Assembly (NCBI GenBank): GCA_963842525.1
Contig: CAWJGT010000007.1
Location: 32,001-96,000 of the forward strand
Reading direction: 5' to 3'
Source: an uncultured Holophagales bacterium
GTDB lineage: Bacteria > Acidobacteriota > Thermoanaerobaculia > Multivoradales > UBA5704
Length of the DNA: 64,000 nt
The notes below the pieces were generated by a model that worked only from the letters and a program-made list of their open reading frames with translations, was not told where the DNA came from and made no database searches. How positions within the stretch are numbered: position 1 is the stretch's first letter; the number at the start of each line of letters is the position of its first letter. The translations under genes were made by a program, and so were the position numbers. This document shows, in pieces, positions 1 to 64,000 of the stretch.

Positions 1-771
1 CTCGCCGGGGTAGTAGGAGAGCTCGTGGCCCGGGCGGTGCGGATCGAGCAGCGCGATGTGGAGGTCCGGCCGGAAGAACGGCGTGTCGTTGTTGCCGCCG
101 TCCCAGAGGATCACCTCGGCCTCCTCCTCGGCCTGGCGCAGGATCTTCTCGTAGTCGACGCCCGCATAGACCACGAAGCCGTTGTCGATGTGCGGCTCGT
201 ACTCCTCCCGCTCCTCGATGGTGCATTCCTGGCGGTCGAGGTCCTCGTAGGTCTCGAAGCGCTGCGCCACCTGTTTGGTGAGATCGCCGTAGGGCATGGG
301 ATGGCGGACCGCCACGACCTTCTTGCCGAGGTCGCGCAGGATGCGCGAGATGTAGCGCGTGGTCTGCGACTTGCCGACGCCGGTGCGGACAGCGGTCACC
401 GCGATGACCGGCTTGCTCGACCGCAGCATGGTGCGCAGCGCCGAGCAGATCCCGAAGTGGGCCCCCCAGGCGACCACCCGGCTGCCCTTGTGCATCAGGT
501 CCAGATGCGAGATGTCCGAGTACGAGAACCAGACTTCGTCGATCCCGTGTGTGCGGATCAGCGACTCCAGCTCCTCCTCGGCCCGGATCGGGATGCCCTG
601 CGGATAGAGCGGTCCGGCCAGCACCGGCGGATAGGTCCGCCCCTCGATGTCGGGGATCTGGGCGGCGGTGAAGGCGACGACCTCATAGCGTTCGTCGTCG
701 CGGAACAGGGTGTTGAAATTGTGGAAGTCGCGCCCAGCGGCTCCCATGATGACGACCTTCCTCCGGCCCAT
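1..771 (-). CDS. P-loop protein of the cDPG-synthetase-like/COG2403 family, probable arginine synthetase (ArcE-like); 3' end runs off the window
   Basis: Not in the ORF track. Manual translation from ATG 771 gives MGRRKVVIMGAAGRDFHNFN...AVRTGVGKSQTTR...VRHPMPYGDL...TIEEREEYEPH...WDGGNND. RBS AGAAAGGAGG upstream. Two genes from carbamate kinase. Confidence 0.85.
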   Translation of the reverse strand, partial: MGRRKVVIMGAAGRDFHNFNTLFRDDERYEVVAFTAAQIPDIEGRTYPPVLAGPLYPQGIPIRAEEELESLIRTHGIDEVWFSYSDISHLDLMHKGSRVVAWGAHFGICSALRTMLRSSKPVIAVTAVRTGVGKSQTTRYISRILRDLGKKVVAVRHPMPYGDLTKQVAQRFETYEDLDRQECTIEEREEYEPHIDNGFVVYAGVDYEKILRQAEEEAEVILWDGGNNDTPFFRPDLHIALLDPHRPGHELSYYPGE

Positions 772-825
772 CGATTCCCTCCTTTCTGGCGGCCCGGCCT
801 GGGACATAGAGCATAGAATCGCCCC

Positions 826-1248
826 ATGCTCGACGTCCGAGACCTACCCGCGGTCAACGCGGCGCTCAACAGCCTGGCGGCCATCTTACTCGTGACGGCC
901 TGGGTCCTCATCCGCAGACGGCGGCCGATCGCGCACCGCAACGTGATGATCGCCGCCCTGGTCTGCTCGGCCCTCTTCCTCACCTCCTATCTGACCTACC
1001 ACGCCCAGGTCGGCTCGGTCCGCTTCCAGGGGACCGGCGCGGCGCGGACGGTCTATTTCACGATCCTGCTCACCCATACGATCCTCGCCGCCTGCGTGCC
1101 GTTCCTGGCCGGCATCACGGTCTGGCGGGCGTACCGGAAGCGCTACGACCGCCACGTGCGGATCGCCCGTTGGACCCTGCCGATCTGGCTCTACGTGTCG
1201 GTGACGGGCGTCGTGGTCTACTGGATGCTGTACCAGATGACGTGGTGA
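826..1248 (+). CDS. DUF420 family membrane protein
   Basis: LPAVNAALN, HRNVM, FLTSYLTYH and RWTLPIWLYVSVTGVVVY motifs; about 4 TM helices. Confidence 0.85.
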   Translation: MLDVRDLPAVNAALNSLAAILLVTAWVLIRRRRPIAHRNVMIAALVCSALFLTSYLTYHAQVGSVRFQGTGAARTVYFTILLTHTILAACVPFLAGITVWRAYRKRYDRHVRIARWTLPIWLYVSVTGVVVYWMLYQMTW

Positions 1249-1251
1249 GGC

Positions 1252-2193
1252 TCAGCGCGCCGGCTCGTAGAGCTCGAGCCCTGCCGCGTCGCCCGTGACG
1301 ATCGTGCCGGCCTCGCCGCGGAGGATCCGCTCGAGATCGGCGAGCGCGCCGATGGCGGCAATTTTGCCGGTTTTTTCCACGAATTCGATCGCCGCCTCGA
1401 CCTTCGGGCCCATGGAGCCGGCGGCGAAACCTTGGTCGGCGAGGGCCTGCGGCGCGGCGCGGCGAATTGCCTGCTGCGTCGGCTTGCCCCAGTCGAGATA
1501 GACCGCGTCGGCGTCGGTGGCCATGATGAAGGCATCGACCTCCAGCTCGCGGGCGAGGAGGGAGCCCGCGCGGTCCTTGTCCACCACCGCGTCGATGCCG
1601 TGGAGCTGGCGGCCGGGGGCGTACGAAGTCGGGATGCCGCCACCGCCGGCGCAGATGACGATGCACCCTTTTTCGAGCAGCCACTTGACCGGCCGGATCT
1701 GGAAGATCCGCTGGGGCAGGGGAGAGGGGACCACGCGCCGCCACCCGGGGCCGTCCGGCGCCACCGTCCACCCCTTCTCCTGGGCGAGGCGCTTCGCCTC
1801 CTGCTCCGAGTAGACCGGGCCGATGGGCTTGGTCGGGTTCTGGAAGGCAGGATCGTCCGGATCGACCTCGACCATCGAGAGGATGGTGGCCAGAGGCTGC
1901 TCGAAGGGGAGGATGTTGCCGAGCTCCTGCTCGATCATGTAGCCGATCATCCCCTCGGTCTGTGCGCCGAGCACGTCCAGAGGATAGGGGCTGACCGCGT
2001 GATAGGCGGCGCCCTGGAGCGCCAGGAGGCCCACCTGGGGGCCGTTGCCGTGCGTGATGACGAGCTCGTGCTCGCGGCCGAGGGGAGCCAAGGCCTCGGC
2101 CGCGATCCGGACGTTCCTCCTCTGGTTCTCCGCGCTCAGCTCTTCGCCGCGGCGCAGCAGGGCATTGCCGCCCAGGGCTACCAGGATTCTCAT
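1252..2193 (-). CDS. arcC: Carbamate kinase
   Basis: [49 protein letters not shown]; true start ATG 2193 lies inside the longer listed ORF. Confidence 0.95.
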
Positions 2194-2268
2194 CGCAAGC
2201 CGCTCCTTCGCCCTCTTGGGCACGAGAAGCGGAAAGTCTACCCCGGTCCGCTTTAGAATGGTGTCTCG

Positions 2269-3618
2269 ATGACTACCCTCAAAGAGCCCCTCGTGCACGA
2301 GCCCCTCGACACCCTGGATGTCACCGTGTCGGTCCGTGACCCCGGCCCCAACCCCTCCGGCCGGGTGTCGGCCATGGCGGCCGGTCTCGTCGGCTCGGAG
2401 ATCCTCCGCATCGCGGGCGAGATCCGCGTCCTCATGGCCACGGGTAAGCCGGTCTGCAACCTGACGGTCGGCGATTTCGACACCCGCTATTTCCCGATCC
2501 CGGCGCGGCTCTCGGCGGGCATCCATGCCGCTCTCGACCACGGCGAGACCAACTATCCTCCGTCGAGCGGCATCCAGAGGCTGCGGGAGGCGGTCGTCCG
2601 GTTCTATGAACGCGACCTCGGCCTGCGCTATCCGGTCGACTCGGTGCTCATCGCGGGCGGGGCCAGGCCGGTGATCTACGGCATCTTCCGCACCCTGTGC
2701 GATCCCGGCGACCGGGTGGTCTACCCGGTGCCGAGCTGGAACAACAACCACTACATCCACATGGCGGATTGCGTCGGGGTGCCGGTGGTCTGCCGCCCCG
2801 AGCACCGCTTCCTGCCGACCGGAGAATCCCTGGCCGGTGCGCTCCCGGGCGCGCGCCTCCTCTGCCTCAACTCGCCTCTCAACCCCACGGGCACCGCCTT
2901 CTCGCGCGACGCTCTCCTCGGCACCTGCGAGGCGGTGCTCGAAGAGAACGAGTCCCGCGAGCGCCGCGGCGAGCGTCCCCTCTACCTGATGTACGACCAC
3001 ATCTACTGGATGCTCCGCTTCGGCGACACCCAGCACTTCACGCCGCCTGGGCTGTTGCCCGAGATGGCGCGTTACACCGTGTTCGTGGACGGCATCAGCA
3101 AGGCCTTCGCGGCCACCGGGCTGCGCGTCGGCTGGGGAGTCGGCCCCGTGGACGTGATGACGCGCATGTCGGCCGTGCTGGGCCATGTTGGCGCCTGGGC
3201 GCCGCGGCCGGAGCAGGTGGCCACCGTGGGCCTGCTCGACGATGCGGAGGGGACCCGGGATTTCCTCGCCGCCTTCCTGCCGGAGGTCGAAGCACGGCTC
3301 GACCGGCTGCACGAGGGCATCCAGGCGATGAAGGGCCGGGGGCTGCCGGTCGAGAGCATCCCGCCTATGGGAGCCATCTACCTGACGGCCCGGATCCACC
3401 CCTTCGGCCGCCGGACCGCCTCCGGGGACGAGCTGCGCACCAACGACGACGTGCGCCGCTACCTGTTGGAGGCTGCCGGCATCGGGATCATCCCCTTCCA
3501 GGCCTTCGGCGCGACAACGGACGACGGCTGGTTCCGCCTCAGTGTGGGAGCGGTCTCCATCGAGGAGATCGATGCAGCTCTCCCGCGGCTTGAGGAGGCG
3601 CTGCGGCGGTTGGGCTAG
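2269..3618 (+). CDS. Class I/II PLP-dependent (aspartate-type) aminotransferase
   Basis: [34 protein letters not shown] (PLP lysine). Confidence 0.9.
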
Positions 3619-3622
3619 TAGT

Positions 3623-4150
3623 TTACTTGAGCAGAAGAATCCCGCCGCCTAGGAAAACAATGAGCATTAGGTAAGCAAGAGCTGCAATCCCGGCAACGCC
3701 AAGAAGTCGGGTAAGCAATGACCACTGTTCCCTGCGGGCGACTGAAAATGCAGCCGCAGCGAAGCCGGCGCCGATACCGGCTGGCACAACACCACCCAGC
3801 GTAAGGATAGGAATGCCCAAGGGTAGCAGACAGGGCACAGTTAAGAACCAGGGCATTGTATAGTTGGAGTCAAGAGGCTGGGCGCCCGAGTCAGCGATGA
3901 AGGCCGTGATGTCTTTCGCCAGGCGGTCGGTATACGCCGCAAATTTCTTGACCGTTAGGTCGAAAGCTGAGCCATTGTGAGCGACTCGCACGCGATTCTC
4001 TTCAAGATAATGGATAGGTGTACCTCGAGGAATATGAAGTTTTGTGCTTCGTCCCTTTTTGAGATGTAAGCCGTCTTCGGCGAGCAGGCACCGGTAGACG
4101 CCGCGAGGCGGAAAGGGTACGTCACTCTTGACATCGACTTTGAACTTCAA
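3623..4150 (-). CDS. Hypothetical membrane protein, lower GC, gene-cassette-like
   Basis: Probable TTG start at 4150 after RBS AAGGAGG; GTTAGGT (GTTRRRY) at 4170-4176; C-terminal hydrophobic helices. Confidence 0.65.
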
Positions 4151-4188
4151 GCAACCCTCCTTCTTGAACACCTAACGAGACTGAGCGG

Positions 4189-4299
4189 AGGTCTTCAGCT
4201 TTTCTCAAGCAGTTCGCGGTACTCGGCGAGGCTCAGTATCACGGCCACAGGCCTACCATCCCGGATCACGATCTCGGGTGAGGTTGAGTTGTTCTCCAT
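4189..4299 (-). pseudogene. Truncated copy of the antitoxin at 24418-24621
   Basis: MENNSTSPEIVIRDGRPVAVILSLAEYRELLEK; 4189-4338 aligns to 24512-24660 with about 8 substitutions and 1 indel by manual count. Confidence 0.85.
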
Positions 4300-4562
4300 A
4301 GAAACCACCTCCCAAGCGAGTCTACCAGGGTTCTTGGGCATGCCGCGCGTGGCACTGCCAGGCACTTCTTGACGGCGGTGCCCTTGGACCCGGGGCCGCC
4401 GTCCTTTCTCACCTTCTCAATTGTCAAAGAGCCGGGCGCTCCGCCAGCATCGCGGGAATCGCCTTGCGGCGGTGATCCCGATCTCTCGGTCGATCGGCAT
4501 CATCACACCTTCTTCAATATGCGGTAGCCTGCTACGCTCGACGGCCGAAGTCAAACGAGGCC

Positions 4563-4591
4563 TTGACATCGCCATGCACGTCGTACAGACT
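4563..4591 (+). promoter_or_regulatory. Possible sigma70 promoter for the gene at 4658
   Basis: TTGACA-17 nt-CAGACT; RBS AAGGAG precedes ATG 4658. Confidence 0.4.
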
Positions 4592-4657
4592 ATGCGCACT
4601 CCGTCGCCACTTCCGGCGCTGGATGTCCGAGCCCTCGGGCTCAAGAAGGAGAAGGAA

Positions 4658-5016
4658 ATGGCTGAAGCAACCTATGCAGGAAAACTGGGCGCACTGGCGC
4701 GGTTCATCGCCGCTCTGCTTGCCATGTGTCCGAGCTCGTCCACCTGGACGGCATTCGTGTTCCGATCGAAGCGATCCTGGCCGAGGCCCAGGGCGTCACC
4801 CGGGAACAGGCCGTCCTCACCACCAGCCGGCAGGAGGCGAGCCAGCGCATCCGGGCGCTGCTCATCGAAGGCGACCGGCTGCTGACCGCGGCGAGCAAGA
4901 TCCTCCAGGAGCACTATGGCCTGCAGTCGGAAAAGCTCGCGGAGCTCCACCTGCAGCCCTTCCGCCAGCGCCACCACCGCGATCCCCACGGCCGATCCGC
5001 AGCAGCTCTGCTCTGA
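4658..5016 (+). CDS. Hypothetical helical protein, frameshifted near 4725
   Basis: MAEATYAGKLGALARFIAALLA joins SELVHLDGIR...EQAVLTTSRQEASQR...HYGLQSEKLAELHLQPFR after a one-base shift; strong RBS. Confidence 0.6.
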
Positions 5017-5131
5017 GGAGCGTAGCGGCCACGCTCCCCGTATTCCGCTCCCATCTTCGAACGCTCCCACCGCGCCAGCCCGCGCCACAGCCTCGCAGCA
5101 TCCTCTGCAGATCGATGCAGCTACGCCGTCG

Positions 5132-5518
5132 TAAGCTTATCCGCCGCAGATACCGTTATCCGGGCCAGTGTAAGCTTATCCAGCACAGATAACACTATCC
5201 GCCGCAGATAAGCTTATCCAGCGCGGATACGCTTATCCGGCGTGGATAACACTATCTGCCGCGGATAAGCTTATCCAGGCCAGCGCAAGCTTATCCGGCA
5301 CAGATAACACTATCTGGCGTAGATAAGCTTATCCAGCGCGGATAAGCTTATCCGGCGTGGATAACACTATCTGCCGCGGATAAGCTTATCCAGGCCAGCG
5401 TAAGCTTATCCGGCGCAGATAACACTATCTGGCGTGGATAAGCTTATCTGGCGCAGATACCGTTATCCGGGCCAGTGTAAGCTTATCTGACGTGGATAAC
5501 ATTATCTGGCGCAGATAC
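5132..5518. repeat. Tandem array of about 20 units of ~19 bp with palindromic core GGATAAGCTTATCC
   Basis: Units such as taagcttatccgccgcaga, taacactatctgccgcgga and taccgttatccgggccagtg; a ~115-bp six-unit block is duplicated (about 5206-5320 and 5321-5436). Confidence 0.95.
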
Positions 5519-5557
5519 GCCGTCATGCCGAGGCGGAATCTGTACACCTTCGCTGGT

Positions 5558-5596
5558 CTCTCACGCAGGCGATTTAGCGACGGCCAACGGTTGGGA
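5558..5596 (-). other. Degenerate, internally deleted attC-like remnant
   Basis: On the minus strand, TGA stop then TCCCAAC ... CGCTAAATCGCCTGC GTGAGAG. Confidence 0.3.
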
Positions 5597-5597
5597 G

Positions 5598-6086
5598 TCA
5601 GGCGCCATCGCGCATGCGCTTCGCCTGCCAGTTTCCGGAACGCGGGGGCCAGTCGACGCGCCAGCCGGAGTTGTTGGACGATGGCGATATCGGGGTGTGA
5701 CCACGAACCAGCCATGAACCCGGGCCAACGGATGAGGAGCGCACGGAAGTGCACCGTTTGGTGGGGCAGCGGATTCACTTCGATCTCGGTCCGTAGAGCC
5801 GATGAATCCATTCAGTGAGGGTGATCAGCTCGTTGTTGGATCGAATCCTCAGAACGGGTGAGTCTCTGCGGAAGTTGACCGAGATGAGGCCTGATGTGCC
5901 TTCGAGTTGGCCAGGCTCCGGAAACGCAAGAGGCCCCCTCTCGTAAAGCTCGCCGTGAACCCGACCGTTCCCGGTCTCTTGGAGGTGCATGCGGAAGTGC
6001 ACTCTGTCCGGTTCCCGCGAATGCTCAGGCCGTTCGTCAAAGGGATATTCATAGTACCCCTCCCAGGTGCCAGTGATCTGAAACAT
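5598..6086 (-). CDS. Hypothetical cassette-like protein with two apparent frameshifts
   Basis: MFQITGTWEGYYEYP... continues across frames to ...GWRVDWPPRSGNWQAKRMRDGA* (stop 5598-5600). Confidence 0.5.
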
Positions 6087-6105
6087 CGTTGGGTAGATTA
6101 TAGAC

Positions 6106-6166
6106 GTACGACGTGGATGCCGTTCGGCGGTGGCGCCAGCCGATCGCTGCAATGGCCGGGTTGGGG
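6106..6166 (-). other. Degenerate integron attC-like site
   Basis: CCCCAAC CCGGCCAT TGCAGCG ... CGCCGAA CGGCATCCAC GTCGTAC; starts 13 nt after one stop codon and ends ~20 nt before the next ATG. Confidence 0.5.
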
Positions 6167-6179
6167 GCTATGGGCTATC

Positions 6180-7052
6180 CTATGCCCTCTCTTCGTAGTC
6201 GTCCGACACAGAGGCCCGAAATACCTTGAGAATCTCTTTCTCTGTACGATCGCATACGCCCGCTAGTTCACCGCACGAGGCCTCATTGGCAACGCTGAAA
6301 GCAATGTACTCTTTAAGGGTACGCAGGACTTCAAGTGAGACCACAGCCAAGTAGTTCACATGAGGTTGTACGTTGTTGTCTCGAATTTCAAACGTACCGC
6401 CATCAACTTCAAGATAGTGAAACAGGAGATCGGTCCAGCTGCCATGTATCGTATGAGACCCCATCGACTGAATGGCTATATACCCCTCCGGCGGAAGGTC
6501 CAGATCTCGGCAAATAGAGAAGAAGTCATGCAACGGCTTGCTTGAGCGGACTTCGTCCTCGGTCATTCCTGCGAGTTCGATGCACTGAGCTATGGACTTA
6601 AGCATGCGGTCTTCAACTATCCAATCTCGCCCTCCGCGGTCTGTAATTCGGGATTTAACTTGATCGTGAAGCCTCAGGTCCGCACGTAGCCCATCCGCCA
6701 TGTAACGCTTGAAGAGTCCCGGCTCGTTACGCTTCATTAGCCAGCAGGCCTTGATTGCCGACTCACAAATGCACCGAGTAAGAGCGGCAATCACTTCTCC
6801 ATGCTTCCGCTCCGCCGCGAGCTTTACTGCTGCTAAGATCAGGCGGCTGCACCTGTTGATGAGTCCCCGAATCACGGCATACTCAAGCTCCGGGTGTTCG
6901 ATAACACCAGGAGTTCTGGGGCCTATGGTGCTCAAATGAATGGCAAGCAACCCCACATGGCGACACAACTCAAACGTCGGACGAAGCCAGTCTCTATCCG
7001 AAGAGAACCGGTCCCATTCGGAATCTTCAAACCTTGGCGGCTCTGGCAGCAT
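6180..7052 (-). CDS. DUF5677-like hypothetical protein, lower GC
   Basis: 290-aa ORF with R-x-x-x-E-S-A-I and GSHTIHGSW motifs; GC visibly lower than the flanks. Confidence 0.7.
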   Translation of the reverse strand: MLPEPPRFEDSEWDRFSSDRDWLRPTFELCRHVGLLAIHLSTIGPRTPGVIEHPELEYAVIRGLINRCSRLILAAVKLAAERKHGEVIAALTRCICESAIKACWLMKRNEPGLFKRYMADGLRADLRLHDQVKSRITDRGGRDWIVEDRMLKSIAQCIELAGMTEDEVRSSKPLHDFFSICRDLDLPPEGYIAIQSMGSHTIHGSWTDLLFHYLEVDGGTFEIRDNNVQPHVNYLAVVSLEVLRTLKEYIAFSVANEASCGELAGVCDRTEKEILKVFRASVSDDYEERA

Positions 7053-7130
7053 CTGGCTTCCCTTATGGCGCCCAATCCTGACTCACATATTCGCCGACAC
7101 CGTGCCCACAGGCGTATACGGCAGCCGCCC

Positions 7131-7361
7131 TCAGCGCCGCCGCCGCGCCGCCTTGACCGCGGCCCGACCGAGCGCCGCCGGGGTGGCATGGAACGCCGTC
7201 TCCATTCCCTTCCTGGTCGCCGGCGTCTGCATGCGCTCGAGCAGGATCACCTGTTCCCGCCCTAAGCTTTCCACAACCACCACGCTTCCGTGCTGAACCT
7301 TGTCCACAACCTCCTGGGGTTTCCTGGCAAGGTCGGGTTGGGAGATCGTGGTCCGGGTCAT
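7131..7361 (-). pseudogene. Chimeric Phd-like antitoxin remnant
   Basis: MTRTTISQPDLARKPQEVVDKVQHGSVVVVESLGREQVILLE matches VVESSGREQVILLE at ~24940-24980, then continues with an unrelated tail. Confidence 0.55.
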
Positions 7362-7389
7362 TGGATTGTCCTCGGACCATAGTCTGGCC

Positions 7390-7555
7390 GAGCGACGCCA
7401 CCGCCGGGGGGTTCCTCCGGGTAGGGGAAATCCGGCGCGCTTCCAGCGAGGTCCAGGAACTCCTGGCTCCATCTCCGGCCCGCAGGTTCGAGGACGACCC
7501 TCTCGCCTTCGCGCGAGATCAATCCGGCCTTGAACAGCTTCGCTCTCTGTGACAT
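7390..7555 (-). pseudogene. VapB/AbrB-like antitoxin with internal deletion
   Basis: MSQRAKLFKAG|LISREGERVVLEP...WSQEFLDLAGSAPDFPYPEEP lacks the usual SQAVRLPK segment; RBS GAGGAGG. Confidence 0.6.
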
Positions 7556-7693
7556 GGCACTCCTCCTCGGCATAAAGTACCAGATTCTGGAGTCCTCGAC
7601 CCCGTTTCCCGGTTGAGCGCCCATGCTATGATCCTGAGCCGTGTAGCAGGCTATGAAGCTGACTTCATGTTTCTCTCGATAGAGTCGATTCCC

Positions 7694-7940
7694 ATGCCGA
7701 AGATCATCGGTGTCACCGACCTTCAGCGACGGTTCAAGGCGGTGCTCCACGAGGTGGCCGAGGAGCATGTTTCGTACGTTTTGATCCGGGGAAGCCAGCC
7801 GCGGGCGGCCCTGATTCCCTACGAGGAGTTCCTCCGGTATCAGGAGCTCACGGAAGGCGATGTCCTCCGGCGCTTCGGGCGCCTTCGTGCGCGGATGGCC
7901 GAAGCCAGCGCGAGCCTCAGTGAGGACGAAGTGGCTGCTG
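7694..7940 (+). pseudogene. Phd/YefM antitoxin, 3' end lost, no toxin partner
   Basis: MPKIIGVTDLQRRFKAVLHEVAEEHVSYVLIRGSQPRAALIPYEEF. Confidence 0.65.
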
Positions 7941-8008
7941 GGCGGCGGCACGGGTGGAGCTGGAAGCTTGATCCGAGCTGTCGCTCGATACCTCGATCGG
8001 GGTACTTG

Positions 8009-8170
8009 TTACCCAATTCTTTTACCCAATTCCACCGTTGTTACCCAATTGCGGCTGCTGGCGCCCTCTTCACGCACCTCTCTGGGAGCAGCGAGACCGG
8101 AAAAGGCCCTCTGCAAGAGATCCGGTCGCCTGATCTGCGCAAAGTTGTTCAGGACCGTCGTGTCGGCGGC
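8009..8170 (-). pseudogene. PIN-domain-like toxin fragment
   Basis: AADTTVLNNFAQIRRPDLLQRAF..APREVREE resembles a PIN/DUF3368 N-terminus. Confidence 0.4.
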
Positions 8171-8206
8171 GTTCAACCCGGGGAGGTAGGGTAGGCTTGT
8201 CCGCGC

Positions 8207-9916
8207 TTGATCCCACGCTCCGACCCATCCGCCCCGGCGTCCGCGCCGGATTCTGTGGCCGCCCCGCAGGCCGCTGTCCGGAGGGCTTGGCCGACCGCGC
8301 TCGTGCTGCTCGGGATCTCCCTCTACATGGTCTGTTTCTGGGTGCTCTGCGACGACCACTGGTGGCACATGCTCACGGGGCGGCTGGTGCTCGAGACCGG
8401 CCGGGTGCCTGCGGTCGATCCGTTCAGCTTCACGTTCCAGGGGGCTCCCTGGACGAACTGGGAGTGGCTTGCGGGGGTGCTGATGTACCTCGCCTGGTCG
8501 GCTGGCGGGGCGCTCGGGCTCACGGTCCTCCGGGCCGTCAGCCTCGGTGGGACGGTCTTTCTGGTCGTGCACCACTGGCGGCGGCGGGGAGGAGCTTTTC
8601 TGGGGGCGGGAGGCCGTGAGCTGGCGGCGCTGTTGGCTGGGTCCGCGCTGCTCCTCGTGGCCCAGGTGCGCACCGCCGACCGGCCGCACAGCTATGCGTT
8701 TCTGCTCCTGGCTGGCGCCCATGCTCTGGCCACCCGCCTGCGGGAACGATGGTCGGCCGGAGCCGCAGCCGGGCTCGTGGCGCTCTTCATCGTCTGGGTC
8801 AACTTCCACCCGTCGTGGATGTTGGGGATGGGCCTTTGCGGCGCGGTCTTTGCCGATGCCATATTGGCGGACCGGACAATCCGAAAGCGTCTTTTCGGGC
8901 TCGGCGCGGCGATGGCGGCTTCGGTGCTGCTGACGCCCAATCTCAGTCGCTTCTTCGGATCGGTCTCCGAGATTTTCGGCGACAAGGTCTCGGCGGAGTG
9001 GGACCCGGTCTGGAAATTCTTCTCGCTCACGCATGTACCGCTGATGGTTTTCCTGCTGATTGCGCTGGCCTGGGTCGTGAGCGTCGCCCGGAGCCTCCGT
9101 CCCGCAAAAGAGGTCTGCCAGCAACTCGTGCTGGCCGTTCTCCTGGTCCTCGCGTTCCGTCACGCCATGATGACGCCGGTGTTCGCCATCGCCGCCATTC
9201 CCTATCTTCGCTTCGATCTGTTGGGCTGGGGAGCCGTGGCGCGCCGGCTCACGCCGCGGACGGAGAGACTGGTGGCTCTCCTGCTGGCCGCCACCGTCCT
9301 CGCCCTGGCCCAGCGCGACATGCTCGGCCCTCTCGGGGTCGGCGTCGATCCGCGCACCAACCCGGTCGCGCAGACTGATTTTCTGAAAAGCCACGGCCTC
9401 GGCGGCCGGGTCTACTGCACGTCGAAGGAGGCCCACGGCTACGTGGCGTTCCGCCTCTGGCCGGCCGTGACCATTTACATCGACGGCCGGGTGCCGCAGG
9501 TCTTCCCGGCCTCCTTCCTGGAGAGGTATGCGCGGACGGGCGATCCGCAGGTGCTCGGCGCCGACATCGACCGCTACGGGATCGATCACGTCGTCATGCC
9601 GTCGGGCCTGTTCGCGCCGATCAATGTCCAGGTCTCGGACATCCTGCGCGCCCGGGGCGATTTCGCCCTGGTCTGGTTCGACGAGAACGGGGCCCTGTGG
9701 AGCAGGCGCCGTAACGTCGGCTGGCCCTGCCCGGATTGCCAGCCCTTCGAGGCTCTGGACCCCTATCTCCTCGCGCGGCCCGCACGGGAGAAGCTGCGGG
9801 ATTCGCCGGCGCTGCGCGGCGAGCTCGCCCGTCTGGAAGAGATCGGTGCCCGCAGTAAGCTCGCCCGCGATCTGGCGCAGGCTGTGCGGCAGGAAGCCGG
9901 AATCGGAGCTCCCTGA
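8207..9916 (+). CDS. Multi-pass membrane protein, GT-C glycosyltransferase-like
   Basis: DxWWHxxTGR, DPFSFT, WxNWEWL, WVNFH, YIDGR motifs; many TM helices. Confidence 0.75.
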   Translation: MIPRSDPSAPASAPDSVAAPQAAVRRAWPTALVLLGISLYMVCFWVLCDDHWWHMLTGRLVLETGRVPAVDPFSFTFQGAPWTNWEWLAGVLMYLAWSAGGALGLTVLRAVSLGGTVFLVVHHWRRRGGAFLGAGGRELAALLAGSALLLVAQVRTADRPHSYAFLLLAGAHALATRLRERWSAGAAAGLVALFIVWVNFHPSWMLGMGLCGAVFADAILADRTIRKRLFGLGAAMAASVLLTPNLSRFFGSVSEIFGDKVSAEWDPVWKFFSLTHVPLMVFLLIALAWVVSVARSLRPAKEVCQQLVLAVLLVLAFRHAMMTPVFAIAAIPYLRFDLLGWGAVARRLTPRTERLVALLLAATVLALAQRDMLGPLGVGVDPRTNPVAQTDFLKSHGLGGRVYCTSKEAHGYVAFRLWPAVTIYIDGRVPQVFPASFLERYARTGDPQVLGADIDRYGIDHVVMPSGLFAPINVQVSDILRARGDFALVWFDENGALWSRRRNVGWPCPDCQPFEALDPYLLARPAREKLRDSPALRGELARLEEIGARSKLARDLAQAVRQEAGIGAP

Positions 9917-9965
9917 AGCCCGGCCCGGCCGGGAACTTCTCTCGCCCCCACCCCGTCCAAAGGGC

Positions 9966-10001
9966 TTGACGAACGAACTTTCTAGTACTAACGTTCTAGT
10001 A
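9966..10001 (+). promoter_or_regulatory. Promoter with overlapping BlaI-type operator, probably leaderless
   Basis: TTGACG-17 nt-TAACGT; palindrome TACTA-acgttc-TAGTA at 9986-10001; ATG at 10005 with no RBS. Confidence 0.65.
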
Positions 10002-10004
10002 GAC

Positions 10005-10406
10005 ATGAAGACGACCCGAATTCTGACCGAGCAGGAGCTGGAGATCATGAAAGTGGTCTGGGAGCGGAAGACCGGCACCGTGCGCGATGTCTACGAGGCG
10101 CTGCGGGAGCGTAAGACGGTCGCCTACACCACGGTCATGACCATGATGAACATCCTTGAGAGCAAGGGACACCTGGTGAAGCGGCCCGAGGGACGCGCCT
10201 ATGTCTACGAGCCCTCTCAGACCCGTACGCAGGTGGTCGGCGGCATGGTCGAGGACTTCGTCGACCGCGTTTTCGACGGCGCGGCCCAGCCGCTGGTGCT
10301 GAGCCTGCTGCGGGAGCGGAAGCTGTCGAAGAGCGACCTGGAGGAGATCTCGCGTCTCATCGACGAGACACGCGACGAAGCCCCTGAGGAGGACCCGGAG
10401 CCATGA
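10005..10406 (+). CDS. BlaI/MecI/CopY family repressor
   Basis: LTEQELEIMKVVW, AYTTVMTMMNILESKG, RAYVYEP, VDRVFDG. Confidence 0.93.
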   Translation: MKTTRILTEQELEIMKVVWERKTGTVRDVYEALRERKTVAYTTVMTMMNILESKGHLVKRPEGRAYVYEPSQTRTQVVGGMVEDFVDRVFDGAAQPLVLSLLRERKLSKSDLEEISRLIDETRDEAPEEDPEP

Positions 10407-11677
10407 GCGCCTCGACCCTCGTCGCCGATCTGACCGCCTGGGCCTTGCAGAGCGCCTTGCTCCTGGGCATCGGCCTCCTGCTCCCGTCTCTCTTCCGGAT
10501 GCAATCCCCAAGGGCCTGCCTCGCGTACTGGCAGGGCCTGTTGCTCGCGGTCGTCCTGCTGCCCCTGCTCCAGCCCGACGCCGGCCGGCCGTTCTTCGTG
10601 GAGGGGGCCGTGGTCACTGTCACCGGCCGCTGGCTCGGCGGGCTCGCGGCGGCCGGCGCGGCCGAGGGGGCCTGGACCCTCCAGGGTCTTCTGCTCGTCG
10701 GGCTCGCGGCCGGAGCCCTCGGCCGTCTGGCCTGGCTGGGGCTCGGCCTCGGCGTGCTGCGCTCCTGGCGGCGGCACGCCCGGCCTGCCACGCTCGCCCC
10801 CGCGGTCGCCCAGGCTGTTGACCGCCTGGGGGATCGGGAGAGGAGAGCGCGCCTCCTCGTCTCGCCGCGGGTGGAGAGTCCGGTGACCTTCGGCTGGCGG
10901 CGGCCGGTCGTCCTGCTGCCCGGCGCCTTTCCGGAGCTGCCGCCCGCTGCGCAGAGTGGGATCATCTGCCACGAGCTGCTCCACGTCCGCCGCCGCGATT
11001 GGCTGTTCGCCCTCTTCGAGGAGGGGGTCCGTGCCCTCCTCTGGTTCCATCCGGGCGTCTGGATGCTCCTCTCCCGGATCGCCCTGAGCCGCGAGCAGGT
11101 CGTGGACCGCGAGGTCGTGCGCCTGACCGGCTCGCGCCGGGCGTATCTCGAAGCCCTGCGCGCCGTCGCCTGCCAGTCCTGGCAGACCGCAGTCCCCGGC
11201 CTGCCTTTCTTTCACCGTAGTCACCTGCGCGAGCGGGTGGCCCAACTCTGCAAGGAGGTCCCCATGTCGCGTCGTCGCATCGCTGGTCTCATCACCACCT
11301 TCGCCGGGCTGCTCGCCCTGACGGCGGTCCTCGGCATCCTCGCCTTTCCCATGACGGGTACAGCCTGGGCCGACGACAAGCCGGTCCGGGTCGGAGGCAA
11401 GGTCCAGCCGCCGAAGGTGCTGTCCAAAACACCACCGGAGTATCCGGACAGCGCTCGGAAGGACAAGGTGGAAGGCACCACTGTGCTCGATATCACCATC
11501 GACAAGCAGGGAAAGGTCAAGGACCCGACCGTCAAGCAGTCCTCTGGCCATGAGGATCTGGACAAGGCCGCCGTTGAAGCCTTCTCCGCCTGGCTCTTCC
11601 AGCCGGCGACCCTGGACGGCAAGCCGGTGGCGGTCTACTACACGATCACGATCAACTTCAGGCCCGAAGAGGAGTAG
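10403..11677 (+). CDS. M56 (BlaR1-type) metallopeptidase fused to TonB C-terminal domain
   Basis: SPVTFGWRRP, HELLHVRRRD, WFHP, REQVVD; C-terminal PEYP...LDKAAVEAFSAWLFQPA. Confidence 0.9.
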   Translation: MSASTLVADLTAWALQSALLLGIGLLLPSLFRMQSPRACLAYWQGLLLAVVLLPLLQPDAGRPFFVEGAVVTVTGRWLGGLAAAGAAEGAWTLQGLLLVGLAAGALGRLAWLGLGLGVLRSWRRHARPATLAPAVAQAVDRLGDRERRARLLVSPRVESPVTFGWRRPVVLLPGAFPELPPAAQSGIICHELLHVRRRDWLFALFEEGVRALLWFHPGVWMLLSRIALSREQVVDREVVRLTGSRRAYLEALRAVACQSWQTAVPGLPFFHRSHLRERVAQLCKEVPMSRRRIAGLITTFAGLLALTAVLGILAFPMTGTAWADDKPVRVGGKVQPPKVLSKTPPEYPDSARKDKVEGTTVLDITIDKQGKVKDPTVKQSSGHEDLDKAAVEAFSAWLFQPATLDGKPVAVYYTITINFRPEEE

Positions 11678-11796
11678 CGCCGCACACCTGCCCGAGACCT
11701 TCCGACCCATCGGGTCCCGGCCCCGAGGGCGTTCCATCGCGGAACGTCCCTTCCCATTTCAGAGCGTCGGCTACAATCCGTCGGTATACTCCCGGC

Positions 11797-12075
11797 ATGG
11801 ACCTGACTGCGTTTCCCGGCGGCGATCTCGTCCAGGAAGGTCTCGCGGATCTCGCCCGGGGCGACGAGACCATTCCCGCCCTGCTCGTCTCGATTGGCGC
11901 TCCCCGTCTGCGCCGTCTGGGTCTGCCGGTGCCGGACAACGTCTTCCCTTCTCCCGAGCACCGCCTCTACGACCGGCTTGCGGAGACCGACTCCGACTCG
12001 GCCCACTCCCGCTACAACGCCCTGGTGCGGCGGCTCGTCAGCTTCGAGAACACAGCGGAATGCGTCGGCCTGTAG
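11797..12075 (+). CDS. Small hypothetical protein, partner of the downstream nucleotidyltransferase
   Basis: PGGDLVQEGLADL...AHSRYNALVRRLVSFE; overlaps the next start. Confidence 0.7.
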   Translation: MDLTAFPGGDLVQEGLADLARGDETIPALLVSIGAPRLRRLGLPVPDNVFPSPEHRLYDRLAETDSDSAHSRYNALVRRLVSFENTAECVGL

Positions 12076-12617
12076 ACACGGAGCGGATCCGCCGTTTCAT
12101 GAAGACCTTGGGAGGCGAGGCGGACCGGGACGTCCGTCTCTATTTCACAGGAGGAGCCACGGCGGTCCTCCTAGGCTGGCGGCCGAGCACGATAGACGTG
12201 GACATCAAGATGGATCCTGAAGCCGACCGGCTTTTCCGGGCTCTTCCCCAGATCAAGGACCGGCTGGAGATCAATATCGAGCTGGCGGCTCCCGATCAGT
12301 TCATCCCCGAGGTCCCAGGCTGGAAGGAGCGCAGCGCGTTCATCGCAAGGGAAGGTCGGTTGTCCTTCTACCACTACGATTTCTATGCCCAAGCCCTGGC
12401 CAAGATCCAGCGTGGCCATGTCCAGGATCGCGTCGACGTCAGGGAAATGATCAGCCGCGGGTTGGTCGAGCCTGACGAGCTACGCAGGCGCTTCGAACAG
12501 ATCGAGCCGGAGCTCTATCGGTATCCGGCGATCGACCCCCCTGCTTTTCGCCAGGCTCTGGACGCAGCACTTTCAGAGTGGGACCTCGACGGCCCGTCTT
12601 ACCGCACCAACTCGTAG
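12060..12617 (+). CDS. DUF6036-like nucleotidyltransferase (TA-like module)
   Basis: YFTGGATAVLLGWRPSTIDVD, ALAKIQRG..QD..D. Confidence 0.75.
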   Translation: MRRPVDTERIRRFMKTLGGEADRDVRLYFTGGATAVLLGWRPSTIDVDIKMDPEADRLFRALPQIKDRLEINIELAAPDQFIPEVPGWKERSAFIAREGRLSFYHYDFYAQALAKIQRGHVQDRVDVREMISRGLVEPDELRRRFEQIEPELYRYPAIDPPAFRQALDAALSEWDLDGPSYRTNS

Positions 12618-12673
12618 AGCTCGTATCCATCCAGAATCTGGCGCTGCTGGACCGCGATCCGCGCCGGCCTCCC

Positions 12674-13314
12674 TCAGTGCGCCCGCTCCTCCTGCACCTG
12701 GCGCATTTGGGCGACGACCTCCTGGCCGCTGGAAAACAGGGTCGAAAGCTCGTTCCGGGCTTCGCCAGGGCCCGCCGGTCCGTCTCGGTCGTGAAGGTCC
12801 CTCGCGAGGTCAGTGCGTAGAACCGCACCCGGTCCTGAGCCGGGAGGGGGTGGGTGTTCGTCTTGGTCATGCGAGGGAGGGCTTTCTGGGTCAAGGCGAT
12901 GAGGTCCTTGGAGGCCTTGCGGATGCTCTCGTGGGACACTCCGCCGACCATGCCGCCGCCCGTTTTGTAGTAGACGCGGGCGTCGCCATCGGCGAAGCAG
13001 GCCAGCGTCACGACCGAATTCGGCATTCCCAGCTCCATCAGGAGACCGTAGGGCTCGTCCTCCTTGAAATCGCCGGGCAGGCCGAGCGTCTGCGGATTGG
13101 TCTCGAGCGCCTTGCGGCGCAGGTTCATGTAGATCGTTTCGGGCGGCTCTTCGACCTTCGCCACCTTCTGGACGACGGCGGCGCGCCCGCCCGGCCCCCC
13201 TTTGCCGGCTCCCGGGGAGCCGCCGGCCGCCTCGGCCTTCCTTTTCCGGACGTACCAGAGGACCGCGATGAGGACGATGACGCCGATGACCTGATAAGGA
13301 TGAATGTGCCGCAT
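12674..13314 (-). CDS. Hypothetical protein with N-terminal membrane anchor; frameshift near 12755
   Basis: MRHIHPYQVIGVIVLIAVLWYV..DGDARVYYKTGGG..; the alternative frame ends NELSTLFSSGQEVVAQMRQVQEERAH*. Confidence 0.7.
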
Positions 13315-13463
13315 GTGCTCTCTAGTGTGCTCTCGATAAAGGGGCCGCGCTCCGCACCCGCTCCGGATGCGCCGGCGAGGCCAGATGATTTGGTCCCTTC
13401 TAAGATCTTAGCGGAGATCGGGCGCCTGTGCCAGAGTCCTCCGCGTGCTCATCGCTCAGCCTT

Positions 13464-16139
13464 TTAGCTGCCTGATCGCCCCACCCCCAGCAGATTGGCA
13501 AACAGTCGGTAAGCCCCGGGCACTCCGGCGGGGAGCTGACGGAAGAAGGCGAGACCGGTGTAGACGTAATGGCCCTTGCCGAGCGGGGCGACGAGCAGGC
13601 CTCCCTTGAGCTCCGGCCCGCCCGGGTCGGCCATGGCGAGGAGCGGCACGTAGGCCGGATCCCAGGTGCGGGCGAAGTAGAGGCCCCTTTCCTGGATCCA
13701 GCCGTTCCAGTCCTCGGGCCGGATCTCGTTCGGCGTGTGGAAGACCGGGTGGGCCGGATCGAGGAGGGTTACCGGCGCGGTCTCGTCGGTCACCCTGTCG
13801 TGGGGCCGGGCGATCTCCAGCGGCAGCGGCGCGAGCTTCGCCTCGATGAAGGGGTATTGCTGGTATTGGACGATGACCAGGCCGCCGGCCCGGGCATAGT
13901 CCAGCAGGCGGGCATTGGCCCGCGCCAGCGCCGGATCGGTCTCGTAGGCCCGGCTGCCGATCACGATGACGTCGTAACGGCTCAAATCCCCTTCCAGGAG
14001 CGCGGCGGGGCCGAGCAGCTCCAGCGGGACGCCGGCCTGCTGGAGGAACTCCGGCACCCGGTCCGAGGCGCCGCGCACGTAGCCAACCCTCTTCAGGGGC
14101 GGCAGCTTCAGGTCCGTTGCGCTCAGGGCGACCTGCGCATGGGCCGGCCGGGGGGTGGGACGGATGTGCGGATAATCGATCACCGGCACGGCGAGGCTCG
14201 AGCGCTCTCCCGAATCTAGGATCGCCGCGAGGTCGACGCGGTAGCGGCCGGGCGCGAGGCCCGCGGGCGGCCGCAGCTCCACGACCAGCGCTTTTTCACC
14301 CTGTGGATCGAGGGTGAACGGCAGCGGTGCTGGGGGGGCTGGGGCCGGCCAGGTCTTGCCATTGCCCGTGATCGTGGCCTCCAGGCGGCCCTGGAGCGGC
14401 TCGGCGGCGTGAGAGGTCAGGATCACCTCGAGGCGGCGCGGCTCGCGGCGGGCCACCGGCCAGACCAGCAGGTCCTGGGCCGTGGCCACCTCCACCCGCG
14501 GCACCACCCGCAGCGGCCGCCGGATCTCGCCCAGGGCCTGGTCCCGGTGCTTGTGGACCACCTCGCGCTCCAGGGCCACGGGCACGCCGTCCACGGAGAA
14601 GACGAATTGGGCGGTCAGCAGCGGCGGCTCGAACGGCTCGCCGCGGTCGTCCGCGGACACGCCGCTCCAGTCGTAGAGGCCGCCGGCCATCGGTGCGGTC
14701 AGGAAGTAGGGGACCGACGGCGGGGCGCACGGCGGTACCGGCACCTTCACCTCCCAGCTCCCCAGGGCGCCGGCCGCGAGGTCCTTGGCCTCCACCTCCG
14801 GCACGGCGAAGACGGTGCATTGCAGGGACGCGTGGGGCAGCAGGCGCACCGCGGCGCCCTGGATGGGCAGGCCGCCGCTGTCCCAGAGGACCGCCTGGAC
14901 CGCGAACGTCTCGCCGGGGATGACGGTCTCGCGCCCGGTCGAGGCCTCGACCGCGATCCCCGCCGCCGCGGCGAGGCCGGTCTCGGCCACGTCGATCTTT
15001 TCGGCGATCAGCTCGCGGGCCGGCTGGTCTTCGGGGCGCGCGGCTTCGCCCAGGAAATAGTGTGCGGCCCGGAGGTGCTTCAGGGCCTCGATGAAGCCGG
15101 GCACCGCATCGCCGAGCCGTTCCGGCTGAAGGGCCTTGCGCGTCCGCTCCGCCACCGCCTCGGCAGCGTCCAGGTGCTCGCCCACGTGGCGCCGCCGCTC
15201 GGCGTCCGGAATGGTGTCGGCGATGGCCTTCAGGTGGGTGTCGATCCCCGCGAAGAGGCCCTTCGCGTCCTTGCCGGCGCCGCCTGCGACCCAGCCGGCG
15301 CGCGTGTCCTGCGGCCCCAGCTCCTGGAGGCGTCCCATGTCCTGCGAGCGGTGCATGCTGCGGCTGGCCGCGGCGAGCTGGTAGATCGACCGGCCGGACA
15401 GGGGGTCCACTCTGCCGATGGGCAGGGTCACGGTCGTCTGGTCGCGGTCGAAGGAGGTGGAGCGATAGAGGGCCTGCGGCGTCCAGGGGGCGAGCCCTTC
15501 GCGGGCGAGCTGCGGGAAGGCGCTGGCATCGCCCGCCAGAGGGTAGGCCTCGTGGGCGGTCACCCCCGCGGCCTGGTGCTGGCCGTGGTTGGGGTGAGGC
15601 ACCCCGGGGAAGACCGAGACGATCACCTGCGGCTTGAAGCGGCGGATCACCCGCACCGCGTCCTCCAGCAGGACCTCCTTGGGCCACAGCTTCAGGGTCT
15701 CCTCCAGCGAGCGCGTGTAGCCGAAGTCGTAGGCGCGGGTGAAGTACTGGCGTCCGCCGTCGATGCCGCGGGCGGCCAGCAGCTCGCGGGTGCGGATCAG
15801 GCCGAGGCCTACCCCCAGCTCCGGGCCGATCAGGTTCTGCCCTCCCTCGCCCCGGCTCAGCGACAGGTAGGCCGACTCCCCGCCCATGCCACGCGCCACC
15901 AGCGTCAGGAGCGACGTGTCCTCGTCGTCCGGATGGGCCGCGATCACCAGCAGGCGCTTGTGGGTGGTGAGTTTCGCCAACGCCCGCTCCGCCACCGCCA
16001 GGCCGCCCGTGGCCGGCGGCTCCAGGGGCGGCAAGGCCAGGTTGACCCCGGACGCTCCGGCGCGGCCGGAGAGCGCCAGCAGGGCGGGGAGGAGGAAGAG
16101 GATCGAGAGCAGGGAGAGAGATCGAATTCGGCGCGTCAT
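13464..16139 (-). CDS. Secreted PIG-L/LmbE family deacetylase with C-terminal accessory domains
   Basis: Signal peptide, AAHPDDED, RGEGGQN, HGQHQA, WIQERGLYF, FFRQLPAGVPGAYRLFAN. Confidence 0.92.
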   Translation of the reverse strand: MTRRIRSLSLLSILFLLPALLALSGRAGASGVNLALPPLEPPATGGLAVAERALAKLTTHKRLLVIAAHPDDEDTSLLTLVARGMGGESAYLSLSRGEGGQNLIGPELGVGLGLIRTRELLAARGIDGGRQYFTRAYDFGYTRSLEETLKLWPKEVLLEDAVRVIRRFKPQVIVSVFPGVPHPNHGQHQAAGVTAHEAYPLAGDASAFPQLAREGLAPWTPQALYRSTSFDRDQTTVTLPIGRVDPLSGRSIYQLAAASRSMHRSQDMGRLQELGPQDTRAGWVAGGAGKDAKGLFAGIDTHLKAIADTIPDAERRRHVGEHLDAAEAVAERTRKALQPERLGDAVPGFIEALKHLRAAHYFLGEAARPEDQPARELIAEKIDVAETGLAAAAGIAVEASTGRETVIPGETFAVQAVLWDSGGLPIQGAAVRLLPHASLQCTVFAVPEVEAKDLAAGALGSWEVKVPVPPCAPPSVPYFLTAPMAGGLYDWSGVSADDRGEPFEPPLLTAQFVFSVDGVPVALEREVVHKHRDQALGEIRRPLRVVPRVEVATAQDLLVWPVARREPRRLEVILTSHAAEPLQGRLEATITGNGKTWPAPAPPAPLPFTLDPQGEKALVVELRPPAGLAPGRYRVDLAAILDSGERSSLAVPVIDYPHIRPTPRPAHAQVALSATDLKLPPLKRVGYVRGASDRVPEFLQQAGVPLELLGPAALLEGDLSRYDVIVIGSRAYETDPALARANARLLDYARAGGLVIVQYQQYPFIEAKLAPLPLEIARPHDRVTDETAPVTLLDPAHPVFHTPNEIRPEDWNGWIQERGLYFARTWDPAYVPLLAMADPGGPELKGGLLVAPLGKGHYVYTGLAFFRQLPAGVPGAYRLFANLLGVGRSGS

Positions 16140-16375
16140 GTAGGCTCCAAGGGTCGCGGCAGCGAAGTCTAGCACCGGCAGGATGCCCCGCCGTTTGGAC
16201 GCGCCGCGCCATAGCGCCGTAGAAATCACAGCCAGGCAGACAACGCGCACCGGGAAAGCCCCGGTGCCGGGGAACCGGGAAGGCCCCGGTTCTGGTCGAG
16301 GTACGTACTTACGATCTGATCGACTCGAATGATGATCAAAGGTTCTGTTCGCTCGTGAGAGCAAGGAGAAGTCTC

Positions 16376-17848
16376 ATGTCCATCCGTAAACCCTGGATCC
16401 CGTCCGCGGTCTTCGTGCTGCTCGCCCTGGCCGTGGCCGTGACCCCTGCCTACTCTGCCGTCTTCCTCACCACCAAGCAGTCCGATTCTGTGGACGGTAC
16501 CTGCGACGCCGACTGCTCGCTGCGCGAGGCGATCGTCGCTGCCAATGCCTCCGACGGCGCCGACGTCATCCTGCTGGGCCCCGGCACCTTCGCCGTCTGC
16601 CCGTCCATCGGCGGAGGAGGGGAGGATCAGAATGCGAGTGTCGGCGATCTCGACATCGCCGAAGACCTCACGCTTTTCGGGTCCTCCGCGGAGAGCACGA
16701 TCCTCGAAGCGTGTAAGTCCGACCGGGTCCTGGAGGTCCTGTCCGGCGTCGAGGCGGAGATCGCGAATGTGACGATCCGCGGCGGCTTCACGTCCTTCAA
16801 CGGCGGCGGCATCCGCAACGCCGGCATCCTGACCCTGACGCGCAGCCTGGTCACTGGCAACGAGGCGACGCAGCAGGGAGGCGGCATCTGGACCGGCGGC
16901 ACCGGCAGCGAGCTGCACCTCCGCGAGAGCACCGTGTTCAACAACGTCGCCTTCGGCAAGGGCGGCGGCATCGCGGCGAACGGCCCCCTGGACGCCGTCA
17001 ACTCCACGATTTCCGGCAACCGCTCCGAGATTAGCGGCGGCGGCCTCTATTTCCTCCCGGATGTCGACGCCAATCTCTCCAACCTCACCATCACGGGCAA
17101 CTCGGCGGCGCTGTCCGGTGGCGGCATCCTGGCCGAGAGCGTGCCGTTCATCAGCGCCAACTATCCCGAGCTGCAGAGCTCGGTCGTCGCCGGCAACGCC
17201 GCGATCTTGTACCACGACTGCACGGGCTCGGTGGTCTCCCTCGGCGACAACCTGATCGGCGATGGCACCACGTGCATTGACTTCAGCCCCGCCAAGGGAG
17301 ACCAGGAGGGGACCACGGCCAGCCCGCTCGCCCCCAAGCTGGGCCCGCTGCTCGGCAACGGCGGCCCGACGCCGACTCATGCCGTGCTGGCCGGCAGCCC
17401 GGCTCTCAATGCCGGCGGCGCCTGCAAGCCGACCGACCAGCGCGGCCAGCCGCGCGACGCGCAGTGCGACACCGGCGCCTTCGAGGTGGGGACCGCCTGC
17501 GTCCAGGGCGGCTCGAACCTCTGCCTCGGCGACAACGGCCGCTTCAAGGTCACCGTGATATGGAGGACCGTCCAGACGTTCGGCCCTGGCCAGGCGGGCC
17601 GCCTCACACCAGACACCGGCTACTTCTGGTTCTTCAGCCCGACGAACGTGGAGCTGACGATCAAGGTCCTGAATGGCTGCTCACTCAACAACCGCTACTG
17701 GGTCTTCCTGAGCGGCCTGACCAACCTGGATTCCACCATCACGGTCACCGACACCGCGACAGGGCAGACCAAGACCTACACCAACCCGGCGAACACCACC
17801 TTCGTGACCCGTCTGGACACCAACGCCTTCGCCACCTGCGCCCCTTGA
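16376..17848 (+). CDS. CSLREA-domain secreted beta-helix protein with choice-of-anchor Q region
   Basis: Signal peptide, DCSLREAI, GGGI repeats, LGPLLGNGGPTPTH, DQRG, CDTGAFE; RBS AAGGAG. Confidence 0.88.
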   Translation: MSIRKPWIPSAVFVLLALAVAVTPAYSAVFLTTKQSDSVDGTCDADCSLREAIVAANASDGADVILLGPGTFAVCPSIGGGGEDQNASVGDLDIAEDLTLFGSSAESTILEACKSDRVLEVLSGVEAEIANVTIRGGFTSFNGGGIRNAGILTLTRSLVTGNEATQQGGGIWTGGTGSELHLRESTVFNNVAFGKGGGIAANGPLDAVNSTISGNRSEISGGGLYFLPDVDANLSNLTITGNSAALSGGGILAESVPFISANYPELQSSVVAGNAAILYHDCTGSVVSLGDNLIGDGTTCIDFSPAKGDQEGTTASPLAPKLGPLLGNGGPTPTHAVLAGSPALNAGGACKPTDQRGQPRDAQCDTGAFEVGTACVQGGSNLCLGDNGRFKVTVIWRTVQTFGPGQAGRLTPDTGYFWFFSPTNVELTIKVLNGCSLNNRYWVFLSGLTNLDSTITVTDTATGQTKTYTNPANTTFVTRLDTNAFATCAP

Positions 17849-17944
17849 CACCCCGAGCCGGGGAGGGCTTTTTCCCTCCCCGGCCGCCCCTACCCCGGAA
17901 AATTGCCTTGCCTTGGCGGTGCCCCCTCGGACAAACTGCGGGGC

Positions 17945-20255
17945 GTGCGACCGACCGCCTTCGACCTGGAGCGCCACCTCAACCCGGAGCAGGCCGACGC
18001 CGTCACCCACGGCGACGGTCCGCAGCTCGTCCTCGCCGGCGCCGGCTCGGGCAAGACCCGGGTCATCACCTACCGGATCGGCTGGCTGATCGAAGAGCGC
18101 GGGGTCGATCCCGGGCGGATCGTGGCCATGACCTTCACGAACAAGGCGGCGGGCGAGATGCGCGAGCGGGTCGAGGACCTGCTCGGCATGCACCCGCTGC
18201 CGGCCTCGGTGGGGACGTTCCACCGCTATGGCCTGATCCTGCTGCGCCGCTATGGCGAACGGGTCGGGCTGCGGCGCGACTTCGCGATCCTTGACACGTC
18301 CGACCAGCTTGGCCTGGTCAAGGAGGCGCTCGGCGCCGAAGGGCTCTCCGAGACCGCCTTTTCGCCGCGTGCCGTGCTGCACCAGATCTCCGCGGCCAAG
18401 AACAAGCTCATCGAGGCCGCCGCCTACGAAGCCGCGGCGACCAACTTTTTCGAGAAGAAGGTGGCTGTCCTCTACCGCCGCTACCAGGGGCTGCTGGCCC
18501 AGGCCTCCGGGGTGGACTTCGACGACCTGCTCGCGCTCTCGGTCAAGCTCCTTTCGACCGATCCGGAGATGCGCGAGCGGGTGCGCTCGCGCACCCAATA
18601 CCTGCTGGTCGACGAGTACCAGGACACCAACCACGCCCAGCTCCGGCTCATCCAGGAGCTGATCGGCCCGGCCGGCAACCTGACCGCCGTGGGCGACGAG
18701 GACCAGGGGATCTACCGCTGGCGCGGCGCCGACCTGGACAACATCCTCCAGTTCGAGGCCAGCTTCCCCGGCGCGGTGGTGCGCAAACTGGAACGCAACT
18801 ACCGCTCGACGCAGACCATCCTCGACGTCTCGGGCGCGCTGATCGCCCACAACGTCAACCGTCGCGGCAAGCGCCTGTGGACCGAGAACGGCGCCGGCGT
18901 CAAGGCGGAGCTGTTCAAGGCGAGCGACGAGGGGGACGAGGCGGGATTCGTCGCCGACACCCTCCAGGCGCTGCGCCAGCGCATGAAGCTGGGCGAGCTC
19001 GGCGTCCTGGTCCGTACCAACGCCCAGACGCGGGCGATCGAGGACGAGCTGCTCAGGCGCGAGATTCCCTACTCCCTGGTCGGTGGCGTCCGCTTCTACG
19101 ACCGGTCCGAGATCAAGGACCTGGTGGCCTACCTGCGCACGTTGCGCAACCCGCGCGATAATTTCTCGCTTTTACGGGTGATCAACCAGCCGCCGCGGGG
19201 GATCGGCAAGTCGACCCTGGAGCTGCTGCGCGACCGGGCGGTCGAGCTCGGCCAGCCGCTCTGGGACGTCATCTACCTGGACGACCTCGGCACTCTGCCG
19301 CAGCGCAGCGCCACGGCCCTGCGCAAGTTCCGCGACCTGATCGTTGGCCTGCAGAAGGCCTCTGAGGAGCTGCCGCTCCCCGCCCTGCTCGACCGCCTGC
19401 TCGCCGACACCGGCTTCACGGAGCTCTTCCGCAAGGACGATCCGGACGACCTGGCGCGCATCGAGAACATCCGCGAGTTCCTCTCCGCGGCCCAGGCCTT
19501 CACCGAGTTCGAACAGCTACAACAGCAGCGACCCGGACCTGCTGACGGCCTTCCTCGACCACGTGGCCCTGGTGACCGACCTCGACTCGCTCCAGGAGGA
19601 GAAGGGGGTCTCCCTGATGACCCTCCACAGCGCCAAGGGGCTGGAGTTCCGGGCGGCGATCGTCGCCGGCCTGGAGCATGGTCTCCTGCCGCACTTCAAC
19701 GCCCAGGGGGCAGCGGAGGACATCGAAGAAGAGCGGCGCCTGCTCTACGTCGGCATGACCCGGGCGCGGGAGAAGCTCTACCTGACCTGCTGCCGGCGCC
19801 GCCGCATCGCCGGCCGCTACCAGGACCAGGCCGAATCGCCGTTCCTCAACGAGCTGCCCGACCACCTCCTCGAGGTCCGCCACAGCCCGGACCTCTACGG
19901 CACGGAGCGCTATGACGAGCGGGCCCGGGGCGTCTATGACTTCTTCGGCCAGGGGCGGCCCACGGCCCCGGCCGCCTCCTACCAGCGCCAGCCGTCCTTC
20001 TCGCCAGGAGTGGCGCCGCGCCCGCAGGCCCCTCCGTCTTCGTTCGGCGGCCGGCAGGTGATCCCCGAGCCGCAGGAGGTGGTCGCCCCCCGCCGGCCGA
20101 TCAAGCGCGGCAGCCGAGTCCGCCACCCCACCCTGGGCAACGGCGTCGTCCTCGAATTTGAAGGCCAGGGCGAGGACGCCCGCCTCACCGTGTTTTTCGA
20201 GAAGGCGGGGAAGAGGAAGCTGGTGGCGAAGTTTGCGAATCTGGAGATGTTGTAG
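17945..20255 (+). CDS. uvrD: UvrD/PcrA DNA helicase; frameshift near 19510, probably a sequencing error
   Basis: AGAGSGKT, TFTNKAA, VDEYQDTN, GDEDQ, LERNYRS; in the second frame LMTLHSAKGLEF, EEERRLLYVGMTRA and a C-terminal Tudor-like tail. Confidence 0.93.
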
Positions 20256-20276
20256 CCCGGGCATTCATGCCCGGGC
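20252..20276. repeat. GTAG-type REP palindrome
   Basis: gtaGCCCGGGCATTCATGCCCGGGC overlaps the uvrD stop; same family as 25225-25326. Confidence 0.75.
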
Positions 20277-22121
20277 GGCAGGGCTGCAGTTTACCTGGCA
20301 GAAGCAGCCACCCACTCCTTCACACTCTTCTCCAACAAATCGAGCGGCAGTTGCCCATGGCCCAGGATGTGGTCGTGGAAGGCACGGATGTTCGAACCGC
20401 GGCCCCAGCTCTTTCTCGGCATAGCTACGCAGCTCCCGGATCTTCAGCTCGCCGATCTTGTAGACCGGCACCGTGCCCGGCTGCGCGATGATGCGATCGA
20501 CCTCGGTCTCGATGTCGTGCGCGGTCTTGGCGCAGTTGGCCGTGTAATAGTCGATGGCCTGCTGGCGGGTCCACCCCTTGGAATGCACGCCGGTGTCGAC
20601 CACAAGGCGGATCGCCCGCCAGACCTCGTTAGTGAGCTGGCCGAACTTCGAGTAGGGGTCCTTGTAGAGGCCTAGGTCGCTCCCCAGGCTCTCGGCATAG
20701 AGGCCCCACCCTTCTGAAAAGGCGGGATAGACATCCCACTTGCGCCAGTCCGGCAGCTCCCCCAGCTCCTCGACGAGGGCGTACTGGAGGTGGTGCCCGG
20801 GCACGGTCTCGTGCAGGGTGAGCGCCTCCATCCCCCACTTCGGACGCGACTTCAGGTCATAGGTATTGACCAGGAACCAGCCCGGCATACCTCCGGCGAG
20901 CGAGCCGCTGTTGAAATAGGCCGCCGGCGCCGACTTCTCGACCATGGCTCGAACACCATAGGGGAGCCGCGGCAGCCGGCCGAAGAGCTTGATGAGCTCC
21001 GGATCGATCCTCTTCGCGATGTCGCGGTAGCCGGCGACCAGGTCCTCCGGCTTGTCGTAGAAGAAGCGCGGGTCGGTGCGCAGAAAGTGGGAGAACTCCG
21101 CGAAGCTCCCTTTGAAACCGATCGAGACGATGAGCGCGTCCATCTCCTGGCGGATGCGTTTCACCTCGGCGAGGCCGAGCTGGTGGATCTGCTCGGGCGT
21201 CAGATCGGTGGTCGTATGATTCCGCAGCGCATAGGCATACCAGGCCTTGCCGTCCGGCAGGTCGCTCATGGCGATCGACTCGCGGGCGCCCGGGACATAG
21301 GTGTTCGCGAGGAAATCGTGGTACCTGCGCAGGGCCGGCTCCACTTGCTCGGTGAAGAGCCGGAGGGCCTCGCGCCGGAGCCGTTCCCGGTCTGCCGCGG
21401 GAATCGTCTCGGGGATTTTCTGGAACGGCTTCAGGATCGGGCTTTGCCAGGGATCTTTTTGAGGATCCGCGGGGAGCAGCCTCCCGATCCGGTCGGGCAC
21501 GCCGCGCAGAGTCACCCGCGGCGGTGTGATCCCGGCCTCGAGCCCCTTGCGGAGCTGCGCAAGGGTCTGGTCCGTCCACTCGGCGTAACCTTGTAGGCCC
21601 GCCAGCAGGATCTCGTAGTCGTGGAGGGTGTACAGGTCCGACGAGGACTCCGCCGAGCCGGAGCCCATTGTGCTGATCAACAGGTACTCGCTGCGGAAAG
21701 GCTCCAACTCATGGAAGCGTTCCCCCTCGATCCGCATCTCCAGGCGGCGGCGGGCCAGATCGTAATGGACCTGCTCGGCCGGCGTGAGCCGCGAGCGGTC
21801 GATGGAGGAGAGGGCCGCCATCTCCAGCCGGGTGATGCGGCGGATGAGCGCAATCGTCTCCGGCGAGAGGTCGGCCCAGCGGTCTTCGTACCCCGGAACG
21901 CCCACGGCGGCGGCGAGATCGGGAAACGACTGCAGCCGGGCGGCCCAATAGAGCTCGAAGAACCGCTTCAGCCGCGCGCTCTCGCTCTCCTGTCCCCGGG
22001 TGGCCGCGAGCTGTTCGATCTGCCGCGCCGACTCGATGAGCTCCGGCGGCGTGGCGGCAGAGACCGGGGCTGTGGAAGCGAGCAGGAGGATCGCCAGGGT
22101 GAGGGTCGTCTTCTTCTTCAT
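20265..22121 (-). CDS. DUF885 family secreted protein; frameshift near the C-terminus
   Basis: Signal peptide, HETVPGHHLQ, FSEGWGLYAE, RLVVDTGVH, YKIGELKI. Confidence 0.92.
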   Translation of the reverse strand: MKKKTTLTLAILLLASTAPVSAATPPELIESARQIEQLAATRGQESESARLKRFFELYWAARLQSFPDLAAAVGVPGYEDRWADLSPETIALIRRITRLEMAALSSIDRSRLTPAEQVHYDLARRRLEMRIEGERFHELEPFRSEYLLISTMGSGSAESSSDLYTLHDYEILLAGLQGYAEWTDQTLAQLRKGLEAGITPPRVTLRGVPDRIGRLLPADPQKDPWQSPILKPFQKIPETIPAADRERLRREALRLFTEQVEPALRRYHDFLANTYVPGARESIAMSDLPDGKAWYAYALRNHTTTDLTPEQIHQLGLAEVKRIRQEMDALIVSIGFKGSFAEFSHFLRTDPRFFYDKPEDLVAGYRDIAKRIDPELIKLFGRLPRLPYGVRAMVEKSAPAAYFNSGSLAGGMPGWFLVNTYDLKSRPKWGMEALTLHETVPGHHLQYALVEELGELPDWRKWDVYPAFSEGWGLYAESLGSDLGLYKDPYSKFGQLTNEVWRAIRLVVDTGVHSKGWTRQQAIDYYTANCAKTAHDIETEVDRIIAQPGTVPVYKIGELKIRELRSYAEKELGPRFEHPCLPRPHPGPWATAARFVGEECEGVGGCFCQVNCSPAARA

Positions 22122-22235
22122 CGCATACCTCCGACGGCCCGGGATCTTACAGCCTGGTCAGCAGACCAACTCACACTGAGCCAGCGTCAGCTCCGCAAAA
22201 CCAGTGTCAGCTCACGCTGGTCCAGCGTCCCCCAC

Positions 22236-22480
22236 CCGGCCCAACGGGCCGGGAGAACGGAGCCCGGGGCTGAGGCCGAAGGCCGATGCCCTGGGCAGAG
22301 AGGCGATCAACCCCCGCGGCCTGAAAGGCCCGCGAGGGCTTCTGCCGGAGCCGGCTCAGCTCTCGGTTCAACCCAGAGGTCTCGCGGCCTTTCAGGCCGC
22401 ATCACCGTGGGGCCTGTTGACCCAGGGTATCGGCCTTCGGCCTCAACCCTGGGCTGGATTCTCCCGGCCCGTTGGGCCGG
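22236..22480. repeat. ~245-bp composite inverted-repeat (REPIN/BIME-like) element
   Basis: ccggcccaacgggccgggaga...tctcccggcccgttgggccgg enclosing gaggccgaaggccgat/atcggccttcggcctc and gcggcctgaaaggcc/ggcctttcaggccgc. Confidence 0.85.
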
Positions 22481-22575
22481 CTTGGCTGCCATGGGGCTGC
22501 GATTCATCGCCGACTTTCCCAGAGGCTCCCATACTTTTCCGTACGCGCTATGCTCTCGCGCCGAGGGGCGCGACG

Positions 22576-22750
22576 ATGTCTACTGCGACGAGCCAACGTG
22601 ACGAACATATCGACCTGAAAGTCTCCCAGGATCTCACCGAGCACGAGTCCCTGACGTTGACCCGTCGTGATTGGGAAGCATTCCTGGCAGCCCTGGACGA
22701 CGCTGACCGGCCGCGCCCGCGGCTCGCGGCGGCCGTGCGCCGACTGAGGA
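22576..22750 (+). pseudogene. DUF1778/TacA-like antitoxin with internal deletion
   Basis: MSTATSQRDEHIDLKVSQD|LTEHESLTLTRRDWEAFLAALDDADRPRPRLAAAVRR; the central RHH helix is missing. Confidence 0.6.
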
Positions 22751-22788
22751 GCCGCCTCATCCATCCGGTCCCGGCTGGTCCTGTTGGG

Positions 22789-23352
22789 TCACCGTCCAGG
22801 AAACCGCCGCCGGAGCGCCGTGACGAAGGCCCGGTCGGCCCGGTGTGAGACCAGCTCGAGAGGGGACCGGCCGCGCTTCCAGGCGAGCCAGAAGGCCAGG
22901 GCGAGCAAGACCAGGCTCAGGACGATATTGGGCCAGGCATTCAGCTCCCACTGGCTGCTCCAAGCCCATTGGGCGCGGCTGGAAAACGGGAGGAGATAAG
23001 GGATCGGCCACGGTGAGCCATCCGGCCCGCGCGAGCCTGCCAGGTCGCCCAGAAGGTGGAGGTGGAAGGTGACAAGACAGAGGGCTGCGGTGAGCCCCCG
23101 GCGGCGCCCCAGCGCAAACCCCGCGACGGCAGCGAGCAGGCCGGCGCCCAGGTTGTGCAGCAGCACATGATGGAAGCGGGAGAACCAGAGAAGCGGCTCC
23201 GCCCATCCTCTCGTGGCAATCTCCGCCGCGAAGCCGAGTCCATCCAGATCGGGCGCCACGCCGGCGAGAGTCACCAGAGCCCGGTCGCGCCGATCGAGCT
23301 GAGCGGCTTCGGCGACCGTCCATGACACCAGAAGATGCGTTATCGGATTCAC
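22789..23352 (-). CDS. Membrane-bound metal-dependent hydrolase (YdjM/DUF457-like)
   Basis: MNPITHLL, APDLDG, HHVLLHN, HLHLLGD. Confidence 0.85.
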   Translation of the reverse strand: MNPITHLLVSWTVAEAAQLDRRDRALVTLAGVAPDLDGLGFAAEIATRGWAEPLLWFSRFHHVLLHNLGAGLLAAVAGFALGRRRGLTAALCLVTFHLHLLGDLAGSRGPDGSPWPIPYLLPFSSRAQWAWSSQWELNAWPNIVLSLVLLALAFWLAWKRGRSPLELVSHRADRAFVTALRRRFPGR

Positions 23353-23413
23353 AGGGGAACTTGAACGGGAGACTCAATCCTTGGCGGGTAACAAAGCATT
23401 TGTCTTCACCCGC

Positions 23414-23487
23414 AGCAACGCTTCTGGCGGTGAGCGGCGGAACCGCGCTATTGGCAGTTTCCGCCCGCTCGACCTCGACTGTGGTAT
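23414..23487 (-). other. Degenerate integron attC-like site
   Basis: On the minus strand ATACCAC AGTCGA GGTCGAGCG GGCGGAA...TTCCGC CGCTCACC GCCAGAAGC GTTGCTG, with an extra C in the first inner box as in attC. Confidence 0.6.
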
Positions 23488-23499
23488 TACACGCTGCCT

Positions 23500-23679
23500 C
23501 TACCGATTATCCATCTGAGTCGTGCATCCCACACAACTAAAAAAGGTATATGTGCAGTTGTGGGTGCACCCGTATGAACAGTAGGCCGACTCTCCTCCTT
23601 GTACCTGGGCCAACTTCCTACCATTGAGAACGGACAGCGTCTCCTTCTGTAAACGCAGCTTCTTGAGCGCTTTCTTCAT
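23500..23679 (-). CDS. Double-glycine RiPP (lanthipeptide-like) precursor, 59 aa
   Basis: Not in the ORF track. MKKALKKLRLQKETLSVLNGRKLAQVQGG|ESAYCSYGCTHNCTYTFFSCVGCTTQMDNR; RBS AAGGAG. Confidence 0.85.
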   Translation of the reverse strand: MKKALKKLRLQKETLSVLNGRKLAQVQGGESAYCSYGCTHNCTYTFFSCVGCTTQMDNR

Positions 23680-24170
23680 GGATCAATTCTCCTTGTGAAA
23701 CGTGTAACCTCTGTCTCACAGATTCGCCGTCACCCCGCGCACAGATTTCTGCGACACAACCTTCCGGTTGACTCCGCTGCCGGACGAAAGGTGTCGAGCG
23801 TGCAAGGTGCTTAATCTCTTCATAGAACAAGCTACACCTCTTCCTAATCCGCGTCAAGACTGGCGAGGCGCTTGGATAAGCATTCTGGCTGGCCCTGTGC
23901 CTCGAAAGTCGCAACTACGTCATGCTCGACGAGCGAAGGAAGTCGGCCAGATAGCATCTGACCCTACGTGCGCTTCGTGTTTCAGTCAGACGGGAAATTC
24001 TTGTGCGTCTGAGAAGATAGACCGGGGCTGGCGCAAAGGATCGATCTGCTGCACGAAATCCCGGGCGCGACGAGGGTCAGCCCGCGCCAAGACCAGGAGC
24101 CCGCCTTCGGGCGGTGCCAAGCACTCCTTCGGCAGACTTCCTCTCTCTTGGTCGGCCACTCCCCAGCTCG

Positions 24171-24425
24171 TCATCGATAAACATCGCGACGATGGCCGGC
24201 ACGATAGACTCGCACTGCCCTGGCTTCGTCGAGAATCTCGTAAAGAACACGATAGTCGCCAACGCGTATCCTGTAGTCCCTCTCCGTGCCGGAAAGCTTG
24301 CGGCAGCCGGGCGGCCTCGGCTCATCGGCCAGGGCTCGGATCTTCTCGAGGATGCGATCGAAGGTTTCGGGAGACAGGCGCTTCAGATCCCTCTCGGCCG
24401 GCTTGGCGAGAAGGATCTCATACAT
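24171..24425 (-). CDS. RelE/ParE family toxin
   Basis: MYEILLAKPAERDLKRL...PRPPGCRKLSG..YRIRVGDYRVLYEI..GHRRDVYR. Confidence 0.92.
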   Translation of the reverse strand: MYEILLAKPAERDLKRLSPETFDRILEKIRALADEPRPPGCRKLSGTERDYRIRVGDYRVLYEILDEARAVRVYRAGHRRDVYR

Positions 24426-24621
24426 CCTGGGAGCGCTCGGCAAGGAAGTCGTCGAGGCGCCGGAACTCCAGTGGCTTCTGGCGCATCTCCTCCAGGCACT
24501 TCAGCGCCTCCAGGTCTTCAGCTTTCTCAAGCAACTCGCGGTACTCGGCGAGGCTCAGTATCACGGCCACCGGCCTACCATCCCGAAGCACGATCTCGGG
24601 CGAGGTTGAGCTGTTCTCCAT
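24418..24621 (-). CDS. Phd-like antitoxin, cognate of the RelE toxin
   Basis: GRPVAVILSLAEYRELLEKAEDLEAL; overlaps the toxin start. Confidence 0.85.
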   Translation of the reverse strand: MENSSTSPEIVLRDGRPVAVILSLAEYRELLEKAEDLEALKCLEEMRQKPLEFRRLDDFLAERSQDV

Positions 24622-24667
24622 AGAAACTACCTCCCAAGCGAGTCTACCAGGGTTCTTGGGAGCCCGG

Positions 24668-24983
24668 TCAGTCCACCTTTAGCGCTGCGGCGACCTCGGC
24701 ACGCGCTTCTTCCAGGGTGGCCGGCCCGAAGCGCAGTGGAATGCCAAGCCGGTGGAAGCGCTCCTGCAGCTCGAAGCGCGAGAGGGAGAGGGAGCTCCGC
24801 GGTCTTGCCGAGACTGATCTCATCGTCCAGATAGGACTGCAGGATTCCGATCGCCGGATCATCTGTCTCCTTGTCGCGTTCTCTTGGATCGATGGCGCAC
24901 AAGGCCAGTGCGCGAAGGAGACGAAAATCCAGAGGCTCGAGGAGGATCACCTGTTCTCTCCCGGAGCTTTCCACGACCGCCAC
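24668..24983 (-). pseudogene. Phd/UPF0175-like antitoxin, 5' truncated, with a frameshift
   Basis: VVESSGREQVILLEPLDF...YLDDEISLGKTAEL|SLSRFELQERFHRLGIPLRFGP. Confidence 0.6.
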
Positions 24984-25224
24984 GCTTCACAGCGGGTCAG
25001 CGATGCGATGTCGAAGGGGCGCTTGACGTCCATACAGACCATGATGCACACTGGAGATCTGTATGTCCATACCCAAATCGCTTGCGATAGGAACGGCATC
25101 TGCTTCGGATGGGAAGACCTATGAAGGCTGAACTGCTTCGGCGCCTCTCCTGGGGTTTTCGGGGTATCGAGCCCCTCATGCGTGCCTACATCGGGCAGGG
25201 GCTGCGGAAGGACCTCGCGCTGCT

Positions 25225-25326
25225 GCCCGGGCATGAATGCCCGGGCTAGAAACAGCGCCGGGTGAACCCGGCTTCAAGCCCCATTCATGGGGCGCTGTTC
25301 ATAGCCCGGTGATTCATCGCCGGGCT
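25225..25326. repeat. REP doublet (REPIN-like)
   Basis: gcccgggcatgaatgcccgggc ... agcccggtgattcatcgccgggct with internal hairpins. Confidence 0.75.
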
Positions 25327-25371
25327 TTCCTCCAGCAACAATCACCATCCCGGTTCGGCGCTCCCTGCCGC

Positions 25372-25652
25372 GCGGACCGCGGTCCCTTTCATACGGACCG
25401 CGAAACACGGTCCGGTCTCACGGTCCGTGCCGCAGGGACCGTGCTCCCTGCGACAGCGAGCCTGAGTCCGGTCAGACGGACCATGGTCCGCGCGACACGG
25501 ACCGCGAAACCAGTCGCGTGTCGGCAGGTCATCTGGCAGGACCCACGGTCCGTGTGACGCGTCTCGCGGTCCGTGTGAGGGGGACCGAGAGTCCAGATCG
25601 TGGTTTCGCGGTCCGCATCGCGCGGAGTCTCGGTCCTCGCGCGAGGACCGCC
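25372..25652. repeat. Degenerate repeat tract rich in GGACCG/CGGTCC
   Basis: More than 12 GGWCC-containing motifs in both orientations, e.g. acggaccgcgaaac twice and cggtccgtgtga twice. Confidence 0.6.
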
Positions 25653-25732
25653 GGCGCTCCCAGGGCGCTGGGGCAAGCGGCGGTCCGCCTCATCCATCCG
25701 GCCCCAGGTTTCCGTATATCCTCAGGGCGGAC

Positions 25733-26857
25733 TTGCCCCGGGAGGTCTCCTTGGCCGCACGCATCCAGCTCCGCGCCCTTGTTTTCGTCCTGGCGGCGGC
25801 CCTCGCCCTGTCTCCGGCCGCCGGAGCGCACGAGCTTGGGAAGGTCCAAGTCTATGCCACCTTCCTGGAGGACGGCACCTATCGGGTCGAGCTGGTGGTC
25901 GACGAGGAGCACCTGACTTCGCAGGACGTGGGCGGGCCGGCGGGGGACACCCGATATGGACCGATCCAGGGGTTGACCGGTGAGGTCGACCGGCGGTTCG
26001 GACGCCTGTTCCGCTCTCTCGTGGACGGTGCGACGATCTCTTTCGACGGCCGGCCTGTCGAGCCCGAGGCCGAGATGGTGCCGCCGGACCCCGATGCGGT
26101 GCCGGGCCGGATGACGCTCCGCCTCCACGGGCCGATCCCGGGCGGAGCGCGCGCCTTCACCTGGTCCGAGTCCGTGCCGGTCGGCCCCTATCCGCTGGTC
26201 CCGCAGAACGAGGGGGATGAGAGCGCTGTCTGGCAGTGGCTGGAGGGAGGTGCCGCGAGCCAGCCCTTCTCGCTCGCGGCGGCGGTGATCCCGCTGAGCC
26301 GGACGGAGGTCGTCGTCCAGTATCTGAAGCTCGGCTTCACCCACATCCTGCCGAAGGGGCTGGACCATATCCTCTTCGTGCTCGGTCTCTTCCTTCTTTC
26401 GCGGCGCCTCAAGCCGCTCCTTCTCCAGGTGACCGCCTTCACGATCGCCCACACGGTCACCCTGGCGCTCAGCATCTACGGCGTGGTGACTCTTCCCTCC
26501 TCGATCGTCGAGCCGCTGATCGCCCTGTCGATCGTTTTCGTGGCGGTCGAGAACATCCTCACCTCGGAGCTGCGGCCGTCGCGGATCGCCCTGGTTTTCG
26601 CCTTCGGCCTGCTCCACGGGCTCGGCTTCGCGGGAGTCCTTTCCGAGCTGGGCCTGCCGCGCTCGGAGTTCCTCCCCGCGCTGCTCAGCTTCAACCTGGG
26701 CGTCGAGGCAGGGCAGCTCGCCGTGATCGGCCTCGCCCTGCTGGCGGTCGGGCTCTTCCGCAACCGGATCTGGTACCGCCAGGCGGTCGTCGTCCCCGCC
26801 TCCTGCCTGATCGCGCTGGTGGGGTTGTACTGGTCTGTGCAGCGCGTTTTCTTCTGA
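25733..26857 (+). CDS. HupE/UreJ family membrane protein
   Basis: LGFTHILPKGLDHILFV, FTIAHTVTL, FGLLHGLGFA, FNLGVEAGQ. Confidence 0.9.
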   Translation: MPREVSLAARIQLRALVFVLAAALALSPAAGAHELGKVQVYATFLEDGTYRVELVVDEEHLTSQDVGGPAGDTRYGPIQGLTGEVDRRFGRLFRSLVDGATISFDGRPVEPEAEMVPPDPDAVPGRMTLRLHGPIPGGARAFTWSESVPVGPYPLVPQNEGDESAVWQWLEGGAASQPFSLAAAVIPLSRTEVVVQYLKLGFTHILPKGLDHILFVLGLFLLSRRLKPLLLQVTAFTIAHTVTLALSIYGVVTLPSSIVEPLIALSIVFVAVENILTSELRPSRIALVFAFGLLHGLGFAGVLSELGLPRSEFLPALLSFNLGVEAGQLAVIGLALLAVGLFRNRIWYRQAVVVPASCLIALVGLYWSVQRVFF

Positions 26858-26863
26858 TCTCCG

Positions 26864-28144
26864 CTACGGCTGCCTTACCTCCAGGCTGTTGCCGCGCCAC
26901 TCGATGCGCCAGAGCGGATCGCCCCCGACGATGGGCAGCGCGCTCTCCGTGCCTCGGAACCGCGCGACGATGCGGTCCGGGAGCTCCTCCACCTCGTCGG
27001 GCGGCGAGGCGCCGACGCCTTTGAAGGGAACGGCACGCAGGGTCGACCATTTGCCGTCCACGGTCACGGAGGTGCTGGTGTGGGCCGGCTTGTTGCTGTT
27101 GCGGGCCACCTTGTGGTGCATCTGGCGCCCGCCGGTGGTGCCGATCAGGACGACGTCATAGTCCTCCCGGAGGGGAACCGTCTGGCCTTTGAAGGTCAGG
27201 AATCGGTCACGGATGGCCGGGACCGCCGAGGCATCGCCTTCCACGACACGGCGCAGCAGTTGCCGGTCGTCGTCCGTCAGGCCCCAGAGCTCCGCTGGGG
27301 TGTCGGATTCATAGGGTGCGGCCTTCTTGGGCTTCTGCGCGCCGCCGGAACGCTCGAGAGACAGGCCGATCATCGTCAGGCTTTTGGTGATGTCCTCGAC
27401 TTCGGAAACCTTCGTGGGCCGGCCGTTCACCCTGACCACGCCCTCGCCGTCCAGGAAAAACGCCGGGCCATCGGGGAGGGGCAGCTCGCGTTGATACCGC
27501 TTGAACTTCCGCGGCAGGTTGAGCGCCCACGCGACGACCACGCCGACGAGAGACTGCCCTCCGGCCACGGCCTGGTTCTGCCGCTCCCCGGCCATCGCGA
27601 CAGCCGCGCCGGATGGATTGAAGCGGGTGTGTGAAGGCACATCGCGGAGCTCCCCTCCGAGCACCGCCTGGCCTCCCGTGATCGGGGAGGGCACGGTAAG
27701 GAGCGCCTGCCAGGCCCAATTGGCGCGCAGGGCGGCGTCGATCAGCTCGAGCGCATCCGCGTCTCCCGCCGCCCGGGCCTGCCGGCGGGCCTCCAGCCAG
27801 GCCGCCTCCTGGCCCGTCGTGTAGAGCAGCGAGCCCAGCTCCATCCCCCAGAGGCCCGTGGCGAGCCACGTCTCCGCCAGCTCCTTGAAGAAGCCGAACC
27901 TTCCATTGGCCGCTTCCCACGTGGGGCGGAAGTTGGCGGAGCCGGGATGATTGACCCATCGCTCGCGGATCGGCGATCCGGGCTGGTCCAGCGCGGGAAT
28001 GTGGAACGGGCCCGGGTCGCGGCCGATGAGCGCATTCAGGAGCGCGGCATCTCCCAGCGTGCGGCCCTCGTTGAATTCTGTTACGACGTTCCTCGCCACG
28101 ATCACACCTCCTGGGCCGGGCGGCCCGGAAAAACAGTCGCTCAA
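26864..28144 (-). CDS. Hypothetical protein
   Basis: 426-aa ORF with protein-like composition; no family recognised. Confidence 0.65.
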   Translation of the reverse strand: MSDCFSGPPGPGGVIVARNVVTEFNEGRTLGDAALLNALIGRDPGPFHIPALDQPGSPIRERWVNHPGSANFRPTWEAANGRFGFFKELAETWLATGLWGMELGSLLYTTGQEAAWLEARRQARAAGDADALELIDAALRANWAWQALLTVPSPITGGQAVLGGELRDVPSHTRFNPSGAAVAMAGERQNQAVAGGQSLVGVVVAWALNLPRKFKRYQRELPLPDGPAFFLDGEGVVRVNGRPTKVSEVEDITKSLTMIGLSLERSGGAQKPKKAAPYESDTPAELWGLTDDDRQLLRRVVEGDASAVPAIRDRFLTFKGQTVPLREDYDVVLIGTTGGRQMHHKVARNSNKPAHTSTSVTVDGKWSTLRAVPFKGVGASPPDEVEELPDRIVARFRGTESALPIVGGDPLWRIEWRGNSLEVRQP

Positions 28145-28277
28145 GGTGCTAGACGACTATCGTAGATCTTTTCCCTCCGGCCGGCGTATCCAGGTGGCGG
28201 AGCGGGACACCGGACGTGCCGGTCCCGGACCACCTGGCCGATCCCCTGGCCTTCGCGGTCCGGCTGCTCGCGGAGTA

Positions 28278-28425
28278 GGCCCTCACCCCCGACCCCTCTC
28301 CCATCCGCACTCCCTTCCCCCGGGAGAGGGGGGTAAAAATGCACTGTCAGGAAACTTCTGGATGGGGGCTCCCCTCTCCCGGGCGGGTGTGAGTGCGGAT
28401 GGGAGAGGGGTCGGGGGTGAGGGCC
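28278..28425. repeat. CCCTCACCCC-type REP inverted pair
   Basis: ccctcacccccgacccctctcccatccgcactc...gagtgcggatgggagaggggtcgggggtgaggg; related copies at 48169, 51678 and 54171-54442. Confidence 0.88.
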
Positions 28426-28443
28426 CAGGGCGACGCCGGTCTT

Positions 28444-29025
28444 TTAGATCCGCAGGTGTCCCAGCAGTCTTTCGGGGTCGACCGGTTTCACCAGGTGGAC
28501 ATCGAAGCCTGCCTCCAGAGCGCGCCGCCGGTCTTCGTCGCGCCCGTATCCGGTGACGGCGATGAGGAGGGTGGCGGCGGTCTCCGGGCTCTGGCGCAGG
28601 GTGCTGGCCACGGAAAAGCCGTCCATCCCCGGGAGGCCGATGTCGCAGAGCACGACGTCCGGCCGCCCGGCCCTCGCGGCTTCCACCCCCTCCGGGCCCG
28701 TATAGGCCAGGGCCACCTCGTGGCCGCAGATTTCGAGGAGCAGCCGGAGGCTCTCGGCCGAGTCGCGGTTGTCCTCGACGACCAGGATCCGCAGGTGTCT
28801 CTCGGCCGGCTCGGCAGTGGATGCGCCTCCGGTCAGCGCCGGCGTCTCCGGCTTCTGCGGCGCGCTGATCCGCGCGATGGCACCGGCAGCCGCATCGCCC
28901 AGGGCCTGCAGGGCCTCGAGCTCCTCGCGGCTCGCCTCGCGCAGCACGGCCATCATGGCTTCCATGTCCTGGCAGAGCGAGAGCCGCTGCACCACACGAA
29001 TAAGCTCAGGCTGAAGAACCATCAC
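28444..29025 (-). CDS. Receiver-domain protein, probably the deleted remnant of a hybrid sensor kinase
   Basis: [32 protein letters not shown]; the N-terminus resembles the start of a GAF domain. Confidence 0.8.
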
Positions 29026-29102
29026 CGGTTAGTCTACCGCGGGCGCAGGGCATATACTCCTGTCCAAGCCGGTTCCGGACGTGCTGGAAGCGGCAGGCAG
29101 TC

Positions 29103-30128
29103 ATGACAATTCCGATCTCCGTGTTGGACCTGGCCCCGGTCGGGTCGGGCTCCACGCCGTCGCAGGCACTCCGCAATACGGTCGAGTTGGCCCGCCTCGC
29201 GGAGCGGCTCGGCTATACGCGCTGCTGGTACGCCGAGCACCACAACATTCCCAGCGTCGCCAGCTCGTCGCCCGAAGTGCTGATCGGGCACGTGGCCTCG
29301 GCGACCGAGCGGATCCGGGTCGGCTCCGGTGGGATCCTGCTCCCCAACCACGCGCCGCTGCGGGTGGCCGAGGCGTTCCACACCCTCGAAGCCCTGCACC
29401 CGGGCCGCATCGATCTCGGCATCGGCCGCGCGCCGGGCACCGACCCGGCCACCTCGCAGGCGCTGCGTCCCTTCGACGCCGAGCAGTTCCCGGCCCAGTT
29501 GGCCGAGCTGCTGGCGCTCTCCCGGGGCGACATCCCGGACGATCATCCGTTCCGGTCCGTGCGGGTCATGCCGGACGACGTAAAGCTCCCGCCGATCTGG
29601 CTGCTGGGGTCCAGCGGCGCCACCGCCAGGCTCGCCGGCTCCATGGGCCTGGGCTACAGCTTTGCCCGGCATTTCAGCCAGGAGCCGCCGGCGCCGGCGA
29701 TCCGCGCCTATCGGGAGAGCTTCCGGCCGTCGGAGCAATCCCCGAAGCCGCACGCGATCCTGGCGGTCGCCGTCATCTGCGCCGAGACGGACGAACGGGC
29801 CGAGCATCTCGCCTGGACCGTGGACCTCACCTGGGTCCGGCTGCACAGCGGCCGGCCGGGCCCGCTGCCGACCCCGGAAGAAGCCATGGCCTATCCCTAC
29901 ACGCCGCACGAGCGAGCCATCGCGCGCCGCGCCCGAGCCCTCAACATCATCGGCAGCCCGGCCACCGTGCGCGCGCAGATCGAGGCCCTGGTCGAGGAGA
30001 CCGGCGCGGACGAGGTGATGGTGACCACAACGATCCACAACCCCGCGGAACGGCTGCGCTCCTACGAGCTCCTGGCCGGGGCCATGAGCGAGATGAAAGT
30101 CGCGGAGCAGACCGTTGGAGACCGATAG
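29103..30128 (+). CDS. LLM class flavin-dependent oxidoreductase (luciferase-like)
   Basis: [39 protein letters not shown]. Confidence 0.93.
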
Positions 30129-30162
30129 TAGTTTATTAAGGAGCTCTTGGTGCGCGCCGCGC

Positions 30163-30546
30163 CTACCACGCCACTCTAAGAAGGTCTGAAACGTAGTCGA
30201 AGTGGTCGTCCCGGCTGACGACGGGCTGATGGTGTTGCCGCGCCAGGGCGGCGATCCAGATGTCGTTCTCTGGAATGGGGCGGCCTTTCCGGCGAAGCTC
30301 GTCCCGCACCTGGGAATACGTCTCCGCTGTCGTCTCGTCAACCAGCAGCACAAAGGATTCTCGGATGAGGATCTCGAGGAGTTTCTGGAGATCACCGCGA
30401 CGACGTGAGCCAAGAAGCCCGTAGCGGTATTCGCCGATGACAACGACAGGGAGGTGGTGGCGCTCGTCCGCGGCCAACACCTCACCAAGGGCAGGATCAC
30501 CAGCGAGGAGAGCGGAGACAGCGTTGGTATCGAGGATCACCGCCAC
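30163..30546 (-). CDS. vapC: VapC PIN-domain toxin
   Basis: [30 protein letters not shown]. Confidence 0.92.
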
Positions 30547-30787
30547 TCATCCGGATCAATGTCCTCGAGCTCGGCTGCAACGACCGCATCGACGGCCTCC
30601 ACATCCTCTCGCCGTGCCTGGCCGAAGACGCTTCGCCAGCCGCGTTGCGACGACGTTCCTAGAGCCTTCCGCTTCAGATGTGCCTGGAGCGCCTCCGCGA
30701 CGAAATCCTTGAGGCTCTCCCCTCGCAGCGCAGCCGTGGCTTTGGTCTGCCGAAGAGCTCGTCCGGAATCTCTAGAGTGGTCTTCAT
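30537..30787 (-). CDS. RHH antitoxin (VapB-like); one-base frameshift near 30750
   Basis: [12 protein letters not shown]|[22 protein letters not shown]...IDPDEWR; overlaps the toxin start. Confidence 0.8.
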
Positions 30788-30909
30788 GGTCCCATCTTCC
30801 CATATTTATGGGCGCGAGTCCACCTGGGCACAACACCCCTGCGCCCTTGTCGGATAGGATTGGGGGCCCTGCCGGCTGCGGCAGGACCCAACGATCGAGG
30901 ACCTCTGCA

Positions 30910-32910
30910 ATGCCCGACAGCACCCCCTCCACCCCCGGACGTGACTTCATCCGCGACATGGTCGAGCGCGACCGTGCCGCGGGCAAGTATGGCGGCAGGG
31001 TGGTCACACGTTTTCCGCCGGAGCCGAACGGCTACCTCCATATCGGTCACGCCAAGTCGATCTGCCTCAACTTCGGCCTTGCGCTGGAGAACGGCGGGAC
31101 CTGCAACGTCCGTCTCGACGACACCAACCCCGAGACCGAGGATCAGCAGTACGTCGAGGCGATCCAGCGGTACGTGCGCTGGCTGGGCTTCGACTGGGGG
31201 GAGAATTTCTTCCATGCCTCGGACTACTTCGAGCAGCTCTATGACTTCGCCGTCGAGCTGATCCGGCGGGGCAAGGCCTACGTCGACAGCCTGAACGAGG
31301 ACGAGATCCGCGAGTACCGGGGCACTGTCACCGAGCCCGGCCGGAACAGCCCCTACCGCGACCGCAGCGTCGAGGAGAACCTCGACCTCTTCCGCCGGAT
31401 GCGGGCCGGCGAGTTTCCGGACGGCGCCCACGTGCTGCGCGGCAAGATCGACATGGCCTCGCCCAACATGAAGATGCGGGACCCGCTCTTCTACCGCATC
31501 AAGCACGCCACCCACTTCCACCGCGGCAATGCCTGGTGCATCTACCCGTTCTACGACTTCGCCCATCCGCTCTCGGACGCCATCGAAGGCATCACCCACT
31601 CGCTCTGCACGCTGGAGTTCGAGAACAACCGGGAGATCTACGACTGGCTGGTCGACACCTTGGAATTCCCCGACCCGCCGCGGCAGACCGAGTTCGCCCG
31701 CCTCAACCTCACGTACACGGTGTTGAGCAAGCGCAAGCTCCTGGCGCTCGTCGAGCGCAAGCTCGTGACGGGCTGGGACGATCCGCGGATGCCGACCCTC
31801 GCCGGGCTGCGCCGCCGCGGCTTCACTCCCGAGGCGATCCGCGACCTCTGTGAGCGCGTCGGCGTCGCCAAGGCCAACAGCACGGTGGACGTGACGCTCC
31901 TGGAGCACTGCCAGCGCGAGGACCTCAATCCGCAGGTTCCCCGGGTGATGTGCGTGCTGCGGCCGTTGCGGCTGGTGATCGAAAACTACCCCGAAGGCCA
32001 GGTCGAAGAGCTGGACGCGCCGCTCTATCCGCACGACGTGCCCAAGGAGGGGAGCCGGAAAGTGCCGTTCTCTCGCGTCCTCTACATCGAGCGGGACGAC
32101 TTCGCGGAGCAGCCTCCGAAAGGTTTCCATCGACTGGCCCCCGGCCGCGAGGTGCGGCTGCGCTATGCGTACCTCGTCCGCTGCGAGAGCGTCGTCAAGG
32201 ACGCGAGCGGTGAGATCGTCGAGGTCCGCTGCACCTACGACCCAGCCACCCGCGGCGGCTCGGCCCCGGACGGCCGCAAGGTGCCGGGCACCCTGCATTG
32301 GGTGTCCGCGGACCACTCGATACCGGTCGAGGTGCGGCTGTACGACCGCCTTTTCCGGGTCGAGCGGCCGGACCTGGAAGAAGGAGATTTCGAGGAGTAT
32401 CTCAACCCCAAGGCCCTCGAAACCCTTGCGGACAGCCGCCTCGAGCCGGCGGCAGCGGATCTGGGCGAGCGGTTGCAGTTCGAGCGGCAGGGCTACTTCT
32501 TCCGCGATCCTGTCGATTCGAGCCCCGGCCATCTCGTGTTCAACCGCACCGTGCCACTCCGGGACTCGTGGGCGCAGGAAGTCCAGAAGCAGTCGCCCGC
32601 CGCCTCGACCTCAGCCGGCGCGCAGAAGCCGCCCGAGCCGAGGGCGCCGAAGGTGAAGGAAGAGAAAGCCCCCGAGCCGCTCTCGCCGGAGGAGCTGGAG
32701 CAGCTCGAGCAGATGCGGCCCGAGGTCCTGCCGATCGTCCAGGGCGTGCTCGCCGCACACCCCAACGAAGTCGAGCGCTACCGCGCCGGACAGACCGGCG
32801 TCCTCGGCTTCCTGATGGCGCAGGTGATGAAACAGTCAGGAAAGGGCGGCGGCAAGGCCAACGCCAAGCTGATCAGCGTGATGCTGGCCCGGGAGCTGAG
32901 CGGCTCGTAG
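30910..32910 (+). CDS. glnS: Glutamine--tRNA ligase with C-terminal YqeY/GatB-like domain
   Basis: [43 protein letters not shown]; tail [18 protein letters not shown]. Confidence 0.96.
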
Positions 32911-32917
32911 GCGAGGA

Positions 32918-33145
32918 TCAAGCGAAGCTTGCTACAGCGACACTCCTGGGTTTCGCCAAGCTTCGCCGATGCAGCTTAATCCTTTCGATCTCGTAAAGGG
33001 TCTCGGCCGTCAGGTAGCTCTCTCCGCAGTGCGGACATACCACGACAGGCACATTCTCGATCACCAACAAATTGGCCCCCTTGCCGTAGCTCCGGGTCAT
33101 AAGACGGACTTCGGCCCCGCTCTTGCCACAGATATCACAGACCAT
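32918..33145 (-). CDS. YgiT/MqsA-type zinc-finger protein
   Basis: CDICG...IENVPVVVCPHCGESY. Confidence 0.85.
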   Translation of the reverse strand: MVCDICGKSGAEVRLMTRSYGKGANLLVIENVPVVVCPHCGESYLTAETLYEIERIKLHRRSLAKPRSVAVASFA

Positions 33146-33166
33146 TGTGTTCCCCTTCGTTCTCAT

Positions 33167-33451
33167 TCAATCAACATAGACCGTCAAGATCACGAGCTTG
33201 TCCGTGGGGCCGAATTTTCCGACAACCACAGCACTTCGGGCTCCGTCTACAGTCGCTCCGCGGACCAGGTACTTGGGTTCCCGAGTACGGCGGTTTCGCT
33301 GCCGCTCGACGATCTCCCCTGTCAGGATGACACTCTCCACGTCGAAGATCGTCAACCCATCGTTGTCCATCTCCTCTTCCGCATGGGTTGTCATGACATA
33401 GAGCCGCCTGCGGACCTTCTCTCGCATTCGGGTGAGAGTACGGGCCGGCAT
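33167..33451 (-). CDS. DUF4258 family putative toxin
   Basis: YVMTTHAEEEM..DGLTIFDVE..GEIVE..KYLVRG..LVILTVY. Confidence 0.85.
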   Translation of the reverse strand: MPARTLTRMREKVRRRLYVMTTHAEEEMDNDGLTIFDVESVILTGEIVERQRNRRTREPKYLVRGATVDGARSAVVVGKFGPTDKLVILTVYVD

Positions 33452-33624
33452 CCGGGCATTCTACGGCATGCGGTCGGTTTCTCGGGGTGTGGAGGGAGGA
33501 AGGCGGCGCAGCGCCTCGGCGCTGTCCGTCCATCCAGAGCCTGCCACTCCTGGTCGACAGCCCGCGTAGGGAGCCCCCTTCTAGGGTATGATCTAGAGAT
33601 GGTTAGCTATGGAAAGGAGAACGC

Positions 33625-33825
33625 ATGAAGAAGAGCCGTCTTTTCGCGCTGGCAGCGGTGCTCGGTCTCGTCGCGCTGGCGGGAGCCGAAGGTGCCAGTG
33701 TGCCCCTCCCAACCTTCTGCATGTGCGCCTGTCCGGATGGCACCGTCATCTGCGTGGAGAGCATCAAAGGGGACTGCGGCGTCCCGTGTGCGCAGGCCAT
33801 GCAGTATTGCCCCTCGGACATGTGA
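33625..33825 (+). CDS. Small secreted cysteine-rich peptide
   Basis: RBS AAGGAG, signal peptide MKKSRLFALAAVLGLVALAG, 7 Cys in the mature part. Confidence 0.7.
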   Translation: MKKSRLFALAAVLGLVALAGAEGASVPLPTFCMCACPDGTVICVESIKGDCGVPCAQAMQYCPSDM

Positions 33826-34072
33826 AGCCAGCTACCGGGGCTTGCCGCGCAGTGTTGTCGCAAGCCTTTGGAGCTCGATTGCCTCTCTGGACCAGCACCT
33901 GACGCTCCTCCGGGTCGAGCGTCAGGTTCGCCTTTTCCCCGAGCAGGAGACTCTTTGTGGCTATCGCCTCGGCGTCCTGGCGGGCGGCGGCCGCCATGGT
34001 GGGCGCGGCGGCAGGGCCCATCCCAAGCCCCAATCCGTGGTACTATTTTTGGGGTCCGGAAGGAGGCCCATC

Positions 34073-34312
34073 GTGATACCGCTCAAAGTGCAATTGACCG
34101 AGGACGATCTCAAGTTCATCGAACAGGCGTGCTCCACTCTGCATTACCGGAGCCGCAGCGAGTATCTGCGCGAGGCCATTCAGAAGAAAATCGAAATGGA
34201 TCGCGCACGCATCCGTGAGCTAAGACGCCAGGAGGCCATGAAGGCGTACGGCCGCGGCCACCTGGAGGACGCTTTCGAGGAGATTGCCGGAGAAGATTTT
34301 GAGGACCGGTGA
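34073..34312 (+). CDS. Ribbon-helix-helix antitoxin
   Basis: RBS AGGAGG and GTG start; KVQLTEDDLKFI...SRSEYLREAI; extended -10 TGGTACTAT upstream. Confidence 0.85.
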   Translation: MIPLKVQLTEDDLKFIEQACSTLHYRSRSEYLREAIQKKIEMDRARIRELRRQEAMKAYGRGHLEDAFEEIAGEDFEDR

Positions 34313-34655
34313 CATCTACCGGGTCCAGCTCGACCCAGTGGTCGGGCATGAGATGAACAAGACCAGACCGGTCGTCGTGCTCAATCCCGGCGACGCCAAG
34401 AGCCTTCGGTTGGCAATTGTGGTGCCAGTGACCGCGTGGAAACCGCACTGGGAAGGCAACGCGTTCTTCCTGACCCTGGACCCCAAAGCCCATCCCGAAC
34501 TGACCAAGAAGTCTGCTGTCGACTGCTACCAGATTCGGGCTCTCAGCCACGACCGGTTCCAGGAGAGGCTCGGTGAGTTGAGCCCGGCCGAGGTCGAGAC
34601 GCTCAAGCGGGCTCTTTCCCTGATCCTCGACATCGAAGCCCGCCACTGCGTGTAG
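34299..34655 (+). CDS. mazF: PemK/MazF family endoribonuclease toxin
   Basis: GDIYRVQLDPVVGHEMNKTRPVVVL, VVPVT, DCYQIRALSHDRF. Confidence 0.92.
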   Translation: MRTGDIYRVQLDPVVGHEMNKTRPVVVLNPGDAKSLRLAIVVPVTAWKPHWEGNAFFLTLDPKAHPELTKKSAVDCYQIRALSHDRFQERLGELSPAEVETLKRALSLILDIEARHCV

Positions 34656-35152
34656 AAGGCCGATGGCTTCCTGGTAGCGTAGGTTCGCCAGAAGCAGGGT
34701 GAAACCGGGGTTTTTCTCCAGGAACTTCGCGAACACCGGGCCAAAATGGATTCCACCCTCGACTTGGAAATTCACCGTCAGGGTGTAATAGACCTTGACC
34801 GCTCGTCCTTCCAGGGTGGATGGTTTGAACTTCCAGGTCTCGACAGCCTCCAGGGCCGCCCGGTCGAGCCCCAAGGGCAGGCCTTTGAGGACCCGTGCGT
34901 TCGTCACATTGCCCTGCTCGTCAATGATCGATTCCACGATCACGACGCCCTGGATCCCTGCCTTGCGGGCGATCTCCGTATAGACCGGTGGCAGGCCGGA
35001 GATTTTTTCCGGCCGACCTCGCCGCCGACCCGATTCGGCGGTACGGCCTCCGCGGGGGCCTCTGGAGTCTGGAGCGCCAAAGCTCCGCCGCCTTGGAGGA
35101 GGAGCACAGCGAGCATAAGGATTGTCGGAGAAATGCGGAGCCTGGCAGGCAT
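34656..35152 (-). pseudogene. TonB-family protein, N-terminal part; interrupted by the RHH-MazF module
   Basis: Signal peptide MPARLRISPTILMLAVLLL, frameshift ~35012, PVYTEIARKAGIQGVVI..LDRAALEAVETWKFKP; runs into the mazF antisense strand with no own stop. Confidence 0.75.
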
Positions 35153-35163
35153 TTTCGTCCCTT

Positions 35164-35836
35164 TCACGAGGAGGCGGCCTCAACCGCCCGGGCGACGATG
35201 TAGAACACGGACCGGCTGGCGCGGCCCCCCAGCCGCTTCGCCCACGAGGTCTGGAGCTGCGGCCAGTCCTCTTCCGGTAGCATACCCCTCTCCATGACCT
35301 CGAACCCCGCGTCTCTATATCTGGGTGCGAGGGTTACATCGATGTACGCCACCGACATGGGCTCCAGCCCGAGACGTTCCACCTCGGTTCGGTCCCGGTC
35401 AGGGTCGAGCCCGAGGATCACCTCCAACAGAGCCCCGGGCGAGCAGACGCGCCGCAGGTTCTGCAACGCCAGCCTGTCCCCTGCGGCCACGGCGCGCAGC
35501 AGGCTGCCCCACGGGAAGTGGACGTGCACCTCGTCGGCGATGCCGTCCAGCTCAGCCGGCAGGTTCTCGACCGCTGCCTGGACGAACAGGGCATTAGGAA
35601 GGCCGCCTTTCGACGGCTTCCTGTGGATCTTCTCCGACACCTTCTCCAGGGGGCGCGGGCTGGCGTCCACCCCGATGTAAAACTTCCTCGGGTTGTGCAG
35701 GGCCGACTGGTACACAAAGACACCGTCCCCGGTCCCGATGTCGATCACCACCCCCTCGCCGGTAGGGGGCGATGAGCTCGTGGAAGCCGTTTCGGTCCAG
35801 TTATCAGGTGGTCCTGCCACGGATCAGCTTCAACAT
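35164..35836 (-). CDS. 16S rRNA m1A1408 methyltransferase (KamB/NpmA-like); 5' end disrupted
   Basis: VIDIGTGDG, IGVDAS, KPSKGGLPNALFVQAAVENLP, HFPWGSLL, TSWAKRL. The family-like start MLKLIRGRTT**LDRNGFHELIAPY has two stops and a frameshift; an alternative in-frame GTG lies at 35820. Confidence 0.8.
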
Positions 35837-35930
35837 GGGGCACATCCTTTCTACGTGGTCAATATACCAGGAAGGTCGCTCCATGCCTGGCGAGGCCTCA
35901 AGACAGGCAGCAGAGAGCCTCCGCTATGCC

Positions 35931-37322
35931 TCAGCGATGAGATTGTCTTCCGCGGCCCTGCGGCTTCGGACGATCTTTTCTCGGCTTCTTGTTTCTTGGC
36001 TTTGGAGCCCGCGAGAAGACGTCGGAGCGAGATCTCCGCGGTCCATCGGTTTCGTCCGGCGTCTCTTCCGAGACGATACCCTGATAGCTCAGGTATTTCC
36101 CCTTCCGCGGATACCAATCCTTGTACGGTGAGATGAGCCCCTCGGCCTGACGTTTCAGTGTGACCAGCGCGGAGTCCGTGAAGTCCTGCTGGATCAGGTT
36201 GCCGCTCCGGATCCGGAACCGGATGCCGGACATGCTCGAAGAGCCTCCCGAGATCATCTCCCGGTCCACCCTCCAGGCTCCCACGATGTGCTCGGCGGCC
36301 ACTTCATAGGTCGCCACCTCCCCGAACTGCCAGACCGCACCGCCCTCCTCTCCCTGGGCGATCGTTTGACTCTGGTCGTAGCGGTAGCGCGACCGGCGCC
36401 GCCATTTCCTCCGGTCCTTCTGTCTCACGCCCGTTTCGACGCTTTCCGCCAGCATCTGGGCCCGGCGGGTGTCGACGTAGGAGTCCATGGCGACGGCATA
36501 GAGGTAGATCGACGCGGAGGTCTCCAGAGGGAAGAACATGGACCCCCGGACGTCGCGCGCGACACAGACGGCGGACTCATTCACAATGTCGTCTTGCGAG
36601 GACCGCCAGATGATCGAGGAGGGATCGTTGAGGCCGGAGCCGCGGAGCTCCCTTTCGAGCCGGCTGGAAAAACCTGTCGTCAAGACTTTGGCGGGTGAAC
36701 GGCTGTCGCCGCGCCAGAACAGCATCGGCCTGGACGAAACCACATCGAATCTTCCCCGCGTTCCCCGGGTCGAGAGGATCAGATCTTCTTCGCCGATCGA
36801 CTCGGAGTCGATCATCTGATTGACCAGCGTCTGGGTGTCCTCGTCGACTGCCGGGACTCCGAGAAGCTCCCGCTTCTTTCGCCGCCGGGCCCGGGCCGGC
36901 TGCACGACCGGGACCGGAGAAGTCGACCGGACGGCAGGCAGCGGCGGCGGCGCGACCGTTTTTATGGCGGCCGGCCGGAGGGCGGGCTGGACGATTGGGC
37001 TCGCCGGCCGCGGAGCCGTCCCAACCCGCGGAACGGCCGGGACCGGGGGAGCCACCGGCCGCCGCTCCGCGTGGAGCCCGGGGCTCTTCGCGACTGGGAC
37101 CTGGACGCGCGGTGCGATCGGCGGGAGCGGCTGGAGGCGGGGAGGCGGCGGCGCGGCCTTCGCCTGGACGGCAGCAAGGGCCTGCTGGACGTGGGGAGCC
37201 GGAAGCCGCGTGGCCGGGGCAGGTTGCCGCGCCTGCACCGAGGACGTCATCGCCGCCTGGACGTGCGGCGCAAGGGTCCTCACAGGAGCTGGCGGCATCG
37301 AGACAGGCGGCTTGCTAGACAT
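35931..37322 (-). CDS. Proline-rich N-terminus plus ADP-ribosyltransferase-like domain
   Basis: APHVQ repeats and a Pro/Ala-rich region; FWRGDSRSP..GF, SAVCVARD, YLYAV, WQFGEVA...IVGAW. Confidence 0.65.
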   Translation of the reverse strand: MSSKPPVSMPPAPVRTLAPHVQAAMTSSVQARQPAPATRLPAPHVQQALAAVQAKAAPPPPRLQPLPPIAPRVQVPVAKSPGLHAERRPVAPPVPAVPRVGTAPRPASPIVQPALRPAAIKTVAPPPLPAVRSTSPVPVVQPARARRRKKRELLGVPAVDEDTQTLVNQMIDSESIGEEDLILSTRGTRGRFDVVSSRPMLFWRGDSRSPAKVLTTGFSSRLERELRGSGLNDPSSIIWRSSQDDIVNESAVCVARDVRGSMFFPLETSASIYLYAVAMDSYVDTRRAQMLAESVETGVRQKDRRKWRRRSRYRYDQSQTIAQGEEGGAVWQFGEVATYEVAAEHIVGAWRVDREMISGGSSSMSGIRFRIRSGNLIQQDFTDSALVTLKRQAEGLISPYKDWYPRKGKYLSYQGIVSEETPDETDGPRRSRSDVFSRAPKPRNKKPRKDRPKPQGRGRQSHR

Positions 37323-37420
37323 GGCGACGGCGAGGCTCCGTGAGCTGGTATCTGCCGCGCCTATTGTAAGGCCTTCGCGTTACTTCCTGACGCTCGGTTC
37401 TATAAGCGGAGCTTGCATTG

Positions 37421-37804
37421 TCATTCGATGGCTTCCACCAGATGCCTGCGGTTCGCCGGTGCTTCAAACGGCTCGGGCCAGAACTCGACCTGGCGTGTGA
37501 TCTTGCCGTCGGCAACCGTGAAGAACGAGATGGCCCTTGCCTTCTGAGCTCCGTCCGTGACTCCGACATCCGAGACTGCCTCTGCTTCGCAGCCGACGAG
37601 GCGATGGATCGTGAAGACCCAGGGGCCGCTCGCAGGGTACTCCGCGTTCATGCGCGCAAAGCGCTCTCTGCCGCGAATGCGCTCGTTGGACTGCGGCCAG
37701 TCGAGGACGTAATCATCGGCGAAAACGGCACCGACTGAGTAGAAGTCGTTGGTCGACATGAGCCGCCAGAACTCGCGGACGACTTCGATTGCGTTGCTGG
37801 GCAT
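37421..37804 (-). CDS. SnoaL/NTF2-like protein
   Basis: VVREFWRLM, WPQSNERIRGR, AISFFTV..GKI..QVEFWPEP. Confidence 0.88.
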   Translation of the reverse strand: MPSNAIEVVREFWRLMSTNDFYSVGAVFADDYVLDWPQSNERIRGRERFARMNAEYPASGPWVFTIHRLVGCEAEAVSDVGVTDGAQKARAISFFTVADGKITRQVEFWPEPFEAPANRRHLVEAIE

Positions 37805-37937
37805 GGCTATCTCCTCCATCTCCGAACCTCCTGCCATGGTCTCCATAGGATGGCACAGTCGGCGGAGGCGGTGGACGTGAAACGGACCGGCGCCTGACGC
37901 GTTCTAGAATGGAGGCCCTTGTTGCTCGGGAGGTGTC

Positions 37938-38373
37938 CATGGCCAGATCCTGGAAGACGCCGCCGGCGGTGGTCCGGCGGAATGGTTGGCTGCTGATCGT
38001 TTCGATGCTCGTGACGTTCGTCGTGCTGCGGGTGTCGCTGCACATGTCCCCGAATTCGGACTTCAACGTCGGCGGCTACAACATCCACCACCTCTTCACC
38101 GGGCTCCTCCTGATCGTGCTCGGCGGCATCCCTCTGGCAGTGTTCCGGGGCTCGACCCGCCGGCTCGACGCGGCGCTGATCGTCTTCGGGGTGGGCCTGG
38201 GCATGACCCTGGACGAGTGGGTCTACCTGATCGCGACCGACGGCACCAACGCCTCTTATCTGCTCCCCGTGTCCTTCTGGGGAGGCGTGGTCGTCATCGG
38301 CGTCGCCTGTGTCTATTGTCTCGGGCTGGTCGTCCTGCGCGGGCAGGAGAGGTCGGACGCCGAGGAAACGTGA
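37938..38373 (+). CDS. Hypothetical membrane protein
   Basis: IHHLFTG, FGVGLGMTLDEW; about 4 TM helices. Confidence 0.75.
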
Positions 38374-38374
38374 C

Positions 38375-38935
38375 CTACCGCCTGCGCCGCGCCTCCTGAT
38401 ACTCCTCGCGCAGGAGGCCGTAGAGGTAGTTGTCGATGCGCCGGCCGCGGAGCTTGAAGTAGCCCTTGAGGCGGCCCTCCTTTTCGAAGCCGTTCTTCTC
38501 GAGGACCCGTTGCGAGCCGTAGTTCTCGACGGCGCAGCGGGCCTCGATCCGTTCGAGGAGGGTGTTCTGGAAGAGGTCTTCGAGGAGGATCTGCAGAGCC
38601 TCTGTCATCACGCCGCGGTTCTGGAAGGAGGTCGAGAGGGCGTAGCCCACCTCGGCGAGGCCGTGCTCCCAGTTGCTGACCACCAGGGTGATCCAGCCGG
38701 CGGCGTGGCCGTCGACCTGGACGATCCACTGGAACTTCTCGCCCCGGCCGCGGTAGAGGTCGGCGATGCGCTGGCTCGCCACGTCGGCCCGGAGCTGCGC
38801 CGTCGGCAGCTCGTTCAGCGGCTGGAAGCGCCGGACGGTCGGCTCGGCGCGCCACTGGCGCAGGATGTCGGCATCCCGGGGAGCCGCCGGCCGCAGGGTG
38901 ACTTCCTGGGGTGTGATCCGCTCGGCGAACGCCAT
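38375..38935 (-). CDS. GNAT N-acetyltransferase (RimJ/RimL-like)
   Basis: AEVGYAL..FQNRGVMTEAL, ENYGSQRVLEKNGF. Confidence 0.9.
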   Translation of the reverse strand: MAFAERITPQEVTLRPAAPRDADILRQWRAEPTVRRFQPLNELPTAQLRADVASQRIADLYRGRGEKFQWIVQVDGHAAGWITLVVSNWEHGLAEVGYALSTSFQNRGVMTEALQILLEDLFQNTLLERIEARCAVENYGSQRVLEKNGFEKEGRLKGYFKLRGRRIDNYLYGLLREEYQEARRRR

Positions 38936-38952
38936 ACAGCTATTTTAGCCAA

Positions 38953-40476
38953 TCATCCGCCGGCTGCGGCGGTTCCGGGTGTGGATCCTCCAGCGGTCTG
39001 GCGGCCGCGCAGGCGCCAGGTCCCGAGCGCCGGCAGGATCGAGAGCAGGGCCATATATGCATAGCCCTGGACGAAGAGGTAGAGGAAGGGAACCGAGGGC
39101 CACATCCCCTTCACCACCGCGTAGGTCGTACAGAAGGCGAAGTAGACGGCGAGCACCACCTCCACCAGGAACGAGACGTTGCGGCCGGAGCGGTAGCGCT
39201 TACCCAGCCAGTCCTCGCCCCGTTTCTCGATGCGGTACTTGGGGGTGCGGTGGAAGGTGCCGCCCCGCTGCAGCAGGCCCGAGACCACGGCGAAGGTGTT
39301 GTTCACCGAAAGGCCGAGGCCGACTCCCATCAGGGTGGGCAGATAGCGAAGCTGCTGCCGCCAGCCGATGCCGGCCGCGCTCTGGCTCGCCATGTAGAAG
39401 ACCAGCACGGAGACCGTGGCGCCGAGGAAGAGCGGCAGGTCGATGAGCAGCACAGTCCTCAAGGTCGTGTCGCTGCGCGCGATCATGGCGGGGAAGACCA
39501 GCAGGGCGAGCACGGACATCAGCGCGTAGCTCACGTTGTTCGTCAGATGGACGAAGGCCTCGAATTTCACCCGCCAGGGGAGCGGCGAGCGCAGGATGCG
39601 CCCGAGGAGCTTGCGGCCGGTCTGGATCGAGCCCTTGGCCCAGCGGTATTGCTGGCTCTTGAAGCCGTTGATGTCGACCGGCAGCTCCGAGGGGACCGCC
39701 AGCTCGGGCAGGTAGAGGAACCTCCAGCCGCGGAGCTGGGCGCGGTAGGAGAGGTCGAGGTCCTCGGTCAGGGTGTCGTGCTCCCAGCCGCCGGATTCGA
39801 GGATCGCCTCGCGCCGCCAGATGCCGGCCGTGCCGTTGAAGTTGAAGAAGCAGCCGGTCCTGTGCCGGGCCGTGTGCTCGATGAGGAAATGGCCGTCGAG
39901 GAGGATGGCCTGGATCCGGGTCAGCAGCGAATAGTGCCGGTTGATGTGCGCCCAGCTCCCCTGCACCATGCCGATCGCCGGATCGGAGAAGAACGGCACC
40001 GAGGACCGGAGGAAGTCCGGCTGGGGCACGAAATCGGCGTCGAAGACGGCCAGCAGCGCCCCGCGCGCCCGTTCCAGGCCGTGGACGAGCGCCCCGGCCT
40101 TGAAGCCCGTGCGGTCGGGCCGGCGGATGTGGTGGACGTCGATGCCCCGGGCGCGCTGCTCGGCCACGACCCGGGCGACGATCTCGGTGGTCTCGTCGGT
40201 TGAGTCGTCGAGGACCTGGACCTCCAGGCGGCCGGCGGGATAGTCCAACGCGCAGGCGGCCTCGATCAGGCGGGGGGCTACGTACATCTCGTTGTAGAGT
40301 GGAAGCTGCACCGTGACCACGGGCCAGACCTCGGGATCGGCGGGCCGCACGGGCCGGCGCCCGCGGGTGCGCAGATACCACACGACCAGCGCGAGACGGT
40401 GCACGCCGTAGAAAGCGAGCACCGAAAGGACGAGGTAATAGAGTGCCAGCAGCGCCGGCGCCCCCGGAAAGCCCAT
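38953..40476 (-). CDS. GT2 glycosyltransferase (cellulose synthase-like)
   Basis: QLPLYNE, DDSTD, FKAGAL, FDADF, TEDLDLS, QQYRWAKG. Confidence 0.93.
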   Translation of the reverse strand: MGFPGAPALLALYYLVLSVLAFYGVHRLALVVWYLRTRGRRPVRPADPEVWPVVTVQLPLYNEMYVAPRLIEAACALDYPAGRLEVQVLDDSTDETTEIVARVVAEQRARGIDVHHIRRPDRTGFKAGALVHGLERARGALLAVFDADFVPQPDFLRSSVPFFSDPAIGMVQGSWAHINRHYSLLTRIQAILLDGHFLIEHTARHRTGCFFNFNGTAGIWRREAILESGGWEHDTLTEDLDLSYRAQLRGWRFLYLPELAVPSELPVDINGFKSQQYRWAKGSIQTGRKLLGRILRSPLPWRVKFEAFVHLTNNVSYALMSVLALLVFPAMIARSDTTLRTVLLIDLPLFLGATVSVLVFYMASQSAAGIGWRQQLRYLPTLMGVGLGLSVNNTFAVVSGLLQRGGTFHRTPKYRIEKRGEDWLGKRYRSGRNVSFLVEVVLAVYFAFCTTYAVVKGMWPSVPFLYLFVQGYAYMALLSILPALGTWRLRGRQTAGGSTPGTAAAGG

Positions 40477-41870
40477 GGTCAGCGCACCCGTCTCCGGCGG
40501 CGAGCCTCCGGACCGTCCGGGCCCGTGATCTGGCCCTGCTGGCAGCCCTGATCATGCCGCTGCTCGCCACCCACCTCGGTCTCCTGCTCCTCTTCGACCT
40601 CGCTCATCATCCGATCTCCACCTTGCTCCTTCTCGGCGCTGCCTTCCTCGGCCTCGCTTTCGCCGTGCGACGGCTCGGCGCGTCCGGACACCGTCTGGGC
40701 GGAACGATCCTGCTGGGAGCCGCGGCTCTGCGGCTGGTCCTGCTCCCACTCCCGCCGACTCTGTCCGACGACGCGCTGCGCTACCTCTGGGATGGAAAGG
40801 TGGCGATGTCCGGCCTCAACCCCTACGCGCTCCCGCCGGCAGCCCCTGAGCTCACCCCTCTCCGAGACGAGACCTGGCGGCGGCTCCCCCATACCGACGT
40901 CGCAACGGTCTACCCGCCGCTCGCCATCGCGAGCTTCAGTATAGCGACTCTGCTGCCGTTCCCGCTCCTTGCCTGGAAGTCGCTCGTCGCCGTGACCGAT
41001 CTCGGGACCTGCGCGCTCCTCCTCGCCCTGGCGCGGCGGCGGGGAATCCCCGAGGCGAGAACCGCCTGGTACGCCTGGAATCCCCTGGTCACCCTGGAGG
41101 TGGCGGGCATGGGGCACCTCGACGCCCTGGGCGTCGCGGCGATCGTGGCCACGGCGCTCGCCTTGACGCCCCGCCCGGGAGGCGGCCGGCGCTGGAAACG
41201 GGCCGCAGTCGCCGCCGCGGCCGGGGTCCTCGCCAAGCTGGCGCCGCTCGCCGCGCTGCCCATGTGGGCGCGCCAGAGCGGCCGTCCGGTGCGGTTCCTC
41301 GCCGTGGCGCTCGGCCTGGCCGCCGTGGCCTTCCTGCCGGTCCTCACCGCGGCGGGAGGGATTCCGCCCGGCCTCCTCCGCTATGGCATCTCCTGGGAGT
41401 TCAACGGCCCCGTCTACGAGCCGCTCTGGCGCCTGCTCGACGCGGCGGGCGCGGCTCCGGCGCTCAAGTCCTTCCTGGACCATCTGAAGGAGTGGACCGG
41501 GGAGCACGAGGCCTGGAACCCCCTCTATCCCTACGTGTATCCGCAGCTCCTCGCCAAGGCGCTGCTGGCCCTGGGGATGGCTGCCGCGGTGGCCCGGTCC
41601 CTGCGAGAGAAGGACCCGGTGGTGGGGAGCCGCCGGCTTTTCGGCGCGCTGATGCTCCTCTCGCCGACCGTCTATCCCTGGTACCTGCTCTGGGTGCTCC
41701 CCTGGGCGGCCCTGACGCGGCACCGAGCATGGCTCGTCCTGTCGGGGCTGATCCTGCTCTCGTATCTGACGAAGATGATGGAGCTGCCGCTGATGCCGTG
41801 GATCTATCTTTCGATCTGGGTGCCGTTCGCGGTGCTCAGCCTCACCCCCTGGGGAAAGGGGGATGGCTGA
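40443..41870 (+). CDS. GT-C membrane glycosyltransferase (GT87/DUF2029-like); start uncertain
   Basis: LSDDALRYLWDG, TVYPP, YAWNPL, GHLD, TVYPWYLLW. Confidence 0.85.
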   Translation: MPAAPAPPESPWSAHPSPAASLRTVRARDLALLAALIMPLLATHLGLLLLFDLAHHPISTLLLLGAAFLGLAFAVRRLGASGHRLGGTILLGAAALRLVLLPLPPTLSDDALRYLWDGKVAMSGLNPYALPPAAPELTPLRDETWRRLPHTDVATVYPPLAIASFSIATLLPFPLLAWKSLVAVTDLGTCALLLALARRRGIPEARTAWYAWNPLVTLEVAGMGHLDALGVAAIVATALALTPRPGGGRRWKRAAVAAAAGVLAKLAPLAALPMWARQSGRPVRFLAVALGLAAVAFLPVLTAAGGIPPGLLRYGISWEFNGPVYEPLWRLLDAAGAAPALKSFLDHLKEWTGEHEAWNPLYPYVYPQLLAKALLALGMAAAVARSLREKDPVVGSRRLFGALMLLSPTVYPWYLLWVLPWAALTRHRAWLVLSGLILLSYLTKMMELPLMPWIYLSIWVPFAVLSLTPWGKGDG

Positions 41871-43385
41871 GGCAGGATACGCAGGACCGTCACATCATCC
41901 TCCTTGCGGACGAGTTGGAGCCAAGAAACGGGAGATTTACTCTCTATCAGCGAGACCGGGCGGTCGCGCAGGTCGATTTGGCCGGCGACGAGGTAGGCGG
42001 CTCCGGAGCGGCGGAGGAGCGGCTCGATCTTCTCGAAGTAGAGCCGCGGGTCCTCGATCTCCGGCCCGAAGGCGTCCGGCAGGGCGATGTACCTGCGTCC
42101 GAGATAGCGGCCGAGGAAGGGCGAGGTCCCGGCGAGGCCGGCACCCGGCGGCAGGGAGGCGTCGAGACGCTTCAGGACGGCTACTTCCCGATAAGGATGA
42201 CGGTCGACGAACGCGGGCAGGCGGAAGGCGAAGGTCTTGACCGCCAGCAGCCCGACAAGGCCGAGAGCGAGAGCCATCTCCGCCCGGCGGCTCCAGCCCT
42301 GGACCGGCGCGCCCACCGTGTAGAACATCAAGCCATAACTCGGCGGGATCAGGACGAGCAGGAGCCTCCCCCAGGCGAAGAAGGAGAATGCGACGGCCAG
42401 GAGGAAGCTGACCCAGGCGAAGGCCAGCCAGCCGGCTTCGCGCGGCCTGGCGCGGACGGCGAACCAGAGCCCGGAGAGGAAGAACAGCGAATGGACCCAG
42501 GTGCCGAGGAGCTGCCCGAGCCCCGCCTCGAAGCCAAGGAGGAAGCGCACGAGCTCGTTGCCCCCCTCACGCGCCACCGCAGCCGGATCTTCGAGCACCA
42601 CGTCCAGGAGGCCCGAGTACGGCACCCGGTCCAGATACGACCAGTCGGGATAGCCGTGGAGCTTCCAGGCCAGGTTCTTCCAGTTCTCGTCGTGGAACGG
42701 ATCGCCGAAGGCCGCCTGGCGCAGACGCCCAATGGGGGAGCAGGACCAGGCAGGCCAGGATTGCGGCGCCCACGAGATGCCCGAGCCGGCGTTTCTCTCT
42801 CGGTGCGAGCCACCAGGCGACCAGGAGGGAGGGGATCAGGAACAGGGCGTTCGAGCGGGTGAAGGCGGCGAGGCCGAGGAGCACCCCGGCGGCGAGCGCC
42901 GGCCCTGGCCGCGGCGCCTGGAGATAGGCGAGCCCAGCCAGCAGCGACCCTGCCGCCAGCGCTGCGAAGAGCATGTCGGTCGATGCGTGCTGGCCCAGGA
43001 TCCACAGGTTGGGATTGACCGCCGCGAGGGCCATGGCCCAGACGCCGGCCTTCGTCCCGAAAGAGCTGCCGCCCAGGCGCCGGCCGAACGCCCAGCACTC
43101 CCAGGCCAGGGCGGCGGCAGCCAGGTTCGAGATCAGGCGCGCCGCGGCGAATGGGTCGCCGACCAGGAGCGCCAGCCCGGCGGTCAGGATCGGGTAGAAG
43201 AGCGGCCGGAAGGGATCGCGCGGCAGCGTGCCGGCGAGGATCAGCTCGGCCTGGGCGACGTAGCCGTCCCGCTCGGCCGTGCCGGCCTCCTCGACCCAGT
43301 GGACCCGCTGTCCGAACAGGGCCAGGGCGGCGAAGAGGACGAGCGCGGCGGCCAGAGCGAGCCGCCCGGCGCGGTCGGGGGGCAT
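41804..43385 (-). CDS. ArnT/GT39-like membrane glycosyltransferase; frameshift near 42730
   Basis: ERDGY, DPFRPLFYP, LGLAAFTRSN, then FGDPFHDENWKNLAW in a second frame. Confidence 0.75.
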
Positions 43386-43401
43386 GAGGGGATGGTAGCA
43401 G

Positions 43402-44055
43402 CTACACCGCGGCGCGTCGCCGCCGGCTGCGCGCCCGCCAGATCTCCCAGAGCGCAGGCACCAGCGACAGGATGATGATCGCCAGGATCACCAGCGAGAA
43501 GTTCTCCCGCACGAAGGTGAGATTGCCGAACAGGTACCCGGCCACGGTGCAGATCAGCACCCAGGCCACGCCGCCGACCACGTTGTAGCTCATGAACCGG
43601 CGGTAGGTCATCGTGCCGAGGCCGGCCACGAACGGCGCCAGAGTCCGCACGATGGGGACGAAGCGGGCGATGATGATCGTCTTGCCGCCGTACTTCTCGT
43701 AGAACTCGTGCGTGTAGGCCAGGTGCTCGGGCTTGACCAGGCGGAAGCGCTTGAAGGCGAGCAGCCGTGGGCCGAGACGGTCGCCGACCCAGTAGTTGAC
43801 CGTGTCGCCGAGCACCGCGGCCACGATGAGCAGGACGATCAGGACAGGCAGCGAGAGCGAGCCGGTGGCGGCGAAGGCCCCGGCGGCGAAGAGCAGCGAG
43901 TCGCCGGGCAGGAACGGGGTCACCACCAGGCCGGTCTCGCAGAAGACGATCAGGAAGAGGAGCAGGTAGGTCCAGGCCCCGTACTCCGCCAGGATCGGCG
44001 CCAGGTGCTTGTCCAGGTGGAGGAAGAGGTCGATGAGCTGGGTCAGGATATCCAT
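43402..44055 (-). CDS. dedA: DedA family protein
   Basis: FCETGLVVTPFLPGDSLLF, GGKTIIIARFVPIVRT. Confidence 0.93.
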   Translation of the reverse strand: MDILTQLIDLFLHLDKHLAPILAEYGAWTYLLLFLIVFCETGLVVTPFLPGDSLLFAAGAFAATGSLSLPVLIVLLIVAAVLGDTVNYWVGDRLGPRLLAFKRFRLVKPEHLAYTHEFYEKYGGKTIIIARFVPIVRTLAPFVAGLGTMTYRRFMSYNVVGGVAWVLICTVAGYLFGNLTFVRENFSLVILAIIILSLVPALWEIWRARSRRRRAAV

Positions 44056-44133
44056 CGTTTTTCGCCGCGCGAAGAGTAAGGGCTCGCCGCCGGATTGTCC
44101 AGAGAGATAAGCTTGCCGCCCCTGGAGGGCCTC

Positions 44134-45904
44134 ATGACGCTGTCGATCTTCCTCGTCCTCGCCCTGCTCGTCGCCATCGTCCTGGTCTTCGCCTTCGAGT
44201 GGATCTCGGTCGACATGGCGACGCTGATCCTGCTGGCGATCCTGGTGCTGTCGGGCATCCTGACCGTCGAGGAGGCCTTCTCCGGGTTCTCCAACGACAT
44301 CGTCATCATCCTGGCCTCGATCTTCGTCCTCTCCGGAGCGCTGATGAAGGGCGGCGTCCTGGACTATCTGGGCGAGACGATCCACCGCATCGCCGGCGGC
44401 AGCAAGACCAAGGTGCTGCTCTGCATCATGCCGCTCACCAACGTCATCTCGTCCTTCATGAACAACACCACGACCACGGCGGTCCTGATGCCCGCCGTGC
44501 TCGGCCTGTGCCGGCGGAGCAAGCTGAGCCCGGGCAAGGTGCTGATCCCGCTCGCCTACGCCTCCATGCTGGGCGGCACCTGCACCCTGATCGGCACCTC
44601 GACCAACGTGGCCGCGAGCGGCTACGTCAAGGCGGCGGGGCTCGAGCCCTTCTCCATGTTCGAGTTCCTGCCGGTAGGCCTGGCCGTCAGTCTCGCCGGG
44701 CATCGTCTACATGGTCTTCGTCGGGCACCGGCTGCTGCCGGAGACGCACGAGGGCAACCTCACGGAAGAGTACGCGGTCCGCGAGTACCTCTCGGAGGTG
44801 GTGGTCACCCCCGGCTCGTCGCTGGCCGGCAAGGCCCTGCGCGACAGCCCGCTGTCGCAGATGGGGCTCCAGGTGCGGGCCATCCACCGCGGCGAGCGGC
44901 GGATCTACCCCGAGCCGTACATGCAGCTCGAAGAGGGGGACCTGCTGATCGTCCAGTCCGGGCGCGAAGGGCTTCTCCTGGTCAAGGAGACGGCCGGGGT
45001 CGAGATCAAGCCTGATCTCAAGCCGGGCGACGAGGACCTGACCAGCCCGACGATGAAGATCGTCGAAGCCATCCTGATGCCGCAGTCGTCGCTCATCGGA
45101 CGCAGCATCAAGGAGCTCGACTTCCGCCGCCGTTTCGGCGTGACGGTCATCGCCATCCACCGGCGCGGCCACGCACTGGCCGCCCGCATCGGCGGGTTGC
45201 CGCTGCGTGCCGGCGACGTGCTCCTCCTCCAGGGGCGTCCCGAGCGGTTCCAGGCCCTGGCGGGCAACGCCGACCTGTGGATGCTGGAGGAGGTCGAGCA
45301 CCGGCCGGCCCGCCGCCGTCTGGGGCTCTACTCGGTGGGGATCTTCCTGCTCGCGGTGCTCGCCTCGGCCTTCGACGTCGTGCCGCTGCCCATCGCCTTC
45401 CTGGCCGCGGCGCTGGGGGTGGTGGCCACGCGCCTCATCACCATGGAAGAGGCCTACAACCTGATCGACTGGCGGCTGCTGATCCTGATCGCCGGCATGA
45501 CGGCCTTCGGCACGGCCATGCAGAAGACCGGCACGGCCCAATACCTGGCCGGGCTGATCGTCGGCTGGACCGAGCCGTTCGGGGTCGGAGTCGTCCTCCT
45601 CGCCTTCTCGGTGCTCACCATGCTGCTGACGCAGCCGATGTCGAACGCCGCCGCGGCTCTCGTGGTGCTGCCGGTGGCCCTGAGCACGGCGCACCAGCTC
45701 CATCTCGATCCTCGCGCGTTCGCCGTGCTCATCACGCTCTCCGCCTCGCTCTCCTTCATCACGCCGTTCGAGCCGTCATGCCTGATCATCTTCAGCCCGG
45801 GCAAGTACCGCTTCCGCGACTTCATGCGCTGTGGCCTGCCGTTGACGATCCTGGTGATCGCGATTTTGATGCTGATGGTGCCGATGATCTGGCCGCTACG
45901 ATGA
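44134..45904 (+). CDS. SLC13 family permease with TrkA-C domains; frameshift near 44700
   Basis: SFMNNT, GGTCTLIGTSTN, two TrkA-C repeats, QPMSNAAA, SFITP, YRFRDF. Confidence 0.9.
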
Positions 45905-46052
45905 TTGCGGAAGGCCCAACCGCCTGGCCCCCGCGACCCCTGACGCTACGCTACGCCTCGCGCGCACGATATTGGCCTTGGTGGTGGCGGGGAGAGAGAC
46001 GCCCTGGCCGTGGTGGTACCGGTGAGGGCGGTGGTCGCGGACTAGGGCGTCT

Positions 46053-47216
46053 CTACGGGTGGCGTTGGTCGTTCAGTTCGAGAAACAGATTTTCCACCCG
46101 CTCCGCCACCGCCGTCCAGTCGAACTGTTCGGCATGGCGTCGAGCATTCTCGCCCAGACGGCGGACCTCGGATTCGTCGGCGAGGAGGGCGTCGAGGGCC
46201 GCGGCGAGGGGCTCCGGGTCCGGCGCTGTGCAGACACCGTGGACGCCGGGCTCGACGAGCTCGCCGAGGGCGCTTTCGGAGGACTCGCAGTAGACGACCG
46301 GCAGGCCGGCGGCCATGGCTTCCAACGGAAAGAGGCCGAAGCCCTCTCGCGAAGAGGGTTGGACTGCGATGCGGCTCGCGCCCAGCCGCTGCCAGACCTC
46401 GACGTTGGTGCGCAGGTAGCCGTGGAAGACCACGGCATCCCCGAGACCGAGGCGGCCGGCGAGGGCGGTCAGGCGCTCGCGGTCGGGGCCGTCGCCGAAG
46501 ATGGCCAGGAGCGGGCCGGGATGGCGGGGCGCCAGGCGGGTGATTCGCGCGATGGCTTCGAGCAGGAGGTCGAGCCGTTTCTCCGCGAGCAGCCGGCCGG
46601 CGTAGACCAGAGGCGGACCTGATCCAGGTTCGGCCGCCGCGGCGCTCTCGCGGATGCGGGCAAGGGGGATGCCGTTGGGGATCACCCGGACCTCTTCCTT
46701 CCGCCGGGCCTCGACCCGGCCGGCGGTGAGGCGGCTCACGGCCACGGCGCGGGTGCCGAGAGGGACCGTCAGCCGTTCCACCGCTGCATAGAGCGGCCAC
46801 GTCCAGCCGAGGTAGCGCGCCCAGTACCGGCCCCAGTGCTCGTGCCAGGTCACCACCAGCGGCTTTCCCCTCCTCCGGCAGCGCAACGCGAGCACCGGCA
46901 GATGGGCATAGGGGATGTTGGCCGCCTCGACCACGTCGAATCGCGACAGGTCGATCCGGGCGGCGGCCCGGGCGAGGCGCAGGGCTTCCCGCGTGCTCCT
47001 TTTGCCGGATTCGCCGTAGAGCCGTCCCGGCCGGCCCACCGGCAGGATCTCGACTCCGTCGTACGGCTGTGACGGCGCGGCGCTGAATCCGGCCAGGGTC
47101 ACCCGGTGCCCGCGCGCCGCCAGGGCCCGTGCCAGCTCGTGGTTGCGGTGCTCGACCCCGCCGACCGACTCCGGGTAGATGCAGTCGTAGAAGAGGAGGA
47201 CCGAGAGGGACCTCAT
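46053..47216 (-). CDS. GT4 glycosyltransferase
   Basis: YPESVGGVE, IPNGI, AGRLLAEK, REGFGLFPLEAMAAGLP. Confidence 0.9.
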   Translation of the reverse strand: MRSLSVLLFYDCIYPESVGGVEHRNHELARALAARGHRVTLAGFSAAPSQPYDGVEILPVGRPGRLYGESGKRSTREALRLARAAARIDLSRFDVVEAANIPYAHLPVLALRCRRRGKPLVVTWHEHWGRYWARYLGWTWPLYAAVERLTVPLGTRAVAVSRLTAGRVEARRKEEVRVIPNGIPLARIRESAAAAEPGSGPPLVYAGRLLAEKRLDLLLEAIARITRLAPRHPGPLLAIFGDGPDRERLTALAGRLGLGDAVVFHGYLRTNVEVWQRLGASRIAVQPSSREGFGLFPLEAMAAGLPVVYCESSESALGELVEPGVHGVCTAPDPEPLAAALDALLADESEVRRLGENARRHAEQFDWTAVAERVENLFLELNDQRHP

Positions 47217-48175
47217 CCCGCCTCGGCCTCCGGAGCCGCGGCCGCCCGCCGGCGGAGCACGGCGAGACAGGCGAGCCCAAGGACCGCCTGCCAGGCCATG
47301 CCGAAGACATAGTGAGCGAGGCTCAGGGCGAGCACGTCCGCGGAGCGTGCGTCCGGCGTGGGGGCCGTGGACCAGGGACTGAAGAAGAGCACCTGCAGGG
47401 CTTGCCCTGTGCCGAGACCGCTGGGCGTGATGGGCAGAGCCGCGATGAGCAGAGCGACCGGCATCAGGGCCAGGCCGCGCGAGAGCGGCAGCGGGATCCC
47501 CCAGACCGGAAACGCTCCCCATTGAAGCAGCACCAACACGAGGATATGGGGGAGCCGCGCCGAGACGGCGCGCAGGTGTCCCCGCACCCCGGCCTCGAAG
47601 AGCGGGGCCAGGGCGGCCCGGCCGGCCAGCCACCGCACCCGCGCGGCGATTACAGCCAGGTAGAGGACAATCCCTCCGAGCGCCCCGGCGATGAGGAGGA
47701 GCAGGACCTCTCTCTGGTCCCGCGGCAGGTCGACCAGCAGCCCCAGGGCCGCCAGGAGCACGGCCGCGATTCCGTTGGACAGGATCATCAACAGCATGGC
47801 CCCGGCCGCACGGGACCGGCCCACTCCCACCCGCGCCAGGTAGAAGCCCACGCCCCCCTGGCCGGCCACGTACGAGATCAGGCCCAGGAGATAGCTCGCC
47901 CCGCGGGCCAGGAACAGCTCGCCGAAGCCGCGGCGCACCCCGCCGGCGGCGAGCGCTTCGCGGGTGGACCAGGCGTCGACCGGGAGGATGAGGAGGATCT
48001 CGACCAGGGAGTAGAGGAAGAGAGCGAGCCAGGGCCCCCGGCGGAGCGCCTCGCGCAGGGCCTCCACCGGCACCGACCGGAAGAGCCAGGCCAGGATGGC
48101 GATCGCCACCAGCCAGGGGAGCCAGCGCGCGGCAAGCGCCCGCAGGGAGGCCGCCCGCGATGTTTGGTCCCTCAC
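47213..48175 (-). CDS. Flippase-like (lysylphosphatidylglycerol synthase TM domain) protein
   Basis: Multi-TM, ALPITPSGLG; the probable GTG start lies in a REP arm. Confidence 0.75.
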   Translation of the reverse strand: MRDQTSRAASLRALAARWLPWLVAIAILAWLFRSVPVEALREALRRGPWLALFLYSLVEILLILPVDAWSTREALAAGGVRRGFGELFLARGASYLLGLISYVAGQGGVGFYLARVGVGRSRAAGAMLLMILSNGIAAVLLAALGLLVDLPRDQREVLLLLIAGALGGIVLYLAVIAARVRWLAGRAALAPLFEAGVRGHLRAVSARLPHILVLVLLQWGAFPVWGIPLPLSRGLALMPVALLIAALPITPSGLGTGQALQVLFFSPWSTAPTPDARSADVLALSLAHYVFGMAWQAVLGLACLAVLRRRAAAAPEAEAG

Positions 48176-48315
48176 CCCCGACCCCTCTCCCATCCGCACT
48201 CCCTTCCACCGGGAGAGGGGAGCCCCCACCCCAAAATTTCTCCGGAAGAGCTTTTTCCCCCCTCTCCCGGGGGGCAGGGAGTGCGGATGGGAGAGGGGGG
48301 CCAGGGGGGTGAGGG
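48169..48315. repeat. CCCTCACCCC-type REP inverted pair
   Basis: Near copy of 28278-28425. Confidence 0.88.
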
Positions 48316-48327
48316 CATTCCGGGCAG

Positions 48328-49487
48328 CTACCGCCGTTCGATCAGCATCAGGCTGATCAGGAAGGAGGCGAAGACCGTCTGCGCGCCCATCACCAGGGCG
48401 GTCATGCCGATCATGACGCCCCGCACCGCCATCAGCTCGCCGCCGCCGGTGCGCAGCCAGTCGAGGACGATCTTGACCTCCAGGCCGAGGCCGGCGAGGA
48501 AGAGGAGCGCGCCCAGGATCAGTCCCCGTTCCAGCGAATACAAGCGGTGGAGCCGCTGCAGCCACTGCCGCGGCCGGGCAAAGCCCGCTCCCATCGAGAA
48601 GGTCTTGGCGAAGACGTCGAAGAGGATCAGGTTGTAACCCAGGATCAGCGCCACAGCCCCGAAGAGCAGGGTGTGGTAGTCCCAGGTGCGCCCGAACACC
48701 TCGCGCGGCCCGCCCGCCAGCAGCGCCACCACGATCCCGCCGAGGAGCATCAGCAGAAAGCCGGGTAGCTGGAAGAGGTACGAGGGCGAGAAGAGCAGCA
48801 TGAAGCGGACATGCCGCCAGGCGTCCCGCAACCCGGAGAGCTTCGATTCGCCGATCCGCGGATGGTAGGTGATCGGGATCTCGTGGATCTTGAGGCCGGC
48901 GCGCAGGGAGTTGACCACCATCTCCGAGGCGAGCTCCATGCCCGTGGTCTGCAGGCGCATCCGCTCGTAGGCCTCGCGGGTGAAGGCGCGCATGCCGCAG
49001 TGCGAGTCCGAGACGCTGGTCCGGAACAGCAGCCGCAGCATGCCCGAGAGGATCGGATTGCCGATCCAGCGGTGCGACCAGGGCATGGCGCCCGGGAGGA
49101 TCTCCCCCTTGAGGCGCGAGCCGATGACCATGTCGTACCCTGGTTTCGCAGCGGCTCGACGAAGGCCGGGATGGCCCCGAAGTCGTAGCTGTCGTCCGAG
49201 TCGCCCATGACCAGCAGGCGCCCGCGGGCCTCGGCGAAGCCGCGCAGGTAGGCCGATCCGTAGCCGCGCCGCCGCTCATGGATGACCCGCGCGCCGGCCC
49301 GCTCCGCGATCTCGGGCGAGCCGTCGGTGGAGCCGTTGTCCACCACGACCACCTCGGCCGGAACGCCCAGGGTCTGGAGCGCGCGCCAGGCCTTCTCCAC
49401 GCACCGGCCCACCGACTCCGCCTCGTTCAGGCAGGGCATGACCACGGACACCTCGACCTCCGCAGTGGTCGGCGTGCTGGCAGGCAC
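48328..49487 (-). CDS. GT2 polyprenol-phosphate glycosyltransferase (DPM1-like); frameshift near 49140
   Basis: SVVMPCLNE, VDNGSTDG, MGDSDDSY, then IGSR, DSHCGMRA, ELASEM. Confidence 0.88.
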
Positions 49488-49556
49488 GGGCCTCGGTGGG
49501 TCGGCTAGGGTACATGAGGGTCGTCGAAAATCTCGGCGGCAGTGTAGCAGAGGACC

Positions 49557-50715
49557 TCACCGCCCCCGCCCCGGGTTCACACCCGGGGCGAGGGGGCTGG
49601 CGAGACCCCGGAACAGCTCCTCGTACCCGTCCGCCACCCGCTCCCAGGTGTACTTCTCTTCGACCAGACGCCGCGCCCGCCGGCCCATCCCTGGCAGCGT
49701 CTCTCGCTCCTCGTTCAGCCGGCGCAGGGCTGCGGCCAGAGCGGAGGCATCTCCCGGTGGAAACAGCACCCCGGCGCCTTCCAGGTCCCCTGCGACTCCC
49801 ACGAGCGGCGTGGTCACCACCGGCCGGCCGCAAGCCATGGCTTCGAGGAGCACCAGCCCGAACCCCTCCCGCCGGCCGTCGGTGGAGGGGAGGACGAAAA
49901 GGTGGCAGGAGCCGTAGAACGAGGCCAGGTCCGCGTCCGGCACGAAGCCGAGGAATTCGACGGCACCAGCGATCCCCAACTCCGCGGCCCTCTGCCGGTA
50001 CGACGCCTGATCGTCGCCCTTGCCCCCGACTTGCAGCCGGACCGGCACATCCGCGCCATGCAGCTCGGCCACAGCCCGAAGCAGCACCTCCAGGCCCTTG
50101 TAGCGGTGATGGGTATCCAGAAGGCTGAGGAACCCGAGCACCAGCTCGTCCCCCTCGGGCATCTCCCGAACGGGACGGAAAATCTCCGTATCCACTCCCC
50201 AGGGGAGGCAGACGATCTTGGGATCTTTCTCATCCAGCCACCGGGACTGGGAGGGATAGATCGGATTGGTGACCACAATGCGGTCCGCCCTGGCCAGCAG
50301 GCGAGGGAGGAAGACGCGGTTGTAGACGCCTGCAAGCAGGCCCTTCGAGCCCTTCTCCGATCAGGTCGTTGTGGTAGGTGAGGACCAGGGGCACGCCAAG
50401 GTCACGGCTGGCCGCCGCCGCGGCGTCGGCGAAGAGGGCGGTCGGCAGGTGCGTGTGGATCACGTCCGGACGCGGCCCGCGCCGCAGCGCCGCTCCGAGC
50501 CCGCGGGCGAGGTTCGTGTTGCCGATCTTTCCCCGCCAGGGGAGGCGGACCACCTCGACGGCATCCACCCGGCCAGGCGAGCCGGCGGGCTCGTCGGCGC
50601 AGACCACCCGCACTTCGTGGCCGCGCTCGGCCAGGCGCCGGGCCACGTGGTAGACCGTGTTCTCCACCCCGCCGACGTATGGGGGATAGCGGACCACTAC
50701 CTCGAGGATGCGCAT
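49557..50715 (-). CDS. GT4 glycosyltransferase; frameshift near 50345
   Basis: YPPYVGGVE, LTYHND, then YKGL, REGFGLVLLEAMACG. Confidence 0.88.
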
Positions 50716-50722
50716 GGAGGTG

Positions 50723-51613
50723 TCAGAGGCGCGGCATGACGCCGCCGCGGTAGACGATCCAGACCACCGCGAGCCCCCAGAGCACGATGTTGATCAGGAA
50801 CGGCGGATCTCTGAGAATGGCCTCCGTCGGGTTGCGCTCCCCCGGGCTCTGGTACATCAGGTAGAGATAGCGGAAGATCCCGTAGAGCACCAGCGGGATG
50901 GTGTAGACCAGGTCCTGGGTGTGGTACTTCTCCACGGTCTCCGGGGCGACGCAGTAGAGGGCATAGGAGACCACGGCCGAAGCCGTCACCACGTTGATCA
51001 TCTGGTCGAGGAAGGCGGGGCTGTAGTGGTCGAGCACCCGCCTCTGGCTGGCGGCCTGGCCGGCCAGCAGGGTGATCTCGTGCCGGCGCTTCGAGAAGGC
51101 GAGGAACAGGGCGAGGAAGATGGTGCAGAGGAACAGCCAGCGCGACACCTCGACGTCCGTCGCCTCGGCCCCGGCGAGCACCCGCAGCACGAAGCCCAGG
51201 CTGATGGACATGACGTCCAGGATCACCATGTGCTTGAGCCAGTGGGTGTAGAGCAGGTTGATGACGAGGTATGTGGCGAGGATCAGGGTGAAGGCCGTGC
51301 CCAGCCACAGGGCCAGGGCCAGGGCCGCCGCGCCGAGCAGCACGGTGGCGACGACCGCGGCCGGCACCCCGAGCGTGCCCGCGGCGAGAGGCCGCAGCCG
51401 CTTGACCGGATGGCGGCGGTCCTCCTCCCGGTCCCGCATGTCGTTGATCAGGTAGACGGTGCTCGACGCCAGGCAGAAGGCGACCAGGGCGACCAGGGCG
51501 CGGGTCAGCGCGCCGGGGTCCTCCAGCAGGTGCCCGAACACCAGCGGCGCGAGCACGAACAGGTTCTTGGCCCATTGGGCGGGCCGCAGCGATTGGACGA
51601 GAGGACGAATCAC
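50723..51613 (-). CDS. Decaprenyl-phosphate phosphoribosyltransferase (UbiA family)
   Basis: RPAQWAKN, YLINDMRDREEDRRHPVKRLRPLAAG, KRRHE. Confidence 0.9.
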   Translation of the reverse strand: MIRPLVQSLRPAQWAKNLFVLAPLVFGHLLEDPGALTRALVALVAFCLASSTVYLINDMRDREEDRRHPVKRLRPLAAGTLGVPAAVVATVLLGAAALALALWLGTAFTLILATYLVINLLYTHWLKHMVILDVMSISLGFVLRVLAGAEATDVEVSRWLFLCTIFLALFLAFSKRRHEITLLAGQAASQRRVLDHYSPAFLDQMINVVTASAVVSYALYCVAPETVEKYHTQDLVYTIPLVLYGIFRYLYLMYQSPGERNPTEAILRDPPFLINIVLWGLAVVWIVYRGGVMPRL

Positions 51614-51636
51614 GGCGCGCTATTGTAAGGGGAACG

Positions 51637-54199
51637 ATGGAGATCAACAGCGAAGAACCTGACGGCGGGCCTCCGGACCCCTCACCCCCGGCCCCTCTCC
51701 CATCCCCTCCCAACCCACCGGGAGAGGGGAGAGCCTCGGCAACAGACGAGGACCATCTGACCTTGCCCCCTCTCCCGGAAGGGCGGGAGGGGGTGGGAGA
51801 GGGGGGCCAGGGGGGTCGAGGGGCCAGGCCGCCGCCGCTTCGTCCTCTTCTACGCCGTTCCGCTCCTCCTTCTGCTGGCCTGGATCGCCCTGCCGCTCGC
51901 CCGCGGCCTGGAGACCCTCTACCTGCGGGACGTCCTCAACACCCACATGCCGATGAAATGGTCGCAGGCGGAGGCGATGTGGAACGGCTACTTCCCGGTC
52001 ATCGACCCATACCGGGCCGGCGGGCAGCCCCTGGCAGGCAATCCAAACGCCGTGCCGTTCTATCCGACCAACCTCCTCTACCTGATGGGCTCGCCGTTCT
52101 GGGCACTCAACGCCCACTTCTGGATCCACCTGCTCCTGGCGCCCCTGACCTTCTTCTGGATGGCGCGGAGCTGGGGCCTCGCCCGCGAGCCGGCCTGGGC
52201 CGCCGCGGTCTGCTACACGGCCGGCGGCTTCTACCTGTCGCACCTGTCGTTCTACAACCTGATCCCGGCGGCGACCCTGGCGCCGGCGTTCGTGGCCGCC
52301 TCCCTGGACTTCGCCGCGGGGCGCCGGCGGCGGCTGATGGCGCCGCTCCTCGCCGTGCTCTGGGCCTTGATCCTCCTCGGCGGCGAGCCGCTGATGATGG
52401 TCCTCTCGGGGCTGCTTGCCGGCACGGGCGCGCTGGTGGCCGGGCTGCTGCGGTCGATTCGCCCCCTGAAGGTGGAATGGCGGGCGGCCTTCGTGTTCGC
52501 CGCGGCGCTGGGAATCGGCACGCTGATCGCGCTGCCGCAGATCACCGAGTTCCTGCGCATCCTGCCGTTGTCGTTCCGCGGCCATTGGGGCTACACCCGC
52601 GAGCTCGCCACGGTGGCGAGCTTCGACCCGCGCCAGCTCCTCGAATGGCTGATCCCCTTCGCCTACGGCCGGCCGGACCGGCTGGAGCTCGGCAGCTTCT
52701 GGGGAAGCCGCTTCTACACGGACACGCCGCCTTATTACCTCTCTCTCTATCCGGGCCTGCTGGTCCTGGCGCTGATCGCTGCGGCGGGCCGGCCGCGGAG
52801 CCGCGCGGCCTGGTGGGCATGGGCGGGGATCGTCCTGGGCGTGTTCGTCTCGCTCGGGCGGTTCAATCCGCTGGTCGCCTGGGTCTTCGGCGGCAAGGGC
52901 TCGTTCCGCTATCCGGTGAAGTTCTGGCTTCCGGTCGCCGTGGGCATGGCGCTCCTCGCAGGGATCGGCTTCGCGCGGCTCTGGGTCGAGAAGGACGAGG
53001 GCGCCCGCCGTCGCTTCCGATGGGCGCTCACCGGCCTCGCCGTCGGCCTCGGCGGCCTCTGGGCCTTCCTTTCCTTCTACACCGAGCCGGCCCGGTCCTG
53101 GCTGCGCCAGCTCATGCCGAAGGCGTCGAATGCCGCCGCGGTCGACTTCGAACGGGTGCGCTGGGCCGGACTGTGCCTGCTTTCGCTGGTCCTGATCGGA
53201 GCCCTGGCCGGCTTCGCCCGGCTGGCCGCCCGCCGCCCCTTTGCCGGCGGCGCGCTCCTGTTGGCCGTGCACGCCCTGGCGGGCGTCCTGCTGCTGCGCC
53301 CGCTCTACCCGATGGACGCGGTCGTCCCGTACCGGGTGCCGCCGCCGGCCTTGGAGCACGTACCGGCGGACCTGCCGGTGCTCAACCCCGACTTCAACTA
53401 TCTCTTCGGGCCGTCGACCCTGAAACAGGGGAACTTCCCCACCAACGAGTCGCGCTGGACGGAGCGCCGGGCCTTCTACGAGCTCTATCCGATCACCGGC
53501 CCGATGTGGAAGCGGCGGTATGAGCTGAACGTCTCGGCCGAGGGGTTGGACACGTTCCTGACCCGCATGGCGCAGGGGGTGATCAAGGGAGCGGACAACG
53601 AGAAGCGTTTCCGCATGCTGGCCGCCTGGGGGGTCGGCCGGGTGGTGATCAACCATCCGGTGGAGCCGCTGCCGCCGCGCGCCAGGTTATTGGCGCAGAT
53701 CCCGAGCTTCGGCCGGACGCTCTTCATCTACGAGGTGCTGGACCGCGCACCGGAGGTCTTCCTGGCCCGCCGCGTCTTCCCCGCGCCACACCTGAACGCC
53801 GGCTTCGCGCTGCTGGGAGACCCCGCCTTCGATGCCCGGAGCGACGTGGTCATCCCAGGCAAGGCGGGTCCGCCGATCCCGCGCGGCGGCGGGACCGTGC
53901 GGGTCCTGCGCAAGGGTCCCGAGAGCCTGGAGGTGGAGACGGTGGCGGGCCCGGGCGGCAGCATCCTGGTCGTCCAGCGGGCCGACCTCCTCTACGAAGC
54001 GGAGGTGGACGGCAAGCCGGCCAAGGTGCTCACCGCCAATTTCCACCGCATGGGCGTCGAGGTTCCGGCCGGCCGGCACCGTGTCCGCTTCTGGATCGAC
54101 CGACGGCCGCTGGTGCGCTCCGCCCTGATCGCGGGCCTCGCCCTGGCCTTCCTGCCGGTTCTGGCATGGGCCTCATCCCCTGTCCCCCATACGCGCTAA
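51637..54199 (+). CDS. YfhO-like GT-C membrane protein; start uncertain, apparent frameshift near 51817
   Basis: YLRD, GQPLAGNPN..FYP, many TM helices, C-terminal VDGKP..VEVPAGRHRV; the frame stays open upstream of 51947 to ~51817. Confidence 0.82.
51678..51823. repeat. CCCTCACCCC-type REP inverted pair
   Basis: cccctcacccccggcccctctcccatc...gggtgggagaggggggccaggggggt. Confidence 0.8.
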
Positions 54200-54394
54200 C
54201 TTTGCTCTGGGAGGGGAGGGTGGCCCTGGGAGCGCCGGCGTCCCGCCGGCTCTCCACGAGGCCATGGAGGAGACGGAGCCGCCGACCGTTGGAGCGGCAG
54301 TGGTGCCTGGCGATGCCTCAGCGGCCGACGAAGCTCCGGGCCGGCGAGACGCCGGCGCTCCCAGGGTTCCTCCGGCGTAAAGTTAGCGCCTATG
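54188..54394. mobile_element. MITE (207 bp) with 16-bp terminal inverted repeats and ~11-bp target duplication
   Basis: CATACGCGCTAACTTT ... AAAGTTAGCGCCTATG (1 mismatch), flanked by cccctgtcccc on both sides; contains an internal REP pair. Confidence 0.8.
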
Positions 54395-54818
54395 CCCCCT
54401 GTCCCCCTCTCCCATCTCCCTCCCACCGACCGGGAGAGGGGGAATTTCTAGATGTAAGTAGCTGAAAACATGTAGCTTATGGGAATCTCTCGGGGCCTCT
54501 AGGGAACAACTAGGGAGCAGCGCGTCCACAGACCTAAGTCTATCCCTTCGGAGGCCCAGGACGGCGCACGCCTCCCCGAGTCGGGACTTCCGCCCCCCGC
54601 CGGACAGTCGCCGGCCCGCGGGGGCCGCCCTCTAGCGGGGTAGTCTCCAGCCAGCCCTTGCCCTACCTTGGAACAGAGCTGAGCCTGTAGCTACGGACAT
54701 GGAACCGACGCCGGGCGAAGCTGAAGCCGTCCCGGCGTGGCTCTACTGCCATAACTGCCCGCCTGAGCGGGGGTGTGGCCGAGGGGGCAAAGGGCCCCCT
54801 TGGCGGGTGGGGGGACGA

Positions 54819-55253
54819 CTAGCGTAGCCGCTCGTCCCCGGCCGATCGATCATCGAGCCATGCGGCTTCAACCATGAGCATGATGGCGACGGGCGTTTCG
54901 ATGGTCAGCGGCTCCCGGAGGGGAATCTGCTCGAAGACGTGTCGGAGGTGAGCCGGCGCGGTTGGCAAACTGGCAAAGGGGGCGAACCCCGCCTCGACGG
55001 TGCCGACGACCTGGACGGTAAGAAATCGGACAAGCTCGGACAGCAGAGCCTCCCGTCGGGTCGCGGCGGTGGCCAGATCGTGCTCAAGCACCTGGGCTAT
55101 CCAGAACTTTCCCTCGCGAAAGAGGAGGGCGTGGAGCTTGAAAGCGTGCACCAGGGCGGGTTCGGAGAGATCGGAGGCGCCCTGGGGAGCGTCCGCAAGA
55201 GCCCCTCCCGCCTCATATGAGGACGGCGGGGCTTCATTTCGGGTCGATGTCAA
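54819..55253 (-). CDS. HicB-like fold hypothetical protein
   Basis: LHALLFREGKFWIAQVLEHDLATAA..REALLSEL resembles a HicB N-terminal domain. Confidence 0.5.
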   Translation of the reverse strand: MTSTRNEAPPSSYEAGGALADAPQGASDLSEPALVHAFKLHALLFREGKFWIAQVLEHDLATAATRREALLSELVRFLTVQVVGTVEAGFAPFASLPTAPAHLRHVFEQIPLREPLTIETPVAIMLMVEAAWLDDRSAGDERLR

Positions 55254-55852
55254 AGAGCAGCCCTGCCCGGATCGTGAGGTAGAGCTGGATGGGATGTTCC
55301 ATCAGTGGCGGCTCGCCGGCCGACCTCGCTGATGCGGTGCCGTGGACGGCGCCGGCGTCTCCCGAGCTTCTGCTCCAACACGTCGCCCATAACACCGAGA
55401 AGGCCACCAAGCCCCACCACCACGTCGAGCAATCGCTGCTCCGATGGCGTCTTGGGGAATCCAGCGGCATCGATAAGGACGCAGACACCTTCAACATAGC
55501 GTAGATCGGCCAGCAGCCTCTCGACATCCGCTCGCACGGAAACATCCGGGCTCCCCATCGGGCCGTCCAGCAACTCGGGGTCGGCAAACACGAGCTTCCA
55601 CAGGAAATTGCCAAGAACACGGAAATTGGCTTCTTGGGCAGGTGGTAGGTATTGCAGAAAGCGCTCTCTGAATGGTGCGAACTCGCTGAAGCTGCCTGGG
55701 CTGCTCCGCACGAGGTGATCCGCCAGGGCAGCGCTCTGGTCGACTTCGACCTGCTCGCGCACCAGCGCGAACACCTCCTCAACCGACTCGCGAAGGTCAG
55801 GAAGTTTCTCGACGCGTGGGTTCTGAGATTCCTCTATGGGTTTGCCGCTCAT
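55250..55852 (-). CDS. Hypothetical protein
   Basis: ATG coupled to the upstream TGA (TGATG overlap); helical composition. Confidence 0.65.
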   Translation of the reverse strand: MSGKPIEESQNPRVEKLPDLRESVEEVFALVREQVEVDQSAALADHLVRSSPGSFSEFAPFRERFLQYLPPAQEANFRVLGNFLWKLVFADPELLDGPMGSPDVSVRADVERLLADLRYVEGVCVLIDAAGFPKTPSEQRLLDVVVGLGGLLGVMGDVLEQKLGRRRRRPRHRISEVGRRAATDGTSHPALPHDPGRAAL

Positions 55853-56256
55853 CAGACCTTCCCTTCTGTGTTGTCCTTGAGCCACCCGGCGACGCGCCCC
55901 TCGACGGCGGCCCGAAAGAGATTGAAGACGTCTTGCATGATCTGCGTGTATGCCACCGCCTCGCGTCGCGAGAGGAGCGGCCCGAAGGTCGCCTCTCCCT
56001 CAAGGGCCGGCAGCTCCTCCAGCGCCTGGGTACCGGCCGAGATCAGGTGTTCCACGTAGAAGAAGGCCAACGCATCGACCTGGAGCACCTCCAGCACCTT
56101 GGCCAGGGAATCGAGCTTCGGAAGCTCCTTGCCCCTTTCGTATTTGGAGAGCTGGCTTTTGCCGAGTCCCGCTTGCCGGGCCAGCTCGGCCTGGCTCATT
56201 CCAGCGTGCTCGCGAATCATTCGTAGAGCCTGTCCCAGGTGCTCGAACATGGTCAC
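55852..56256 (-). CDS. XRE-family HTH regulator
   Basis: LGQALRMIREHAGMSQAELARQAGLGKSQLSKYERGKELP. Confidence 0.9.
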   Translation of the reverse strand: MTMFEHLGQALRMIREHAGMSQAELARQAGLGKSQLSKYERGKELPKLDSLAKVLEVLQVDALAFFYVEHLISAGTQALEELPALEGEATFGPLLSRREAVAYTQIMQDVFNLFRAAVEGRVAGWLKDNTEGKV

Positions 56257-56258
56257 TC

Positions 56259-57653
56259 CTAGACGAACGGCAGCGGCTCGACACGGTAGCCATGAAACCG
56301 GAAGCTCCGACGGAGGAAAAGAGCAAGCTCCACCTCCAGGGTCCGCAAGTCTGTCTCTCCCTCGGCCTCATGACGAAGCCGAAGGAGAGCCTTCCGGGTC
56401 GCGGCAAGCCCCTCCCGGCCGGCGAAGGTGGTCTCGACCTCCTCCACCAGACGATCGATGCCGGCCGACTCCTTCGAGCGGGCCAGCAGCAGTGCGAGAT
56501 CGAACGAGGACAGAGCCGTTTCGGGGAAAAGGTCAGCGGCTGCGAGCTTGCGGCGCACCGATTCCAGCAACTCGCGGGCCTCCGGGGTGCCCAGGCGAGT
56601 GCCTACCCGGGCCTCCATCCAAAAGGAGACGAGCAGCTCCGCGGGATGCTTCACCAGCTCGCGAAGTCGCAGACTCTCCTGCGAAGTCCGGCGGGCTCGC
56701 CCCCCCTGCCCCAGGTCCGCCCAGGAGAACGCCAGGGCCAGCCCAGACCGCAACGCGAGCCAGCCGAGCCGCGCCGGGTCTATCACCAACCGTGCTCGCT
56801 GGAGCGGGCTCAGTGCTGTGCCGGTATCGCCCTGCTCGCAATAGAGAAGCCCGAGCAGAGCCAGACAGATCCCCTCCTCTTCGACCAGCCCAAGCATGGC
56901 GAAGGACTCGGCGCCGTGGCGCAGCAGAGCCGCCGCCTCTTCGAGCCGCCCCTGCTCCCAGCGCAGGACAGCCAGAGCCCGGCAGAACCGGCCCCGGTCG
57001 GAGGATTCGAAGGGGCAGGCCAGGAAGAGAGCGGCCTTGTCGAAGGCCTGCTCGGCCCCAGCATCTCCCCGCAGTCGCCGGGAGCTTCCGACGAGACACC
57101 AGGCGCGAGTCTCCAACATGGCGAGCACCCGCCCCTCCTCCTGCCCGTCGAGACAATGGACTATCGCGACGGCCAGAAGGGCGATCTCCTCGGCTCCTTT
57201 CGGCTCCCGCGGCACCCGGGTGAGGCTCGTTTCCAGCAGCAGTGCGATCAGATCGAGCCGGTGGAAGCGCGTCTCCTGCCGGGCAGTTTGGAGTTGGATC
57301 TCATGATCCAGGGCCAGCAGCTCGACCGCCAGCGCCTCGACCTCTTGGTCCCTCTTGGCGAGCCGCTCGAGGAGGTCTCTGGGGAAGGTCACCACTTCAC
57401 AGGGACTCGGGTAGGGCCCAACGATCCCGCCGGTGCGTTCCTCGAACAGCTCTACCACTGCGAGATCCCGGCACACTGGGCAGGTCAGTAGATGCAGAAG
57501 GAAGGGCTCCTGAGCGGGCGGCAGCCTCGCCACCAGCCGCCGCATCTCGTCGATGTGCAACGGGTTTCTCAACCCTGCGTACCCTCCTGCGCCGGAGATC
57601 CACCTTCCGGCAGCCAGCTCGCCAAGCCGCTCCCGCACCACATGCTCAGTCAT
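56259..57653 (-). CDS. TPR-like helical repeat protein with N-terminal HLLxCxxC motif
   Basis: HLLTCPVC, AEEIALLAVAIV, RAWCLVGSSRRLRG, ETALSSFDLALL; same scaffold as 58941 and 60850. Confidence 0.75.
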   Translation of the reverse strand: MTEHVVRERLGELAAGRWISGAGGYAGLRNPLHIDEMRRLVARLPPAQEPFLLHLLTCPVCRDLAVVELFEERTGGIVGPYPSPCEVVTFPRDLLERLAKRDQEVEALAVELLALDHEIQLQTARQETRFHRLDLIALLLETSLTRVPREPKGAEEIALLAVAIVHCLDGQEEGRVLAMLETRAWCLVGSSRRLRGDAGAEQAFDKAALFLACPFESSDRGRFCRALAVLRWEQGRLEEAAALLRHGAESFAMLGLVEEEGICLALLGLLYCEQGDTGTALSPLQRARLVIDPARLGWLALRSGLALAFSWADLGQGGRARRTSQESLRLRELVKHPAELLVSFWMEARVGTRLGTPEARELLESVRRKLAAADLFPETALSSFDLALLLARSKESAGIDRLVEEVETTFAGREGLAATRKALLRLRHEAEGETDLRTLEVELALFLRRSFRFHGYRVEPLPFV

Positions 57654-57726
57654 GCCGGCTCATCCGCCGGGAACGCGCTTCCTGCGATTTGCTGCCGTCG
57701 CTGGCGGATAGGTTGTTACCGCTCAC

Positions 57727-58052
57727 CAGAATCCGTAGAAATCTGATCATCTGGTCGCCATGCGCAAGCGGAGGTAGCTGAGGTACCCAGCGTCGGTTGG
57801 GTTGAGACAAAACCGCCACCCGCTTATGCGAGGCTCCTGCTGTCTTTGGTGCCTCGGCTCTCCGTCCTCGGCGGGCTGCGGAAACTGCCCTGAAAACCCC
57901 GGCGGCCACCGGGGTTTTCTCTTTCCGCCCAAGCTCGGCAGAGCATACGCCCTCCCACCCGCCCCTCCCCCACACCCCCTCCCGCCGCGCTACGCGCGGG
58001 ATGATGACGCCGCTTGTCTCTCGACTTGATGATCAGATTTCTACGGATTCTG
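57727..58052. repeat. Perfect 25-bp inverted repeat enclosing 276 bp
   Basis: cagaatccgtagaaatctgatcatc (57727-57751) and gatgatcagatttctacggattctg (58028-58052). Confidence 0.92.
57892..57925. terminator. Terminator-like hairpin, possibly bidirectional
   Basis: gaaaaccccgg-cggcca-ccggggttttc followed by tcttt. Confidence 0.6.
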
Positions 58053-58221
58053 ACGATCGCCTACAGATAGGTTTCGGCGCAAGAGTCTTGCGGTCAATCA
58101 GGGCGCAGCGGGGACACTCCAGCAGGTGGAGGACCAAACCGGCGTCCGGGATCGGCAGGGTCCGCAGCATCTCCCGCAGATCCCTTGCCATTGGATGCTT
58201 GCCGCCCCGCCGCTCAGCCAT
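58033..58221 (-). CDS. Small protein with HLLxCxxC zinc-finger-like motif
   Basis: MAERRGGKHP...VLHLLECPRC; its stop lies within the 25-bp inverted repeat. Confidence 0.55.
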   Translation of the reverse strand: MAERRGGKHPMARDLREMLRTLPIPDAGLVLHLLECPRCALIDRKTLAPKPICRRSSESVEI

Positions 58222-58426
58222 GCAGAACATCCTCCGGATCGAGGCGGTGGGTGCGCGGACGGTCGGCTATGCCCCAGTACGGCGCCACGACCGCCACACA
58301 GTCCCGGCACCCGGTCAAGAGATGTCGGACGACCCGCATCCGCTCCGTGTTGCTCATTTCTCCTCGTAGAAAGCGCTCCAGGTCGCTCTCGCCGGGATGG
58401 GTGCGCCTTGCAGCCTGTCTCAACAT
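58214..58426 (-). CDS. Small zf-HC2 (anti-sigma zinc finger)-like protein
   Basis: HPGESDLERFLRGEMS..ER..VVRHLLTGCRDC. Confidence 0.7.
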   Translation of the reverse strand: MLRQAARRTHPGESDLERFLRGEMSNTERMRVVRHLLTGCRDCVAVVAPYWGIADRPRTHRLDPEDVLHG

Positions 58427-58749
58427 TCCACCTCCGGCCCGGCCGCCGCCGGGAACATTGCCTCAAGGGCTCTCTGGAGCCGGGCGGGCTCCCCGTGCAT
58501 CACTGGATCTGGATAGGCGGCTTGGAAGAAGTTGGCTGGAGGGAGCTCTACAGCCGCCAGAATCGCGAGGACTTGATGAACCTTTAGCTCCCGCGAGCCG
58601 TGGAAAAGTCGACTTAGATACCCGCTGTGCGTGGAAAAGCCCATCCTCCGCTCGACTTCGCGATTGCTCAGGCCGGCGGCGCGGATCAACGCCCGAAGCA
58701 TGGCCCGGAGGCGGCCGGCCTCACTCTCGATCTCGTCCCTCTTCAGCAT
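58420..58749 (-). CDS. HTH (XRE-like) regulator
   Basis: LRALIRAAGLSNREVERRMGF..GYLSRLFHG..ELKV..L.IL.AV..P..FF. Confidence 0.8.
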   Translation of the reverse strand: MLKRDEIESEAGRLRAMLRALIRAAGLSNREVERRMGFSTHSGYLSRLFHGSRELKVHQVLAILAAVELPPANFFQAAYPDPVMHGEPARLQRALEAMFPAAAGPEVEC

Positions 58750-58940
58750 GGCGGGAACGGTAGGAGCGCACTTGCTACGCCACCAGCGCGGGTGTACTTT
58801 TCCGGATTCGAAGATCAATCTATGTTTGACGGTCTCTGGAAGTCTCTTCTATGGTGCCCTGATTTCCGCTAGGCGTGTCCCGTTCTTCGAGCGGCGGACA
58901 CCTTGGATTTAAGAAGAGCGGAAAACTCAGGAGGGGATGA

Positions 58941-60413
58941 ATGCCGAAGATCCTGCCGCCGCTGTGCACCGCAGTCAACAATCTGCGCCAGACCCTGGGC
59001 TGGACTGAGGCCGAGTTGGGGGAGAGGGTGGGCGTGCGCCCGAACGTGATCTCGGACTACGTGCGGGACCAGCGGGAGCTCGATCGGCGAAAGGCCGAGG
59101 AGTTGATCGCGGCCATGGGGCTAGGCCCAGAGACTCTCGACGAGGAGTTGCGCGTGATTGAAGCGGCCCGGCGGAAGGCGAGAACGCCCGTGTACCCGAT
59201 GGCTCCCGCTGGCGCCGATGCGGAACGCGGGCGCCTCGAAACGTTCGTGCAGAGGCTTTCCTATCTCGTGACTGAGGCCGCACGGCCGGCCGCAGCTCTG
59301 TTCTCGGTAGAGCTGCGAGCCACTGTGGACGAACAGAATGCCTGGACGCAACTTCAGCGGCTTCGGCGCCTGCCCCAGGCCGACCGTTTGAAGCTGGTCC
59401 GCAAATCCCGGGAGTACCGCAATTGGGCTCTCTGCAAGGCGGCCTGCGCTGAGAGCCTGCGGGTTGCGCCGCGCAGCGCGCAGGAGGCGCTGGATTGGGC
59501 ATCGCTGGCCGTCGACATCGCCGACCGGCTGCCTTGCGAAGAACTGTTCCGCCAGCGGATGCAGGGTCTCGCGCGTCTCCACCTGGCGAATGCCCAACGG
59601 GTGGCCGGCCAGCAGAGGACGGCCAAAGACACCCTTGCCCAAGCCCTAGTGCTGTGGAAGAACGGTGCCCCGGCCGATCCGGGTCTGCTCGACGAGGCCC
59701 AGGCGCTCAGCCTCGAAGCCTCTCTGCATATTGACCAGAGACGCCCCGCCGAGGCCCTGAATCGGCTCGACCGGGCTCTCGCGGTCGATCGCGGCGGCCT
59801 CAGGGCGCAACTCTTATCAAACCGGGCCTGCGCCTTGGAGCAACTCGGCGACTACGAGGGCGCCGTCGCGACCCTTCGCGAGGCGATCCCCCTGGTGGTG
59901 TCCACGGAACGGCGGATGCAGTGCGTCGTCCGCTTCAATCTCCTCGCGAACCTTTGTCACCTCCGGAGGTTCGACGAGGCGCCGCCGCTGCTGAACGAGG
60001 TCCGGGCTCTCGCCATTGAACTGGGCAACGATCTGGATCACCTGAGGACCCGCTGGCTCGCGGGGTGGGTGGAGGCCGGGCAAGGGCGAAGGGAGGAGGC
60101 GATTGCGATTCTGGAGAAGGTGCGGGACGACTTTACGGCTCGGAGGAATGCCTACGACACCGCCCTGGTGACCCTGGAGCTTGCCGCTCTGTATCAGGAG
60201 GAGGGCCGGATTGCCGAGGTCAAGGAGCTGGCCATTCGCCTTGCTTGGATCTTCAACGCCGAAGGAATCGAGCGGGAGGCCCTGGCGGCTCTGCGGCTCT
60301 TCTGCGAGGCAGCCCGGGAGGAGACGCTCACGGTAGCCCTGGTCCGCGAGCTTGCCGATTACCTCTACAAGGCGCAGCACGATCCTGAGCTGCACTTTGA
60401 GGGCGCGCGGTGA
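58941..60413 (+). CDS. XRE-HTH plus TPR-repeat protein (RRNPP-like architecture), paralog 1
   Basis: RBS AGGAGG; LRQTLGWTEAELGERVGV..NVISDY; helical repeats LGDYEGAVATLREA, YDTALVTLELA. Confidence 0.85.
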   Translation: MPKILPPLCTAVNNLRQTLGWTEAELGERVGVRPNVISDYVRDQRELDRRKAEELIAAMGLGPETLDEELRVIEAARRKARTPVYPMAPAGADAERGRLETFVQRLSYLVTEAARPAAALFSVELRATVDEQNAWTQLQRLRRLPQADRLKLVRKSREYRNWALCKAACAESLRVAPRSAQEALDWASLAVDIADRLPCEELFRQRMQGLARLHLANAQRVAGQQRTAKDTLAQALVLWKNGAPADPGLLDEAQALSLEASLHIDQRRPAEALNRLDRALAVDRGGLRAQLLSNRACALEQLGDYEGAVATLREAIPLVVSTERRMQCVVRFNLLANLCHLRRFDEAPPLLNEVRALAIELGNDLDHLRTRWLAGWVEAGQGRREEAIAILEKVRDDFTARRNAYDTALVTLELAALYQEEGRIAEVKELAIRLAWIFNAEGIEREALAALRLFCEAAREETLTVALVRELADYLYKAQHDPELHFEGAR

Positions 60414-60475
60414 ACCGGCGCTTGCCGGGCCGGGTCCGGCGGAGAACCCGTCCCGGCACCAGATCATGCTCTAGC

Positions 60476-60769
60476 CTAGCTGCCGGGGAGGCACTGCCCG
60501 TTTGGGTCGAGTCTGCAACCAGCATCTGCCTCACTCAACTCGGCCCCGCTGAGACTAAGGCATTGCCCGTTGGGGTCGAAGCGACAACTAGTCTCGCTCC
60601 AGAGAGCGGTCAGCAGACCCCAGAGGCTGGAGAAAAAGCCGGTGGTCGCCGGCTCCGGGGCGACTGGGGACGCGGAGCGGAATCGAGGCTCCCCGGCAAC
60701 AGCCCAGGGTGCCGCCAGGGCGAGAATCAGGACGAAAGCTGCCAGGATTCGGAAGCAGGAATGCGACAT
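60476..60769 (-). CDS. Small secreted protein with two CRxDPNGQC repeats (candidate signalling propeptide)
   Basis: RBS AAAGGAG; signal peptide MSHSCFRILAAFVLILALAAPWAVA; CRFDPNGQCL and CRLDPNGQCL. Confidence 0.85.
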   Translation of the reverse strand: MSHSCFRILAAFVLILALAAPWAVAGEPRFRSASPVAPEPATTGFFSSLWGLLTALWSETSCRFDPNGQCLSLSGAELSEADAGCRLDPNGQCLPGS

Positions 60770-60849
60770 GAGGCTCTCCTTTCATCAAGGCGGCCTGCGC
60801 CGGCTTTCGTGACGGCGCAAGCGCCTCTCTCTGGAGATATGGTGCGCGC

Positions 60850-62388
60850 ATGCGGGGAAAACACCACCGTAGGAAGCAAACCTGTTTGACGGCCGGCGGA
60901 GAAACCGGGCTCCTGGAGAGGATAGCCTGGGCGATGACGATCCGCGACCTCCGCGAGTTGGGCGGTCTGACCCAGGTTGAGCTGGCGGAGAGGTCCGGCG
61001 TTGCCAACAGTCTGCTCTGCCGGTACGAGCAGGGGCAACAGATCCCTTCCCTGCGCAATGTGCAGCGCATCGGCAACGCGGTGAGCGTACCCCTGCCGGT
61101 GATCGAGAATGATCTCCATCCCGCGCACCGCCGGGCGGTTGCCGCGCAGTGGCGCGGCGAGGTCGTGGCCGGGGATCCGGATGCCCTGGTGGAGGCGGTG
61201 CTCGATTCTCTGGCGGCGGTCCTCCGGCCCGAGGTGCGTCGCCTTGTTGACGTTCTGCGGGAGCACGCCGCCGGCTCCTGGGGCGTGAACAGGCCCCCCA
61301 GGGCGGCAGACCGCGCGGGCGCAGAAGAGCTCTGGGCCGAGCTTGAGGCCGCCTCGCCGACGGACCGCCGGCTGCTCCTGGACGAGGCCCGGGAGTTTCG
61401 GACCTGGCCGGTCTGCGAGCTGGCATGCGTCGCAAGCCGGAAGGCAGCGTCGGACAGCGCAGAACGGGCCCTTGAGCTAGCGGAGCTGGCGGTGGAGATC
61501 GCTGGCCGCCTGCCGGGACTGGATCTGTTCCGCCAGCGAATGCAAGGCCTCGCGCGTCTCCACCTAGCGAACGCCCAGCGGGTGGCCGGCCAGCAGAGGA
61601 CGGCCAGGGACACCCTTGCGCAGGCCCTGGTGCTGTGGAAGAACGGCGCCCCGGCCGACCCTGGCTTGCTCGACGAGGCCCAGGCCTTCAGCCTGGAAGC
61701 CTCTCTGTACATTGACCAGAGGCGCCCCGCCGAGGCCCTGGATCGGCTCGACCGGGCTCTCGCGGTCGATCGGGGCGGCCTCAGGGCGCAACTCTTATCA
61801 AACCGGGCCTGCGCCTTGGAGCAGCTCGGCGACTACGAGGGCGCCGTCGCGACCCTCCGCGAGGCGCTCCCCCTGGTGGCGTCTACGGACCGGCGGATGC
61901 AGTGCGTCGTCCGGTTCAATCTCCTCGGGAACCTTTGCCACCTCCGAAAGTTCGACGAGGCGCCGCCGCTGCTGGACGAGGTGCAGGCTCTCGGCGACGA
62001 GTTGGACAAAGACCTGGATCGCCTGAGGACCCGCTGGCTGACAGGGTGGGTGGCGGCCGGGCAGGGGCGGAGGAATGAGGCGATTGCGATTCTGGAGGAG
62101 GTGCGGGACGACTTTACGGCCCGGAAGATCGCCTACGACACTGCCCTGGTAACGTTGGAGCTGGCTGTCCTCTACCAGGAGGAGGGCAGGACTGCCGAAG
62201 TCACGGAGCTGGCCGTCCTTCTTGCCTGGGTCTTCAACGTCGAAGGAGTGGAGCGGGAAACCCTGGCAGCCCTGCGGCTCTTCTGTGAGGCGGCACGGGA
62301 GGAGACGCTCACCGCCGCGCTGACCCGGCAGATCGCCGACTTTATTTTCCGGGCGCAGCATGATCCCGAGCTGAAGTTCGAACGCTGA
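60850..62388 (+). CDS. XRE-HTH plus TPR-repeat protein, paralog 2 (start may be 60886 or 60934)
   Basis: IRDLRELGGLTQVELAERSGV..LLCRYEQG; the C-terminal ~285 aa is highly similar to paralog 1. Confidence 0.85.
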   Translation: MRGKHHRRKQTCLTAGGETGLLERIAWAMTIRDLRELGGLTQVELAERSGVANSLLCRYEQGQQIPSLRNVQRIGNAVSVPLPVIENDLHPAHRRAVAAQWRGEVVAGDPDALVEAVLDSLAAVLRPEVRRLVDVLREHAAGSWGVNRPPRAADRAGAEELWAELEAASPTDRRLLLDEAREFRTWPVCELACVASRKAASDSAERALELAELAVEIAGRLPGLDLFRQRMQGLARLHLANAQRVAGQQRTARDTLAQALVLWKNGAPADPGLLDEAQAFSLEASLYIDQRRPAEALDRLDRALAVDRGGLRAQLLSNRACALEQLGDYEGAVATLREALPLVASTDRRMQCVVRFNLLGNLCHLRKFDEAPPLLDEVQALGDELDKDLDRLRTRWLTGWVAAGQGRRNEAIAILEEVRDDFTARKIAYDTALVTLELAVLYQEEGRTAEVTELAVLLAWVFNVEGVERETLAALRLFCEAAREETLTAALTRQIADFIFRAQHDPELKFER

Positions 62389-62530
62389 GGGGTTACGACT
62401 TTCACATGCGAAAGTTGTTCGGCGTACGACCCTGTTCGGAGGAGAGACTGTTTGAGCCCATTCCTATCTTGAGTGCTGTCCCCATTGCTCTTCCGTAAAC
62501 TTGGGCTCAAAATCGTGAGTTGGCCGTGAG

Positions 62531-62581
62531 AGTCCCTTCGGAGAAGCCCTTCGGAGGAGCGGAGGAGCCCTTCGGAGGAGC
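62531..62581. repeat. Short tandem repeat CCCTTCGGAG(A/G)AGC x3
   Basis: Seen directly in the sequence. Confidence 0.6.
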
Positions 62582-62715
62582 AAGATATGTTTTCGACGCG
62601 CCCGAAAACCGGGCGCAGTCTCAAACGGGCTCACATTGTTCGCCCGAGACTCAAGCATCTGTGTGCCGCGAAATGTGGAACTTTTGCATGCGAAAGTTTC
62701 CCTGCTTCCTTGGAG

Positions 62716-64000
62716 GTATCTGTTTACCGCCCTAGTGCCGCCTTCCCCGAGCGGTGGCACGTCCGCAAGGGCTTGAAGTTCTCTTCTCGGCATGGTCTAA
62801 TGTCTTTCAGGCATGCCGACTTACGAGGAACTCCTTCAAGAGAACTCTGAGCTTCGCCAAGACAACGGTGAGCTTCGCCAGCGGGTGGAGGAGCAGGAGC
62901 GCCAGATTGCGCACCTGAAGCGCCGAATCGTCGATCTGGAGAAACTTGTCGAGGAGCTACGGCGCCGGGGCAAACGCCAGGCTGCCCCCTTCTCGAAGGG
63001 AGATCCGAGCGAGGATCCCAAGTCTCCAGGGCGCAAAGCCGGGGATCAATATGGTCAGCAAGCGACTCGAGCTGTGCCCGATCACGTCGACGAAACCATC
63101 GTGGTGGAGTGCCCGCTGTATTGTGAGCACTGTGGGGGTCAGGTCATTCCGCAGGGCGAAGCTCGCCAGTATCAGACCGATCTGCCGCCGATTCGGCCGG
63201 TGACGACGGAGTTCATCCTCCATTATGGGAAGTGCTCGGCATGTGGCCGGGAAGCTGTGGGGCGTCACCCGCGCCAGACTTCCCAGGCGTTCCGGGTCGG
63301 CAACGTGCAACTCGGTCCAAACGTGTTGGGGCTCGCCGCCTGGCTCAACAAGGTCGGAGGCTTGAGCTACGGCAAGATCGCCGCGTTGCTGAAGGAGCTG
63401 GCTGGACTGTCTGTGTCGCGCTCGGCCCTGTGCCGCGCGCTGCTTCGCATGAGTAAGAAGCTGGAGCCCTTGTACGAGGAGCTGAAGGCGAAGATCCGGA
63501 GCCTCTCCTGTGGTGTACCCGGACGAGACGGGCTGGCGGGAGGGGGGCTATAGCGTGTGGTTGTGGGTGTTCACCAATCGCAGCGAGACGGTCTACAGCA
63601 TCCAGCCGGGTCGTGGCTATGCCGAGGCCTCTGAGGTCCTGGGGGAGGGCTTTGTCGGCGTGCTGGTGGCTGATGGTTGGGCTCCCTATCAGAAATTTGA
63701 AGAAGCGACTCATCAGACCTGTCTGGCGCATCTGTTGCGCCGTTGCGAGGAGCTGCTGGAGAAGGCGACAGGGGGTGCGGTGCGCTTTCCTCGGGCGGTG
63801 AAAGAGATCCTGCAGGCCGCCTTGGAGGCGCGAGATCAGCGGGACGCGGGCAAGCTCAGCGGCGAGGCGCTGGAGAAGGTCAAGCAGGACTTGGAGCTCC
63901 AGATGGAAAGGCGTCTGTCGGGGCAGTTCACGAACCCCGACAACCAGCGTCTGGCTCAGCATTTGATACGTCACCAGGAGCAGCTGTTTGTCTTCCTGGA
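62716..64000 (+). mobile_element. IS66 family element (single-ORF, ISBst12-like); transposase starts at 62813, frameshift ~63505, truncated by the window end
   Basis: Coiled-coil N-terminus, KRQAAPFSK, CxxCGG..QYQTDLP, CSAC; then DETGWR, WLWVF, LVADGW, HQTCLAHLLR. Candidate left IR GTATCTGTTTACC at 62716. Confidence 0.9.

Follow-up and report, generated by a model that had tools for sequence, protein, structure and literature searches.

Of the known units by which genes are exchanged, integron cassettes are, to our knowledge, the smallest; a promoter common to the cassettes drives their expression. Their attC sites range in size from about 57 to 141 nt, and in an integrated cassette the bases just past the upstream G|TT derive from the cassette's own attC. 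In RiPP biosynthesis, recognition, which belongs to the leader, is separate from the product, which is formed from the core. In the prochlorosins (the ProcA/ProcM system), dispersed precursors share one conserved leader and carry hypervariable Cys/Ser/Thr cores; we know of no part played by integron mobilisation in this picture. An attC site is defined by R''/R' boxes and an L stem, together with unpaired spacers, bulged bases and a loop that varies (PMC5027507); IntegronFinder recognises a complete integron where intI is accompanied by at least one attC, and a CALIN where at least two attC occur without intI (PMC4889954); integrons with intI co-oriented with the cassettes make up the 'inverted integron-integrase' group (PMC4889954); and the Acidobacteria are one of 11 taxa with an attC model of their own (PMC8352920).

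The locus described here lies in a 64-kb stretch of DNA, hereafter the window, which is the whole stretch that was analysed; its features are collected in Table 1. Judged by GlnRS, for which the amino-acid identity is 81-87%, the closest records that bear a name are MAGs assigned to the Thermoanaerobaculia or Thermoanaerobaculaceae, in the phylum Acidobacteriota. In the account that we prefer, and consider rather likely, the locus is a chromosomal-integron remnant made up of a promoter/attI platform and one precursor cassette that was captured by IntI, the encoded peptide being matured by machinery of the host.

Table 1. Features of the precursor cassette and its surroundings, in window coordinates
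Feature	Position	Strand	Basis or remark
Resident flanking gene, 187 aa	22789..23352	-	GC3 0.79; no Pfam/NCBIfam family
attC, 88 nt	23409..23496	-	R1 match; alignment with 9 other copies; inner hairpin seen
attC R' box GTTGCTG	23413-23419	-	
attC L' arm	23431-23446	-	
attC L'' arm	23454-23472	-	
attC R'' box GTGTAAT	23486-23492	-	Placed by hand from the alignment of copies
Gene cassette, 289 bp	23419..23707	-	Bounded by attI G|TT and attC R' G|TT
Precursor ORF, 59 aa	23500..23679	-	ATG start; TAG stop at 23500-23502
Core, aa 30-59	23503-23592	-	30 residues, among them 5 Cys and 8 Ser/Thr
Leader, aa 1-29	23593-23679	-	Contains KKLRLQKETL; C-terminal VQGG
attI junction GGTTA	23705..23709	-	Crossover between G 23708 and T 23707
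Integron platform (attI and cassette promoter), 5'-truncated, without intI	23705..24057	-	nhmmer repeat
Putative Pc promoter	23829..23857	-	-35 TTGACG 23852-23857; 17-nt spacer; -10 TAGCTT 23829-23834
ParE toxin	24171-24443	-	Pfam ParE_toxin, 46.6 bits
Phd/YefM-like antitoxin	24418-24621	-	PhdYeFM_antitox, 28.7 bits, just below the cut-off of 29.8

Like sedentary chromosomal integrons, the locus has an attC site with R''/R'-like boxes, an L stem, unpaired spacers, bulges and a variable loop, an ORF packed between the junction and attC, and an insertion at attI G|TT behind the putative cassette promoter. The other cassettes of this genome likewise encode mostly proteins without an annotated function: 13 of the 22 ORFs scanned have no Pfam match, and the others include DUF4258 toxin-like, AHSA1 and Nmad2 proteins. 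In relatives intI is co-oriented with the cassettes, as in the inverted integron-integrase group. Unlike sedentary chromosomal integrons, the window locus has a single attC and no intI, its cargo is a RiPP precursor unaccompanied by enzymes, and its platform occurs in 16-20 copies in one genome. As with the prochlorosins, precursors are dispersed here (27 of them, most far from a synthetase) and one LanM is present, but the leader is of the class I type defined by NF038153, with no Nif11 or NHLP family among its NCBIfam matches, and seven precursors stand beside stand-alone LanC genes, in place of one LanM serving all. The NF038153 leader, the Cys/Ser/Thr-rich core and the presence of LanB- and LanC-type domains in the genome recall class I lanthipeptide clusters, from which the locus differs in having no lanB or lanC within 64 kb or on its contig.

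The palindrome 3' of the precursor gene is a real attC site. Its hairpin has 11 matches in the same genome (BLAST and nhmmer), and alignment of these copies together with their flanks revealed a larger unit of 81-89 nt. The unit has an outer stem of ~11 bp with RYYYAAC-like boxes on the 5' side (GCCTAAC, GCCCAAC, ACCCAAC and others) and a 3' half that opens with GTTRRRY-like boxes (GTTAGGC, GTTGGGC, GTTCGCC and others), individual copies showing box pairs such as GCCTAAC/GTTAGGC and GCCCAAC/GTTGGCC. The two spacers measure 7-8 and 10-13 nt (the window copy having 13 and 11 nt), and the inner stem, 16-17 bp long, carries two bulged A residues on its '' (5') arm and leads into a loop. The R'' triplet is AAC in all nine other aligned copies and AAT, one base off, in the window copy. 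The integrated R' box of the window copy is a poor fit to GTTRRRY, with GTT itself present; the R' box reconstructed for the circular form reads GTTACAC. The initial annotation, made from the letters of the window alone, had placed an attC-like palindrome ~12 nt past the stop codon of the precursor. The attC identity stands, whereas the distance needs correcting, as the outer stem begins 3 nt and the R'' box 7 nt after the stop.

A covariance model, R1, was built from six other genomic copies, the window copy being excluded. The structure aligned over the six comprises 28 pairs; 88.1% of its cells are paired, and both-side compensatory changes occur at 6 of the pairs; none of 500 shuffles matched the observed pairing, and slid controls reached 30-48%. 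The window attC scored 46.5 bits against R1, with E-values of 4e-7 in a 253-kb search and 1.6e-5 for the whole genome, both of which are rough because the calibration was short. When R1 was run over both strands of the 64-kb window at E up to 5, positions 23409-23496 were its one match, so that the attC model hit that had been proposed as a check was obtained with a model of this lineage. R1 set the R'' box of the window copy out of register, because the 5' spacer of that copy is 5 nt longer, and the boxes were therefore taken from the hand-made alignment. The hairpin was first read as a mere terminator, from an inner stem without AAC/GTT at its base and from unrelated hairpins that follow the paralogs; this reading was dropped once both flanks proved to be repeated (blastn, nhmmer) and the wider alignment exposed the outer boxes.

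The attC site, the attI junction and the complementarity of the boundaries establish that the precursor is packaged as a true integron cassette, as had been supposed from the sequence. The cassette opens with a 26-nt 5' UTR that contains a Shine-Dalgarno sequence; the ORF and a further 7 nt come next, and attC, as far as the G of R', completes it. The bases that follow G|TT, being derived from the attC of the same cassette, are expected to pair with its R''. The 10 nt past the attI G, together with the G of R', indeed form 10 of 11 possible pairs with R'' (8 Watson-Crick and 2 G-U), compared with 6 of 11 for the integrated R'; among the GTT-starting 11-mers of the window, 6 of 949 pair with R'' at 10 of 11 positions. 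The same relation was seen over 29 cassettes from this genome and from two relatives with intact integrons (G009 and G032), where the mean pairing was 8.97 for the cassette's own boundary and 7.90 for the integrated one, several cassettes reaching 11/11. The mobility of the cassette has probably been lost in the present host, as judged from the lack of an intact intI and from an R'' triplet that is AAT, not AAC.

The platform, a stretch of ~353 nt that precedes the ORF, has 20 nhmmer matches in the genome, counting the window copy and a 46-nt fragment at window positions 7078-7123. The copies with a complete 3' end all stop at the same point, ...GAGG|TTA/G, with complete sequence divergence beyond it. 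After the junction an unrelated ORF follows within 12-47 nt, the exceptions being two at 135-143 nt and one at 319 nt, and the GC3 of these ORFs is 0.46-0.73, as against 0.8-0.95 in most house genes of the window. R1 sites often come after these ORFs: five for the platform copy at C9:1074050, three for that at C3:667048 and two for that at C19:416980, the arrays lying at C9:1074.6-1077.6 kb, C3:664.4-666.2 kb and C19:418.2-419.3 kb. Two copies lie ~110 nt downstream of intI C-terminal remnants (which read ...IYTHVLNRGGRGV... and then stop), and the 5' boundary of the platform is a (C)TTRRRY-like sequence directly after the intI stop. The window copy is without the first ~125 nt of the unit and abuts the ParE/Phd pair, not intI. 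The best conserved block of the platform is a pair of hexamers, TTGACG-N17-TAGAGT-like, and it is from this conservation that the putative Pc promoter was called; a consensus promoter scan made no call for Pc in the window copy, as its -10 hexamer fits TATAAT at just 3 of 6 positions. G009, whose integron is intact, shows the same order: intI stop, TTGACG-N17-TATGAT, the GAGGTTGG junction and the first cassette. Among 40 relatives a BLAST search with the platform gave no match; nhmmer with platform and hairpin profiles had none in loci of relatives, and the only match to appear was a 58-nt promoter stretch in G009. Compared with these 40 relatives, platforms in 16-20 copies without intI are confined to this genome, and the promoter/attI platform may itself spread as a unit.

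No integron integrase accompanies the locus. None of the 21 matches to TIGR02249 in the genome exceeds the cut-off of 265 (the best reaches 146.8+93.3 bits), and none lies on the window's contig, C7. With a custom IntI profile, no match above 5 bits lay in the 5 kb around the locus on either side; genome-wide the profile matched fragments only, together with a recombinase without positions 178-233. A 325-aa tyrosine recombinase present in three identical copies was considered as the integrase and rejected, being without model positions of about 178-235; with another ORF, whose N-terminus we take to be that of an IS91-type transposase, it forms a 2.9-kb repeat. Integrases that pass TIGR02249 were found in 86 of 201 sampled genomes of the wider class, a tally that takes in four genomes flagged as unpublished. 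In G009, of the same family, intI scores 470.7 bits with TIGR02249 and six R1 sites lie directly downstream on the same strand; in G032, of the same order, intI scores 440.8 bits and five R1 sites lie directly downstream on the intI strand. Of the 41 genomes searched, 22 contained R1-type sites; within the same family the figure was 17 of 24. With one attC and no intI nearby, the window locus qualifies neither as a complete integron nor as a CALIN, for which at least two attC would lie within 4 kb without intI. Having no intI at the locus, and none intact in the genome, it is best described as a one-cassette integron remnant.

The ORF in the cassette is supported by its leader family as encoding a lanthipeptide-type precursor, in which ring formation is putative. 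Its leader matches NCBIfam NF038153 (lant_leader_L1a, class I lanthipeptide) over model positions 1-32 at 26.8 bits (cut-off 22, E 4.1e-6), a cut-off exceeded in none of 14 control genomes. At E up to 10 the only NCBIfam matches were NF038153, TIGR04149 (rSAM-modified RiPP precursor; 19.1 bits, under the cut-off of 25) and NF046113, and the sole Pfam match was Bacteriocin_IIc (14.9 bits, under the cut-off of 27.1). The lanthipeptide-like character put forward in the initial annotation is thus borne out by a curated leader model, and its description of a 59-aa ORF with a KKLxLxKETL leader, a VQGG site and a core with 5 Cys and 8 Ser/Thr agrees with the translation. A Shine-Dalgarno sequence, AAGGAG, lies at 23689-23694, 9 nt 5' of the ATG. 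The ORF is intact and occupies the whole cassette; it is single-copy in the genome, with both flanks repeated (BLAST and nhmmer).

The core has no homologue among ~5.8 billion clustered proteins, in which the peptide matches only itself, and the best match among 40 relatives (62% identity, in G003) is to the leader portion only. The low local GC noted at the outset is real: 300-nt windows across 23300-24049 have a GC of 0.51-0.55, as compared with 0.62-0.73 on either side and 0.678 for the genome. The GC3 of the precursor ORF is 0.63, against a median of 0.83 for its 26 paralogs, which fits acquisition from outside. No RNA run matched 23300-24100, and four metagenome runs contain 0.04-0.08 of its words.

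The precursor is supported as an orphan with respect to maturases, both in the window and on its contig. Among the 69 window ORFs scanned there was no LanB/C/M, radical-SAM or C39 transporter domain, in keeping with the original observation that the window holds no maturase or peptidase-transporter, and neither LanB and LanC (PF04738, PF14028 and PF05147) nor C39 was found anywhere on the 146-kb contig. The resident flanking gene begins 57 nt past attC and marks the end of the array. On the other side, the ParE/Phd pair (24171..24621) immediately precedes the platform in the same orientation, as context only, with no R1 attC match near it.

The genome as a whole is rich in related precursors. 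The leader and Cys-rich cores are shared by 27 small ORFs, 26 besides the window precursor, and 11 of the 27 pass the NF038153 cut-off. The window leader is identical to those of the paralogs at 9-17 of 30 positions, and at 14 of 30 to a LanC-adjacent pair on C23. Seven of the 27 precursors, at five loci, are directly beside stand-alone LanC genes and none is beside LanB; lanB-type and lanC genes are nowhere adjacent in this genome. Maturases, which the initial annotation had suggested seeking elsewhere in the genome, do occur there: at least eight LanC genes (a stand-alone one, for example, at C23:365101-366213), one LanM (915.7 bits, at about C9:1008967-1012188), and LanB-like genes, of which one (C9:1525542-1528112) encodes an 857-aa protein and adjoins a luciferase-like monooxygenase gene and a second is broken across several frames. 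Also present are two C39-peptidase ABC transporters and, at C9:1262-1266 kb, a three-gene group in which a LanC-like ORF is joined by genes for an APH-like kinase and a HopA1-like protein. One paralog has a radical-SAM gene as its neighbour; that gene falls in the PA0069 family (483.5 bits), a family not designated as peptide maturases. With 26 paralogs and LanC, LanM and LanB-like genes elsewhere, maturation in trans by host enzymes is plausible for the window precursor.

The arrangement does not appear to be general. It had been proposed that precursors may be mobilised as cassettes, giving a combinatorial library, and that other precursor-attC pairs should be looked for in the genome. No R1 site lies beside any of the other 26 paralogs, the nearest sites being 4.5 and 6 kb off. 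Public attC loci were collected by a core-pattern search in which 80 of 124 matched stretches were examined and 28 carried R1 (E up to 0.001); at none of these 28 loci did a leader-type ORF lie 700 nt or less from attC, the best leader match having an E of 0.88. The combinatorial cassette library is therefore not supported. A cross-check in 40 relatives set leader matches against attC matches and covered, among the matches listed, 150 of the 205 for the leader and 127 for attC. In G003, the peptide most closely related to that of the window is a member of a tandem pair with an ordinary hairpin behind it; attC is 1.7 kb away and the peptide is not in a cassette. In G010, an attC of 69.8 bits is followed after 38 nt, in the same orientation, by the start of a 48-aa peptide whose leader is of the NF038153 type; no attC of its own was found, the best candidates having 9 of 11 pairs and covariance-model scores of at most 12.9 bits. 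In a full-text literature search taken at the level of abstracts, no RiPP or lanthipeptide precursor was reported in integron cassettes. One solid case, beside the candidate adjacency in G010, shows that precursor cassettes can occur, which does not imply that they are common.

Several other explanations of the locus deserve consideration. It is highly improbable that the palindrome is a terminator or a generic repeated hairpin with an accidental likeness to attC, and we disfavour this view. Many of the 27 precursor genes do have an unrelated GC-rich hairpin behind them, in one case with a T tract, and the palindrome region has a fold z-score of just -2.2; when positions 21000-27000 were scanned with Rfam (E up to 10), 9 weak matches came up, none of them at the attC site. 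The window hairpin is nevertheless flanked by R''/R' boxes with pairing that covaries among copies, the same type of site forms arrays behind true intI genes, and cassette 5' ends match their own R''; moreover, no T tract lies 3' of the hairpin and a terminator scan made no call there. We also think it unlikely that the product is a double-glycine peptide other than a lanthipeptide, either an unmodified or disulfide-bonded class II-type bacteriocin or signal exported via C39 or a radical-SAM substrate of the TIGR04149 type. The matches to TIGR04149 and Bacteriocin_IIc, on which such an assignment would draw, are both below cut-off, unlike that to NF038153, and while a Cys-rich core behind a GG site, the two C39 ABC transporters of the genome and the fact that no family member adjoins LanB would all suit it, 7 of the 27 family members are directly beside LanC genes and the lone radical-SAM neighbour of a paralog is of the PA0069 family.

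A more substantial doubt, although still the lesser possibility, concerns function: the cassette could be real and its cargo a dead passenger, a fossil precursor that arrived without enzymes and is left unmodified by the host or untranslated. An intact ORF with an ATG, a good Shine-Dalgarno sequence and a leader above a curated cut-off speaks against this, as do its first position behind a promoter conserved across platform copies and a host that has a large family of compatible leaders plus enzymes. In its favour are the lack of any maturase in the window or on the contig, the weak -10 hexamer, and a core that is unique among 5.8 billion proteins; in addition, the missing intact intI and the eroded R'' box imply that the cassette is old, and the absence of the arrangement at the other paralogs and the public attC loci means that no recurrent selection is visible. 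The opposite proposition, that the cassette functions as a substrate-only RiPP module, in which a traded precursor would be transcribed from the integron promoter and modified by whatever leader-compatible enzymes the recipient has, is one that we advance tentatively.

In the chromosomal-integron remnant that we favour, the ancestral element would have been of the type with intI and cassettes co-oriented, and the surviving parts would be the non-coding platform (23705-24057) and one inserted cassette (23419-23707). The cassette would have been captured by IntI-mediated attC x attI recombination at G|TT, probably from a donor of lower GC, and would now be fixed in place, as the genome has no intact integron integrase. 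Its first position behind the platform promoter makes transcription from there most likely. The leader falls within the diversity of the 26 resident paralogs, so that recognition of the peptide by the host's leader-directed machinery (stand-alone LanC, LanB-like protein and LanM) seems most likely; the leader would then be removed after GG, and the peptide exported via one of the two C39-peptidase ABC transporters. These expectations of transcription, modification and export, and any expectation of activity, are drawn from the gene content and sequence of the locus and its host.

As far as our searches reach, and within the literature searched, the locus pairs a novel type of cargo with an element of an established type, in a genome that is itself unusual for its many platforms without intI. 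Because leader and core are separable, a precursor gene alone should suffice to yield a new compound in a host with compatible enzymes, and a precursor-only cassette is thus a testable route by which soil bacteria might swap peptide cores. If the substrate-only module is true, integrons would diversify natural-product cores without moving the enzymes. Cassette metagenomes could be searched with leader models for new RiPP cores. The lone lanthipeptide-type precursor in a cassette of a soil-type member of the Acidobacteriota suggests that such peptides may be tradable as plug-in parts.

The integron promoter/attI region (platform) upstream of the precursor cassette has multiplied in this genome though it lacks an integrase gene (intI). 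The count of copies ranged from 16 with BLAST to 20 with nhmmer, at identities of 69–82%, and by BLAST the platform was absent from all 40 relatives, including five genomes of the same genus. The longer copies begin with a (C)TTAYAC-like sequence, and in two copies the platform start coincides exactly with the stop codon of intI. Elsewhere in the window, a fragment of the platform 3' end is followed after 29 nt by the start of a DUF5677 ORF; no attC was found at this fragment or ORF with R1, the covariance model built from six other genomic copies.

Two larger repeats were also noted. The three copies of a 2.1-kb unit are 99.7–99.8% identical, and each starts at an attC-like match to R1 and encodes a 442-aa ORF. 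Read by eye, this ORF resembles a group II intron reverse transcriptase, and we take the unit, with its attC-like start, to be reminiscent of attC-targeting group IIC introns. The copies of a 2.9-kb repeat share 98% identity and carry a 325-aa tyrosine recombinase, IntI-like but without model positions 178–235, and a 398-aa ORF resembling an IS91-type transposase; in two places, attC arrays start 2–3 kb downstream of this repeat.

Two palindromic repeats lie in the window, at 25223–25325 (~100 nt) and 22231–22492 (~250 nt). Each has many copies, on both strands, not just here but also in every one of the five genomes from this genus, with identities of 70–96%, and their appearance is that of MITE- or REP-like elements. 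GGACCG/CGGTCC palindromes crowd positions 25350–25700. Upstream of the platform, part of a Phd-like antitoxin region (24512–24660) has a duplicate with 94% identity 20 kb off, at 4189–4338. The window also encodes a TacA-like antitoxin domain and a PemK/MazF toxin. NpmA is a family of 16S rRNA (adenine1408-N1)-methyltransferases known from aminoglycoside resistance; its member in the window belongs here to an environmental Acidobacteriota genome.

Coordinates of features in the window, its source genome (G000) and locus L232 of a relative (G010:C1:58000-72000)
Feature	Location	Strand	Remarks
Platform 3' end, fragment	window 7078-7123	-	nhmmer, 30 bits, model positions 302-347
DUF5677 ORF	window 6180-7049	-	GC3 0.57 (low)
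TacA-like antitoxin domain	window 22204-22848	+	
PemK/MazF toxin	window 34284-34652	+	
217-aa ORF, Pfam NpmA	window 35164-35817	-	208 bits, cut-off 60
Platform copies	G000 C11:139025, C11:173933, C11:178878, C14:49254, C1:776097, C3:666790, C9:1074050, C13:7331, C19:416980, C19:516855, C25:511650		more exist
2.1-kb unit	G000 C3:360394-362489, C25:512272-514368, C11:179875-181969		
2.9-kb repeat	G000 C3:356327-359214, C9:1899673-1902559, C25:537197-539904		
LanC/precursor mini-clusters	G000 C23:365101-367085, C3:878879-881722, C3:1181992-1183627, C9:133018-134400, C3:1348187-1349649		
Frame-split LanB/LanC genes	G000 C3:1391806-1394854, C3:1348527-1349649, C25:89264-90363, C3:245553-246591		
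253-aa ORF, attC, 48-aa peptide	L232 6768-7815		253-aa ORF low in GC

A possible second precursor cassette was found in the relative G010, where the attC downstream of a 253-aa ORF (L232 7548–7631, 69.8 bits) is followed after 38 nt by a 48-aa peptide with a class I lanthipeptide leader (NF038153, 32.8 bits); a search of L232 for an attC of the peptide's own found none.

Potential maturation genes in the source genome include five mini-clusters, each with one or two stand-alone LanC genes and one or two precursors bearing NF038153-type (L1a) leaders. None of the five has an adjacent dehydratase, and genome-wide no LanB-type gene adjoins any LanC gene. Directly upstream of the precursor at C3:878879 is a 933-aa ORF for which neither Pfam nor NCBIfam gave a family. 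In four genes, one LanB and three LanC, the coding sequence is broken up between at least two reading frames; they are either pseudogenes or the result of assembly indel errors, which bears on any claim as to which of these enzymes function in this organism.
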